Source: Podarcis liolepis
Lineage: Eukaryota
NCBI GenBank assembly: GCA_965112155.1
Contig: OZ218106.1
Reading direction: 5' to 3' (one strand)
Length of the DNA: 64,000 nt
Positions 1-64,000 of the stretch are shown here, one piece after another (position 1 is the first letter of the stretch; every line of letters begins with the position of its first letter). The notes under the pieces are model-generated. The model saw only the letters and a list, made by a program, of their open reading frames with translations, was not told the origin of the DNA and ran no database searches. A program made the position numbers and the translations under genes.

Positions 1-1292
1 TGTTGTGCATATGTACTTACTTGAAAGTAAATCCTACTGTGTTCATTAGGACTTAGTCCCTAGTTATGTGGTTAAGGATGGAGGAAGGCATTTGAATCAG
101 GTCACAGATTTGCACTTCCTGAAACAGTAAGTGAAGCAAAACACAGCCATCCTTTGAAATTCACACTTCTCTGAGTGTCGCAATGCAGTTCTCCAACCAG
201 ATAATGTAAATGCATATAAAGCTTATATTAGTATCATAGAAAAATTGCAGTATATTGGAGAAAATTGTTTGCGACAAAACTGTTTTGTAGGCAAAACTGG
301 ATATAAACCGTGCAAGGAGAAATGCACACTAAACTACTCACCTATTTGATGTGGAAATATAGGGAACTGGATTTAAGACTGAGGGGGGAAATGAGATTCT
401 GAGAAAATCCTGAAATTGACAGATTTGCCCATCGTTATTTAGGGTTGCACCCTTTTCGTTTTGTGGTTTGTTTAATCAGAACTGTGTTTGAAAGGACTTG
501 GGTTGTTAACCTATGTGTTCGTAAATGCTTGCTTATCTTTTTTTTAAAAAAAAATGTGTGCAGTTGGAGACAGTTCTGATTTGGGAGAGGGTAAAATCCC
601 AAGTCGTAAATTTGCTCTTCTGAAAGCCAATCAGTGGCTTCAGTGGAAATAAACATGGTTCACACTGGTGCTTTTAAATGATCTCATTCTGAAATGTGGT
701 GGAAGTAGGAATGTGTTCACACAGACATCACTCAGTTGGGCCAGGAGAGGACAACATCAGGACTCGAAAGAGCCTCCTCTTTGTCTCATCTTCTAATTAC
801 CCTTTTTACAAAGGCTCCACCTCATGGTTTTGACATAGTGTGATTTTTGGGCAGTCATGGGCCCCATTAATGGTAGATTTGCATTCTGGGCAATAAGCAA
901 TATGGCATGTAAATAGATTTAAATAACTCTGCAGCTGAGAAGTTGCTGGGGTTTACCTCCCCCTTCTGCAGTTAAAGTATCTACCGTGCATAGAATCGCT
1001 CACAAAGCTAACACACTGAATTTATTTTTGTGATGGGTAGAAACCATTAGGGAGAGACTGGATTTATTGGGAGCATCTGCAGAGGATTACAAGGATGACC
1101 AAACACCATTGACAAATCTATTTCCTCTAATCCTGAACCATACACACACACATACATATGCACAGACTGAGTGTAGTTTCCCTGCTATGCTCTTGACATC
1201 TTCTCAAAAATGTTTTACCAGCCCAGATGCAGATAAGTGATCATTATTATGATTATGGTGCTATTTTAGGCTGCAGCTATAGAAGTATAGTA

Positions 1293-1549
1293 CAGTGCTA
1301 CCTCGGGTTATAGGCGCTTCAGGTTACAGACACTTCAGGTTACAGACTCTGCTAACCCAGAAATGGTACCTCGGGTTAAAAACTTTGCTTCAGGATGAGA
1401 ACAGAAATCGTGTCCCAGTGGCGCAGCAGCGGCAGCGGGAGGCCCCATTAGCCTCAGGTGGTTAGTTAGTGGTACCTCAGGTTAAGAACAGTTTCAGGTT
1501 AAGAACGGACCTCCAGAACGAATTAAGTTCTTAACCCGAGGTACCACTG
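1293..1549. mobile_element. Tc1/mariner (Tigger/pogo-like) MITE, family A
   Basis: TIR CAGTG(G/C)TACCTCGGGTTA...TAACCCGAGGTACCACTG with TA TSD; five copies in the window. Confidence 0.9.
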
Positions 1550-1809
1550 TACCCCGATCAAGGGACGTAATAGTACCACCCTATTCTGCCTTGGTCAGAC
1601 CACACCTGGAGTATTGGGTCCAGTTCTGGAGACCACAATTTCAGAAGAATATTGACAAGCTGGAGGGCAACCAAGATGATCAAGGGCCTGGAAACCAAGC
1701 CTTATGAGGAACTGTTGAGGGAGCTGGGTATGTTTAGCCTGGAAAAGAGGAGACTGAGACGAGCTATGATAGCCATCTTCAAGTATCTAGTGGTCTGTCA
1801 CATGGAAGA

Positions 1810-2108
1810 TGTTATGTACTGAGTTGAATAGGATCCAAAAGGCAGCAGTCTGATTGGTCCTAGAACAATAGGATTCAGAATGCAGCAGTCTGATTGGTCC
1901 ACAGGAGCCACCCAATCTATCTCCAGGTGGAAGTGAATCCGCAACCTGATTGGCCTACAGGTGAATTCCGGAATTAGCCAATCATGTGGGGCCCATTGTG
2001 TAAATAATGTATAATAAAGCAGACATTCTGGGGGAACTTCCATTCCTCCTCACCACTTTGAGATGAATAAAGAGCATGAAATCCACTCTCGTCTCCGAGT
2101 ATATTTCA
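1810..2108 (+). mobile_element. Solo LTR (299 bp) inserted in CR1
   Basis: TG...CA ends and perfect 5-bp TSD GAAGA (1805-1809, 2109-2113). Several CCAAT boxes, TATA-like gtataataaa, AATAAA at ~2066. A partial second copy lies at 27051. Confidence 0.85.
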
Positions 2109-3199
2109 GAAGATGAAGCAAGTTTCTTTTCCCCTATTCCGGAAGTATGGCCTAAACCCAGGAATTCAAGTTAAAAGAAAGGAGATTCCAACTCAACATC
2201 AGAAGGTTCTTCCTGATGTTAAGAGCTGTTTGGAATGGTATCCCTCGGGAGGTGGTCGGCTCTCCTCCATTGGAAGCTTTTAAGCAGAGGTTGGATGGCC
2301 ATTTGTCAGGGATGCTTTAGTTGAAATTCCTGCCTTGCAGGGGTTTGAACTAGATGACCCTTGGTATCCCTTCCAACTCTATGATTCTGTGGTTGTTCTG
2401 CCAGGGCCCAAATGGTTGGCAATGCGGCTGCTGCCAAGCTATTCCTTACAACACCATTCCTAGGTGTGAAGGTCAAAGTACTCCTGTTAAGTTGTAGTGA
2501 TGGGGATGAGGTTTTAATTTTGTTTGGAGGGCTGGGGTTGGTACTACTTAAGCAGTTTTATTGTGCTGGGAATTTTGTTTATTGGTTGTCCGGCTGTGCA
2601 ATTGCAGACCCACTAAGGTAGCTGGTCAGCTGTTCCCACACAGAATATTCCATTTAACTCTTCAGGGTTAGTCTAACATTGCCATAATTATCAGTAAAGT
2701 GTCAGATTTTGGGGGAAAGATCTTTAAATACACCACATAGCTTTGTACCGTATAATCTAGAAGAAGCTAATTGCCTTCCCTCATAAATTGGTACAAAATA
2801 TTTAGCACAGCAGCTGAAGCTAACAGAAGCAATCCCATACCTTTGATGCAACTGATTTTCTTCACGGCAGTAGGATTTGCAGCTAATGTCATAACTTGGG
2901 GGGAAACAAGGTGCTCTCCTGTAAAGGCATTGCAGGATCACGACCTCTTCATTAGGAAAAATGAATGGAATTTGTTCCTGGCTATTCCTCAAATGCTCCA
3001 CATGCTTAATTCTTCAGAGATGAGTGGCTGGAGTTGTCCCCCCCTCCCCCACTGATAACTGTGTTAGAAAAAATAAATACCTATTCCAAAAACAACAAAA
3101 TCCAGATCCCCAATATGGTAATCCTGAGATGACATCCCTTATTTATATTTTCTTGTCAGATAAAATGTTTACTTCATATATTGGTCACAAGAAGCTGAG

Positions 3200-3370
3200 A
3201 GAAATGAAAGAGCCACTATTGGACTTTGACATGGGTTCAGTTCCCCACTCCGCCACCAAGCTTACTGGGTGACCTTGGGCCAATCACCAACCTACTTCAC
3301 AGGGCTGTTGTGAGGATGAAAAATGAGTGCATATGCTGCCTTGAGCTTCTTGGAGGAAGAATAAATAAAA
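3200..3370 (+). mobile_element. Squamate tRNA/CORE-type SINE (Squam3-like), degenerate
   Basis: aagcttactgggtgaccttgggcc...cacagggctgttgtgaggat...ccttgagcttcttggagga with A-rich tail; related copies elsewhere. Confidence 0.6.
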
Positions 3371-3952
3371 ATGTTCATCACTAACATGACTGTGGTATCA
3401 AGGAGACACTGTCCAGAGCTTTTATGTGAAAGGGCTTGCATATTTACTTCAATTTCAATGCACTTCCTCTGTGTGTGCAACTGCTGCTCTTGTGTTGAAA
3501 GAATGCAGAGCTCACAACAGAGCTCCATATGTGCCCTGCAACTCCTTTGGCTGCAAGGAGAAGTTGCATTTCCCAGGACTCGTAAACACCTCATCTGCTC
3601 CCATAGTCGAGATGCCCAGGAGGGATAGAGGGAAAGACCTCTCTGCTCTACCATAGCGAGATAAGATGAGGTGGAAAGAGTAGTCCTGCGGTCACAACAA
3701 CTGCAGATGGAGTCGGATATAGAAATTTGGGATTGGGAGAAATTGAGAGGGATAGGACACATGGGGATGCATCTGGCTCAGAAATTAACTGAGCTATTTT
3801 CTGACCTGGCTTGGTTGGCGTGGCACAGCCCAAGTCTGAACTGAGCCTAGGAAGGTTCGCCCATCACTAATTATTAGTTGTGTGTGCAGAGGTCTGTGTT
3901 GCTGCCCATAGAACTTGGGCTGTACAAGGACAAAGGTAATTTTGTAGGGTAA

Positions 3953-4305
3953 TGGGATGTGGGTGGGGCTGTGGTCTAAACCACGGAGCCTAGGGCTTGC
4001 TAATCAGAAGGTTGGCGGTTCGAATCCCCGCGACGGGGCGAGCTCCCGTTTCTCGGTCCCAGCTCCTGCCCACCTAGCAGTTCGAAAGCACGTCAAGTGC
4101 AAGTAGATAAATAGGTACCACTCCGGTAGCAAGGTAAACAGCGTTTCCGTGCGCTGCTCTGGTTTCCAGAAGCAGCTTAGTCATGCTGGCCACATGACCT
4201 GGAAGCTGTACGCTGGCTCCCTCGGCCAATAAAGCGAGATGAGTGCCGCAATCCCAGAGTCGGCCACGACTGGACCTATTGGTCAGGGGTCCCTTTACCT
4301 TTACC
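3953..4305 (+). mobile_element. Sauria SINE, full length
   Basis: tRNA-like head with B-box ggttcgaatcc, (ACCTTT)n tail, 16-bp TSD TAATTTTGTAGGGTAA (3937-3952, 4306-4321). Confidence 0.93.
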
Positions 4306-5474
4306 TAATTTTGTAGGGTAAGATATTGACCATGTGCATCTCCTGTTCCCTTCACTGTGGGTTGTGCACTCTAACACACAAACACTTTTTGGAATTGTTC
4401 TATGAAGCTTATCTGGCAATGGCACAGACTATGGTAGGGCAGAAAGCCATGGGAATTAGTGGAAATTAGCCCTTTGCAACCAAACAGCTGGTCTACTCAA
4501 TCATCCTCCAACCACCACAAACTCTTGAAAGCGCTCTGTGAAATCAAAACAGAGCTGTCAGCAAATGGAAGCTTCTGAACCCAGTTTTACTCCTTCAGCG
4601 GTGATAAATGCCCTTCTGGATTTTCTCTCCTATCAGAGCCATGCACTTGATTCTGAAGATATCTGACCCCAACAGCTGGACATAATGGGGATTCCAGGAA
4701 GAGAGTTAGCTCAACAGCTGGGTATCGGAAGGTAATGGTTTACTTGCTTGGAGGACTATGTCGCTATGGCAACCTTACAACAGACAAAAATATGTTTGCA
4801 GCCATATGCAGTCTAAACTCACATATGAAAGCCATAAAACCCCATGGAGCTTCTTCATACAGTACAAGCAAACTTATGCAACTGGAGAAATGATATGGTG
4901 CAGATTCTACTACTGGAGAGCGCAGATGGCAATGTTTGTTCAAATGCTGTCCTAAAATCCTACACTGGATGTAGAAAAGTAACATGGAACAGCTAAGGAC
5001 TGTAGTCTATTTGTTACACTGGGGAAAAAAATACATGCAGGAAAGCATTTGTTTTCATCACTACCCCTGACCTGGGCACTCCTTTTACTAATATATCCAG
5101 CCCAATGCTCCAAGCAGTGCCAGGCAGGTGAGTCTAACCACTATTTTCAGTTTCCATAATGCCACAGACAAAGTGTGGGAAGCTTAAATAAGCCTAGCAC
5201 TGCTGCTGCTGCCTGGGTCCACTAACAGGAAGGGTTCTATCAGAGAGCAGTTTGCACAGGATTCCTTCAAAGATGGGTCCCGAGTCTGGAAAATATTGTC
5301 CTAGGAGGCTCTCCAAAGGTTCTTCCCTCCGTACCATTCCAGGGCAACCGAGTCATGTGATTTCAGTGGAATTTCCCCCCCCAAACGCATATGGAAATTC
5401 CCATTTGCCCCAGTAAATTCATGTGTTGTTCTCCGCATAAGAGCAAGTGCACTCATAAGAGCAAGTGTGATACA

Positions 5475-5658
5475 GGGGCTTAAGAGTGTCAGACCAGGAG
5501 ACCAGGGTTACAATCCCTACCTGGGCATGAAGCTCACTGGATTGGCCCAAGCACCGCCTCCCAGCCTAACCTTCCTCACAAGGTTTAATTGTGGGGATTG
5601 TGATACACATCACCTTGAACTCCTTAGAGAAAAAGGAGGGATATAAATGCAATTAATG
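5475..5658 (+). mobile_element. Squam3-like SINE
   Basis: agagtgtcagaccaggagaccagggtt...aagctcactgg...gggatataaatgcaat; same family as 3200. Confidence 0.6.
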
Positions 5659-5672
5659 AATGTTGTAATAAA

Positions 5673-6030
5673 AGGGTAAAGGTAAAGGGACCCCTGACCA
5701 TTAGGTCCAGTCGTGGCCGACTCTGGGGTTGCGGCGCTCATCTCGCTTTATTGGCCGAGGGAGCCGGTGTACAGCTTCCGGGTCATGTGGCCAGCATGAC
5801 TAAGCTGCTTCTGGCAAACCAGAGCAGCACACGGAAACGCCATTTACCTTCCCTTCCCGCCAGAGTGGTACCTATTTATCTACTTGCACTGTGACATGCT
5901 TTTGAACTGCTAGGTGGAGCTGGGACCGAGCAATGGGAGCTCACCCCGTCACAGGGATTCGAACCGCCGACCTTCTAATTGGAAAGTCCTAGGCTCTGTG
6001 GTTTAACCCACAGCGCCACCCGCGTCCCAT
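5673..6030 (-). mobile_element. Sauria SINE, full length
   Basis: (AAAGGT)n tail at left, head at right, 14-bp TSD AATGTTGTAATAAA (5659-5672, 6031-6044). Confidence 0.93.
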
Positions 6031-6808
6031 AATGTTGTAATAAAGAAGTACTGTATGCAAAAGAGCAGTTAAGTGTCTACCTCTCATGGAGTATATGTGT
6101 GTTTGTGTTGGCACATGTACTTATCATGCAGTTTTGCTCTGCAATCACTCAACCACCGTGGATAGTAGGCAGCCATCCTGGTTCCTGTACAAGATGAAGC
6201 TGCAACAGTGAAAAATATCACAGGTGGACAGCACTTTAGAACTGGTTTCTTCACTGCACCTAAGAAAGTGACTCTGATGTCGGTGGTGCTAATAAGCTCA
6301 TTATTCAGGAGAATGCTTATTTTAATCTCATGCCTGCAAGTGGTCTGTGACAGCCTGAAACATACTTGGCGCTAGTTAACCAGGAATGTCTTTGCTAAGC
6401 AACCCTTTAAAAGCCCATTGCTAACTTTAACTTTGCAAGTTTTCCACCTGCTGCTAGAGGAGCAGTTAAAAACAACAACCCTCTACCGTGTCATCATCAT
6501 CTTCCCACTTTAATTTGTTAAATAAAAACTTTTATTTCACTTATTAGCATGGCAGTGTTGACACTTTCGGATTGCTTTATATTGTTTTTCTCATTTTATA
6601 GGCTGAAAGGAGAAAACGTCCTTTTCAAACAAACAGAACCTTTCAACCTACATCCCATTTTTAGCTGAAGTTTAATTTACATCAATGTTGGAAGGATTTA
6701 CATGGTTCCATTGATGGGCTTGAGCTGTAACAGTACAGCTGCACTCCATTAGCAAATGTGCAATCCTTTTTCTGATACTGTAATGTGTATCGTGTTTTTT
6801 ATCATCAC

Positions 6809-6809
<1 letters not shown>

Positions 6810-6857
<48 letters not shown>
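6810..6857. repeat. (ATT)16 microsatellite, probably the tail of a minus-strand LINE remnant
   Basis: Perfect trinucleotide run read directly from the sequence. Confidence 0.95.
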
Positions 6858-6859
<2 letters not shown>

Positions 6860-7236
6860 GAGTTTTACACCATATTTCAGTCCAGGACTAGGCCCAAGTT
6901 TGTTCCGGCATTTTCTTTTACAGAAACTAACACATATTAAAATCAGACATATAAAAATAAAAATAAATGAAAGAGATAACTAGTTAAAAATAGTTTACAG
7001 AGCCAATCCAAATGCCATCTTGAAAAGGTCTTCTTGTAGGCCTGGAAAGAACAGGCTGTGCTAATTTTTGCTGATCAGCAAGCATCCATCAGCTAGCCTC
7101 CCACCCTATCATTCTGAAAAATACCCACTCAGTCTGCTGTGCTCCCTTATGCTTTGCTCTGGAAGTTAAAGAGAACTCTTATCAAGATGGTACAACTGCC
7201 CTTCTGTAGTAGAGTGCAAAGTGCTGAACTCCCACT

Positions 7237-7374
7237 CAGTGGGTTTTAAGGGGGTACTCAAGGGTACTCAGTACCAGCACCTCTTTTGTTGTTGTTTTTG
7301 TTAAAACATGTGGCATTTACTGCAACAACTACATGGTGAGTACCGGCACCTATTTGTCTTGGGAAAAAGCAATG
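7237..7374. mobile_element. hAT-type MITE
   Basis: CAGTG...CAATG ends and perfect 8-bp TSD CTCCCACT (7229-7236, 7375-7382); internal gtaccggcacc repeats. Related element at 58362. Confidence 0.75.
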
Positions 7375-7696
7375 CTCCCACTGATCCCTCATAAGAAGAG
7401 AGGGAATGGCCATTATTAATGAACCATTTCTCCACACTCTGGTCTTCATACCTGTTGTGTGTTCAGTTGCTATTAAAGGATGTACTGCTGGTGCAAATGC
7501 AACTGGCGATCAAATAAGAAAAGAAATTGTGCCGCTACATGTGTCATGCTACCAACACAAAGACAATACATGAACCACTAGGCAGCAGTGCAAAAGCTCC
7601 TAATCTGAAATTGTTTGCTGCAAATCTCTCTTTTCTGTGGGTGTCACTTTGTGAAACTGTTGCTGAGCACTATTCTGAGTTTGGTAACACAACGTA

Positions 7697-7863
7697 CCGT
7701 ATTTTTCCGTGTATAACACGCCCCCATGTATAAGACGCCCCCTATTTTTGGAAACTCAAAATTAAGAAAATGGGGGGAGATTGCCCCCGTGTATAAGACT
7801 ACCTCCCCCAAACATTATTTTTTAGTAAAAAAAAACCCTGGTCTTATACACGGGAAAGTATGG
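7697..7863. mobile_element. Tc1/mariner (Tc2/pogo-like) MITE, family B
   Basis: TIR CCGTATTTTTCCGTGTATAA...TTATACACGGGAAAGTATGG with TA/TG flanks. Confidence 0.8.
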
Positions 7864-8461
7864 TGATTTCTTGCTTTTGAAATAACTAAAACTCCCTTGG
7901 AGTATGATTTACAGGCACAAGCAGCTTTATTAACTGGGAAGGTATATTTATTTTTGTCCAAGCTGGATCCACTATAATGTAGAGAGCTTTTTAAAAACCT
8001 GTCAGATACTAGATTAATATAAAGGGAAAACATTTATCATGTACCGATAAAATGTATTTTATTTAGATAACAGAGAGTAAAATGCTAACAGTAACAATGC
8101 TTTGTTGTTACATTTTGCAATGCAAATCAGGATTTGGTGAACTGTCCAGCAATTAAGCTTTTCTGGTGTAAAAGAGCTCATATAATACATCTTATGCTAA
8201 TATTTTATATCCTATTCCCCTCCTAATTGTTTCTAACTTAATAACTACAGCTAGAATGTTGGTTGCAAAGGAAGTAGCATGAATCTACTCATCTTCACTA
8301 ACGGAATGGCTAGCATTACAATGATGTGTTGTATTTAATTAACTTTTACTCAGTGCAATTAATTACCATGACTTGACTTAGGTCTACTTCAGCGGCTCTA
8401 CCCTGTATGAAAGTTTAATATAACCCAACATGAATAATTCTTGTCATATGTTTTTTGTGTG

Positions 8462-8545
8462 TATAGACTGAAAATAAAACATAAAAAACCACGGTGTACT
8501 TAGGAGGTTGTTTATAATATAGTTTAATGAAAAATACATTTTATT
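8462..8545 (-). terminator. Candidate polyadenylation signal and downstream element
   Basis: AATAAA on minus at 8545-8540 and ATTAAA at 8528-8523, followed by U/GU-rich gtggttttttatgttttattttcag on minus. Confidence 0.5.
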
Positions 8546-10249
8546 TGTCATAACATTCAAAAAATATACAAATGCTTGCTTGTTTGCATACAAAGGTTGA
8601 TGCTTAAAGCATTTAAACAGTTTATTATATTATTGTGATCCTCATACAATTAAATCTTCGCTATGTGCAACACACCCGTAGTGCAATTCCCAGAGCGCCT
8701 TTGCTGGGTTTGCTGTCCTTGAATTCCAAGCTCACAGCATTCTGTAATGGGATCACGCCAGACTTCAGCCAATAACTCGCTACAATGTCATCTATGTTGA
8801 AAGCAGCATAGAGTCAACATTTTCTAGATAATTGTCTTTAGGTTTTCCACAAACAGCAGTCCATTTCACCAAAACAGTCTTCAAAGCATTTTGCCCTTCC
8901 CATTTTGCTCAACTGCACTCAAGCCCAACATACAACTGACATTATCATTCATTACCATTGCACTTTCTTTATGTCTCCCCGCTCTTTAAATTACTTGACA
9001 CTGATCTTCCCTTATCTAGAAGTTGGAGAGAGGCGGAGAACCACCACCACAGATCATTTTAAAAATCAAGCACTTTAGAATTTACTGCCCTTAGGTAATT
9101 TGCTGCAGTTTGTAACAGGAAAAGAAGTGACACCACAGCCATCAAAACTAGGTGGCAAAGGCATCTTTCTGTGGACAGAAAACAAAGTTATCTGAAGCAG
9201 CTACCAAAAAGAAAATAGTAACAAACATAATAGTGTAAAAGTCATTCCTGTATATAGACATTCAGTACAACATCTCAGGCTTGAAAAGGCGGCCTCGTAC
9301 AAGACCCAGGGAAACCAATCAGAAATTTCCCTGTGGGTTGATTGATTGGGCTCTGAAGCTGACCCAAACCACTAAAGTGATGCCTACACGCTATCATTGC
9401 TTCTTAACTGAGAGTAATCTTACCTGCAAAATGATATGGCTGCAATGTGTAAAATATATAAACCTATTAGCATGTTAACCCTTTTATGGGGAGACCATGG
9501 TTTACATTACAGTAAATCAAAAGCCAAACTACTTGTGACCCGGAAACTTAAATTCTGCCAGATACTGTAAGCAGGTAATATAAATTACACCTGTTCTACA
9601 AATGTTGTTAGCTGATTTTATATAATCAACTAATATGGCTTATTCATAGGCTTGAATCTGAAGCTGATCTTCCTTGTACGGAAGGGTTGTTTTACCGTTT
9701 GTGTGAGAATGTGGTTGATGAAAAAAGGAAATCCAAAGAGGTTTGCTTGTACAACAGCCTACACAAAGCAAACAAACACTTAAGTGTTTGCAGAACAGCA
9801 CCAGCAACCATTTCCCTTCTGCTCACGGTTCCTTTTATGCAACCCCATAGTCTGGATTCAAAGCACAGTTAATAAATCAAAAATTGATTTATTAAATGAT
9901 GTTCTGCATCAACACTCACAATAGTAACTAATATGAAGTAGGACAAACCAGGTTCGGTTTTCTGTCTTAATTTGTATTAATTTGAAAAGCTGTAGGATGA
10001 TATGTTAGCCATACTCAGGGTAGATACATAGAGATCAATGAACTTGAGAAACATGTCCATTTATTTCACTGGGTCTACTCTGAGTATGACTTAACTGGAT
10101 ATCAGACAAAATAAATAAATACATGGATAATGCAAGGCATTAAGGATAGGGGAAGAAAAGTTGGAGTAGGGCTCCAACTTTCCAAATGGGCAGGTATACA
10201 GACTTGTGAAAGGGAGGGGGATCTGATCCTTGAAGCCCTTCCCAGACTA

Positions 10250-10559
10250 CTGTATTTTTCGCCCTATAGGATGTACTTTCCCCCCTCCAAAAATGAAGGG
10301 GAAATGTGTGTGTGTCCTATGGGGCGAATGCAGGCTTCAGGAAGCTCTGCGCAAGCCTGGGGAGACCGGCGCGACTTCCTGCCAGGCTCCCTAGGCTTGC
10401 GGATAGCAGGCTGTTCTCGGGGCTGGGGTCGGGGGAAGCTCGGGCTTCCCCTGCGCCAGCCCCGCACCTGGGGGGGGATTTTTTTTTCTTTATTCCCCCC
10501 CCCAAAAAAACCTAGGTGCGTCCTATGGGACGGTGCGTTCTATAGGGCGAAAAATACGG
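10250..10559. mobile_element. Tc1/mariner MITE, family B
   Basis: TIR CTGTATTTTTCGCCCTATAG...CTATAGGGCGAAAAATACGG, TA TSD, GC-rich interior. Confidence 0.85.
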
Positions 10560-10599
10560 TACATACAGTTCAACTTTTAAAGCTGGCTTATAGCAGACC

Positions 10600-10765
10600 A
10601 GTAATCAATTTAGTGCAGTGCTGCTATGCTGACTGTCCTTGGCTCTCCAGAGTTTTAGGGAGACAGTCTTTGCAGCTCTGCTACATGAGATCCATTAACT
10701 GCGCTGAATCTGAAATATGATACGAACCGAGCATGTGCTCTACTACTGAACTACGACCCCTCCCT
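10600..10765 (-). mobile_element. tRNA-derived SINE remnant (Squam2-like)
   Basis: Minus strand begins gggaggggtcgtagttcagtagtagagcacatgc (tRNA A-box-like); similar to the 43571 element. Confidence 0.5.
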
Positions 10766-13138
10766 AATAACATAAGGCATATGCAGAGCACCACATTTAT
10801 TGGATTTTTCCAGCTTCTTGGACCAGTATTTTTAGAGAGGGCCAACTCCACAAACCTGGCTGTCTACACGTAAAAAATTGGGGGAATAATCCTGCAAAGT
10901 AAACCTCTGACCCTGATGCAGTAAAGTATTTACTCCTCTGCTTTCACCAAGACCATTCCTGTCACATATTTAATTGCTTTCCTGGCTTGGGTCCAGTATA
11001 TTGTCAGGAAATCTCACAGCAATCTTACAGAATCAAGTTCTCTCTACAATCACAAAAGTGTAGTTAGTATATAGCAGTAAAAATTAAGCATAACCTGATA
11101 TTATGACTGAAATGCGCCAAGTGAGGAGATTTGCCCTGAGAAAAGTTTTTTTTTAAAAAAAACAGGCACTAAAAATCTGTACAAACATTTAAATATAGGG
11201 TGCCTGGTCTTTTTATAACAGCAGAACTACACATTATCAGAAACACATCCCCGGTGGTTTTGGATCATTATACTGTTTCCCCAACACTGCCAGCAAAAAA
11301 TGAAGGATTGGTCAAAAATGCTCAGTGTAATGATGTCAAGACATGAGGTAATTTGAATCATGTGCTACTGAGGAGGCGGGCGGGGATCTAACACAGGGCT
11401 GATGTGTTTTTCGCAGTAGCCCTGTGTTTCTGATCACATGCAGTTCCACTCTTATTTTCAAGTACACTGGGCAAAATTGTAACCCCTGAGAGCTTCTGGC
11501 CACAATACAAGACAGAATTAAGTGTGCCTAACTCTGCGCAGGGTTGTGGTGTGTGTTTGTGTGTGCAAACACGTATCTTGTAAACTGTACAGAGTAACAT
11601 TTCCATGAGCACCGAGATAGAGGAAATATGTCACTGATTACACGGGTTCTAATGTTATGTGAATGAGAATATGACTGAGCTACTGTGGTATCCATACTGT
11701 CCGGCAGTCTGAAAACATCATACAAGTCTCTTGTGCATCACATGCAGGCTTTGAAAAATAACAGAGAATACTTTGAGAATTAGATTTTTTTTTTTTTTTT
11801 AAGAAAGAAAGAAAAGAATGAATGAATTCATTTTCTGTTAAGAAGCATTAAACTAAAAAAAACAAACCCCAAGCTAGAAAAATAAAATTATTTATACCAT
11901 ACAAAAAAATGGGGTTGTGACCCATTCGTTTTTCAGAGTTGGTATAATTTCATTTCATACAGGAAAACGGGAAATGCACATATTAAATCACCCCTAATTA
12001 GAGATATGCTTGCAGAGTATTTAATAAGGATGTAAGATTTCAGAGCTTTTTCACACATGCCATGGAAATTATCTTTGAGCCCCTCTCATGCTACTTGTAA
12101 GCACATGTGAATGGTGATAATGCAGCTCTGACTGTGCAGGCATCCCATTTTGAAATAGATTAAATAGATTGAAGGAAGGTGGATTGCCCTTTTAGCCTTC
12201 ATTTGGTGCCATGTGTGAACTGGTTTTCCATTCACCATTAATACCATAGAGGTGAATACTTTCTGGAGCAGGTAAGTGAAGGACTCTCCTGTCCTACACT
12301 TAAATTGGCACTGGCACTTGTAATCATTCAGCTTCTTTAGTTGTGGTTGAAGAAAATACGAATAAAGTCAGGGGGTGTCTTGGGTAAATGGCTTGCATGA
12401 AAACACTTTTACACTGCAACAGATCAAATGGTCTACCCCTATACTATCAAAAAGTTTTACATTTAGTGTTCAAAGCAAGTCGACAAGGCCACTGTGATGC
12501 TCACTCAAACCCATTGTGATGGAACGTGGCCCGATAAATATGCATCTTTGAGCTCATCAAACTAACTAGTTCAATAAGAAAAAAAAAAACCTCCAACAAT
12601 GCGAAAAAATAGAACCCATCCTTAGAGTACTATAGCTTATTTATTTGGGCTGGGAGCTGCTGCAAATGCTCCCATCAGTTACACAAAGCACCAGTAAGCA
12701 TGTCTGGTCTTTGGGGGGACTTGGCTGCTGGTTTTATCAACCTAGCATGGCACAGTTATGGGACATGCCCTTAGTTTTGACATGCCTTGGCCATTTATTA
12801 AGACTGATACAACAGCCCGCTTTTCCTAATGATCTATTCAATAAAAGATCTGCTTCTCCTTTAAGCTCTGTATCGTAAAGTACTGCAAAAACGTGAAATG
12901 GAATTGTATGTACAGCCTTTAGTATCTTTTTCTGACATAGGCTTTGCATGTTTCAAGTTTCACTTTCTAGCATATCCTAATTACAGGTGCAGCAAATGAA
13001 CTCAACTTAGACTGACCGGTAATGTTGTGTGAACACACATGGCCTTCACTAAAATCTTAGGATGTGTGAAATCTCCCCTGATAAATGTTACAATTCCTGT
13101 ATTGAAACTACTCTGGGCTTCCCTTGAAATTCCTCATA

Positions 13139-13273
13139 CAGTGCTACCTCGGGTTACAAACACTTTGGGTTACAGACTCCGCTAACCTGGAAGTAGTACC
13201 TTGGGTTAAGAACGGTTTCAGGTTAAGAACAGATCTTCGGAACGAAGTAAGTTCATAACCAGAGGTACCACTG
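13139..13273. mobile_element. Family A MITE, internally deleted
   Basis: Both TIRs and TA TSD present; central segment missing relative to the 1293-1549 copy. Confidence 0.88.
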
Positions 13274-14359
13274 TAATTTCTGCAAATTTACTTTAGGCAA
13301 TATACCATGATAGCGAAATGATGTGCAGAACAGCCCTTAGAGCATCTTAAAGAAACTCCTGTGTTTTGCTTTCCTCGGATGTTTCAGCTGAGGAGGAAGA
13401 GCCCAATCTAAAATCACAATAGCCAAATGACAAACCTCCCCTCAAGGGAAACACAGCACCTCATCCCTAGCTAAATGATCTAGTCCAAAAAGTATTGATT
13501 TCAATGCAACAAACAGTGAACGGAAGGTATGTCTGTATGTTTGGGGGATGGGTACAGGGTTAGCATATCTGACAGAGCATATTCTGCCTCTCTCAGCTAC
13601 AGATGGCACATATGCCCAGTAATCATGGCAGGCCTGGGAAAGTCTCAAGTTCTCCTAGGGGGGTCCTAAGTGTAGCTAAGATTGCAGTGCCTGCATCAAG
13701 TAAACTTCCTACAACATTTCTCTATTTCAAAAGCTCACTAAAGTGTTCATTCTCCTCCCTTGAGAAAGCTTTGAGGTAAATCTTTGAGCTTTAGCTTGAT
13801 GCCAAACATACATGTAACTGGCATAGGACACTGACAAGAAATAGCAGGTTAAGTTAACATTCATAAAATACTTTCTAAAGAGACTCTCCAAAATTCATAC
13901 ATTTGCAAAAACACAAACACAAAAAATATGTTTAGCTTAAACACTTGGATAGAAGGGAAAATAAAAATTATCTTCACCTTTAAAATTAAAGGTGAATGCC
14001 TTTTGCATACCTATATACAAGACTAGAATATCAACGAGAATACCACTTTTTTCTACATGAAGATTAAGTGATAAGGGGTAAACTTCACCATTTGAATGTC
14101 TGTCTGTTGCAAAACTCTTAAAGCACCCAGCCTGCTAAAGAAAATTAGTATCCCTAGATTTAAGTACATTCTTTTTCTAGTTTTCTGATCTTTTTTTTTA
14201 ATGTTGTCAAGGCTCCTTATAAAATCACACAAAATAGTACAAAGCAGCAAATTTTGAATTATAAAGCAATCAAAGCAAATTTCCAGTTATTTTTACAACC
14301 AAGTCTGTAAAAAACATAATTAGTGATTAAGGCCCAATCCATCTAAATCATAACTAAAA

Positions 14360-14552
14360 GTGTGATCCTATTCACATGTATTTGGCAATAATCCCCAATA
14401 ACTTAATGTGATTTGCTTCAAAGTAAACATGCATAGGATTGGGCTTCACATACTGCTAAAATCAATGCAATCCCATCCATATATAATCTGAAGTAAATCC
14501 AATTGAATTCAATGGGTCTTACACTTGGGTGAGTGGTTTTATGCTTGTAGTC
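14360..14552. repeat. Two tandem copies of a short (~85 bp) palindromic squamate repeat
   Basis: caatcc...agtaaatccaattgaattcaatgggtcttac... type hairpin; related copies at ~1-80, 25702-25780, 33955-34045 and 52335-52412. Confidence 0.6.
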
Positions 14553-14932
14553 TTCGTCTTGCAACTAATAGGAGGAATCCAAGGAGATCACTTTGTCAAT
14601 GCAAGCATTTCTGTTTGCCTGATGGGATTATCCCCCTTTCCTTCCCTGTGTGCCATTCTTTGGGTCCTCCTGTCCGCCCTTAGCAAATTTTTTTTTTTTG
14701 GGGGGGGAGCTTTGCTGTGCTAGCTCAAGTCCTATTGTGGGCTTCTGCTAGAAGGACCTGTTAGTTGAATCCGGCCCAGGAGCGCCATATTTGTTTTGGG
14801 GGGCATCCCCCCAATGTTAGGTGAGGTCAGAGGAGCCAGGAACACGGCAGCAGAGCAGCTTCAGTTGCCAGTTCCTTCTCCTCCTCCTGTTGTGGAGGGG
14901 AAGGAGAGGGAAGCAGCCTCCAGCCGGTGATG

Positions 14933-14934
<2 letters not shown>

Positions 14935-14973
<39 letters not shown>
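14935..14973. repeat. (AAC)13 microsatellite followed by (AGG)n
   Basis: Read directly from the sequence. Confidence 0.95.
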
Positions 14974-14974
<1 letters not shown>

Positions 14975-16000
14975 GGAGGAGGAGGATGAGGAGGAGCTGC
15001 CAGCCACTGAAGTCATGCTGCTGCCGCAATCCTAGCTCCTCCGACCTAGCGCAATATGGGAACAAGGCACATCACATCCTGATGCAACATCGTTGCATGC
15101 ATCACCTCCAGAAGGAACAATGGTCCCCCAATCTGCCTCACAAGCTGGTGCCTCTGGTTGAGCCCTGTACGTTTTCACTGGGGCATAGACACGACTGGCT
15201 TTAGCTAAACTGGAACCGAGGTGCATTGAACCAAGCTCATCAAAGTGCATACCTCTAATGTAAACCATGTCCTAACTCAGTTCCTACTGAAGATTATTTC
15301 AAGAATACAACTTGTGTATTCTTTCAGGGGAAACAACATGTTTTGGCTGTTACTTGCAAACTTTTAATACCTTTGAAGAAATGGAACTAAATTTGAAATG
15401 ACTTTATATCATCTTTACATGTCTTTTTCTCAATGAAATGGATCCCTGAAATATAGTTCAAGTTAAAGCTTAAGGAAAACTACATGTTACACACAAATGT
15501 GTGTATCAAATTCCTTCCAATCAATTTTTTTAAAAAAGAAACACAGATGAGGGAGGGGCATCTAGCCCTTCCCGTGTCCAGTCTTTGTAGTTATGTCAGG
15601 GAAAAGGTTAAGCACTTGCCTTCTTTCTGCATTCTGTTGTTTTTCCACTCAAAGCTGCTTTTCATTAAAAAGCAAATGGCTCGTATTGTTTCTTTACATG
15701 CATTTGCATGTAACATGTAGTTAGCCACATGTGTTAGCAGGCATAACAATTACCTTGCATTATATATAGACAGTTTACAAAAAATACCACAACTCACCCA
15801 CTCACCCTTGCATAATTAAATTTACGCACAGTTAAAAAACAGGGGGAGGGGGTGTTATACAAACATGAACATCATCAACACTTGTGTTGTACAAAAAATG
15901 CATGAGAAATACATGATAAAGAGAAAAAGCAGCTTAAATGAGAGCTTAGCATTACCAAGTCGTTTTCAGATTAAGGGAAAGAAATTCTCGTTGTTTGTGC

Positions 16001-16035
16001 CTGTAAGATAAAGTACAAACAAAAAAATAAATCCT
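16001..16035 (-). other. 3' splice acceptor of the probable terminal 3'-UTR exon of C4orf54
   Basis: Minus strand reads ...atttatttttttgtttgtactttatcttacAG|gcacaaac, a strong polypyrimidine tract plus CAG. AT-rich UTR-like sequence follows. Confidence 0.65.
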
Positions 16036-16096
16036 TGATTTAGAAAACAAAGTTTGTTAGAAAGCATCTTAGAATAAAGGTCCAATTATTAATCAA

Positions 16097-16149
<53 letters not shown>
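16097..16149. repeat. Compound (TC)13(AC)13 microsatellite; (UG)n(AG)n in C4orf54 pre-mRNA sense
   Basis: Read directly; lies ~95-150 nt upstream of the acceptor at 16001. Confidence 0.95.
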
Positions 16150-16153
<4 letters not shown>

Positions 16154-16629
16154 TCATTGGATATGCTGCTTTACTGTTCTTGATAGCGCTATATCCAACT
16201 CAGCCACACTCACCCTAGACTAGCCATCTCCATTAAATACAGTGGGAGTACTTCGCACATGGTTTATATTAGATACAACTCATAATATTAGATACAATTC
16301 ATAAATTCTCCAGTCCAAAATCTGATCTCAGAATCATAAAGTTGGAAGGAACATTGAAGGTTTCCCAGTCCAACCCTGACATGCTTACATCACACTCTGC
16401 TTCTGCATCTTAAATCTGTGTTAAATTCCTCATTCACAAAAACAAGACTCGCAACCAAAGTTGGTAGTCAAAAAGGTGCAGGAAATTTCTACCTTTGAAG
16501 ACACTCCCGAAATGATTTCCATTATGCTGAGGGCCACCAGTTTCTATTTTTTCCCCAAAAACATCTTTAGACAAAGCCCAAGCAGAACATACCTCTGAAG
16601 TTTGAATCTTAGTGTATGTGACTAGGAAA

Positions 16630-16960
16630 AAGTGTATAAAGTTATGCATTTTGTGGAGAAAGAAAGAAAAATATCCCCCTCTCACAACACTAGAACTTGT
16701 GGGCATCCAATGAAGCTCAATGTTAGAAGATTCGGGACAGATCAAAGAAAGTACTTCTTCACACAGGGCCTAGTGAAATTGTAGCATTCACCCCCACAAG
16801 AGCTAGTGATGACTACCAACTTGGATAGCTTTAAAAGAGAATTAAACAAATTCATGGAGGATAAGGCTAGCAATGGCTACTAGCCATGTTGGCTACGTTC
16901 TACATTTAAGATCAGAGTCAATATGTCTTTGAATACCACTTGCTGGGAATCCAAGACTCA
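16630..16960 (+). mobile_element. CR1-type LINE 3' fragment
   Basis: Degenerate ...GHPMKL..RFGTDQRKYFFTQ...DSFKRELNKFMEDKA.NGY* RT C-terminus; related copies at 30480-30870 and 32113-32270. Confidence 0.8.
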
Positions 16961-19576
16961 CAACCTGCTTGGGCAGGTTGCTTTCGTGATCACGCCTTGC
17001 ACTGAACCCACAAAGTAAAGGTTACTCTAGATGAGATAGTGGACCTCTTGCATTAAAAAAAGAATACCAGCTGCCTATATTGGATTAGAGCCACAGCAGT
17101 AGGGGATGGGTGGCCCTTTCACTCAAAGCTCCTCCTCCCCACTCACGCTGGGCAAGTAACTGCTTCAAGGCAGGGGGCATGATTTAAAAATGAAAGGAAG
17201 GCGTTGGAGGGGTGTGCTGTAAGCCCAACCTGGTTACCCTATAGCTGTTTTTAACCTTTTTAAAAAGAAAGAGTGGGAGGTGTCCTCCTGCCATCTCATC
17301 TAAGTGCACACTTAGCTTGCTTGAAGTTCTAGTGTACAGAGACCGACAAGGCTATTTGTGTAACCACAAATATAGAGTATCCACTCGCCCATTAAGATGA
17401 AAGATTTATTACACTCAACTCAAGCTTATCCCTCCGTACACAGATACACCTCTTTAAGAAAGAAGATGAGACACTTCAAGTGGGGGGAAAGCATCCTAGA
17501 AAATGAAGTACAATATGATGCAGGAGAATCTTTTGCTGATATTGAATCTTGGCCAAGACATACAGCAGACTCCAGGCTTACCCTGCTCTCACCCACTGGG
17601 TGCAATGAGGGCCAAACTAAACATTGCTTTAATAACCATTTTTGAATACTGTGGGTCTAGCCAGGTCTCATTTTTTGCAAAAAAAAAAAACCACCACAAG
17701 TGAGCCCAGTCCAGATCAAGACCTTGACATGGTGGTGAACTCTTTTTATTTCACTGTTTCCCTGCTGAAACCTAAGCTGCTATATGCCCTAGGCTTTTTT
17801 TTAAAAAAAACAAACAAACCTATGGGTTGTAAGCAACTGGGGGGCGCCAGTCACAAAATAGCTGCTATGGGGGGACATAGCATAACACATGGAGAGCATT
17901 GCATAGCACAAAGTTAGATAGCTACCTCCAGCAACCTTATACTTACCATGAGAAATCAGCTATGTGCTGCTGGTCCTAATTGTGGAGATCATACAATATT
18001 GATTTTACACGCACACACGCACACTGATGGTGGCCACAGTACACCCACTCTCATTTCACAGAAGTCACTTAGAAGGTATTTGTGCATTTTACCCCATAGA
18101 TTTTTTTTCTAGGCATGCTAGAGTGAGAGCCATGGTACCCATGGATGCTGGGTTGGCGACCCCTGAAATAAATGCTTCTCAGGGTAGATCCATTGAAGTT
18201 ACAGTAACTGGCCTAAGTAAGTGATGCACTCTAATTTCAATGGGCCTACTCTGAGCATGGCTAACATTAAAATGTTCTGAACTGGCAAGACCTCTCTGAG
18301 GTAATTGGCTGAATGTTATGATTGCCAACTTTCTTTTCCTGGCAAGACTCCTGTACCTTTATCTATACATAATGAACAAAAACTCCACCTGCAGAATCTC
18401 TGCTTGTAGAGCAGCTGTTAAAGCCCTACCAGAAAAAAGTTGGCAACTCTACTATTAGTATGAACAGTCTCATATGTCACAGATGAGTGATGAAACTGCA
18501 GCTCAGTGGCTCTTGGCATTTCTTTGAAGTGTGTAGTGTGAGCCAGGTGGTGATCTACAATCTCGCCACTTCTGTGATATGTCAGAGCATTCACACTAAC
18601 AGTCGTCAATACACACAGACACTCCTCACTTTCTTCAACTCAGCTGTTCCTCTGAATTTATCCTGCCTTATAATCAGACAGGGACCACTAAGAATCTGAT
18701 GCCTCTCATCTTCCAAAACATTGTTCTTCTGCTAACCCTCTCTCTTGCCAAAAAACCCCAAAAACCTATCTTGGAGAAGATGCAAGTGGGTGCATTAACC
18801 AATAAACCTGAAAGTGCTCAGATACAGAGTGTAATTAATCCATTACAGAAAACTTACCCCCCCCCAATTAATCACAGGGCTACTACACACATGCAACAAT
18901 GACTACCTTTAAGGACATCACTTTCTGCACAGGAAACATGTATAAACCTCATAGACACCATCATGCAAGTGCACACATATTATTCCCCTTTGGCAACTGC
19001 TTCCTGGTGTGAATATACAAGAGAGCCACTTGTGACAAATTCAATAACTAATCATCATCAGTACCAGTTTATTCATGGGGATTGAGAAAGGGCTGCTCAA
19101 GTTGTTAGTGTTATGACCAGCTGCCCTGAATCAAAGGTAAAAGTAAAAGCTCTCAATGTGTACAGTGCCTTACCCCACAGGGCTTCCACCTCACAACTCA
19201 CACATTTGTAGGAAGTAGGGTTGCCACCTTTGTTCTGGCAAACTACAGGACATGGTTGTGATTGGAAGAGTGTTGTTGTTTTAAAATCTGATGCTGAAGT
19301 GACTTCAAAGCAATCCATTACAATTCATTGCAACCTAACAGGATGTCTCCTCTGGAATTTATAGGTGGGCACACACATGAATTTGTAAAATCTCTCGGTG
19401 CTGAAATACATTACCGTTCACACACCCTTTCAAACCCATGCAACTTGGCAGAGATTGAGAGAGAGAGAAGACCTGACACCCAGGTCAAAATTGTACCCAT
19501 ACAGGAGGTACCCTTTTGCCCTGAAACACAGGACAATCCTGTATTATGGACTATCCTAGGACTAGTGGGCGTGCAT

Positions 19577-19578
<2 letters not shown>

Positions 19579-19616
<38 letters not shown>
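19579..19616. repeat. (GT)19 microsatellite; (CA)n in C4orf54 pre-mRNA sense
   Basis: Read directly; starts ~87 nt inside the 3'-UTR intron. Confidence 0.95.
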
Positions 19617-19618
<2 letters not shown>

Positions 19619-19689
19619 AGGAGGCCCTTTCCTAAGTTGCCTGTGAGGAGGCCTGGGATCACAAACAAGCGGCCCTGGCTTGCTGGCCA

Positions 19690-21500
19690 AGAGCCCAACT
19701 CACCCGTGGCAGCAGCAGCAGCGAGCAGCAGCATCCCTGGCCGGGCTCTCCATCACCGGTGCTCCACGACGAAGCGCATGGTGGTGCCGTCGAAGGAAGG
19801 AGGCGCGATGATCCTGGGCCCCAGAGGCTGCGAAGTGATGCTGATGAGCGGCGCCTTCCCCTCGCCAGGAACCCCTTGCTGCTGCTGCTGTGGCGACTGC
19901 TGTGGCTGCTGCTGCTGAGCAGCTTTGCCCGTGGGCATGTAGTAAGGGCTGTCCGCCCCGGGGCTGGCGGGGCCGAGCTCTCCGCCCGGCTGCTGGGCGA
20001 GCTGGCCTTGCAGGGCGCTGGCGGGCAAGACGGCCGGCAAGAAGCCCGGGTAGATCATGTAGGCCGCGGCCGGGGCGCCGTAGGCTCCCGCCGCGCCCAG
20101 CGCCAGGGAGGACACCGGGAGGGTCATGGGGGCCACGGCCGGATTTGGCGCCTGGGCCGGCAGGGGCACCTCTACGTACTGCCCGGTCTCGGGGTCGAAG
20201 AGGCGCCTCTTCTGAGGCGGAGGCGGCGGCGGCTGCAGCGGCGCGTCCACCACGTAGCACTGCCCGGTGCTGAGGTCCAGCAGCACTTTGCGCTGCGTCT
20301 GAGGCGCCGAGAAAGCGGCGGGCTCGGCGGCCGCGGGCGGAGAGAAGCACAGCAGAGGCGCGGGCTGGGCAGCGCCCGAGAAAGCGGCGGCCGCCGCGGC
20401 CAAGGACAAGGCCTGAGGGAAGAACTGCGCGGGGGACACTTCGAACTGAGGCGGCGGCTGCTGTTGCGGAGGCGGCGGAGGATGAGGCTGCGGGGCGGCT
20501 GCCTCTCCGCGCTGCTGTTGCTTGGCCGCCTCCTGCCCGTGGGTCTTGCTGGTGCTGTAGGGCTGGTGGCTGCACAGAGCCGCGGCGGCCGCCGCCGCGG
20601 AAACTAGGCCCGGGCGGCCGCCTCGGTCTCCTGACGTGGCAGCCCCCGGCTGCTCCGTCGACGACGATGCCTTGAGAGGGATGGCCAGGTAGTTCCCGCA
20701 GTCGGGAGCCGCCGCCGCCACCTTGGGCACCCTGTCGGGCTCCACGAGGCTCCCCTGCCTGTCCCCAAAGAGCTTGATGGAGCGAGGCCCGGCCTGGCCT
20801 TTCAGGCCTCTTGGTGGCGGGTCAGGAGATGGCTCCTGAGGTGGCTGCTGCTGCTGTTGCTTGGGCTTCTGGGCCTGGGCATTGAAGGTGAAGGTGCTGC
20901 GGGGTGCCACCGGGGCCCTGCCTCTCTCCGTGCCCCCTGCGGCCTCCCCGCGGAAGCCCGGCCCGCGTGCCCGCTCCCGAGCCTGTGCCAAGCTTTCGAA
21001 GGTCGCCATCTTGGCTGACACCTTCTCTGCGTTCTTGGTTGGGTTGGCAGTCCGGCTGCGGGGTTGGCGCTCGGGTGCAGGCCTGCTGCTGGCGATGCTG
21101 CTGGGGGAAGTCGTCAAGGCCGCACTCTGACTGGCATCCTGCTCCTCTGCCTTGGCGCTGGCTGTGGACTCTTCCCTGGCTCCCGTGGCTCCTCCTGTGG
21201 CCTTTTCCTCGCTGGCGATGAGGGACAGGACGTGGCTGTCGGTGATGGGCAGCGGGTCGCTCTTGCGCTTCCACTCGTTCTTGTGGAAGCTGTAGAGCTC
21301 CTCCATGCTCCGGACGGCCGCTGTAAGTTTCTCCAGCGCTTGGTGGTTTGCTGTGAGGGGTGCCTTGGTCACCTCTTCTCGTGGAATTTCTTCTTCGCTA
21401 GCCACCACCAGTGGGCCTACCTTGCTGCTTTTCTCCACTGGTGTAGATTGAATTTGCGGCGGCGGCGGCTGTGGTTGCTGCCTCCAGGGCACAGATGTTT
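19690..21500. promoter_or_regulatory. Intragenic CpG-island-like segment over the 3' end of the C4orf54 CDS
   Basis: Visibly very GC-rich with dense CpG (gcggcggc, cgcg), in contrast to the CpG-poor 5' part of the same exon. Confidence 0.7.
19698..19706 (-). other. 5' splice donor ending the C4orf54 coding exon (3'-UTR intron)
   Basis: Minus strand reads CGG|GTGAGT, a consensus donor. Last exonic base is 19704, 49 nt after the TGA, at the edge of the GC-rich segment. Confidence 0.75.
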
Positions 21501-24500
21501 TGGAGACTATCTTCAGCACAGCAGGCTGGCGAGGGTCGCTTTTGTTAGGGGCGATTGTAGCTACGGGCAGCCTCCCTGAGGTCCTGTGCACCAGGATTGT
21601 CCCATCTTGGCTGGATGGCAGCATCTTGCCCCCGCTACTTGCTTTGGCCCCTGTCTCTGAAGCCTTGCTGGCCCTCTTGTCTTCCTTGCTGTTGCTTACT
21701 GCCTGACAGGTTATCACCATGGGAGACAGAGGCCTGGAAATGCCTGCTGTCACCAGCTGCTTGGGTTTCTGCTCAGATGTTCCCTGGTCAGAGTTGACAC
21801 TGCCTCTGTCACTGTTGTTATCCCCCGACTCATGGCTGTAGTTACTCTTAATTAGTTTCCTGACATCTGTAACCTGATGGATAGGCCCTTGCACCTTGTG
21901 TTTGTTTTCTCTTACATCGCGTACCAGAAATTGAGGCACTTTGTCCATACCTTCCCCTTTGAATTGTTTTTGATGCTGGCTTCTGGTATCTTCAGCTGCC
22001 TTGAAAAAGTTTGGGACACTTCCAGATAACTTGGGTGTGAGGAGCTTAGCAATATTGAAAGGGTGATCTTTATTCTGCTGCATGCTACCCAAGCTGATCT
22101 TGATCTCAGGAGGTTTGGGCTTTATCATTGTGGTAGCGATGGCAGTCTGAGCTGCTGTGTTGGTTGCTGTAGAATATTTTGTCACTTGTGTGCTGGATTG
22201 CTTTTCTTTGGTTGTTTGTTGAATATTTGGAACAAAGAGACGAGACATTTTAGTTGATTTGCTGGCTGAGAATTCTCCCAAATCAGCCTTCCTGTCACCT
22301 TTGGATGAAATTTTCAGTTTTCCCACAGGAGCTTTCTCCTCCTTTTTCTCTGCTTCTTTTTCTTTCCATGTTCTAAATGCACTATTCTGACTGCGGAGAA
22401 AAGTTGCCTTGAGAGTTTCAGAAGCACTCTCTTTTATTTTACATGCCTCGTCTAAGAATGTTTCAGAAAGGGATCGATCCAGGCTAACATTTCCATCCCG
22501 GGGAGTAGATGGCTTGGAGGTAGGGGACTTGCTGTCAAAAAACTCCCCCAAATCATCTGCTGTTACAATAGTGTATTCAGAGCTGCCTTCTGAATATCTA
22601 GAATTCTGTCTCTGCAAACCCCCATCCTTTAACTTTTCTTTGAAAGCACTATCTACCTCTTTAGAAGATAAGGAATTGGACATACCAGAATATGTGGTGT
22701 CCGAGATTTCGCCCCTTTCCATTTTGAACTCGTGCTCCAGTTGCATTTTCTTTGAGATAACATTTTTGAGGAGACTAGATGCAAACTTTGATTTATTCTG
22801 TGTGCCTTCCATGGTTTCTGCAGCCAGCCCAGTTTGTTTGCAAGTTTCATTGCCCAGCTCCTTTGGCAGTGTTTCTGTAACTTCATCTGTGCAACTTGAT
22901 CCAGCAGCAGCATTTTCAGAAGGTTTAGCAGGTCTGGGGACACCCGCTTTTATATTGCTGCTAAAATTGAGAGTCTCCAACAAAGTAACAACCCGGGAGC
23001 CTGACTGGATCCGTTTTTCAAAGCAAGGTGGTGTCTCAACATGCGTTATTTCCCCATCAAGCTTGCTGACAACAAACTCTAATGCTTTCGTCTGTGACTT
23101 ATTGGAGTGAATGTAGAACTGGTCACTGGATGTCTTTGTCCCAGTGCTTCTGTTCCATCCTGCAGATGCGGTGCTGCTTTTGAAAAGATTTTGCTCTGCT
23201 TTCTGCCCAAGGCTGCCGCACTTTAAATCCAAGTAAGTTGACCACCGGTTGATTCCTAGTGTGTGATCCGAAAGAGATGTGGAGGATTCACTGGAGCTCA
23301 GGTTCAAGGTATCAAAGTAGGGATAAGCTAAGCTGCGGAATGCCCTTGCTGTCAGGCTTCTTACTTCTTTATCTGCATCATCCAACTCACTTACCACGCT
23401 TGAGGCACCGCTTGAATATCCTCCCAATTCTCTTGCTCTTATGGCTCCACACCTTGTTTGCAAACGTGCAGGAACTGCAATAAATTTTTTTGCATAGTCA
23501 TGAAACACATCTTGTTTCAAACTTGAATTTCGTTCATGAGCTGTGGAGACACAGAGGCTCATGTCGCCTTCATGCTTGGCAGCATAAATAATGTTTTGCT
23601 TTTCGTGCTGGTTGCTAGGCTCATTTATAGCCCTGGAAGTTGGTTTGATTGATAGGAGTATCTGGCCTGCAGAATTCTCACTCATGTTGCTGAGGTTCTT
23701 GGACTGACTTTCTTCCGAGCTGGCGCATTTGTCTGTGCTAGGGGTATCATTTTCAGAATTAATGCTGACTATCTCTGTACTGCTGGTATTATCGATACTG
23801 TCTGTCTGATTATTGGGATCACTGGTGGTCGTGCTGAGATAACAGCTATTGTCCTCTTCTGTCTGGGTATCCGCAAGAGTCTCGTCACTCCCAAAGGAAG
23901 CGTAATCCACAAAGGAATAAATCACATTGTTGTCCTCGAAATCCCACCGAGAGGCTAACCCATAATCAAAGTCCATGTCATGGTCCACTTCGCTAAGCTG
24001 GATTTCATGGGTTGTAATATAATGTGCTTCATCATTATTGTTACAGTTGTTCTCACTGGTGTAGCTTTGCTGCGAGTGCATCAGTTGTGAAGCACGCCTG
24101 CACCCTCCTCTCTGGTTACTCAGACAGATTTCTTTGCAGTCTGCATCATCGTCCTCATCACTTTCATATCCAAATGAAGAAGAGGAGGTTTTCCCCTCCG
24201 TTCCCATGTCATCCATTTTTGGAAAGCTGCCTGTCTCTTGTACTGGCGAAGGACAAGAGGATGAGGATGATTCTGGGCAGCCATTTGTGTAAAGCTGAAT
24301 GTTGGAGATACTAGGGGACAAAGTGTTCTCAGACCCTTCTGAGCTGGTGCCAGTGATGCTTCCCCCCACCTCATCAGCCTTCATCCCCACAGGGGAAGGA
24401 GTGCCTTCCATTTTAGATTTATAATCCTGGGGTGCTTCATTTGCAGATTTGTCTGCCAGCATATTGTTAGCCAATCTATTAACCTCACTGATCCCATAAG

Positions 24501-24741
24501 GTCCATTTTTAGGTTTGATAAAGGCCACTTTACTTCCATTCCCTGCCAAAGTCAGTTTTAGAGCTTGGGGACTCTCTCCCCTCCCTCCAGGGAAATCATA
24601 AATCTCCACATATTTTGATTCCTCAGATGAGGATGTTGATGGCTCTTGAGAATGGTGCTTCATCATCCGGCTGTTGCTTTCTCCAGCACTCCCTTTTTGA
24701 GTGATGATCTGCTCAGCAGGCGATTTTGTAAGCAGTTCCAT
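19753..24741 (-). CDS. C4orf54: C4orf54 orthologue, large mostly disordered DUF4585-domain protein (~1662 aa), single coding exon
   Basis: 5-kb uninterrupted ORF. First ATG at 24741 is in strong Kozak context (GGA [12 protein letters not shown]...); the track's start at 24810 is a GTG. Blocks recognised from C4orf54: [119 protein letters not shown], DUF4585-like [18 protein letters not shown]...[15 protein letters not shown], and C-terminal [21 protein letters not shown]. Confidence 0.92.
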   Translation of the reverse strand: [1662 protein letters not shown]

Positions 24742-24760
24742 TCCGATCACTGCAAATTGA

Positions 24761-24780
24761 CTGAAGGGAACAAAGAGATT
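24761..24780 (-). other. Candidate 3' splice acceptor 19 nt upstream of the main C4orf54 ATG
   Basis: Minus strand aatctctttgttcccttcAG|tcaatttgcagtgatcggaATG: pyrimidine tract plus CAG. Confidence 0.4.
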
Positions 24781-24854
24781 TCGACCAAGACTCGAAGCTG
24801 GGACACACACACACGTGTCTCCAGTGGTTGGTTCCCAACTTCACTCCCTGCAGT

Positions 24855-25100
24855 TTAGCGGAAGACCCTGGAGAGACGCCCGATAGTCCCGCAGTGGTAG
24901 TAAGGCGGGTGGCTGCTGTTGTCTCTGCGGAGATGGGGGGGTAGCTGCTGCTGCCAGTGTCTTATTCCAGAGCTATGAAGTACAGTTGTTGGTTTGGCAC
25001 GAAGAGCTGTCAGTCTGAATGCCATTGGTAACTGAAGTAGCAGTATTAGCAGCATCTGCAGCTCAGCTTCCCCAGACATCCCAAAATGAAGAGAAAGCAT
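24855..25100 (-). CDS. Candidate upstream ORF (81 aa; 66 aa from internal ATG 25055) in the C4orf54 leader, out of frame with the main CDS
   Basis: ATG-initiated ORF MLSLHFG...MLLILLLQLPMAFRLTALRAKPTT...RVFR ending in TAA 113 nt before the main ATG. Contains a hydrophobic stretch. Translation is not demonstrated. Confidence 0.4.
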   Translation of the reverse strand: MLSLHFGMSGEAELQMLLILLLQLPMAFRLTALRAKPTTVLHSSGIRHWQQQLPPHLRRDNSSHPPYYHCGTIGRLSRVFR

Positions 25101-25124
25101 ATGGAAATTCTTGTACTTCTAGTT

Positions 25125-25285
25125 ATGAAAGGGGCGGGGGGGGGGCTGTTCAGTATATAGTCGTTATATAGTTAGAGGAATATTAGCCTTATTTATTACG
25201 TAGTATTTGGACGGAGAGAATGCTCTGTGACAAGAAGAAGGGTGGAAAGCATATACTGCTGTTTGAAGTGCTAATTTTAAATATA
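25125..25285 (-). promoter_or_regulatory. Region upstream of the uORF: GC box, TATA-like and MEF2-like motifs, or alternatively branch point plus acceptor
   Basis: GGGGCGGGG at ~25131, TATATAA on minus at 25170-25164, CTAATTTTAA (YTA(A/T)4TAR) at 25271-25280. The same stretch also fits a branch point CTCTAAC (25177-25171) plus AACAG acceptor (25146). Confidence 0.3.
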
Positions 25286-27050
25286 TAAATAAAAATTCCA
25301 GACACTGTTTGCGTGGACAAGAGGCCCACATTGAACTAAGTTTTCATACAGCATTGAAGACAACAAATTACTTGCATTTTTAGTAGTAAACTTTTTAAAA
25401 CTTCCGATTTTTAGTTCATATTAGAGAAGTTAGTTTGTCTAGCACCTGGTTGAAATGTCATGCAAAAATGTTTAAAGTATTTCATGCTCAAAGTATTTCA
25501 AAAAGTTTTTCTTTAGTGTAGCCCCATATCAAAATTATTGTTTTCCTCCAAAATACTTGAAGCAGACATCTTCTGGATATCTTAGAACACATCTAGTTAA
25601 ATAAAAGAATTTAGGTAATTTTAAATTACATAGAATCTATCAGTTAAACCCTCAATCCTATAAACTGAGTACAGGAGGAAAGAGTTTTAGTCAAGGCATG
25701 TCAGCCACAATTAATTGCACTTAATTCCCATTAGAGTCAAGGGGACTTAAGCATGTCTAACTTTATGCTGGATTGTGGCCACCTGTTATAATCAGATCTA
25801 ATCACATTTCAGCACAGAAGACAATTGATAATCTTGGGTAACAAATCATTTACCTTCTCTCTGACTCTTGTAAAGCTGTTCCTTGGATAACAAGCAACTT
25901 TTTGTACCTCACAGGAAGAAAATAATTTCCTACTGAATCTTCAGATATGTCTTTAACCGTCTGGAAAGGGAAGTTGAAGAGAAGCACTGGGAAAATGTTA
26001 AACTGGTTTGGATTTTCATAGCCACTTTGGTGAGAGTAATGAAACTGTGGAGCATTTTTGTAAGATCAGTGTAGCTTGCTAGGTCAAAACTATTAACTAT
26101 ACATAGACTGTGTGTCATATCATCCGATTGAATAAAGTACTATTTTAAACTATCACATTTGTGCATAGCAGAAATAAATGTGTTCAGCCATCAGTCACAG
26201 CAAGAATCCCAACCCCCGCTAATAAAATGTTCTTGCCCATCTTTCTACTTTCAAATATTTAAGGTGGAAAGCTGTTACTGAGAGCAAGGAAAATACAAAA
26301 AAAAGATGTGAAATTGTGGATCACGTAGAATTAAGTGACATTTGCATAGGAACTGTAGTTTGGAAAAATTCTTCATTTGGGTAACCTGTGGTTGGAAAAA
26401 CCATGTTCCAAATGTATATCTCCTTCTGGACCAGAGGCAATGTTCTTTACCATGTTTTTTCTTTACAATGTTCTGCTTTAAAACAATGTTGGCTAATATG
26501 AAAATTAAGGGAACAGTTCCATAACCATATAATTTATTTCTATTCACTTTCTTTGAAAAAGAGTGTAGTACAGAAATGCTAAATATTCAGAATTCTAAAA
26601 CTTCAAAAGAATAAACACTTGAGCAGCACTAAAACAGCATATAACTTTTAAAACAGCAGGGGATGGGGCATACATCAAGTGCCTGGCTGGATAAAAAAAT
26701 GTGTTTATAGACTTCCTTAAAGCAGGAAGTAAGGGAGCCTGTTAGATCTATTCAGGGAGAAAGCTCCATGACCATGGCACCACCACCCAGAAGACCCTTT
26801 CCATGGTGCCCAAGTACTTCGGATATGTCTGGAAATGGTTGGAAAGGAGAGTCAAACCCACAGTGGCATCATCTCTTTCCACTGGAGACAGGCCAAAGAC
26901 TGTCCAAAGCCTATCTTCGGGCTAAAGTAAATTAATATTGGCAAAGGTAGACCTTAAGGTAACCTGGGTGTCTTTATTGTTATGCAATAGGGATTTGTTT
27001 GTTGTGAGAAGACATTTCATTTCCATCGGTGGGAAAAGGAACAGCAGTAG

Positions 27051-27130
27051 TGTTATGTACTTGAGTTGAATAGGATCCAAAATGCAGCAATCTGATTGGT
27101 CCTAGAACAATGCAGCAGTCTGATTGGTCC
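27051..27130 (+). mobile_element. 5' fragment of the same LTR family as 1810-2108
   Basis: tgttatgtacttgagttgaataggatccaaaatgcagcaatctgattggtcctagaacaat is near-identical to the start of the 1810 LTR. Confidence 0.8.
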
Positions 27131-28691
27131 AGCTCAGTTTTGGTCAGTAACATTTCCTCATAACATCAGGTAGCTGGTTAGGGTAGACTTCTATTTAACA
27201 TTGGCAATGCTGCGTAAGGTGAAACTTGTGAAACAATTTAAGATGGAGTCTTATGTGTCATTAGTAGATAGAAAGATTACTAACATTAAAGATGATTAAT
27301 ATTGAAATAGAATGAAAATAGATCCGTAAGAAAGGAGGGAAAGAGAGTGACACGTGCCACATTCCATCTTTTTTAGGAGAAGAACTTTGATGATACTCAA
27401 CAATGGGAGAATATCCAGATAAGAGGGTGGTGGTTTTTTTTTTTTTTTTACTAATTTACCCACTATAGTCTATTAATAACTGATAATTTTGAAGTAATTG
27501 TTGTCCAGAAGAATTCTGTGACTACAAAATAAGACAATTTTAAAATTATAGTTAGATCGAAGACAGCATTTCTAGGAAAATGGAATGCTCAGGTTATATT
27601 ACCGGCTGGACATTCAATCGGAGTAAGGCACTGAGCCAATCATACAGTGTTCATAATGTAACAACCTCCCGTACAGGATAGCCAAATTTGGGAATCAATT
27701 TGGATCATGAATCACTTCTCAGGACATCTGTGTCTAAGATCAGGTGGGAGGGATTTAAGTCCCTGGGCAGTAGAAAGGAAAAGCATCACAATTTCACACT
27801 TTAGCATCTGGTCATGGAGAGCTATTTCAAGTGTCCAGGAAGGTCCAGTGGGAGAAAGATAATTTCCAGGGAGGAAATTGATTATGAAGGGCAAAAACTG
27901 GTTTGGAAGGACGTCTTGTTTTAAGAGTTGCCTGCAAAAAAATACCCCCAGTTACAACCTGTCATCTCTGTACCCAGTATGAAAATTCAACACATTTAAT
28001 GAAGTTTCCACTACATGCCAGGAGTTCAGATTGTAGCTTGCTTTTTGAGGTTTGCAAGTCACCATGGGCTGACTGGATAGCACCAAGAATTCCATTAGCT
28101 TGTACAAAACGGCCCTCTAGTGTTGAAATATTATATTGTATTAGTTTCTTGGTGTTTCAGAAGATAAAGACACGCCTTCAAAAAATATGTAATCTCCTAC
28201 TTTAGTCTGCAACATGGTTGCTACTAGGAAAGTTTAATGTAGAACATTTTTCATAAGAAGTATTAGATACTGATGCCTTGAGTCTTGAGGGCCATCCAAA
28301 GACGTCTGATACAATTAATACTGCAGACTTTGGTGTGCAGCAGAATTTATTTGATAGAGTGTAAAGTGATTTACTTTACATAAGCACCTATTCCATCAGT
28401 CTGCAGGAGAGAGAGAGGGGTGGGGAAGGGAAGGGAAGGGAAACAGGGCCACTCCATCTGTTCAACTGAGAGACCAGCTTCTGGTGCCTCCTCTTCAATT
28501 GTTGTTTTTTTATTCTAGTCGGTTGTTATAAAAACTTAGATCAGGTGGCCGAGTTTCCTTTTATTACTGATTTTTATAGCCACTGTATGCTTTTTTCTGG
28601 TTGAGAGGTGGGACAAAACTGCTACGAAAACATCTAAATTTAGAGCCACTTTGGGCCTTCTTTCAGGTCAAACTTTGCTGAAAACACTATA

Positions 28692-28904
28692 CAGTGGTAC
28701 CTTGGGTTAAGTACTTAATTCGTTCCAGAGGTCTGTTCTTAACCTGAAAGTGTTCTTAACCTGAAGCACCACTTTAGCTAATGGGGCCTCCTGCTTCTGC
28801 CGCGCCGCCGGAGCAAGATTTCTTCTCATCCTGAAGCAAAGTTCTTAACCTGAGGTAATATTTCTGGGTTAGCGGAGTCTGTAACCTGAAGTGTATGTAA
28901 CCTG
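28692..28904. mobile_element. Family A MITE, inverted, right TIR partly deleted
   Basis: Left TIR CAGTGGTACCTTGGGTTAA after TA; interior matches the other copies in reverse. Confidence 0.85.
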
Positions 28905-30479
28905 TACCAATGTCTTCCTTCCTTGTTGGAAGCTTCCTACATAGTGGAACTGTTTTCTTTCCATGCTAACTTTTTTTGTCAGGAAAATAATAACCAGTAT
29001 ATATTTAATACTGAGTGGTATCCACTGAAATATAAAGAATTAGGAAACTGATTATGAGAAGGAGGAGGAGGAAGAGTGCGGAATCTGTTTCAGCTAAAAT
29101 AATCTGTTGCAGCTAAGATACTGGTAATTACACAGGGGCAAAATCTTGTTATCCTTAGTGTAATCCTTAGCAGTTTGGCTTAAGTAGTACCTGTCATTTA
29201 GATGGATAGTTAACAGGACAAACACATGTAAGAACTGGAATTGGAAATGGGAAGAATTTGGGTTTTTTTTGAGATGGGTTGTTTCTTGTGGTGTATTTGA
29301 ATAACTACTATCATTAACTTAATTTATTTTTATATGCATGTTATAATGTTGAGTTACATTTCTTTAAAAGCAGGAACAAAAATTGTAACTTCATTTTGAA
29401 GTGGCACAAACATTTCACTGCCATTCTGCTACATTTGTAGATCTGACCTTATTCCTGAACAACTTATACTAGATTGTCTTTTCTGTTAAAGCATTCTAAA
29501 CATCTCAAAACCAGGACTTCTGTGCATTAGAGACCTATTTTCATGACCTTAATTTTTTTTATTAAAAAAACCAAACACCCAAATCTTTAGTCCCATGTTT
29601 CATTTGAGAGATTAGGATCATAATAAGCTATTTTGCACATGTCAAACACTCCTGGCAACCTTTTCAAATTTGCCTTTCCCTGCAAGCGCAACCCTCTTCC
29701 AAGGAATGGAACTGTAAACCTGGACAGGTTTCAAGACCTTAACCTGAGTGAGATTAAAAGGATTTAGAGGCCTTACATTGCCCCTTAGAATGGGAGACTG
29801 CATTTCCTCTCCAGGATGAGAACGGATCATATTCTGGCATGCTGTATTACACAGTGCAATGTGCTGCCTTGTAACTGAAGCCCTGTTAGTGTCAGGGGCA
29901 GAAGTACTTGCGAAATAACAGATACAAAAAAGTACTCCCTTTCCCCTTAATCAAGTCACACCATCATGCCAGATGCTCTTTGCAAACACGCTGACCAAGG
30001 CATGATGAAGTTATTAAATTGTTAACCTTTCGCATCCCCCCCCAGTTCATCATGCTACATTTATTTTAGAAAGAAGCACCTTTTAAAGAAAGCAGAACTA
30101 CTGCTCGATTTCTGTTGCATGAATGCCTTTCCACCAAACAGATTAAGAGCTAAACACCTGCCATCCTGACATGCAAATAATCTTCACTACATCCATCTAG
30201 AATTTACAGTGCTGTTGGCATGAAAGAGTATTTATGGGAATAGCTGGCTTTACTGAAATCCAAGGAGATAGCATTTCAAGCACAAGCAGTGTGTATCATG
30301 AGAAAAATTGAATACAAGAAGTTTTGTGGACACACACACACTCTTTTATGTGCTTCCTTCTAGCCCCCTTTGTCCTTGGAACAGAGGATAAAAGACCTTC
30401 ATTGGATGGGGTGGGGGAATCAGTGAGGTGAAAATCTAGGAGTACTTCAGATATTTGGGCTTAGACAAGAATAAAGGAC

Positions 30480-30872
30480 AAAATGGTTGCCTCCCATTTC
30501 CACATACAGAAGGTGACTGGACTTATTTAAATCAGACAAGGGAACATATTTCTTCACCCAGAGCATAGTCAAATGGACTATGGAATATGCTTCCACAAGA
30601 AGTAGTGATGGGTGCTAACTTGGGCAGTTTTTTAGAGGATTCAACAAATTCATGGAGGATAATGGCTACTAGCTAACATGACATTGTTCTACCTCCACTG
30701 ATGGAGGCATTATGGCCTTTGAATAGGAGTTGCTGGGAATTGTAGGTAGGGAGCGTGCTCTTGTGCATAGGTCCTGCTTATGGTCTTCCTATAGGCATCT
30801 CATTGACCACTGAGAACGAAATGCTGGACTTGACGAGCCACTGGCCTCATCCAGCAGGACTCATGTTCTTAC
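30480..30872 (+). mobile_element. CR1-type LINE 3' fragment, degenerate
   Basis: ttcttcacccagagcatagt...aacaaattcatggaggataatggctactag...tccagcaggactcatgttctt. Confidence 0.7.
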
Positions 30873-31868
30873 TTCAACAAGAGCAGAGAGACAGTGTCTT
30901 ACACTGCACCTGAGGCCACCTGGTGGGGCTGGTGGAAGTGATAGTCCAACAAAATCTGGAGAGCACCATGTCGGCAAGTTCTGACACAGGAGACAAGTTC
31001 TTATGGAAGCCCCAGCCCAAGCTAATGGATGAAATCATTCTCTCGCCAGCCCTAAATCCCATACCCTTGGTAACCACTCACAGACAATGAGAGACACTAA
31101 AAAAATGCTTATCCCACTTAGAGGTATTATCTGATGCTGTCACCTCTACCACCCCATTCCAACTACTCAAGGATTCAGGGTGAACAAGCAATCCATGTAA
31201 ATAACTACTCAGAAAACAAACAATTAAAAAAATAATAATTGGGAGCTCAGCCTGTATTAATGGATGGAACAATGGGAGAGAATTCAGCAATTTGCCCAAA
31301 GTTTCCTAGTCAAGTACAATCTCCCTAAAAAATAGAGACTACAAAGGATGTGGCCCTTGTGCAAACTCAGCTGGTTGACACAAGAGGAGAAACACCTTCG
31401 ACGGGGATCCGCGCCAGTTGTGCCTCTATCCGGAAACAGCCCTGACCAAACCAAAATGACTGCCATGTAGATAGGCCTACCTCCTGGGTCATGTGGGTCT
31501 GTCTGCTGCTGCTCCCAATTCATCCTCACAGCAGGCGGGTACCTGGGGGAGGGGGCTAGATAGCAATGGCTTCCCAGGGACAGACGGTCCAACTGCTGCA
31601 CCCCTTGATCTCTCCATCTGAGCAGAATTTCCAGGCCTCCAGTTGCTGCTTCTCTGGCTACGCCTCTGCAGCATTGTTGTTGTATGCAGGGTAAACAGTC
31701 ATTTGTACTAGCTGTGTGTTTGTGAAATAAATATAAATGGAATGGACTGTAATAGCGTGTGAGAGGTCAAATAGTTGAGAGTCCTAAGGAGCTCTGAGTG
31801 ATGGAAGTTTGGTTTGCAGTGCCATCATACACTGCTTGAGACACCCTGAACAGTGGTTGAGATGAATA

Positions 31869-32110
31869 TAGTGGTACCTCGGGTTACATACGCTTCAGGT
31901 TACATACACTTCAGGTTGCAGACTCCACTAACCCAGAAATAGTACCTCGGGTTAAGAACTTTGCTTCAGGATGAGAACAGAAATCGTGCTCCGGCGGCAC
32001 GGCAGCAGCGGGAGGCCCCGTTAGCTAAAGTGGTGCTTCAGGTCAAGTATAGTTTCAGGTTAAGAATCGACCTCCAGAACAAATTAAGTTCTTAACCTGA
32101 GGTACCACTG
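31869..32110. mobile_element. Family A MITE nested in a CR1 fragment
   Basis: TIRs and TA TSD; CR1 sequence resumes at 32113 (ttggaagattcaggccagacaaaagaaagtacttcttcacacag). Confidence 0.9.
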
Positions 32111-32574
32111 TATTGGAAGATTCAGGCCAGACAAAAGAAAGTACTTCTTCACACAGTTCATAATCAAACTATGGAGTTGGGTCCCACAAGATGGAAGACT
32201 AGCTGCCACCTTGGATGGCTTTAAAAGAGAATTAGATCAATTCATGGAGGGTACGGCTGTCAATGTCCTGGCTCCCACCAACAGGCAAACAACTCAGACT
32301 CTTGGCGTGGGAAACCCTAAAAGTTTTATTAAGGAAATGGGTAACACAATCTTCGCATCAGTTCAGAATAAAGGTTGCAAGGTTCAGCAGGTACAATGGC
32401 AGAGTCTAGGACACATGGCTAGGCATAAGCAAAGACATTCCAACATCTGACATGTAGATGTTAAGCACCATAGAGGATACAATCAAACCCTGAGGAACCC
32501 CATACTGAAGTCTCCACAAGACCAAAGATCACTCCCCAAGCACTCTTTGGAAACAACCATTCAAGTAGGACTGG

Positions 32575-32795
32575 AAGCACCGCAAAGCAGTGCTACCCAC
32601 CCCTAACTCGGACAGCCACTCGAGAAAGACTTCATGGTCGATGGTATCAAAAGCTGCTGAGAGGTCAAGGAGAATGAACAAGGACACATTTCCCCTGTCT
32701 CTCTTCTGACAGAGGTCATCATACAGGGTGACCAGAGCAGTTTCTGTGCTAAAACTAGGCCTAAACTCTGATTGAAATGGATCTAGAAAATCAGT
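32575..32795 (-). mobile_element. L2-clade LINE reverse-transcriptase fragment
   Basis: Minus translation DFLDPFQSEFRPSFSTETALVTLYDDL...FILLDLSAAFDTIDHEVFL, a typical L2/CR1 RT motif. Confidence 0.85.
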
Positions 32796-35147
32796 TGCCT
32801 GGATCTAGTCTCACACACACTCATTTGAGCCAGTTGGTGATATTTCATTCACTTGTTCATCATTCCATTGACACCTTGATGTTTATTTACTGCCCATGTT
32901 CAGTCAGTGCACTATTGCAGTAGCATGTCCACCTCTCAGATAGCCTGCATTGTGAATTGGGATCCTCTGCAAAGCATGAATGGCTGATTATGCTGATGGC
33001 CAGTTAACATTGCAGGTTCTCTGCATGGTGGGGTGGTGCCACTTGTCCTGCTGCTCTGCCACATGATTTCACAGCCACCCTCTCCTGAAAATACCGAGCA
33101 AGATTCAAAATACTGTATCCACATTCACTCTGAACCAGGAATCAAGACACACGTATAGAAGGCACAGAGTCCCCTGCTGGTTTGGGAACTGCAAGCACAG
33201 ATTGGGTGCAGATATGTAACAACATTAAGATGTGAGGCATCCCAATGCAGATCCTGTTTATGCTACATGCTGTGAATCTGGGAGCAAGTTCCATAATGCT
33301 TCAGTGCAGGTGGATATTGAACATACCCAGTCACTAATGTTAGTCTAATGAAAATTTGACTCTGGGATGGGGCTATGTTTGGTTTCCCCTCTCTGCTATG
33401 CACACTGAAATCCACATTGTACATTTGTGCATAACATAAAAATGCACACTTTTTGCCCAAAGTAGCATACATGTATTCGTTGTTCTGCACCAGTCCTTGG
33501 CTACACCCCAACAATTTTTAATGGGATGAAATGTGCAGATTAATCTATATTTATGCTGTTGATCTGCCAGCTTGAGACACTGGATTTAAGCAGCAGCCAG
33601 GATTTGTACTGCTTTAATGTTCTTTGCCATATTAGCGGCAATCCGTGACACCTGCTTTTGGTGATATTAACTGAAGCGCATGCACTGCAAATTTCTTCTT
33701 TGGCTTGCCTTGTGGGGCAAAGAAGTACTTTCTATCACATGGTGATGGAAAGGCAGATCAAGCAGCTCTCAAAGCAAAGCCTCCATGAAACTGCATTTGC
33801 TATATATAGATGAGTGCAATAAACACCATTGTGAATTGTTTTCCAGCCTGCTGTTTGAGATTATTTGTGTGAGTGTGTGTTTATACATATATACCTACAC
33901 ACTGAGATACAATTAGCTCTCTGTCATGCACATCACCACATTTAATATCATTTAGGCTTCAATCCTAACCCCACTTACCTGGGAGTCTGCCCCACTGAAT
34001 TTGATAGGACTTAATTTGAGTCAATATGGTTAAGAATGTGGTGTTAGTAAATTAGTCAATACAAATTATAGTGAGAGAGGTAGTGCTTGGAGTCTTAACA
34101 CTACAGCTGCTGTAAAAAAATCAGTAAGTCAAAAGGTGCAATCTTGTTCAGTTATTTATTTATTGTCTAATAGCAGTAATAATTACCATCCATGATACAA
34201 AACTAAATGTAATAATCAATAAACATTTAAAAGCATCACAGCAACTCAAAATAGTTGTTTTTTTAATTAACTGCAAGCTAAAATGTATCAGGAATGAGAG
34301 CACGTATACCTTAATGAGCTTCTGAACAGAATTCAGAATTGAATTTCCATCTAGTTGTAAAACACACTGTAAAGGTCAGGTTCAAGAGCAGATCGTGCCA
34401 AATCTCTAATGACTTGACATTTTTACGAGACTGAAAAACGATATTGTGGCAGAATATAGGTAGATAGCACCAAACCACAGGCTGGGAACTTCATGTGCTT
34501 CATATCTTTCACTTTTTAAATGAGTATTGTACAGGAGAAGTGCATTCAACTCCAGTGCACATGAATACAGCCTGGTACTGTATTTTGAAACATTTGCTTG
34601 TATTTGTATGAACTCAGGGTACTGCAGCCTGCCGTTGCCTAATCACAGGAAACCCCACTGAACAAAGCTAGTTAACACGGAGCCTGACCCACGAAGTTCA
34701 CAACATTCTGAATTTCACAAGGCCGTCCTCTGCAACCTGCCACATTCCCCCCCCCCATAAGCACACACAGGGGTGTCTCACGCATTTGCAAAAACCCCTC
34801 AGAATTATTTCCCCCTTCCTACACATGGAGATCTGTGTGGTTCATTTTCTCCCACAGCTCCTCTCCTTTCCTTAAGCTGCTTTAGCTTTGCAGTTGGCAG
34901 CCTGATAATCGAGAGGGAGCTCGGGCTTCTGATGCATTTGCCAGCTGCCTGGCCCTGATGCATTTGTGTTACAGACACTATGGTACTTTCCAAACACAAC
35001 AGGTGTGCCCTCTTTTAATCTCTTTCACATTTTGACAGCGGCACGCAGGACACCAGCTCTTCCGTCCTCCTCCAAGAAAGGCAATTGCTAATGAACCTGG
35101 TAGTTACAAGCTCTGCAGTCTGGGCTGAAAGACATTATCCTGATTTC

Positions 35148-35534
35148 TTTTTTTATATATATATAATATTTTATTAGGTTTTAACAATAAAAGGTTTAGA
35201 AAAATAGTAAAAACAAAAAAGATACAAAGTTATAAAGTACAAAGATACAGACATTAAACACAAAAAAGAAATAGAAAAAGACATATATTAAAAAAAGACA
35301 AAAGTTCCCTCTTTCTTAAATTCTCCTCTTTAGTTAACTTATTTTCTTGACTTCCTCATGTCTCCCACTTTTGTATCCCTTTTAAAAGTTAATTCAGCAA
35401 ATTCATGTCCTATTATTCTATCTATTATTAATCCAATCTTATATTTTACCTTGTTGCTAGAACCCCTGCAATTCATTTCAATGTCCTCAACATTCAAAAA
35501 TTTTACAATATTTCTGCAAATAAGTTTTAAATTT
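35148..35534 (-). mobile_element. 5'-truncated L1-type LINE (ORF2 end, 3' UTR, A-rich tail)
   Basis: Perfect 17-bp TSD GACATTATCCTGATTTC (35131-35147, 35535-35551); T/TA-rich tail at left. Confidence 0.8.
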
Positions 35535-35733
35535 GACATTATCCTGATTTCCCCCCATTTTTCACATGAATGAAAACTTCACCATCTCTGTCACATATCT
35601 CCTTCAGCCACCCTACCCATTGTCTCTTTCCACAGTTCCTCTGCAAACTCATATCAGTTTTAGAAGTTAGCTGTCATAACAACTTCTTCCAAATAATCCT
35701 AGGGGGGTATTCAGCTGAGTTTTACTCAAATTA

Positions 35734-36050
35734 CCGTATTTTTTGCTCTATAAGACTCACTTTTTCCCTCCTAAAAAGTAAGGGGAAATGTGCGTGCATC
35801 TTATGGAGCGAATGCAGGCTGCGCAGTGATCCCTCTTGCTGTTCTGGCTTCTGGGATAGCCGCGCAAAGCCTCTTCAGGGCAGCAGGAGGAACGCTCCCC
35901 CTGCCCTGAAGAGGCTTCCCGCTGCTATCCCAGAAGACAGAACAGCAAGAGGGATCGCTGCGCAGAATCCCCCCCCCCCGTTTTCCTCCTCCAAAAACTA
36001 TGGTAGGTGCGTCTTATAGTCTGGTGCGTCTTATGGAGTGAAAAATACGG
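35734..36050. mobile_element. Family B MITE with long internal hairpin, nested in a short palindromic repeat
   Basis: TIR CCGTATTTTTTGCTCTATAAGAC...GTCTTATGGAGTGAAAAATACGG. The host repeat is split (35705-35733 and 36051-36125); intact relatives lie at ~9995-10105 and ~18180-18265. Confidence 0.85.
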
Positions 36051-36496
36051 TGAACCCATTGAAAGGTAACACGACTAAGTTAGGGCCATTAGTTTCACTG
36101 GGTCTACTCTGAGTGGGACTTAGAACTATAGTTTGCCAAAGTGGTAAGCTTTTCCAGAGATCCTTCATCTCACCTGACAGTTCCCTAGGTTTCCTGGGAA
36201 GAGGGAATGATGTTTAATCAGCTTTATAGAGTGGATAATTGTCTTATGGCTCTCTTATTCCATGGATCCTTTCCCCTCTACACACTCGAAATTGATTTAT
36301 CTGTGACTAGAGGAGCACTTCCCTATGTCTGGATCTCATGATGCGCAAATAATGTTCATACCACATGAGTCAGGCAAATGATACGACTCCTTTGGCATCC
36401 ATGATTAATCCTCTAAGGCAGAGAGGCCTTAGCACCAACATTTTATCTGTTTAAGGCTACAGTCCTATGCTCATTTACTTGGGCCTAAGTAGAGCT

Positions 36497-36965
36497 TGCC
36501 AACAAAGGTCCATATAGTTAAAGCCATGGTTTTCCCAATAGTGATGTATGGAAGTGAGAGCTGGACCATAAAGAAGGCTGATCGCCGAAGAATTGGTGCT
36601 TTTGAATTATGGTGCTGGAGGAAACTCTTGAGAGTCCCATGGACTGCAAGAAGATCAAACGTATCCATTCTTAAGGAAATCAGCCCTGAGTGCTCACTGG
36701 AAGGACAGATCGTGAAGCTGAGGCTCCAATACTTTGGCCACCTCATGAGAAGAGAAGACTCCCTGGAAAAAAAACCTGATGTTGGGAAAGATGGAGGGCA
36801 CAAGGAGAAGGGGACGACAGAGGACAAGATGGCTGGACAGTGTTCTCGAAGCTACCAGCATGAGTTTGACCAAACTGGGGGAGGCAGTGGAAGACAGGAG
36901 TGCCTGGTGTGCTCTGGTCCATGGGGTCACGAAGAGTCGGACATGACTAAACGACTAAACAACAA
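36497..36965 (+). mobile_element. BovB (RTE clade) LINE 3' end
   Basis: KVHIVKAMVFPIVMYGSESWTIKKADRRRI.AFELWCWR...LQYFGHLMRREDSLEK, (CAA)n tail, 10-bp TSD AAGTAGAGCT (36487-36496, 36966-36975). One frameshift in the A-run at ~36770. Confidence 0.95.
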
Positions 36966-37091
36966 AAGTAGAGCTGGCTCCAGATTTTGGGGGGCACCAG
37001 GGCATTGGGCAAGATGTTCCTCCTTGGGTTGGCCTATTGCCTATTCTTCAGGGCTCAGTCTACAAAACTGCCCACAGGGAATGCTTCATTG

Positions 37092-37455
37092 AACCATAGA
37101 GTTGAAAGACCTCAAATAACATCCAGTTCACGCCCTGCCAATTCAGGGAATAGACTACTACAGCAACCCTGATAGGTGGCCACCCAGCCTCTGCTTAAAA
37201 ACCTGCAATGAAGAAGAGCCCACCCCAGGAGCAGAAAGAGACCAGGAGCCTGCTTAACAGAAGGAGCAGGTGGGCTTAGCACATATCACCATCTAAAGAG
37301 GTAGTCCCCATAAGACCATTAGGTCCAGAGGCTAAAACTGCCTAGCTGTCAACACTGAGTCCACCACCTTTTGAGACAATCTGTTCCACAGTTGAATAGT
37401 TTATACTATCAGGATGTTCTTCCTAAAGTTTTCTCTACATCCTTTTTCTTGTAAT
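37092..37455 (-). mobile_element. CR1 3' fragment, interrupted
   Basis: catagagttgaaagacc...gatag gtggccacccagcctctgcttaaaaacc...ctgttccacagttgaatag...atcaggatgttcttcctaa. Confidence 0.65.
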
Positions 37456-37494
37456 TTGGGTGCTGCAGTGGGGTTTTGTTGTTTATGATGATGA

Positions 37495-37675
37495 TGACGC
37501 TCTGGCTTCCATCATGGTGTTCAGAAGTGGTTTAGTCATGCTGGTCACATGACCTGGAAAGCTGTCAGCGGACAAACGTCGGCTCCCTCGGCCTGAAGGG
37601 AGATGAGCATTGTACCCCATAGTTGCCTTTGACTGGACTTAACCATCCAGGAGTCATTTATCTTTACCTTACCTA
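37495..37675 (+). mobile_element. Sauria SINE 3' half, older subfamily
   Basis: ttagtcatgctggtcacatgacctggaa...ggctccctcggcc...tttaccttacct. Confidence 0.75.
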
Positions 37676-38172
37676 TTGGTACAATAATGATGGATTAGTA
37701 GTGTGTTAGGACTGGACTGTCCACACATCATTACACTGTATGGCTCTGTGATGCTTCCCCAATGCCACTCCATTACTGCAATCTGGAGGGGCACTCTTGC
37801 ATTTCAAAATGAACCAGAGCATTTGTTGTATAAGTAGTTACAGGAGCACAGCAGCAAGATACAAGACATCCACTGACTGGAAACAAGGCATTCTCTGGCC
37901 CAAAACATTTGCAGGTGCAAACAGTATTGAAAGCATATAACCATTCTGATACCATCATGAGTACAAATGATCACAAATGACATTCCCATTCAAACTGGGG
38001 GAACTTGCTTCAGAATAAATATATTTTACAGTTTTTCCAAAGTTCCCTCATACTGTATTTTTCTACTAAAAATATTTGGCACTTTAAAATGTTTGGGATT
38101 GGCTGTACATATGATTCTTTGCCCTATCACAACCCATTATGGATCAAGGAGGATTGAAATGTACATGCATTT

Positions 38173-38250
38173 TAGTAGTAGTAGTAGTAGTAGCAGCAGC
38201 AGCAGCAGCAGCCAGAGCAGTATTAGTAATAGCAGCAGCAATAGCAGCAA
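38173..38250. repeat. Compound (TAG)n/(CAG)n microsatellite
   Basis: Read directly from the sequence. Confidence 0.9.
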
Positions 38251-38384
38251 CAAAGTGCCAAATATAACTGAGGACTTTAATAAAATGACAAAGCCATCAA
38301 GGTAAGTGTCCCAATCAATTTTCAAATATAATGTAACCAGCAGTTTCGGCTCAAGACCTCAGTAATGGAAGGAGAGTTCTGGTG

Positions 38385-38830
38385 CATGAGCTTCGGGTCA
38401 AGATGGCGGCAGGCCAGGCAGTCAGCTCCAGAGCTCCACAAATTTTAGCTGAGTTTTAATTGATTTTATCTCATTTTAACTCGTTTTAGACCAAGTATTT
38501 TATTTTTCTTAATCACCAACTGTTTCTTTTTAACCTGGAGCTCGAGAACAGAAGAATGTTGAGCTGTGAGGCAAGCAGTAATTAACAAACCTGGAGCTGG
38601 AGCTTATCTGCACTGTCAGCACCCCACTTTTTAAGTGAAAAGTGTGGAAGTCGGCTGAATTTGATACTCTAACTACTGAGATTTTAACTCAGCCTGAATC
38701 TAAAATGCCACCCAGAAGCAAGAAAAGAATCTGGACCAGCCCCAGTAATGATACCGGGGCTCATAAATCCAGTAAAGCGGGGAAACAGATGGGGATGGAC
38801 TCTCTGGTGCACGAATTCTCTTCCTTAACT
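38385..38830 (+). mobile_element. Probable L1-type LINE 5' UTR and start of ORF1
   Basis: cttcgggtcaagatggcggc (YY1-like motif typical of L1 5' ends) followed by a basic MPPRSKKR... ORF start. Confidence 0.45.
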
Positions 38831-39561
38831 TAGAAAAATAGTCATCCAAGGTTACAGTGAAGGGGGTAACTGAAGAAGAAGCAGGCAAAAACTCATATGG
38901 AAGCTGCTTTTGTCTATTTGCCAGGTCTAAAATCCAGACCAGAGCAATTAGTCTGACGTAAAAAACAAGGCAACCAGAAAAGGCATCCATTTATGGACAG
39001 CTGTTCAGAGGCTGTTGTACTCAGGCCCTACCATGGGTATCTGGTTGGATACTGAGAAAAGAAGTTGCAGTGCTAGATGGGCCTTTGGCCTGATCCTGCA
39101 GTGTTATTCTTCTTTTCTGAAATGTTCTGTGCATTTTTAACACCAGAAACCATTAAAAAAAATAAAAAATAAGCTTGATCTATTCAGTGCATGAAGTGCA
39201 GCAGCGTTTGCTAAAAGCTGCCTTCACGTCTGTCACTATCCCTGTGAAAAGTGCTGATCTTTCAGATGAATCTTAAAAAGCAATTGATGTGTTATGCAGA
39301 GCCATTTCCTGGCTGGCTATGCTGACGCATCAGAACATGAGTTATAGAGACATTCTGTTAAGGAAGGAAGAATGTGATGGTTGCCCAGTTAATTTGTTAA
39401 ATGACTGTAAGGACTGGAAAACAAAAATAATTGTCCTGGTTAATGGAAGATCTGTTGTAATTGTTGCAAGCATTTGTAAAATGAAGAGTGGAGAGAGGAG
39501 CTGGAGTAGCCTGCTGGAATCCTGCAGCCCTGTGCATTTGCATCTGTGTACCTTGAGTTAC

Positions 39562-39920
39562 AGGACACGGGTGGCGCTGTGGGTTAAACCACAGAGCCTA
39601 GGACTTGCCGATCAGAAGGTCGGTGGTTCGAATCCCCGCGACGGGGTGAGCTCCCATTGCTCGGTCCCTGCTCCTGCCAACCTAGCAGTTCAAAAGCACG
39701 TCAAAGTGCAAGTAGATAAATAGGTACCGCTCTGGCGGGAAGGCAAACGGTGTTTCCGTGCGCTGCTCTGGCTCACCAGAAGCGGCTTAGTCATGCCGGC
39801 CACATGACCCAGAAGCTGTACACCAGCTCCCTCGGCCAATAAAGCGAGATGAGCGCCGCAACCCCAGAGTCGGCCACGACTGGACCTAATGGTCAGGGGT
39901 CCCTTTACCTTTACCTTTTT
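39562..39920 (+). mobile_element. Sauria SINE, full length
   Basis: Head ggacacgggtggcgctgtgggttaaacc, B-box, (ACCTTT)n tail, TSD TACCTTGAG(T/C)TAC. Confidence 0.93.
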
Positions 39921-40159
39921 TACCTTGAGCTACCAAGTGAAGGATGACCTTTCATTCTGGAGCAGGAGGTCCCAGTGCTTAGATGTCCAGGGACTGGGAA
40001 TCCCTGCTCTAGAATCTGTTTATTTATTGCTGTGGAAAAACACTCATGATGGTTAGGCAAATTCATGGAGGATGACCATGGTTGCTAGCCTGTGTTTTGC
40101 CTCCACTGTTGGAATATATCACAAGCTGAGAGAGCATGGTTGCTGCATTCAAGTCACAG

Positions 40160-40650
40160 GAAGAAAAGAGCTTGCTGGATCATGCCAGTGGTCCATTTGA
40201 GTCCAGCATCCTGTCTTACAGTGACCAACCAGATGCCTGGTGGAAACTTGCAAGCAGGACCCAGGCACAAGAGCCCTCTCACCTACTGCATTTTCCAGCA
40301 ACTGGTTTTCAGAAGCATGCTCCCTCCAACAGCAGAGGTGGAGGTTAGTAGTCATTTGCATCCATATCCTCCATGAATTTGCCTAATCTTCTAAAGCCAT
40401 GGCTACCACTGCTTCTCAGGGGAGAAAACTCCATAGTTTAACTGTGTGAATAGGTACTTCCTTTCATCCTCCAACATTTAGATTCATTGGATGTTCCCAA
40501 GCTCTTGTGTAAGGCAAGAGGGACAAAAACTTTTCTCTATCCACTCTAGCCATGTATAATTTTGCACACTTCTGTCACGTTGCCTCTTACTCACCTTTTC
40601 CTCTAAACTCAAAAGCCCCAAATGCTGTAACATTTCCTCATAAGGGAGTT
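40160..40650 (-). mobile_element. CR1-type LINE 3' fragment
   Basis: Reverse complement of the 16630 and 30480 family (agagcttgctggatca...tcctccatgaatttgcctaat...ttcattggatgttccc). Confidence 0.7.
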
Positions 40651-41315
40651 TCTCAAGAATTCTGGTTGCTCTTTTCTTTTCAGGTTCGTAGCCATATGTT
40701 TCTGGTTGTGCACTGTGAGAGCAGACTGCTGGACTAGATGGCCCTTTGGTCTGATCCAGCAGGGCTCCTATGTTCTTATTTAGAGATTTGTGCCATCAAT
40801 GTAAAACTGGTCAGGGCTGAAGAACTGATGCTGAACCCTTTGAAGTGCCTCTTGCCTTTTCGCTGACGCTTCACGATAGATGTTGACTGAATTTCATGGG
40901 CTATTGCAAATTCTCCACTTCTCATTAGCTTTATCTGAGATCCGGTTCACATAACCCTTTGCACTTCTTGGCATGGGAGCTGATCCGTGCTACTGCTGCA
41001 TTGCAGTGGACACTCGTTGAAGTGGTTGACTAATTGCTTCACCACATGGCCAGGTGGCCCATCAGCTTCTGATGAGCTGAGGGTAAAAATACATACCTCA
41101 TCACAAGCTGTCCACCCGCACCTTAGAACTAAGGGGGAGGGGATCGTGGCCTTGGGTTACTTTGAAATGTTAAAGGGGAAGGGGGAGAACAGGGTGGAAA
41201 ATGTCTGCTTTTTGATTTAAAAGACCTGTTCACACATATACCCAAGCACACCCACACCAGAAAGTCCAGATGAACTGTATTAAGTGGAGGGGGGGGAGAG
41301 TTTCACTGCAGTATA

Positions 41316-41648
41316 AAAAGGTAAAGGGACCCCTGACCATTAGGTCCAGCAGCGCTCATCTCATTTTATTGGCTGAGGGAGCCGGCGTACAGCTTCTGGG
41401 TCATGTGGCCAGCATGACTAAGCCACTTCTGGGGAACCAGAGCAGTGCATGGAAACGCCGTTTACCTTCCCGCCGGAGCAGTACCTATTTATCTACTTGC
41501 ACTTTGACGTGCTTTTGAACTGCTAGGTTGGCAGGAGCAGGGACCGAGCAACGGGAGCTCACCCCGTTGCGGGGAATCGAACCGCAGACCTTCTGATCGG
41601 CAAGTCCTAGGCTCTGTGGTTTAACCCACAGTGCCATCCCTGTCCCTT
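41316..41648 (-). mobile_element. Sauria SINE with small internal deletion
   Basis: aaaggtaaagggacccctgaccattagg...ggtttaacccacagtgccatccctgtccc. Confidence 0.92.
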
Positions 41649-43570
41649 CATTCCAGCATACCATGATCCTAATGATAAATCCATTTGCCAGGGAGCAGGG
41701 GACTAAGAAGCAGGTCTGAGATACAGAATTCACCATATTAGCCAAGTTTTCATTCCTGGATTTGTACAGGATGCAGGTCCTTTACTGTCCAGCTTTGAGT
41801 GGCTGGCAGCTCTATCTTCTTCTAGTCTAGAAGATTCTTACTTTAATTCAGGGATGGGGAATCCCCTCCCGTATGTTGGACTCATCATTCACAGATAGGG
41901 ATGGTGAGAATTACATCTGAAGGCCCAAAGGCTCCTTACACCTATTTTAATTCTTTCTGTAGAAAGGAGGTGGGATAATAGGATAATGAAATCACATCAC
42001 CAAGGCTTCAATTACTAATTATGAAAAGGGAATCCTTGGTTTTTCTTTGTTTTATTATTCTTTATAACTTGGACAATTTATATACCACCTTTATTTAAAC
42101 CACTCTCTAAGTGGTTTATAGCACAGGTTAAGACATAGTAAATGAAACAAACAGATGCAAAAAAGCCCAGAAAACTTTCATATTCTGTATAGCACAATTA
42201 ACCACTAAATAACTTAGCTTCTTTAGCATCAAAATAAAAATGCACATAATGCTACAAAAATACATAGAAAATTTCCCATTGAAAAATACAATAAGCAACT
42301 AGATATAATATTATCTAAACATCATTACAAGTGATAATCTACAAATTCCACATTTTAAAATAACTGGATAAAATAACTGGATAAAATAAAACCCAAGCAT
42401 CATATGCCCAATCATTCATAACAATTAGACAAGTGAATCCAATTAAATTCTCAACCCCCTTTACAGCAATAAAAGCAATTTGATCTAATTATGGTTAAAA
42501 ATGCATTTTGTGCAGTTCTGCTCAAGTACACACTCACATCATGTAAACATGTAAACTCTCTAAACCATTATACTCAAACTTACTGTTCTAACACACCATC
42601 AAACCACTCCCATACTTTAATCTTACATTCTCAATCAACAGCCCACTCACATAGCTACACCGTGAAACCTGGATAAATCTGGACAAATACTGACTCACTT
42701 GCCAGCAGGGGTTTCTATCCCCAGTAGCCTGTTGGATTAAAAAACAAAAACCACTTTCTCCAACCTTCTAGATAGGCCAGGCAATAACACTTCACCTATC
42801 CTCACCTAAAAAAAGGCTACTATAAAAAATAGTGCCTTGTACAAATACCACTAATTTTGCCTGTCTCTCGCCCAAGGGGCTAAAAGCTTTCCTGTGGGCA
42901 TGTGTGCTTAGGACTGCTGAGAGTTGATGGGGCAGTGGGGGGGGGGGAGAGAGATTGAGAGAGAAATATGCCAGCAATTCCAGGAGGTCTCAAGTGAAAG
43001 TTCAGTGACCTTAATTGGCTTGCTAATGGTCTTTTGCTCTGCTGCTTCTAAATCAGTCTCCTGCATTCGGTTGCTTTCAAATTTTCTTCACAGTGTAAGA
43101 GATGAGCTGTTCTTTCGTGGAAGATTAATTCCCAAGGAAACAGGAGGCACAGTTACCTAACCAACGACCAAACAGGGCTCTTGCAAAAAGAAAAGAAAAG
43201 AAAAAACAACTGGATAATTTAACAACAATACATTTAAAAACAAAAAAATGATACTGATGGATGGTGACCCAGACCATACCATAACTGCATTTTGTTGTTT
43301 GTAATTAACCAAAGACGATCTGGCAGTTCATGGGGCTTGTAGTGCATGCAATAGATCTTGATCCTAGCCAGCATCTTGGGCTCGTCCACATGATGTTATA
43401 TACTAGCTGGACTGGCAGAACACTGCATGGAAGAACTAGGGAGTGTTTTGCTATGTTTGAATAGGTGACTCCTGAGAAGGTAAATGCAACCTGGTTTTTA
43501 TAAGCAGCAAGAGACTAATTTCTAAGACTTCCATGGCCTCAGGACAAAACAGGAATTTTCTGTTATGTAT

Positions 43571-43995
43571 GGAGAAGGGCTGTAACTCAGTGGCAGAGAC
43601 TTCCATGCAATCCTCCAAGTAGCACTGGGAATGTCCCCTACTTTAAAACCATGGAGAACTACTGCTGGCCAGCGTAGACAATACAGTGGTACCTCAGGTT
43701 ACAGACGCTTCAGGTTACAGACTCCGCTAACCCAGAAATAGTACCTTGGGTTAAGAACTTTGCTTCAGGATGAGAACAGAAATTGCACAGCGGTGGCAGC
43801 AGAAGGCCCCATTAGCTAAAGTGGTGCTTCAGATTAAGAACAGTTTCAGGTTAAGAAGGGACCTCCAGAACAAATTAAGTTCTTAACCCGAGGTACCACT
43901 GTACTGAGCTAGATGACCCATCTTATATTCTTAGGCTCTTATCCTTCCTTTTGCGAGCTTATATTCAGTATAAGGCAGCTTCCTGTATTCTTATG
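43571..43995 (+). mobile_element. tRNA-derived SINE (Squam2-like) hosting a MITE
   Basis: ggagaagggctgtaactcagtggcagag head; ...gtagacaaTA[MITE]TActgagctagatg...cagtataaggcagcttcct tail. Confidence 0.7.
43684..43901. mobile_element. Family A MITE
   Basis: TIRs CAGTGGTACCTC...GAGGTACCACTG with TA TSD. Confidence 0.9.
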
Positions 43996-44933
43996 TTCCT
44001 GTGAAAAGACCCAATTTCTTATACTCACCGCTCTAACTGACCTTTGTGGTGTGCATGCAAACTGGGCCCAGCAGGTTCATACAAGAGCAAGTGGTTATAT
44101 AGATATCCTCATCCCAAACTATTTAGGGCAAAAGTGATTAAACACTCTGCCTGGGAGGCTAATCTGCCCGCCGCCAATCTTTTTAACTCCACCAATTTTG
44201 GCAATGGCTTTTCTGTATAATGTGCTCCACCCCCGCCATTTACGTCTTGTTTGGGGGGTTGCCTGCATGGGAGACAAGATTCACAACAATTTTCTAGAGA
44301 AAAACCCCATGAAAGTCCCATGGATTTGCATTTGCTATAAATACAAACTTTATGGGTGGGAGGGATCTCAACTGCTACACTGAAACTCCTGCTGCTGCTG
44401 TTCTCAGTGAAGGTGAGAACAGATGTGCCTTACACCAGAGATGGTGTTATCCTCTCCCTGGCATCGTGATGCAGACTTCCCCGTTCAAGAAATGCATGCG
44501 CAGAATTGCGCACTCCCTCCACTAAAGCAAGTGGGCACTCTTGTACTTGCAGTGATAGTAAAGATGGAAACGACAGCCAAGTGGGTAGTTAATTTTATTT
44601 ATTCACTTATCTGAGCATTTACAAGTGGGTAACTTGTTTTTAAAATGCCACGGTGGTGAACAAATAATAATAATGAAAACATCACAGCATCATATAGTTC
44701 AGAACAAATGACCAATATGACGAAGATCTTCTATAGCAGGGCTTAAACCTCAGCATATGAATCTGTGCAGTGCTTTAGGCTTAAAGCCACATTGGAAAGT
44801 CAACTGGCTATTAAGAATCCTCCCTTCTAAAAAGTCACATCTTCCAGAATATAGTTGTGGGATCACTGTCATTCAGCTGAGAGATGTAATGGTGCCCTTG
44901 CTTATTGATAGTGGCTAGTGCTGGGAATGGGTT

Positions 44934-45262
44934 AAAAGGTAAAGGGACCCCTGACCATTAGGTCCAGTCGTGACCGACTCTGGGCTTGCGGCACTCATCT
45001 CGCTTTATTGGCCAAGGGAGCCGGCGTACAGCTTCCAGGTCATGTGGCCAGCATGACTAAGCCGCTTCTGGCGAACCAGAGCAGCGCACGGAAACACCGT
45101 TTACCTTCCTGCCAGAGCGGTACCTATTTATCTACTTGCACTTTGACGTGCTTTTGAACTGCTAGGTTGGCAGGAGCAGGGACCGAGCAATGGGAGCTCA
45201 CCCCGTTGCGGGGATTCGAACCGTCGATCTTCTGATCAGCAAGTCCTAGGCTCTGTGGTTTT
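44934..45262 (-). mobile_element. Sauria SINE (extreme 5' end missing), adjacent to a minus-strand Squam3-like SINE (45270-45460)
   Basis: Matches the other Sauria copies closely. Confidence 0.92.
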
Positions 45263-45815
45263 GATCCCATTCTTTCACCCAAGGAGCTAAAGGTGCCTAT
45301 ATTCCTCGCTCACCTCCTCATTTATCCTCTGAAAGAACTTTAAGAGGTAGATTAGGCTGGGAGAAGATTGGTGGTAAACGTTCACCCATGAAACTTTGTG
45401 GCTCAGCAGTGATTTGAAACAAGGCCTCATAATACAATACTCTGATCTAGCCACACTGACTTTCAACAGCCCTTGCATGCCTTTGAGTTCTTTCATAGTA
45501 ATGTGGGATACCTTTAACTACACCTTGAATAAAGGACTAAAGGTCAGCGTGGAGTTGTGTATCTGGTTTTAATCTGTTATCCTCGTCTGGGAAGTGTAGA
45601 TTAGATCGGTCTGTGCTGGTGTCACTAAACAAGATTTTCAACAGCCCTTGTCAGTCATGGAAGGACCGGTCATACCATCAGGAAAAATGAGGCAACTGAC
45701 CCAAGTAGCAGATATGGGGCAGGGAGTGGCACCTCCTTCCTGAGCCCCTGGCCATACCCCATCATTGGCTATCTGAGCTGTATGTGCCACACTGCCTGTC
45801 ATATACCCCCTAAAC

Positions 45816-46055
45816 CATGGGTAGGCAAAGGGGGCCAGATCTGGCCCGATTGCCTTCTCAATCCGGCCCGCAGACGGTCCAGGAATCAGCATGTTTTTAC
45901 ATGAGTAGAATGTGTCCTTTTATTTAAAATGCATCTCTGGGTTATTTGTGGGGCATAAGAATTTGTTCTCCTCCCCCCAAAAAATATAGTCCACCCCCCC
46001 ACAAGGTCTGAGGGACAGTGGACCGGCCCCCTGCTGAAAAGGTTTGCTGACCCTG
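45816..46055. mobile_element. hAT (Charlie-like) MITE
   Basis: Ends CATGGGTAGGCAAA...TTTGCTGACCCTG, subterminal ggccc repeats, TSD CCCTAAAC/CCCAAAAC (7 of 8). Confidence 0.75.
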
Positions 46056-47454
46056 CCCAAAACTACTGGGCTGCTTCAGGTACAGTGGAAGATGCTATCC
46101 CATTGCCAGTGCTGAAATAAGATTCAACTGCCAATCCAGTCAATCCTCAACAAGGAATTGGGTGGAGAGGAAACACTACCATGTCCTTTGCTTCAGGCAG
46201 CAAAAATGTCTCATGCCAACCCTGGCCTAATCCAGCAGGCTCTTCTTATGTTATTATGTTCTCTCCTCTCTTGATCTGGATCCAAACCATTCCTGGGATC
46301 GCGTGGGGGAATGGATGCTACATCAGCTTGCCCTCCACACGAAGTATGGCCATTCAGTAAGCAACATTTTTTTACCTCTTTGGGGGAGTGTTTTTGTCTT
46401 AATTGATGAGGAATGCCAGGTTCAGATCTTCCTTCCTGCCCCTCTCACAAACAAGCTAAGTTTAGGTTGTTGTTTGGAACCATACACTTGTCTGCTAGAC
46501 ACGTACAAGTATAAAGAGATCTGTAACCTTTCCTTAGCGTGGAGGACCCTGAAGTCTAAAGAGGGCTGCTGTTTAATTTAGCAAGCACTGCTTTTCTCAG
46601 CACCCGTCCTGTTCATATATATTGCTTAGTGACATTTGGAAAGATTTGGCCAGTCGTGATTTGGAACCACTTCTTGCTCATTCAGAATCAGTCTTGTGGT
46701 TTGTGAATGATCTGCGCAGAAGGGAAGACATTTGGGTGCCTTGATTTTCATGAGAAGGAATCGTGGGGTATTGAAACTTGGCGCTTGTTCATACTTGTTT
46801 TCGAGGGATCAGAGCCAATTAAAGTTGATTTGATGTTTTATAAGACTAGCAACATCTGCACGGAAGCCATCTGGGAAACAGTTTAGGCAGGGAGATAACC
46901 TATATTGGTATGTTCTGAACTATATTGAGAGCTAGGGTAGGGTAGTCTTTAGAGTCTATTCCACAAACAATTGGATTAAAATCCTCACTTAACTTTGGAG
47001 CTCACTGAGTTGCCATGGACCAATCCCCATCTCTCAGCCTAAGCTGCCTCACAGGGTTGTTATGAGGGTAAAAATGAGTAGGTGAGAGAACTAACCGAAG
47101 GGAAGGTGGGATATAGTTATTGTACAGTAAAGAAATACAGTGGATGGGATCAACTTGCTCATTACTGTCAGTATTTTGGGAGAGATTCGAGCACGTACTG
47201 GAAATTTAGGTTTGCACAATTAAAGTGGATTAAAGTTCTCTGTCACACACACACACAAAAATCACTTTTAAAAACGACTTTTTGCAGGGAAATGCGTTAG
47301 AAAGTGTGGTATGATTAGCAGGAAGACATATGAACACCCCACAAACCAATCAGGGAGAATTCTGATTTCAGTACTCTTTGTACCTGCAGAAGTTTTTGGG
47401 CAAATATACTGTATTCTCCTGTAACTTCCTACTAAAATCATGTAACTTTTCATA

Positions 47455-47770
47455 AAAGTAAAGCGTAAAGGGACCCCTGACTATTAGGTCCAGTCGTGAC
47501 CAACTCTGGGGTTGCGGCGCTCATCTCACTTTATTGGCCGAGGGAGCCGGCGTACAACTTCCGGGTCATGTGGCGAACCAGAGCAGCACACAGAAACGCC
47601 GTTTACCTTCCTGCCAGAGCGGTACCTATTTATCTACTTGCACTTTGACGTGCTTTCGAACAGCTAGGTTGGCAGGAGCAGGGACTGAGCAATGGGAGCT
47701 CACCCCATTGCGGGGATTCAAACCGCCGACCTTCTGATTGGCAAGTCCTAGGCTCCGTGGTTTACCCCAA
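47455..47770 (-). mobile_element. Sauria SINE with internal deletion
   Basis: Matches the other copies but lacks the ccagcatgactaagccgcttctgg segment. Confidence 0.9.
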
Positions 47771-48198
47771 CCATACCACAAATGTTCCGTGTCGGGGGTT
47801 TTGTTTTTACCTGCTTTGGTTGCAGTATAGTGCAATAGCTTTCCTCCAGATGCCAACAATGTTGTAACACTGAGGATGCACTGCAGTACAACTAATAAAG
47901 CAGAATGATGATGTGGAGACCCAAGTCACAAATTAACTATTACTGTCTCACTGACATAACCATAAGTTTGGAGGAGCCCATAAGTTTTGTGCAAACAAAT
48001 CAAGATAAATGCTCAATAAACAATTGTCTGGAGAAGCTCCACAAGGAAGCCATTGCTTAGGTGAATGCAGGATTTATGAGTTGAATGATGGACTTAATAA
48101 ACTTCCAAGAGAAAAGGCGCACTGGAAAGTCCAGAAAAAGAAGTTGGGATGCCCTTTCCAACAACATGCAAGGAAATAATTGGAACAGTTGATCTATC

Positions 48199-48243
48199 AA
48201 TAATAATAATAATAATAATAATGATAATAATAATAATAATAAT
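48199..48243. repeat. (AAT)~15 microsatellite, tail of a minus-strand LINE 3' end
   Basis: Read directly; followed by tttatttataccccgccctccc, a LINE-like 3' terminus. Confidence 0.9.
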
Positions 48244-48356
48244 TTTTATTTATACCCCGCCCTCCCTAGCCAAGACCGGGCTCAGGGCAGCTAACACCCG
48301 ATACAAAAACAAATTGATTGAAATGCAACTTAAAAACAAGATTAAAATACAAAATT

Positions 48357-48470
48357 AAAACATTAAAACATTAAAACATTAAAACATTAAAACATTAAAA
48401 AACATTAAAACATTAAAACATTAAAACATTAAAACATTAAAACATTAAAACATTAAAACATTAAAACATT
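48357..48470. repeat. (AAAACATT)14 octamer tandem repeat
   Basis: 14 near-perfect units; one has two extra As. Confidence 0.95.
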
Positions 48471-50224
48471 AAAATACAGCCTCATTTCAATGGAAACTCC
48501 AATCAAAACCTTTTTTGGGGATGAAAGCGTCAAGTCTTCACCAAGGCTAACTTTCCAGACTGGTCCTATACGGGCCAGAAAAAAGCCAGGGAAGTCCCCA
48601 AATGGGGTAAACACCTTCAAGAAGCTTAAATCAAAATACCAGATATTGCAGGTTCTCCAATATCCCCCTTTTAATCCCTGGAATCCTATAGATTTCAGCA
48701 ACTGAAATTAAATTTGTTGACTTCAATACCAAGATCTGATGCTGGATCTCTTTTCCAGGAAGCTGAGCCAGTGCAACATTTTCATTCTTGACACCAAATA
48801 AAACCTGCATCCAAATTCACCCGCTAGGTTTTCTTCACACATTTGCTGTTGACGGCTATCTTTATTTTTGCACTTCTGAGCCATCATCTCCAGACTATTT
48901 TGGATTTGTAAGTTGCTCTGGACCAATGTGATGGGGTGGGGTGGGGAATATATTGACTAATAAAAACAAATTTTATCACCTGCAAAATATGAGATAGATT
49001 AAATGCTCACATGAAATCTTCTGAGATCGTCCTCTCTCATACATCCAGATTGAGTTACTGTAAAGTCTTTAGGTGTAGGCTTGCCAGAAACTCTGCTACA
49101 CCATTTGCAGTCGGTTCACAAAGTATCCTGTGCTTTCATCTGACCAGGAAAAGAAGCATTTCTTTTTTGACTCTTCTAATGGAGTGGGAACCATCCAAAT
49201 TTGGGATTGTGTCTGGAAATGTGAACCCTAAAGTTGCACCGTTTTATTGTGTGAACCTCCCACTGTCACTATTTTGGAGTGAGATACAACTATATTGGTT
49301 GCCTCTTTGTTACTGGGCTCAATTGAAAGACCTGAATGCTCTGAGATGAGTGTTCCTTGAGGAATATCTCCTCCTGCCTGCACCTGCCCGACTCAATTAG
49401 ATCTACATCAGAGCTCCTGCTTCATGTTCTCCTACAGCCTGAGGTTCAGCAGGTGGATATAAGAGGCAAGAGCCTTTTCCTTCAGCTATGGCAACGTGAG
49501 CCGTCAAATGCCATCCTTAGCGAGGCCTATCTGGCTTCTTCATTCTTCTGCTTTTGCCATATAGAGAACACCTGGAATTTGGGGATCTGGCACATGGAGT
49601 TGTGAGCGTGGTGGCCACTTACACATCTCCCCACTCCATGGATCATGCAGGGGAAAGGATTTTTCATCACTAAACATTTGTCCATTCTAAATTTATATTT
49701 ACAGATACTTGCTCCACTTTAAATGGAAGTGGGGGAGGCTGTGACCAGGCGACCTGGGAAGCAACATTCTTGTATCTCTTGGTGTTCACTCTTGATGGGC
49801 AGCTTCAAGGCTTTTCCTGCTCTCCATTTTTATGATTCTTCATCTTTAAACTGGACTTGACAGCTGTTCAAATAGAGGACCATTCTTTGTAAAGTAGGTT
49901 GCATGGCTGCCCTGATTGTCAGCCTTGTTGCTATTCTGTTCTTCTGGGTGCTCTTTTGTTTAATTGTTGGGTGATTAATCCATCTATTAAGCTATCGTCC
50001 CTAACTGATCAATTAACACATGGGAGCAAGTGAAAACCTGACTGACTGATTGTTCCTGATCCCATGTTTTAAAGCCTGCCTGGTCCCTTTTGAAACTCTG
50101 GGCTGTCAGTTTGTTTGTGTACTTCCAAATAATTTCACTGTTCTTTGGGTTTTGTGAATTGCTGTGTGTGTGTGCTGCCTTTGTTTTCTTTTGAAAGAAA
50201 GACGAGCTCTTCTCCTATCTTATT

Positions 50225-50452
50225 TAAAGGTAAAGGTAAAGGGACCCCTAACCATTAGGTCCAGTCGTGACTGACTCTGGGGTTGCGGCACTCATCTCGC
50301 TTTATTGGCCGAGGGAGCCGGTGTGCAGCTTCCGGGTCATGTGGCCAGCATGACTAAGCCGCTTCTGGCGAACCAGAGCAGCGCATGGAAACGCCGTTTA
50401 CCTTCCCGCCGGAGCGGTACCTATTTATCTACTTGTACTTTGACGTGCTTTC
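50225..50452 (-). mobile_element. Sauria SINE, 5'-truncated
   Basis: (AAAGGT)n tail and 3' two-thirds only. Confidence 0.9.
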
Positions 50453-50658
50453 GGAGTATTTTATTTCTTTGTTTGTTACATTTATGGACCACCTTTTCCT
50501 CCAAGGGACTCAAGATGATGTACATGCTCCACCTCTCCCCAGTTTTATCTTCACAACAAACCTGTGAGGTAGGCTAGGCTGAGAGGTAGCCACTGACCCA
50601 GCATCACCCAGTGAGACTCATGGCTTGGTGGGGATTGGTCCTATTCCAACACATTACC

Positions 50659-51076
50659 CAGGGGCGTCTTACCCATAGAGGCTAGTGGCGCAGGGCGCCA
50701 GGGTGCCAAGTTCTGGAGGGCGCCAGGGAAGAGGCAGAGGCTGGACACGGCGCCTCCTGGCATCAGCTCACCACCCTCACCTGCTTCCGCCATGCTGCGC
50801 CGAAGCAGCACCATGCCTGGAGCCTTCACCTGCCGTGGCCACCACTTCATGAAGCAGCCAGCTGAGCCGGGAGCCGCCACATCCAGCCTCCACCTCTTCC
50901 CCGCCAGAGGAGCTGCCCTCCAGCTGCTGCCCGCCTCCTCCAGCCCTGCAAAGCTGGGCACGTCACTGGCAGTGCTGTCCTCCCTAAAAAAGGTCGGCAA
51001 CTCTGGGAAACAGGGCGGGGAGCGCCGCCAGAGGGATCTTTGCACCACGGCACCAGATATGCTTAAGACGGCTCTG
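50659..51076. mobile_element. hAT-type MITE nested in a Squam3-like SINE
   Basis: TIR CAGGGGCGTCTTA...TAAGACGGCTCTG, TSD ACATTACC/ACGTTACC, GC-rich interior with ggcgcc repeats. Confidence 0.8.
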
Positions 51077-52419
51077 ACGTTACCCCACACTAGTACCTGC
51101 TAACCAAAGTTCTTGAGTTGCCTTACAATATATTTAAAACACAATAAACCACACAACGATACAAAAGTCATGGAAGCAGAGCAGAGGTGTATGTAAGGTC
51201 CCATATGCCCACCCCAACCATTCTCTGATGTTTTGACAAGTGTTATTCTGCAGCTGAGTCTCCTGGAACTGACTTTGGAAGCTGCTAGAATGCTAGATGG
51301 TTGACCCACACAGGCCAAGAGAACTTCCTTGCTGGGTGGCTGCTGCCGCCGCCACCTCTCTAAGCCCTTGTCCTGGAGGCAGATGCTGGAGGTGCTGGGG
51401 GAGCAAAGATGTTATTTGCCTCCCAGTTCATCAGCAGCATCATTTCCTGCATTTCTTTTGAAAGAGCACCAAGGCAGGTAACAACAACAACAACAACAGC
51501 AATAATTTTGTTATTTGCTCTCTGAGCCCTTAGGCGTGCGCATGAATGACTGAGCAGCAGTGACCTGAACAAAAGACCCTACAGCAGTGACCACGAAGGG
51601 GCCAGGCAGTCTTTAAATAGTCCCTCCGACAAGGAACTGAAACCTGAACTGTTTAATGTTGCCATAGCCACTTGCCTTGCTGCAAATATAATGAAAACAA
51701 ACACTTCCCTTCGATGAACAGACCAAATTGGGCTAAGCTATACCTGGGAGGAGGAGGAGGAGGGTAGAGGCTTCAGTTTCCCTATCTCAAACCAGGCAAG
51801 CTGGGCTTTGGACAGGAGCCTCTGCAGCCAAGCCATCCTGCCTTATTTGCCCATAAGAATGAGTCTCTGTGGCTCCCTTGCTTGTGTGCCATCTGTGTTT
51901 TGTTTATCTGAATGGGGTTTAATGCAGTCTAATTATAACTCTTCTGAAGTGGGTCGAGAGATCTGCTATGAATAGATGCCGTAAAAATAAAAAAAAAGGA
52001 GGGTTGATGGACTGGCTGACCTGTTGGCAGAAAGCGAGCATGTCGGCCACGTGGGGCCCTTGAGCAGCTGTTATCACCTATGTGATAATAAATAACCAAA
52101 GGAAGAGGACTGGATCACACTGGATTGGGCGGGGGGGGGGGGGCAAGGACAAGGGCGAGAAAGTAAAGCATCACTTCATGCTCAGCTCACCTACACCAGT
52201 GATTAAACTAACAAAGCCCTTCATTCAGCAAGATGGTATTTTAATTACATTTTCACTGCAACTCTTCTTCCAAAGAGCTCAGGATGGCACCCATGGCTTA
52301 ACCCCCATTTTATCCTCCCAGCAACCCTGTAAGACTATATCTACATAGAAGTAAGTCCTATTGAATTTAGTGGGGCTTACTCCCAGGTAAGTGGAATTAG
52401 GATTGCAGCCTAACTCATT

Positions 52420-52773
52420 GGCCTGGTTTGCACATAATGCCAAGCCATATTTTATTAAGCTGTTGTTTATTGTTTATTAAACTATGGTTTAGCATAATGT
52501 GTAAGCCCTGCCTGGCAGCTTAACTATGGTTTGTTTATGACCACTGAGGCATGAAATAAAACCATGGTTGATTTATGAACCTTGGTTTGTTTTATGTGTT
52601 ACGTGTGAACCTAGCACTCTTCCTTAACCATGGTTTCTTTGACCAGCCTACCCCACACATGTGAGGCAAGAGCAGCTGGAAATCAAGCCAAGTATTGGAG
52701 CAACAAGCCAGGGTTGGTTTGTTTATCTGTGGGACGACCCACACTTGCTTTAGCATTATGTGCAAACCAGGAC
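52420..52773. mobile_element. Palindromic MITE (PIF/Harbinger-like)
   Basis: 19-bp perfect TIR CCTGGTTTGCACATAATGC...GCATTATGTGCAAACCAGG; internal repeated AACCATGGTT-like palindromes. Confidence 0.7.
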
Positions 52774-53373
52774 AGTATCAAACCAATAAGCTGCAGGGTC
52801 TATTGGGAATTTAAGCTTGGTTCCCCAGTTCCTACCTCAGCCATCTAGAGAAGGGATAGCCATTTAGTCCTTGCTGGACTACAATTCCCATCACCCCTGA
52901 ACATTAAGAACATAAGAGCCTGCTGGATCAGGTCAATGGCTTGTCTAGTCCAGCATTCTCTTCCCATTGTGTCCAACCAGATTTCCATGGGAAACCTGTA
53001 AGTGGGACCTGAGCACAATTGCACTCCTCTCTCCTGCGGTGACTGCCTCTGAACATGGAGGAAGAGCATAACCATTGTGGCTGTAGCCATTGATGGACTT
53101 ATCTTTCATGAATTTGTCTAAGCCATGCTGGCTGGAGCTGATGGGAGTTGCTGGATGACATCAGCCTGTACTTGGGAATACCTCTGGGATAGGACCTAAA
53201 TCTTCTATCCATCGCTGGCAATTCAAGCCATCAAATTGCAGAGAGTGGGAATGGGCTTTTGATTGATATAAAGAACATGGCTGCTAGATTTGGCTCCAAA
53301 ATGGGTGATCCAGTAACAAGTCACCATCTCCTTGAGGGGCGGGGGGCGGGCATTAAAACACCTTTGTCAAGGA

Positions 53374-53743
53374 CAGAGGTGGAAAACCTCACTTCTGCAG
53401 GGTTTGGATGCATCCCTCCAAACATTATCTAGCCCTTGGGACCCTCTATAGACCACATTCCGTTTCTAACCACACCCCATACTGGCCTTCTTTACAGCTC
53501 ATTGGGTGGTTTTTGTCTGGCTGCAATGCATCCTTGAACTCTGATAATGTCTCCTGTTTGCCTAGATAGAGAAGGGTGCATGAATGTGAGTAGAAACTAT
53601 GCTACTGTAAAAAAAATGTAACATTAACACTCATTGCTCCACTCACTTTTGTCTCTATCCCCACCTATCACTGGAATATGGCCCTTCTAAGCTCGTTCAG
53701 AAGGAGATGTGGCCCTTGGGCTGGAAAAAGCTCTCCACTGCTG
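53374..53743. mobile_element. Old hAT-type non-autonomous element
   Basis: CAGAGGTGGAAAAC...CTCTCCACTGCTG ends; TSD GTCAAGGA/CTCAAGGA (7 of 8). Confidence 0.65.
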
Positions 53744-54023
53744 CTCAAGGACAAAGAGTAATCACAAGTAGGAGTGGGCTGGCAGTGGCAGTTTTAGGGT
53801 AGCGCAACTGGTGCGGTCACCCTGGGTGCCCTCTGCAGGGTGGTACAAAAACAATGCTGAGAGGCAGATTTTAGCATTGCATGGGGTGCTGCTGAGATTT
53901 GAGAGCCCAAAGGGGCACACAGTCATGGCCTTTTACATTAAATGGCCTTTTGTCCTAAAGTAATTTCGCTTCTAGACTATGTGGTCACAGACGATCATTT
54001 TAAAATAACGCTAAAGAAATCCA

Positions 54024-54307
54024 GTGAGTGCTCACTGGAAGGACAGATCCTGAAACTGAGGCTCCAATATTTTGGCCACCTCATGAGAAGAGAAGACTCT
54101 CTGGAAAAGACCCTGGTGTTGGGAAAGATGGAGGGCACAAGGAGAAGGGGACGACAGAGGACGAGATGGCTGGACAGTGTTCTCGAAGCTATGAATGTGA
54201 GTTTGACCAACCTGCGGGAGGTAGTGGAAGACAGGAGTGCCTGGCGTGCTCTGGTCCATGGGGTCACGAAGAGTCAGACACGACTAAACGACTAAACAAC
54301 AAAAACA
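54024..54307 (+). mobile_element. BovB LINE 3' end, shorter copy
   Basis: ECSLEGQILKLRLQYFGHLMRREDSLEKTLVLGKMEGTRRRGRQRTRWLD...VHGVTKSQTRLND*, (CAA)n tail, TSD AAAG(A/G)AATCCA. Confidence 0.95.
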
Positions 54308-55796
54308 AAAGGAATCCAAACAATGAGAGAAGTAAATTTTCTGTGAACAAGAGATACTATGAGCACTGGTAAGGTGTGTCTATTGTCAGTAGTGGAACAG
54401 TTTTAACTGAAGAAATATATTTGCAGCCCAAATATGGTAATAATGCATGAATAACTTTCTAGATCAGAGTGATTTATTTTGAATGTATCAAGATTTTTCA
54501 GTCTCTGGGTGAAGACTTTTGATATTCCTTAAAGATTTTAAGGAATGTAGTAGTGCTCATCAGAGTGCTCCAGTTTTTTTGAAGCTAGGACACAACATTC
54601 ATATATTAGCATATGAGGAGTGGGGTGCCCTAGTCTGATGCAGATTTTAGTGATCACAAGAAGAGCACCAGAAGATCGTATTTGTACTGAACAGATTCAC
54701 CTGGATCCAGAGAGTGCATTATCTTATGAACGCTCACTTAAACTCGCCTACAAAGCACATTATACAGTACTGAAAGAAATACTTCCTGCCTCCTTCTCCT
54801 CCTCCAGAGGGGAAAAGAAAATGGATAAGAAGTGCCAAGTAATAGACAAGCACGAATCATGGCTTTTAATACTCCCAAATGGCCGTTCCAGGTAAGACTA
54901 TGCCTCTCGAGAGGATCTCTATTTATAACCGGCATGCTGATAGGCTGTTGGACCAGGTGTTAATGTGACAAAGTATTGGTTTTTACCATGGCTCGGATGC
55001 CTCAACCCAAAATGGAAGACAGCAGAGCTGAGATTCGTCATTCATATCAAGCACTGGTGAGGGGGAGAACAGAGAAAGATGGGTGAGTCAGAATATACAG
55101 CATGCAGTGCACTGGACACAGCTCAACAGGACTTAAAAGCCTCTTAACTCTTTTGAATGCCTTTCTGGAATGAGAGCCCTTTTCTGCTTAGAAGTCTTTC
55201 GTGCAAGTGAGCAGTGGTGGCATTTGACGACTTTAAATAATCAGCCAAGCTGTCAATGGCTTGGAAATGCCACTGGCGTCTCAAATTCCCACTTGTTATC
55301 TTTGTGGTTTCTGGTTACACACATATTAATGGTGGCTAAGCCATGCCCATACAGAACTGAAGAGTAAGCTGGGCTGGTGAAGCAACACGTATGTCACCAG
55401 AAAGCAAGCATGTGTAGCACGGAGATACTACTAGCATCTGGAAATATACACATCATACATTTAATGCACATTTAATGCTGTTGCTTACTGGGAATGGGGG
55501 AGTAAAAGGTTGTGGGGAGGTTGGCATGGTGCAAACACATTGGATTGGCTCCACAAGTGCACTTGCACCATGTCAACCTCCCCACTGTTTCACCCCTCTC
55601 CCTCCTAGTAAACACAGCAATGCCGCTGAAAGGAGGCCAGGGGCATGGTGGTGACAGCTGCCCCTGATTTCCCCCTTCTAGGGATGTCTGGGGGGGAGTA
55701 GTCAAAGAAGTTCTAAAGTAGTATAGTCTACCCTACGATCTCGTGATTGTACCATCTCATCCTGTTGCAGGTATAGGATAGGTCACAGACATCTTC

Positions 55797-56338
55797 TGTC
55801 AGGAGTCAGAGTCAGGCAATAAAGCAATAAATCACCTGATGTCAGTGAAGTTAACTTTTTATTCAAGGAAACAAAAACAGCTCATGCCTCGTGGTCACAG
55901 CAACACTTCCTCGCAGTTCCGAGGACTGAAGATCCCTGCCTTCCCACCACTCACCAGTTCCTTCCGCAGCAGCCTAAGACTTTGTCGTCTTGCCTCTTGT
56001 TGCTCTGCTATCTTCATTTCTCTGTATGTTCTGGGAGACCAGGAGGAAGGGGAGCTGGAGGTGGAAACTCCCTGGCTTATTCAGCCCCATGGCCCCCACT
56101 TCTCTCCAGCTTCCGCTTCTGTCTCTGATTCTGCACTGCTCTCTGCCCCAGCCTCTTCCTGCTCACTAAACCCTGTTGCCTCTTCAGCTTCCAACGCTTC
56201 CTCCTCCCAGTTCCCAGATCCCTCTTCTCCGTCTGACCACTCATCATCATCCCACCACCAATCCCCTGGTACTGAGCCTTCTTCTGCTGGAGTTCCCCTG
56301 GGGGTTCCCCAGCTGATGCCTCCCGCCACTCCTTGACA
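55797..56338 (-). mobile_element. Probable solo LTR (Gypsy-like)
   Basis: TGTCAGGAGT...ACTCCTTGACA inverted ends and AATAAA on minus at ~55860; no clean TSD. Confidence 0.55.
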
Positions 56339-57459
56339 TCCAGCCAGTCCAGTACATCTTCTCTAAACTCTGAATGGTTGGTCCCTTGTGTACTGGCATT
56401 TAAAAGGGACTATTGGGAGGGTTGCCTGGACTTTGCACTGGGACAGGCAGCAGCAGCAGCAACAACAACAGCTATCCATGCAGCATACTGTAAACGTATT
56501 GCAGCAAGCAACACATTATGTGTTATTATGCCACATGCCATCGGTGGCACCTGATGTGTGCCAGCAGGGCTCTTCTTATACCCTTATGACTTGCCAGCCA
56601 GTGGGCCTGCTGACTGTGTGGCAGCAGCTACTATTTAAACAACCTGAGACAGAGATGGCCTGTTTCAAAACTCCTTCCCTCTTGACTCTGATCAGACGGA
56701 ATCAACACACTATGTCCTCTTTACTCAACTACTCATGCAACTTCCATTTCCCCATTAGGGTGGAGCCATAACCACAGCCCTATGCAAGGGAGTTGATTTC
56801 TCCGCAGGCTGCCTCTGCTAGTCTGACAAGGTAGGACAGGAGAGCAGCAGACAAAAGAGGGTAGGATGTCAAAGGCTGGGCAGGAATTCCACTCTGCTAG
56901 GAATTTCACGAGTTGGTTCTCTAGCATTGCTTAAAGGGCCTATACTTCACTGCTTTGTACTGTAAAAGAAATATTCTACAACCTTCGTGTCCACTCATAA
57001 TGTCCACCACAACTAAATTTTAAATTTTAGGAACAATTTACTTATGCAGATAGTAGACTAAGGCGCATATGCAGAGTTCCTGCCATTATTGCATTTCAGG
57101 CTGCTAGTGGGGTAATGCATGCTTCAATTTTTGTCCTGCGCAAAATTGCAGCTGTGATGCTGACCGTTATGCAGCTTCTAAGGGCCAAACAGTGCTTTCC
57201 TAAATGCATCTTGAACCATTGGGTCAGTTTAAATTCCTTTTTCTTTTTTTAAAAAAATTAATAGTAAGTGTGTGGTGCTTTTCATGGGGACTGTAGCAGG
57301 TGCGGAGGAAACGTGCTTTCCTCTCTTGCTGTGGTTCTAACAAAAATCTCCCTTCCCACAGCTGCAGTTAGCCCTGACTGCTGCTAGACACCCATGGCTT
57401 TAATAAGAGCTTTCCTGTTCAAGGCTAACTGTGGCTGTGTTGGAATAAAAAAAATTCCT

Positions 57460-57539
57460 TCCAGTAGCACCTTAAAGACCAACTAAGTTAGTTCTTGGTA
57501 TGAGCTTTCGTGTGCATGCACACTTCTTCAGATACCAAG
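57460..57539 (-). mobile_element. Penelope-like element (pLTR) fragment
   Basis: tccagtagcaccttaaagaccaactaag...ggtatgagctttcgtgtgcatgcacacttcttcagatac, a typical reptile Penelope repeat; degenerate relative at ~59700-59795. Confidence 0.8.
57494..57539 (-). ncRNA. Minimal type-I hammerhead ribozyme motif (Penelope-associated)
   Basis: Minus strand: CUUGGUAU-CUGAAGA-A-GUGUGCAUGCACAC-GAAA-GCUC^AUACCAAG. 8-bp stem I, intact CUGANGA and GAAA boxes, palindromic stem II, palindromic AGCU in place of stem III, NUH = CUC. Confidence 0.75.
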
Positions 57540-58289
57540 TGTTGGGTGTGTGTGTGTGTTGGATTTTCATCAGGACCATGGCAGGGGAAGGGTGGGGGAA
57601 GGACCTACCCACCCACACTCTATGGTCTTCATAAAAAAGACACACACACCCAGCCCCACACCTGTTGCTGTTATTTTTAAAAACCCAACTTGATTGCTAA
57701 AGATGTGTTTACTGCCACACCTTATTCGGCCTTAAGGGAGCTAGTGAGGGGGAGAATCAGGAGCCGCAGTTCCTGGGACTAAGGCCAGTGGGAGAAGCTG
57801 GCAGGAGGCAGGCCTCTGTGAGAGCTAGGTCTGGCCAGCAATAACACCCAGTACCAAGGCTGACTGTTCCTCACTGGAAGCCTGCCCAGTCTATGCCCAC
57901 CGTTGAAGATGACATACCTTTGAATACCACTTGCTGAGAATCACAAGTGTGGACGTCTGTGTTGTACTTACATCCTGCTTGTGGGCTTCCCATAGGCATC
58001 TGGCTGGCCGGACTGCATGGGCCTTTGGCCTTATCGGGCAGGGTTCTTCTCATGTTCCTAACGTTTTGGGCTGCACGTAACAACATTTTAAACCACAGAA
58101 GCAATAATAACAGAACAGACAGAGTGGATAGACCATTGGGCTCGTCCAGTAGGGATGTCCTTACATTCTCGTAGCTCTCTCAGAACATGGAAACAATGGG
58201 ATACCTGGTTGTGCGGAGTCACTCTAGAGAACGGCTGGAAAAAACTATGGCCCTTCTGTTGTTGCTGGACTACAGTTCCCCCCATCATA

Positions 58290-58942
58290 TTCTGCCTTGC
58301 TCAGACCACACCTGGAATACTGTGTCCAGTTCTGGGCACTACAATTTAAAAAGGATACCGACAGTGCTATTTTTCTAGAAAAAGGTGCCAGAACTCACCA
58401 TGAATGCCTCCCCTTTTCTCTTACAATGGCAATGGTGCCCACATAAGAGGTGCCAGAACTGATTTTCTGTGAGTTCCGGATGAAAAAATAGCCCTGGGTA
58501 ATGACAACTGGAATGTGTGCAGAGGAGGTCTAGAAACCAAGCCTAATGAGGAATGGTTAAGGGATTTTGGGTATGTTTAGCTTGGAAGAGAGGAGGCTGA
58601 AAGGAGATATGATAGCCATCTTCAAATCTCTAAAGGGCTGCCACATGGAAAATGGAGCAAGCTTGTTTTCTCCTGCTCCAGAGGGTAGGACCAGTATCAG
58701 TGGATTCATGTTACGAGAAATGAGATTCTGACTAAACATCAGGAAGAACTTTCTGACAGTAAGAACTGTTAAACAGTGGAATGGACTCCCACAGAAGGTG
58801 GTGAACTCTCCTTCATTGGATGTTTTAAGCAGAGGTTGGATGGCCATCTGTAATGGATGCTTTAGTTGGATTTTTGCATTGCAGGTGGTTGGACTAGATG
58901 ACCCTGAAGGTTCCTTCCATCTCTAGAATTCTATGATTTTAT
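58290..58942 (+). mobile_element. CR1 LINE 3' fragment with a small hAT-like insert (58362-58496)
   Basis: ...[12 protein letters not shown]...GMFSLEERRLKGDMIAIFK.LKGCH...FLTVRTVKQWNGLP and 3' end ccttccatctctagaattctatgatttt. Confidence 0.88.
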
Positions 58943-60341
58943 GGTTCCTGGTTGGGGCTGATGCGAATTGGAATCCAACAACATCTGGAGGGCTATGGGT
59001 TACCCATCCCTGTTCTAGATAGACTCTGAGGACCAAGCAACTTTCTGAGGTGAGCCTGTTTCCTCACTCCACCAAACCTAAAGGTGGAGGTTTGGAGGAG
59101 CATCTCCTCCCCCATTGATCAGCCCGGACACTGAGGTCCACCTCCGAGGGCCTTCTAGGAAAATCCTGGGAGTTGTAGTTTACTCTCCACAGAACTCTTA
59201 GTTAGCATCCTTAGCAAACTACATTGCTTGGTATTCTTTGGGGGAAAGCCATGTGCCTTAAATGTATGGTGGTCTGGATGTGACCCAAGTCTCTTTACTG
59301 ATCAACCTCTGCCAGTCATCGTGGAGGGTCATCAGTAGGAGATGCTTTAGTTGCACCATCCATTGGTGAGCCTGCATTGAGCAGGAGGTTGGACTAGGTA
59401 GAGACCTTCTAACTCCATGCTTGTGCCCTGTAAATATGTTTGTTGCTTTCTAGTGGCACTGGTTGTTATGATGGATGCACCTGGCACCCTCACTTTTCTC
59501 TTTCCAAGGAATAACCTCTCAGATAAACTGTGCCTTTGGGATGGAGGCCAACAAATCTCCTGCTGCTAGAAAGCCGTGTGTCAGTACAGATTGAATTTTG
59601 GTTGGTATTTGAAGCACGATGTACTTAAATGATCAGGCCTCAAGCTAGCCCTGTGAAATTTCACCCTTGATCGGAAGTACTTAGCAAATGTACAGACGGG
59701 TACCTGTATTAGTCTGCTCCAGCAAAAAGAGTTTTGCAGGGCATTAACGACTAGCAAATTTGTTGTGGCACGAACTTTTTGTGGCTTATCAGAATGCTGT
59801 CAGTTCTGATTTCTCTGTCCAGTTCAAAGATTTCATCTCTGTAGTGGGAAATGCCTCCGAAACTGAGTTACTTCATATTATTTGTTGCCATTTCTCTTAG
59901 AAATGAGAATTAAAAAATCACAAATTATATAGTTACAGAACTGGGTGAGGGTTAGTCTGGGTGTCATTTTTGGGATACCCTCCAAGCCTGTAGTTTTATA
60001 TATGCAATGTGGGATTCTGTAGCGGAAAAAAGACTGCTGGAATGGTCAAATCAGCCTTTTTGTTAAGTTGGTCCAAGTCTGTTAAGTATCTCTTTGCATA
60101 ACTAAAGAGTACGGATGACTGGTTGCCGCAGAAACTATGAGATGAAGAAGCCTCCAGAAGGTCGGCTAAGGGGCAAGGCAGGTTTTCCCCTTCACTCCTT
60201 CACTTCCAGCTGGGGATGATGTCAGGAGAACAATAGACCTGGGGCCAGCCTAGTCTTGGACTAGGCTGGGACAATGGCATAGGAAGGGGTGTGTGGTGGG
60301 TGTGGGCTGCCACGGGTGTCATCACTGAGGGGGGTGACAAA

Positions 60342-61186
60342 CATGGCCATAGCTAGGAGGTGGTGAGGAAGGTCCCCGCCAGGGGCACCCTCATATGTGA
60401 CCCACGTTTGCTCTCCTCTTTGTGGAGCGCTCTCGCTTCTTGCTGGGATGGCAGGCTCCTCCATTTCCATCTCCCTCTGTCTTTCTCTCCAGCGGCGTCT
60501 GGATGCCTTGAGCTGATAAGGAAGCCAAGAAGCCGAGGCAGGAGCAGGAGCAGCGTGGCGGCAGGACAGCATGTTCCCGTGCCGTTCACCAGGTGCGCTG
60601 CTTCACTCTCCTAAGAATAAAAGTTTCCCTAGTCTCGGTTTGGGCGTTGTTGGGTCTCCTGGCTTTTCCCAAGGAAAAGGGGGGGGGGAGAAAAGTGTCC
60701 CGTTTCCTCTCCCCACCACCTCTCTGCCTTCTCCAGGACCAATAACAAGCTGTTCTGAGGTACAGTAGTGGCAGAAGGGGACAGCAAAGGAGGAGGAGGG
60801 AAGAGCCATTGTGTTCTCAGATGGGGGACAGCCTCCCCCATCCTTCTCCCCAACCAGTGGAAGGACCAGACTCAAATTCCTCACCTCTTGACCCCTCAGC
60901 AAACCTTTATTTTCCCTCCTTCTCTCTTCCCCCACTTCCCCCCTCTCTCTCCCCCTGACAAAGTTTTTTTGGGGTGAGAGACTTTTCCTCACGCACATAT
61001 TTTTGTGTTGGTGTTGCTGAGAGAGGAAAGGGGGGGTAGTTCTGTGAGGAAGGTGAGGGGGGAGAGAGAAAGAAGGAAGGGCTGGTGCCGCCAGAAGGAC
61101 TTCCAGAGCAGGGGGTGGTGGCCTTGACTAGGGGGCGCAATCTGGACAGTTCTGCTAGGGACGCAAGATACCTAGTTACGGCTCTG
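60342..61186. mobile_element. Nested hAT-type non-autonomous element
   Basis: Imperfect 16-bp TIR CATGGCCATAGCTAGG / CCTAGTTACGGCTCTG; perfect 8-bp TSD GTGACAAA (60334-60341, 61187-61194). Confidence 0.85.
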
Positions 61187-61600
61187 GTGACAAAATGGCA
61201 AAAACATGTGTTTTTACAATAATTTTTTTTTGGGGGGGGGCTCATGACACTTTTTTGGGGAAAAAGTAATATTATTTAAAATGAGTTTAATAACTTCATG
61301 TGACAATTAATTTACCTCAACAAGCCAACATAATATGTATTGAAATTTTTTAGTTCAGTCAACAAACGCAACAAAACGCGGCTGAACTCGATGCTGTGTA
61401 GTGGAGAGCGTATGGATAAGAAAAGGGAGGGGGTGTTTCTGTCTGCCAATTCACTGAAGTCTTTCTCTGCAGTTTGTACTCAAGCAAGACGTAAACAACC
61501 GGTGATTCATCATCACTCAACCCGCAACCAATCCTATCCGCTGCCATGCCTGTCAGTCACCCCACGTCATTCTGTTGAGTTAGTTGTGCATTATTACTGA

Positions 61601-62580
61601 AGCTTATAAGTCCAACACAATCATCAAATTTGCGGATGATACAACAGTGGTGGGGCTCATCAGTGAGAACGATGAGACTGCTTATAGGAAAGAAGTACAG
61701 GGGTTAATTCAATGGTGTAAAGAAAATAATCTTATGCTTAACACCAAAAAAACCAAAGAACTCATAATTGACTTTAGGAGAAAGAAAAGTGTATTTTTAC
61801 CATTGCACATAAATGGCGAGGAAGTGGAGAGGGTTGGTAGTTTTAAATACCTGGGCGTTTATATCTCGGAGGACCTCTCATGGACTGCAAATATTAATAT
61901 GGTTGTGAGGAAGGTGCAGGGGAGGTTGTATTTCCTGAGAATGCTCAGGGGACTGAATCTATCCCAGCACCTACTTCTGTCCTATTATCATAGTACCATC
62001 GAGAGTGTCTTAACCTATAGTATATTATCGTGGTATGGGAGCAGCTCTGAAACGGATAAAAAAGCTTTACAGAGAACAATTAAAATTGCCCAGAATGTTA
62101 TTGGGCTCCGACTACCAACCCTGGATGAGATCTTCACGTCTCGCATCTTGAAGAAGTCACATAATATTCTGAGAGATCCCACCCACCCTGCTCACAACTT
62201 CTTTGAACTATTGCCTTCGGGCAGAAGATATAGGACGATGAAAACACGAACCACACGCCTTCTGAATAGTTTCTATCCAAGAGCTCTGATTGCACTAAAT
62301 AATGATCTCAGGGCCAGTTGCAAGGTTTAGCAAGCAGGGAGTAGGAAGGAATGAGATAGGTTTCAGGTTATGTTATGCCTTTAATAGGTCATGCTATATT
62401 CTGGATTATGTTATGTTTTATAGATTATGTCTGAATAGGATGAGAGTATCGGAGATACGTGCAAATGTATATGTGAACCCGGTCTTTGGGTGGGTGTTTG
62501 ATTTTCGTTGTTGTGTATACTGTGTATATACGGACAATGACAATAAATTTATCTTATCTTATCTTATCTTATCTTATCTT
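61601..62580 (+). mobile_element. Rex1/Babar-clade LINE, 5'-truncated, with intact RT C-terminal ORF (to 62330) and (TATCT)n tail
   Basis: IIKFADDTTVVGLI...WCKENNLMLNTKKTKELIIDFRR...FKYLGVYISEDLSW...RLYFLR...LLPSGRRYR...NSFYPRA; about 240 codons without a stop; AATAAA then (TATCT)6. Confidence 0.9.
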
Positions 62581-64000
62581 AAAGTGCCGTGCTGAGTTTA
62601 TTTTTGTAACATTTTTTAGTTCATTGATTCATTGTGATCATCCTCTACTCTATGATATTGAGCTTGGTAAGTAACGTAAATGTTATGATATATGATATTT
62701 GTTTGTATTTGTATGTTAAGCCAAAGCTGGAAAATAGTGAAACTAAGTAAAAAAATTCATTCATAAGGAATTCCCATAATGAAAGAAAGAGTTTAAGTGC
62801 TTATGCTCACAATGTTATGTAAATAAACCAGAAAATAACACTTGCAACTGTATCTTATGTTCTCTTTTAATAATTTCAATGTGGAGGGGGGTGACAAGAA
62901 ATTTTCAGCACCGGGTACCACCTTACCTTGCTACGCCACTGGGCTGGGAAGAGCTACTAATCTGGACTTGATCTTTGTACTGAATCCAAAACTATGGCTT
63001 TGGAGATCCCCTGGAAACCTAATGGGGAACAATCTCTGTCAGTGTGTTAATGCTGTGAGTAGTTTCATCTTATGTTCAGCATGCATTTATGTGTAAATAA
63101 AATAATAAATAACGATGACATCACCATCTCCGGAGACCTGCATCGCAAGGACCTTCATTCCAAACCAGATGTATGCGTTGGTTTCTTACCACTTGGAGAC
63201 TGGAACATACAAGAAATAAAAATTGACTGGTGTATCAGACCTGCTTTACCATGCTGCCTAAAAGAGGATAAAGGTGGCAGACTTCAAAATACATCATCTT
63301 TTATGAGTTCATGTTAGTGCTCTGTTTGTTTGTTTGTCTATCACAGGACATTTGAAGGCAGAAATCTGACCTCACAAGCAGAATTAAATCACATAAAATA
63401 AACAGAAAGAAACAAACAAAACCCGTACAAACCCCCTGAAAACTCTAGAAAAGCGAGATGGAATTGGATTGTTTTAAACTGCAGACTGCCTGTGATTTGG
63501 TGGTGGGTTATGTTTGACACTGTTTAAGACAGGTGTTTGTGTGTGTCTACTCCAGACTATCAGTATTTTGCAGGTGAGATCCAAGCACATATGGGAAATT
63601 TTTATTCTGAAAGCGTGGCCCAGTTTGAGAACCTCTGCTGTAAGGAAATGAGGACCAATGCTTAATTAGCAGCTCACCTGAGGGAGCACACTGTGTGTGT
63701 TGACTGTAACAAGAGTGATGCCCATCAGAGCTACAGGTCACAAGAGGATAAAAACTGAGCTCAAAAGCAGAAGAGAAAGCCAAGGCAGAAAGCCAAGATG
63801 AAGTGTGGGCAGCAGTCTAAGAGACAGTGCGTGCTTACCTAACATTGTGGCATCAACTGGTTTAAACAGCGCCAATCCAGGCCAGCCGCTCTAATAGGAG
63901 ACTATCTGCTAATGAGGCCTCATCTTGGCAGACAGAAACTTTATGGCTTGTTCCTCATTCCTTTTAAGAAAGTTAAAGTGCTAATTTAGAAGTGAAAGAT

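Follow-up and report, generated by a model that had tools for sequence, protein, structure and literature searches.

The C4orf54 locus

The window analysed was a stretch of 64,000 nt from Podarcis liolepis (contig OZ218106.1, assembly GCA_965112155.1). The CDS of the C4orf54 homologue is located on the minus strand at 19753..24741 and encodes a protein of 1663 aa with a DUF4585 domain (PF15232). This product is 99% identical to the C4orf54 homologue of Podarcis lilfordi and both begin at the same methionine. The start codon at 24741 lies in a strong context, with G at -3 and G at +4, in agreement with the original prediction. The same internal Met was used as start by 18 of 23 lepidosaur models and by seven of seven lacertid models, the latter from five species.

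Upstream of the main start, the minus strand carries an upstream ORF (uORF) of 81 codons (25100-24855), extending from an ATG at 25100 to a TAA at 24857-24855. Re-reading of the DNA bore out the claim that this ORF ends 113 nt ahead of the ATG at 24741 and that the spacer holds no ATG. Three further upstream ATGs (uATGs) are present at 25079, 25055 and 25025 (span 25023..25081, minus strand), and every one of the four ATGs of the leader is in the uORF frame. The bases at -3 of 25100, 25079, 25055 and 25025 are C, G, C and C, giving weak or intermediate contexts; that of uATG1 at 25100 is weak, with C at both -3 and +4. ATG-initiated ORFs of at least 81 codons occurred in 3% of shuffled leaders, and 37 such ORFs were counted in the 64-kb window, indicating that the uORF taken bare is not beyond chance. 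Considered together with its homology, as judged from the sequence comparisons below, it is not random.

The 281 nt directly upstream of the main start (24742..25022, minus strand) are free of ATG in all frames, a state reached by 5% of dinucleotide shuffles. A possible TATA box, TATATAA, was located on the same strand at 25164..25170, about 65 nt upstream of uATG1, and G+C content steps from 33% to 50% at this site. Two RNA runs had a read depth of zero over 24000-26950 and on the gene as a whole.

Homology of the leader to the N-terminal extension of mammals and turtles

The C4orf54 models of non-human mammals and of turtles begin with MLS(L/F)HFW, and their N-terminal extension reads DAAPSV(A/T)(D/N)GIQT...CQ(A/T)NN. 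The lizard counterparts are the first codons of the uORF and the stop-broken main frame, respectively. The mammalian similarity of the MLSFHFW and CQANN type, part of the original prediction, was thus confirmed with non-human mammal and turtle models. The mammal comparison covered non-human species only, and six Logan-derived mammal-type proteins entered the counts only. The ancestral start was present in 34 of 36 mammal-type models and the main-frame block in 33 of 36. Among turtles, the extension was carried by 4 of 10 models, plus Emys, Platysternon and Trachemys, and its frame path was open in emydids, chelydrids, platysternids and testudinids.

As 34 of 36 mammal-type models and several turtle families keep this frame path open, the extension is ancestral and the lizard state derived. 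The mammalian extension is thus not the mis-annotation or lineage-specific fusion that had been suggested. The ancestral extension comprises about 125-130 codons and runs into the conserved internal Met (24741). Homology identifies the ancestral amniote C4orf54 start codon (MLSLHF...) with 25098..25100 on the minus strand, now uATG1.

The lizard leader is homologous to the mammalian and turtle extension at the DNA level and collinear with it over about 360 nt, sharing its start codon, its GIQT...CQ.NN block and its middle part. This homology also bears out the prediction that the leader DNA is conserved although the lizard no longer keeps the ancestral frame intact. Homology thus extends from the same ATG, but a continuous ORF with the main CDS is absent: the lizard copy is out of frame with the protein, with four frame changes and three stops, and its ATG reads the block in another frame.

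Frame breaks in the lizard leader

The ancestral extension is broken in Podarcis by three main-frame stops on the minus strand (24841..25065), a TGA at 25065-25063, a TAG at 24975-24973 and a TGA at 24843-24841, exactly where they had been predicted. Frameshift-aware alignment placed the turtle ORFs on the lizard DNA in the uORF frame at 25100-25065, then in the main frame at 25062-24940, the third frame at 24937-24827, the uORF frame at 24824-24756 and the main frame from 24753. When Python was aligned in the same way, its ORF followed the uORF frame at 25100-24933, the third frame at 24931-24785, the uORF frame again and then the main frame.

The first frame junction lies at 25056..25073 (minus strand), where the alignment changes frame between 25065 and 25062. 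With the turtle residues back-translated, Podarcis, Python and Sceloporus appear to carry a net +2 nt at 25056..25073 compared with the ORF of turtles and mammals; reading from the old ATG would therefore enter the following block shifted by one base from the ancestral frame. At a C7 homopolymer (24935..24941, minus strand), the alignment showed the Podarcis uORF frame departing from the frame of Python and Sceloporus. An open stretch in the third frame (24716..24961, minus strand) contains no ATG and corresponds by homology to the middle part of the extension in Python, Sceloporus, turtles and mammals, with 75% identity to Sceloporus over 32 aa. This stretch is unreachable from any Podarcis ATG.

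Contigs of two other DNA data sets, from organisms A and B, cover 24622-25113, with 4 base differences and 0 gaps, and 24771-25922, with a sole indel at 25137, outside the ORF. The data sets X1 and X2 were classed as DNA because of their even coverage of intergenic sequence. Where these contigs cover the ORF, the C7 run at 24941-24935 included, no indels were reported, indicating that the frame structure of the covered parts is not an assembly indel error. That the frame breaks are assembly or sequencing errors and the lizard extension is really intact and mammal-like is therefore close to refuted and scarcely credible. One junction does sit in the C7 homopolymer, a typical error site, but neither of the other DNA data sets has an indel within 24771-25113, and at least four frame changes and all three stops would have to be wrong. 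The start of all lacertid models at the internal Met likewise stands against an intact extension.

A leader of intronic nature, with an untranslated upstream exon spliced to an acceptor-like site at 24761 (or 24751) and the uORF removed from the mature mRNA, is very improbable. By sequence, a strong polypyrimidine tract followed by AG is present at 24761..24778 on the minus strand, and the Sceloporus model contains a short intron which joins ...LQG to the sequence just ahead of the main Met. However, the whole ancestral extension aligns collinearly with the 360 nt, leaving no gap the size of an intron, the G+C content resembles that of an exon from about 25150 into the CDS, and the Sceloporus intron, which would span some 85 nt, may be an artefact of gene prediction. 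The acceptor-like site itself is probably coincidental, as the homologous letters are coding in Python (ILLFPS...).

The shifted frame in squamates

The uORF frame is matched in Python over codons 1-49 and in Sceloporus over codons 8-49, with peptide identities of 43/49 and 37/42 (88% each). Identity over the first 500 aa of the main protein is 88% to Python and 82% to Sceloporus. The uORF-frame peptide is thus as conserved as this part of the main protein, which is also what selection at the peptide level would give. In Python, the old ATG opens a single continuous ORF that crosses the shifted block and enters the protein, so that some squamates may still use the shifted reading as coding sequence. 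The Podarcis uORF departs from the register of Python and Sceloporus in its last ~29 codons and its stop; its start is shared. Only two of the 23 lepidosaur models use the shifted frame, and a search with the Python extension recovered the shifted reading only in the models of Python and Sceloporus.

No stand-alone homologue of the uORF product was found among proteins of 45-142 aa in 5.8 billion sequences. The 81-aa product gave one match in a search of 1.84 billion representatives, covering residues 34-64 with 30% identity, which was taken as spurious. Titles and abstract openings of literature naming C4orf54 or 1110002E22Rik held nothing on the start, on uORFs or on microproteins. Among squamates, 4 of 7 uORF-frame replacements are silent in the ancestral frame, which is not significant (P 0.14-0.29); with a sea turtle added, the count was 6 of 11, and the overall range of P (0.09-0.29) reflects a test with no power.

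The uORF product had been described as signal-peptide-like. Its hydrophobicity peaks at 2.36 (Kyte-Doolittle, 11-residue window) at residues 16-26, but the n-region ahead of this run has no basic residue, and in the 81-aa form it contains two Glu. Codon lists showed that the Ala/Thr codons GCT GCT ACT, when read one base later, give CTG CTA CTT. The Leu-rich hydrophobic run is therefore an expected by-product of reading a GCT-rich Ala/Thr stretch at +1, and it is this reading, judged from the codons, that forms the putative signal peptide. A new secreted microprotein encoded by the uORF is unproven.

A conserved core of 65 nt

Within the leader, a core at 24979..25043 (minus strand) is identical in 62 of 65 nt (95%) to the inferred sea-turtle DNA, with two stretches of complete identity, one of 30 nt (25032-25003) and one of 22 nt (25000-24979). 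The sea-turtle DNA is a composite of three species inferred from two annotated frames, not read. In the comparison with Podarcis, 90 positions were the same and 17 different, the differences falling 5/5/7 on the three codon positions. This even distribution, a test which rests on those 17 differences, makes the constraint look nucleotide-level and not peptide-level. Conservation without codon periodicity, as found here in a small sample against inferred turtle DNA, is that of a conserved non-coding element.

CCAAT, TGACAG, GCCAA and CAACTG were picked by eye as candidate motifs in the core. A 25-nt piece of the core had no match in a metagenome scan. The leader did not behave as a structured RNA element: it folded no better than its shuffles (z = -0.03) and had no match in Rfam at E <= 1.

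Origin of the leader

On the observed homology, frame path, stops and uATG contexts, the 360-nt leader is explained best, and with moderate confidence, as the decayed remnant of the ancestral amniote C4orf54 N-terminal extension, whose relic start codon has turned into the start of a uORF. The ancestral protein would have started at the ATG at 25100 and run about 125-130 codons into the internal Met at 24741. A net +2-nt change, some 10 codons past the old ATG, probably put the next ~45 codons in another frame in squamates. In the lacertid, the frame would have changed again at the C7 run (24941-24935) and around 24825 and 24755, which together with the three stops would have cut the old start from the protein, so that the main ORF is annotated from the internal Met. 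The old ATG would now open the 81-codon uORF ending 113 nt upstream of the main start. If the 5' end of the mRNA lies upstream of 25100, the four same-frame uATGs may intercept a share of the ribosomes during scanning and lower C4orf54 translation, and the remaining ribosomes could reach the strong main ATG via leaky scanning or reinitiation. Conservation of the core, over 65-110 nt, would act on the nucleotides, as a DNA or RNA element within the old first exon, and not on the uORF peptide.

The conserved block might also be a promoter-proximal or first-exon DNA control element with CCAAT, MEIS-like, NFI-half and E-box motifs, a possible but doubtful reading. Lepidosaur transcripts would then begin 3' of the four ATGs and lack the uORF, their true 5' UTR being the 281-nt ATG-free stretch. 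The 30-nt and 22-nt perfect runs against inferred sea-turtle DNA, with no codon periodicity, are consistent with such an element, as is the lack of ATG over the 281 nt ahead of the main ATG (5% of shuffles, against a background of 6.2 per 281 nt). The missing RNA-structure signal and Rfam match favour a role at the DNA level over one at the RNA level. However, the same DNA is annotated CDS in mammals and turtles and is thus transcribed there, the TATA-like box and the G+C step are found farther upstream than the uATG, around 25170-25150, and the motif matches are short and unvalidated. Selection on the shifted frame in squamates, the idea of the original prediction, is unlikely. A compensated frameshift would have recoded a segment of ~45 residues in the extension as a hydrophobic peptide, kept as an N-terminal extension in Python or as a separate microprotein of 81 aa (or 66 aa) in Podarcis; the Podarcis product would be a membrane or secreted protein made from a bicistronic mRNA. 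In accordance with this, the frame is likewise open in Python and Sceloporus, where 49 and 42 codons, respectively, show 88% identity, the Python ORF is continuous through the shifted block, all four leader ATGs are in the shifted frame (P about 0.04 if independent), the product has its hydrophobic peak at residues 16-26, and one Dermochelys model likewise begins in the shifted frame, at MAFRLTAL. Against it stand the Podarcis tail of about 29 codons and its stop, whose register is unlike that of Python and Sceloporus, the want of a stand-alone homologue, the use of the frame in just two of 23 lepidosaur models, and the squamate core replacements, 4 of 7 being silent in the ancestral frame without significance. 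Nor were lizard-turtle differences depleted (5 of 17) at the codon position whose changes are non-synonymous in either frame, and the n-region without a basic residue, with two Glu ahead of the hydrophobic run in the full-length form, and the mechanical origin of the Leu-rich run from GCT repeats point the same way. The case for such selection is one frame common to three squamates over about the first 49 codons, and it is weakened by the tail and stop out of register and by the lack of a stand-alone homologue and of lizard-turtle codon periodicity. That the shifted peptide has been kept for an estimated 170 My or more and is a lacertid stand-alone microprotein from a bicistronic muscle mRNA, or that the ~65-nt core is dual-constrained across amniotes, with one frame coding and another functional, is improbable.

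Comparison with known systems

uORFs lower the output of the main ORF, and long uORFs reinitiate poorly. As in regulatory uORFs of vertebrate mRNAs, the Podarcis leader has an AUG and an in-frame stop upstream of the main AUG, with uATGs ahead of a strong main ATG, a stop before it and a 113-nt spacer. Unlike these, the candidate is unusually long (81 codons) and derived from former coding sequence. Other leaders encode conserved peptides or microproteins, e.g. MIEF1-MP and ASDURF. The split of the Podarcis lineage from those of Python and Sceloporus is estimated at about 170-190 million years ago, and the first ~50 uORF residues are common to lineages of that estimated age. The end of the Podarcis ORF and its last ~29 residues are, however, not conserved, and both an annotated stand-alone homologue and codon periodicity are missing.

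The leader also resembles conserved non-coding elements in or near first exons, given the 62 of 65 nt shared by the lizard and the inferred sea-turtle DNA and differences which are independent of codon position. In contrast to these, mammals and turtles use the sequence for coding, and the Podarcis element is a candidate by sequence. For the recoding of proteins by compensated frameshifts, or overprinting, the work of Raes and Van de Peer from 2005 is reportedly an example. The Python block fits this description, being read in the shifted frame before the ORF returns to the ancestral frame and into the protein. In Podarcis the compensation is missing, and the shifted reading therefore ends in a stop.

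Under the favoured reading, the decayed extension would be a clear and datable case of a vertebrate gene start moving, in which an extension decays by frameshifts, its old ATG becomes the start of a uORF and an internal Met takes over. The hydrophobic alternative frame of an Ala-rich exon can be mistaken for a signal peptide, which calls for caution. What merits interest here is the ~65-nt core, which hardly differs between turtle and lizard regardless of reading frame. Should it be a control element or a dual-use sequence, it would be relevant to a poorly understood gene which appears in studies of striated muscle and heart. The decayed extension would also account for the disagreeing gene models at this locus, where Python, Sceloporus and sea turtles take different frames, short introns and starts.

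Leader of the C4orf54 homologue

On the minus strand, the main ORF of the C4orf54 homologue extends from the ATG at 24741 to 19753 (1663 aa). Its first 500 residues are 99% identical to those of the Podarcis lilfordi homologue (DUF4585, PF15232), whose start Met is the same, and all seven lacertid models in the cluster, from five species, begin at the Met equivalent to 24741. The main ATG has a G at both -3 and +4. As stated in the original prediction, the main frame 5' of it contains stops at 25065, 24975 and 24843, and the upstream ORF (uORF) described there was also confirmed: it comprises 81 codons on the minus strand, from the ATG at 25100 to the TAA at 24857-24855, and the next ATG, 113 nt away, is that of the main ORF. 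All four leader ATGs (25100, 25079, 25055 and 25025, minus strand) are in the uORF frame, in weak or intermediate contexts. The 281 nt directly 5' of the main ATG are free of ATGs, as was also seen in 5% of shuffles. The length of the uORF alone is unremarkable; 3% of shuffled leaders contained an ORF of this length, and 37 such ORFs occur within the window. The third frame is open without an ATG for 81 codons (24716-24961, minus strand), overlapping the main start and ending at a TGA at 24715; loss of one base from a C7 run (24941-24935) would make this stretch part of an overlapping uORF of about 128 codons. Two RNA runs gave zero depth over the C4orf54 homologue.

Two other DNA data sets, from related animals, provided contigs spanning 24622-25113 and 24771-25922, and neither contig showed an indel in the part of the uORF that it covers. 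The frame structure there is thus not due to an assembly indel error.

Ancestral extension and its shifted frame

N-termini of 120 C4orf54 orthologues were compared (human sequence not used). An MLS(L/F)HFW start was present in 34/36 mammal-type models, and a DAAPSV(A/T)(D/N)GIQT...CQ(A/T)NN block, 5' of the conserved internal Met (24741 in the lizard), in 33/36. Emydid, chelydrid, testudinid and platysternid turtles showed the same start and block, so that the similarity cited in the original prediction holds for non-human mammals and turtles. Models beginning at the internal Met were found in lepidosaurs (18/23) and birds (38/51). Mapping of orthologue proteins on the lizard DNA by frameshift-aware alignment placed the turtle ORF in the uORF frame at 25100-25065, the main frame at 25062-24940, the third frame at 24937-24827, the uORF frame at 24824-24756 and the main frame from 24753. 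Marsupial and sloth ORFs took a similar path; aardvark and elephant alignments diverged from it in the weakly similar 3' part. As judged from these alignments, the 360-nt leader is what remains, collinear and without an intron, of an ancestral extension about 125-130 codons long, which in the lizard is interrupted by four frame changes and three stops. Since the same path is open in mammals and turtles, the extension is ancestral to amniotes and the lizard state derived; its interpretation as a mammalian mis-annotation or lineage-specific fusion was rejected.

Among the protein models compared, those of Natator (P0140) and of bats, Rhynchocyon and a Logan-derived protein (P0086, P0103, P0107, P0101 and P0120) have an ORF open for 25-55 codons 5' of the ancestral ATG, so that transcripts there must begin well upstream of the equivalent of 25100; the old Met is replaced by Val in Natator and by Ile in Molossus (P0107). 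The Platysternon megacephalum model P0143, a clear C4orf54 homologue with an MLSLHFW start, bears the source name 'mothers against decapentaplegic-like protein 1', probably a naming error. Sea-turtle models (P0026, P0128-P0141) give at least five N-termini for one locus across annotation pipelines, which differ in the frame taken (three in all), in short predicted introns and in the use of internal starts; gene models are therefore unstable over the extension block.

The uORF-frame reading was present in two squamate models. Python has a single continuous ORF, which takes the uORF frame over 25100-24933, the third frame over 24931-24785, the uORF frame again and finally the main frame; Sceloporus has the same first two segments, followed by a short predicted intron. 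Back-translation of the turtle residues indicates that Podarcis, Python and Sceloporus share a net +2 nt soon after the old ATG, relative to turtles and mammals, the first frame junction lying at 25065/25062 in the frameshift-aware alignment; the next approximately 45 codons are thus read one base off. Where Podarcis has the C7 run, Python and Sceloporus regain the ancestral frame; Podarcis does not, and reaches a stop 28 codons on. Identity to Podarcis in the shared uORF-frame part (Python 43/49, Sceloporus 37/42) is no lower than that of the main protein (88% and 82%, respectively). The Podarcis uORF tail is unrelated to those of the other two, and the Podarcis third frame, reached by no ATG, retains 75% identity with the Sceloporus ORF across 32 residues. 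Four of seven squamate replacements were silent in the ancestral frame, which is not significant.

A microprotein or bicistronic mRNA, as originally predicted, has in its favour the frame common to three squamates, the one point found to support it, and we regard it as unlikely. Among 5.8 billion sequences, none of the proteins of 45-142 aa resembled the uORF product, and the one match among 1.84 billion representatives (residues 34-64, 30% identity) we take to be spurious; the Python extension as query matched only Python and Sceloporus. The hydrophobic run (uORF residues 16-26, Kyte-Doolittle 2.36) lies on DNA that is Ala/Thr-rich when read in the ancestral frame: GCT GCA GAT GCT GCT AAT ACT GCT ACT becomes CTG CAG ATG CTG CTA ATA CTG CTA CTT in the uORF frame, so the Leu-rich stretch results mechanically from the frame shift. 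No basic residue precedes the run, and the full-length product has two Glu there; the run is not positive evidence of a signal peptide.

Conserved core

Sea-turtle annotations cover both frames (main-frame path in Natator and Caretta; uORF frame in Caretta, Natator and Dermochelys), and one DNA sequence satisfying both translations was derived, a three-species composite with 107/109 nt determined. Compared with Podarcis, 90 nt were identical and 17 different. In the core at 25043-24979, 62/65 nt were identical, including uninterrupted matches of 30 and 22 nt. By codon position the 17 differences numbered 5, 5 and 7, a small sample that matched the wobble pattern of neither reading frame, and the position non-synonymous in both frames was not spared. 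Constraint at the nucleotide level, or very slow decay, would be expected to give this pattern, as far as a small sample and composite turtle DNA may indicate. Candidate motifs seen by eye in the core were CCAAT, TGACAG, GCCAA and CAACTG. The leader had no Rfam match and folded no better than shuffles, which gives no indication of a structured RNA. The frame-independent conservation of this core of about 65 nt is the residual puzzle.

Putative promoter and possible effect on translation

A candidate TATA box, TATATAA (25164-25170, minus strand), lies about 65 nt 5' of the old ATG, beside a step in G+C at about 25150 from approximately 33% to 50%. Both features suggest a transcription start near 25140, which would place all four upstream ATGs inside the mRNA. 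Alternatively, transcription may start below 25025, the block being a promoter-proximal element and the mRNA lacking the uORF. The lizard sequence demonstrably retains the old start codon and the extension, out of frame with the protein, and the finding is best classed as a relic start codon that has become a uORF. With the uORF inside the mRNA, part of the scanning ribosomes would initiate in its frame and stop at 24855. The length of a uORF limits reinitiation, which would here be inefficient; the remaining ribosomes would leak past the weak upstream contexts to the strong main ATG, and C4orf54 translation would be damped.

The contig of one of the two related animals (organism B) has four extra nucleotides (GGGC) in a C/G-rich run at 25137, 3' of the TATA-like box and just 5' of the uORF start at the old ATG; the putative promoter or leader is thus polymorphic in length. 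At 28690-28904 and 27069-27131, DNA contigs and RNA reads of high-copy repeats were stacked to depths of 10^3-10^5. Loose ends were numerous at 28689-28691 and 28902-28904, and joints linking opposite strands occurred between 28709 and 28904; these segments have the appearance of an interspersed repeat that is expressed and carries inverted ends.
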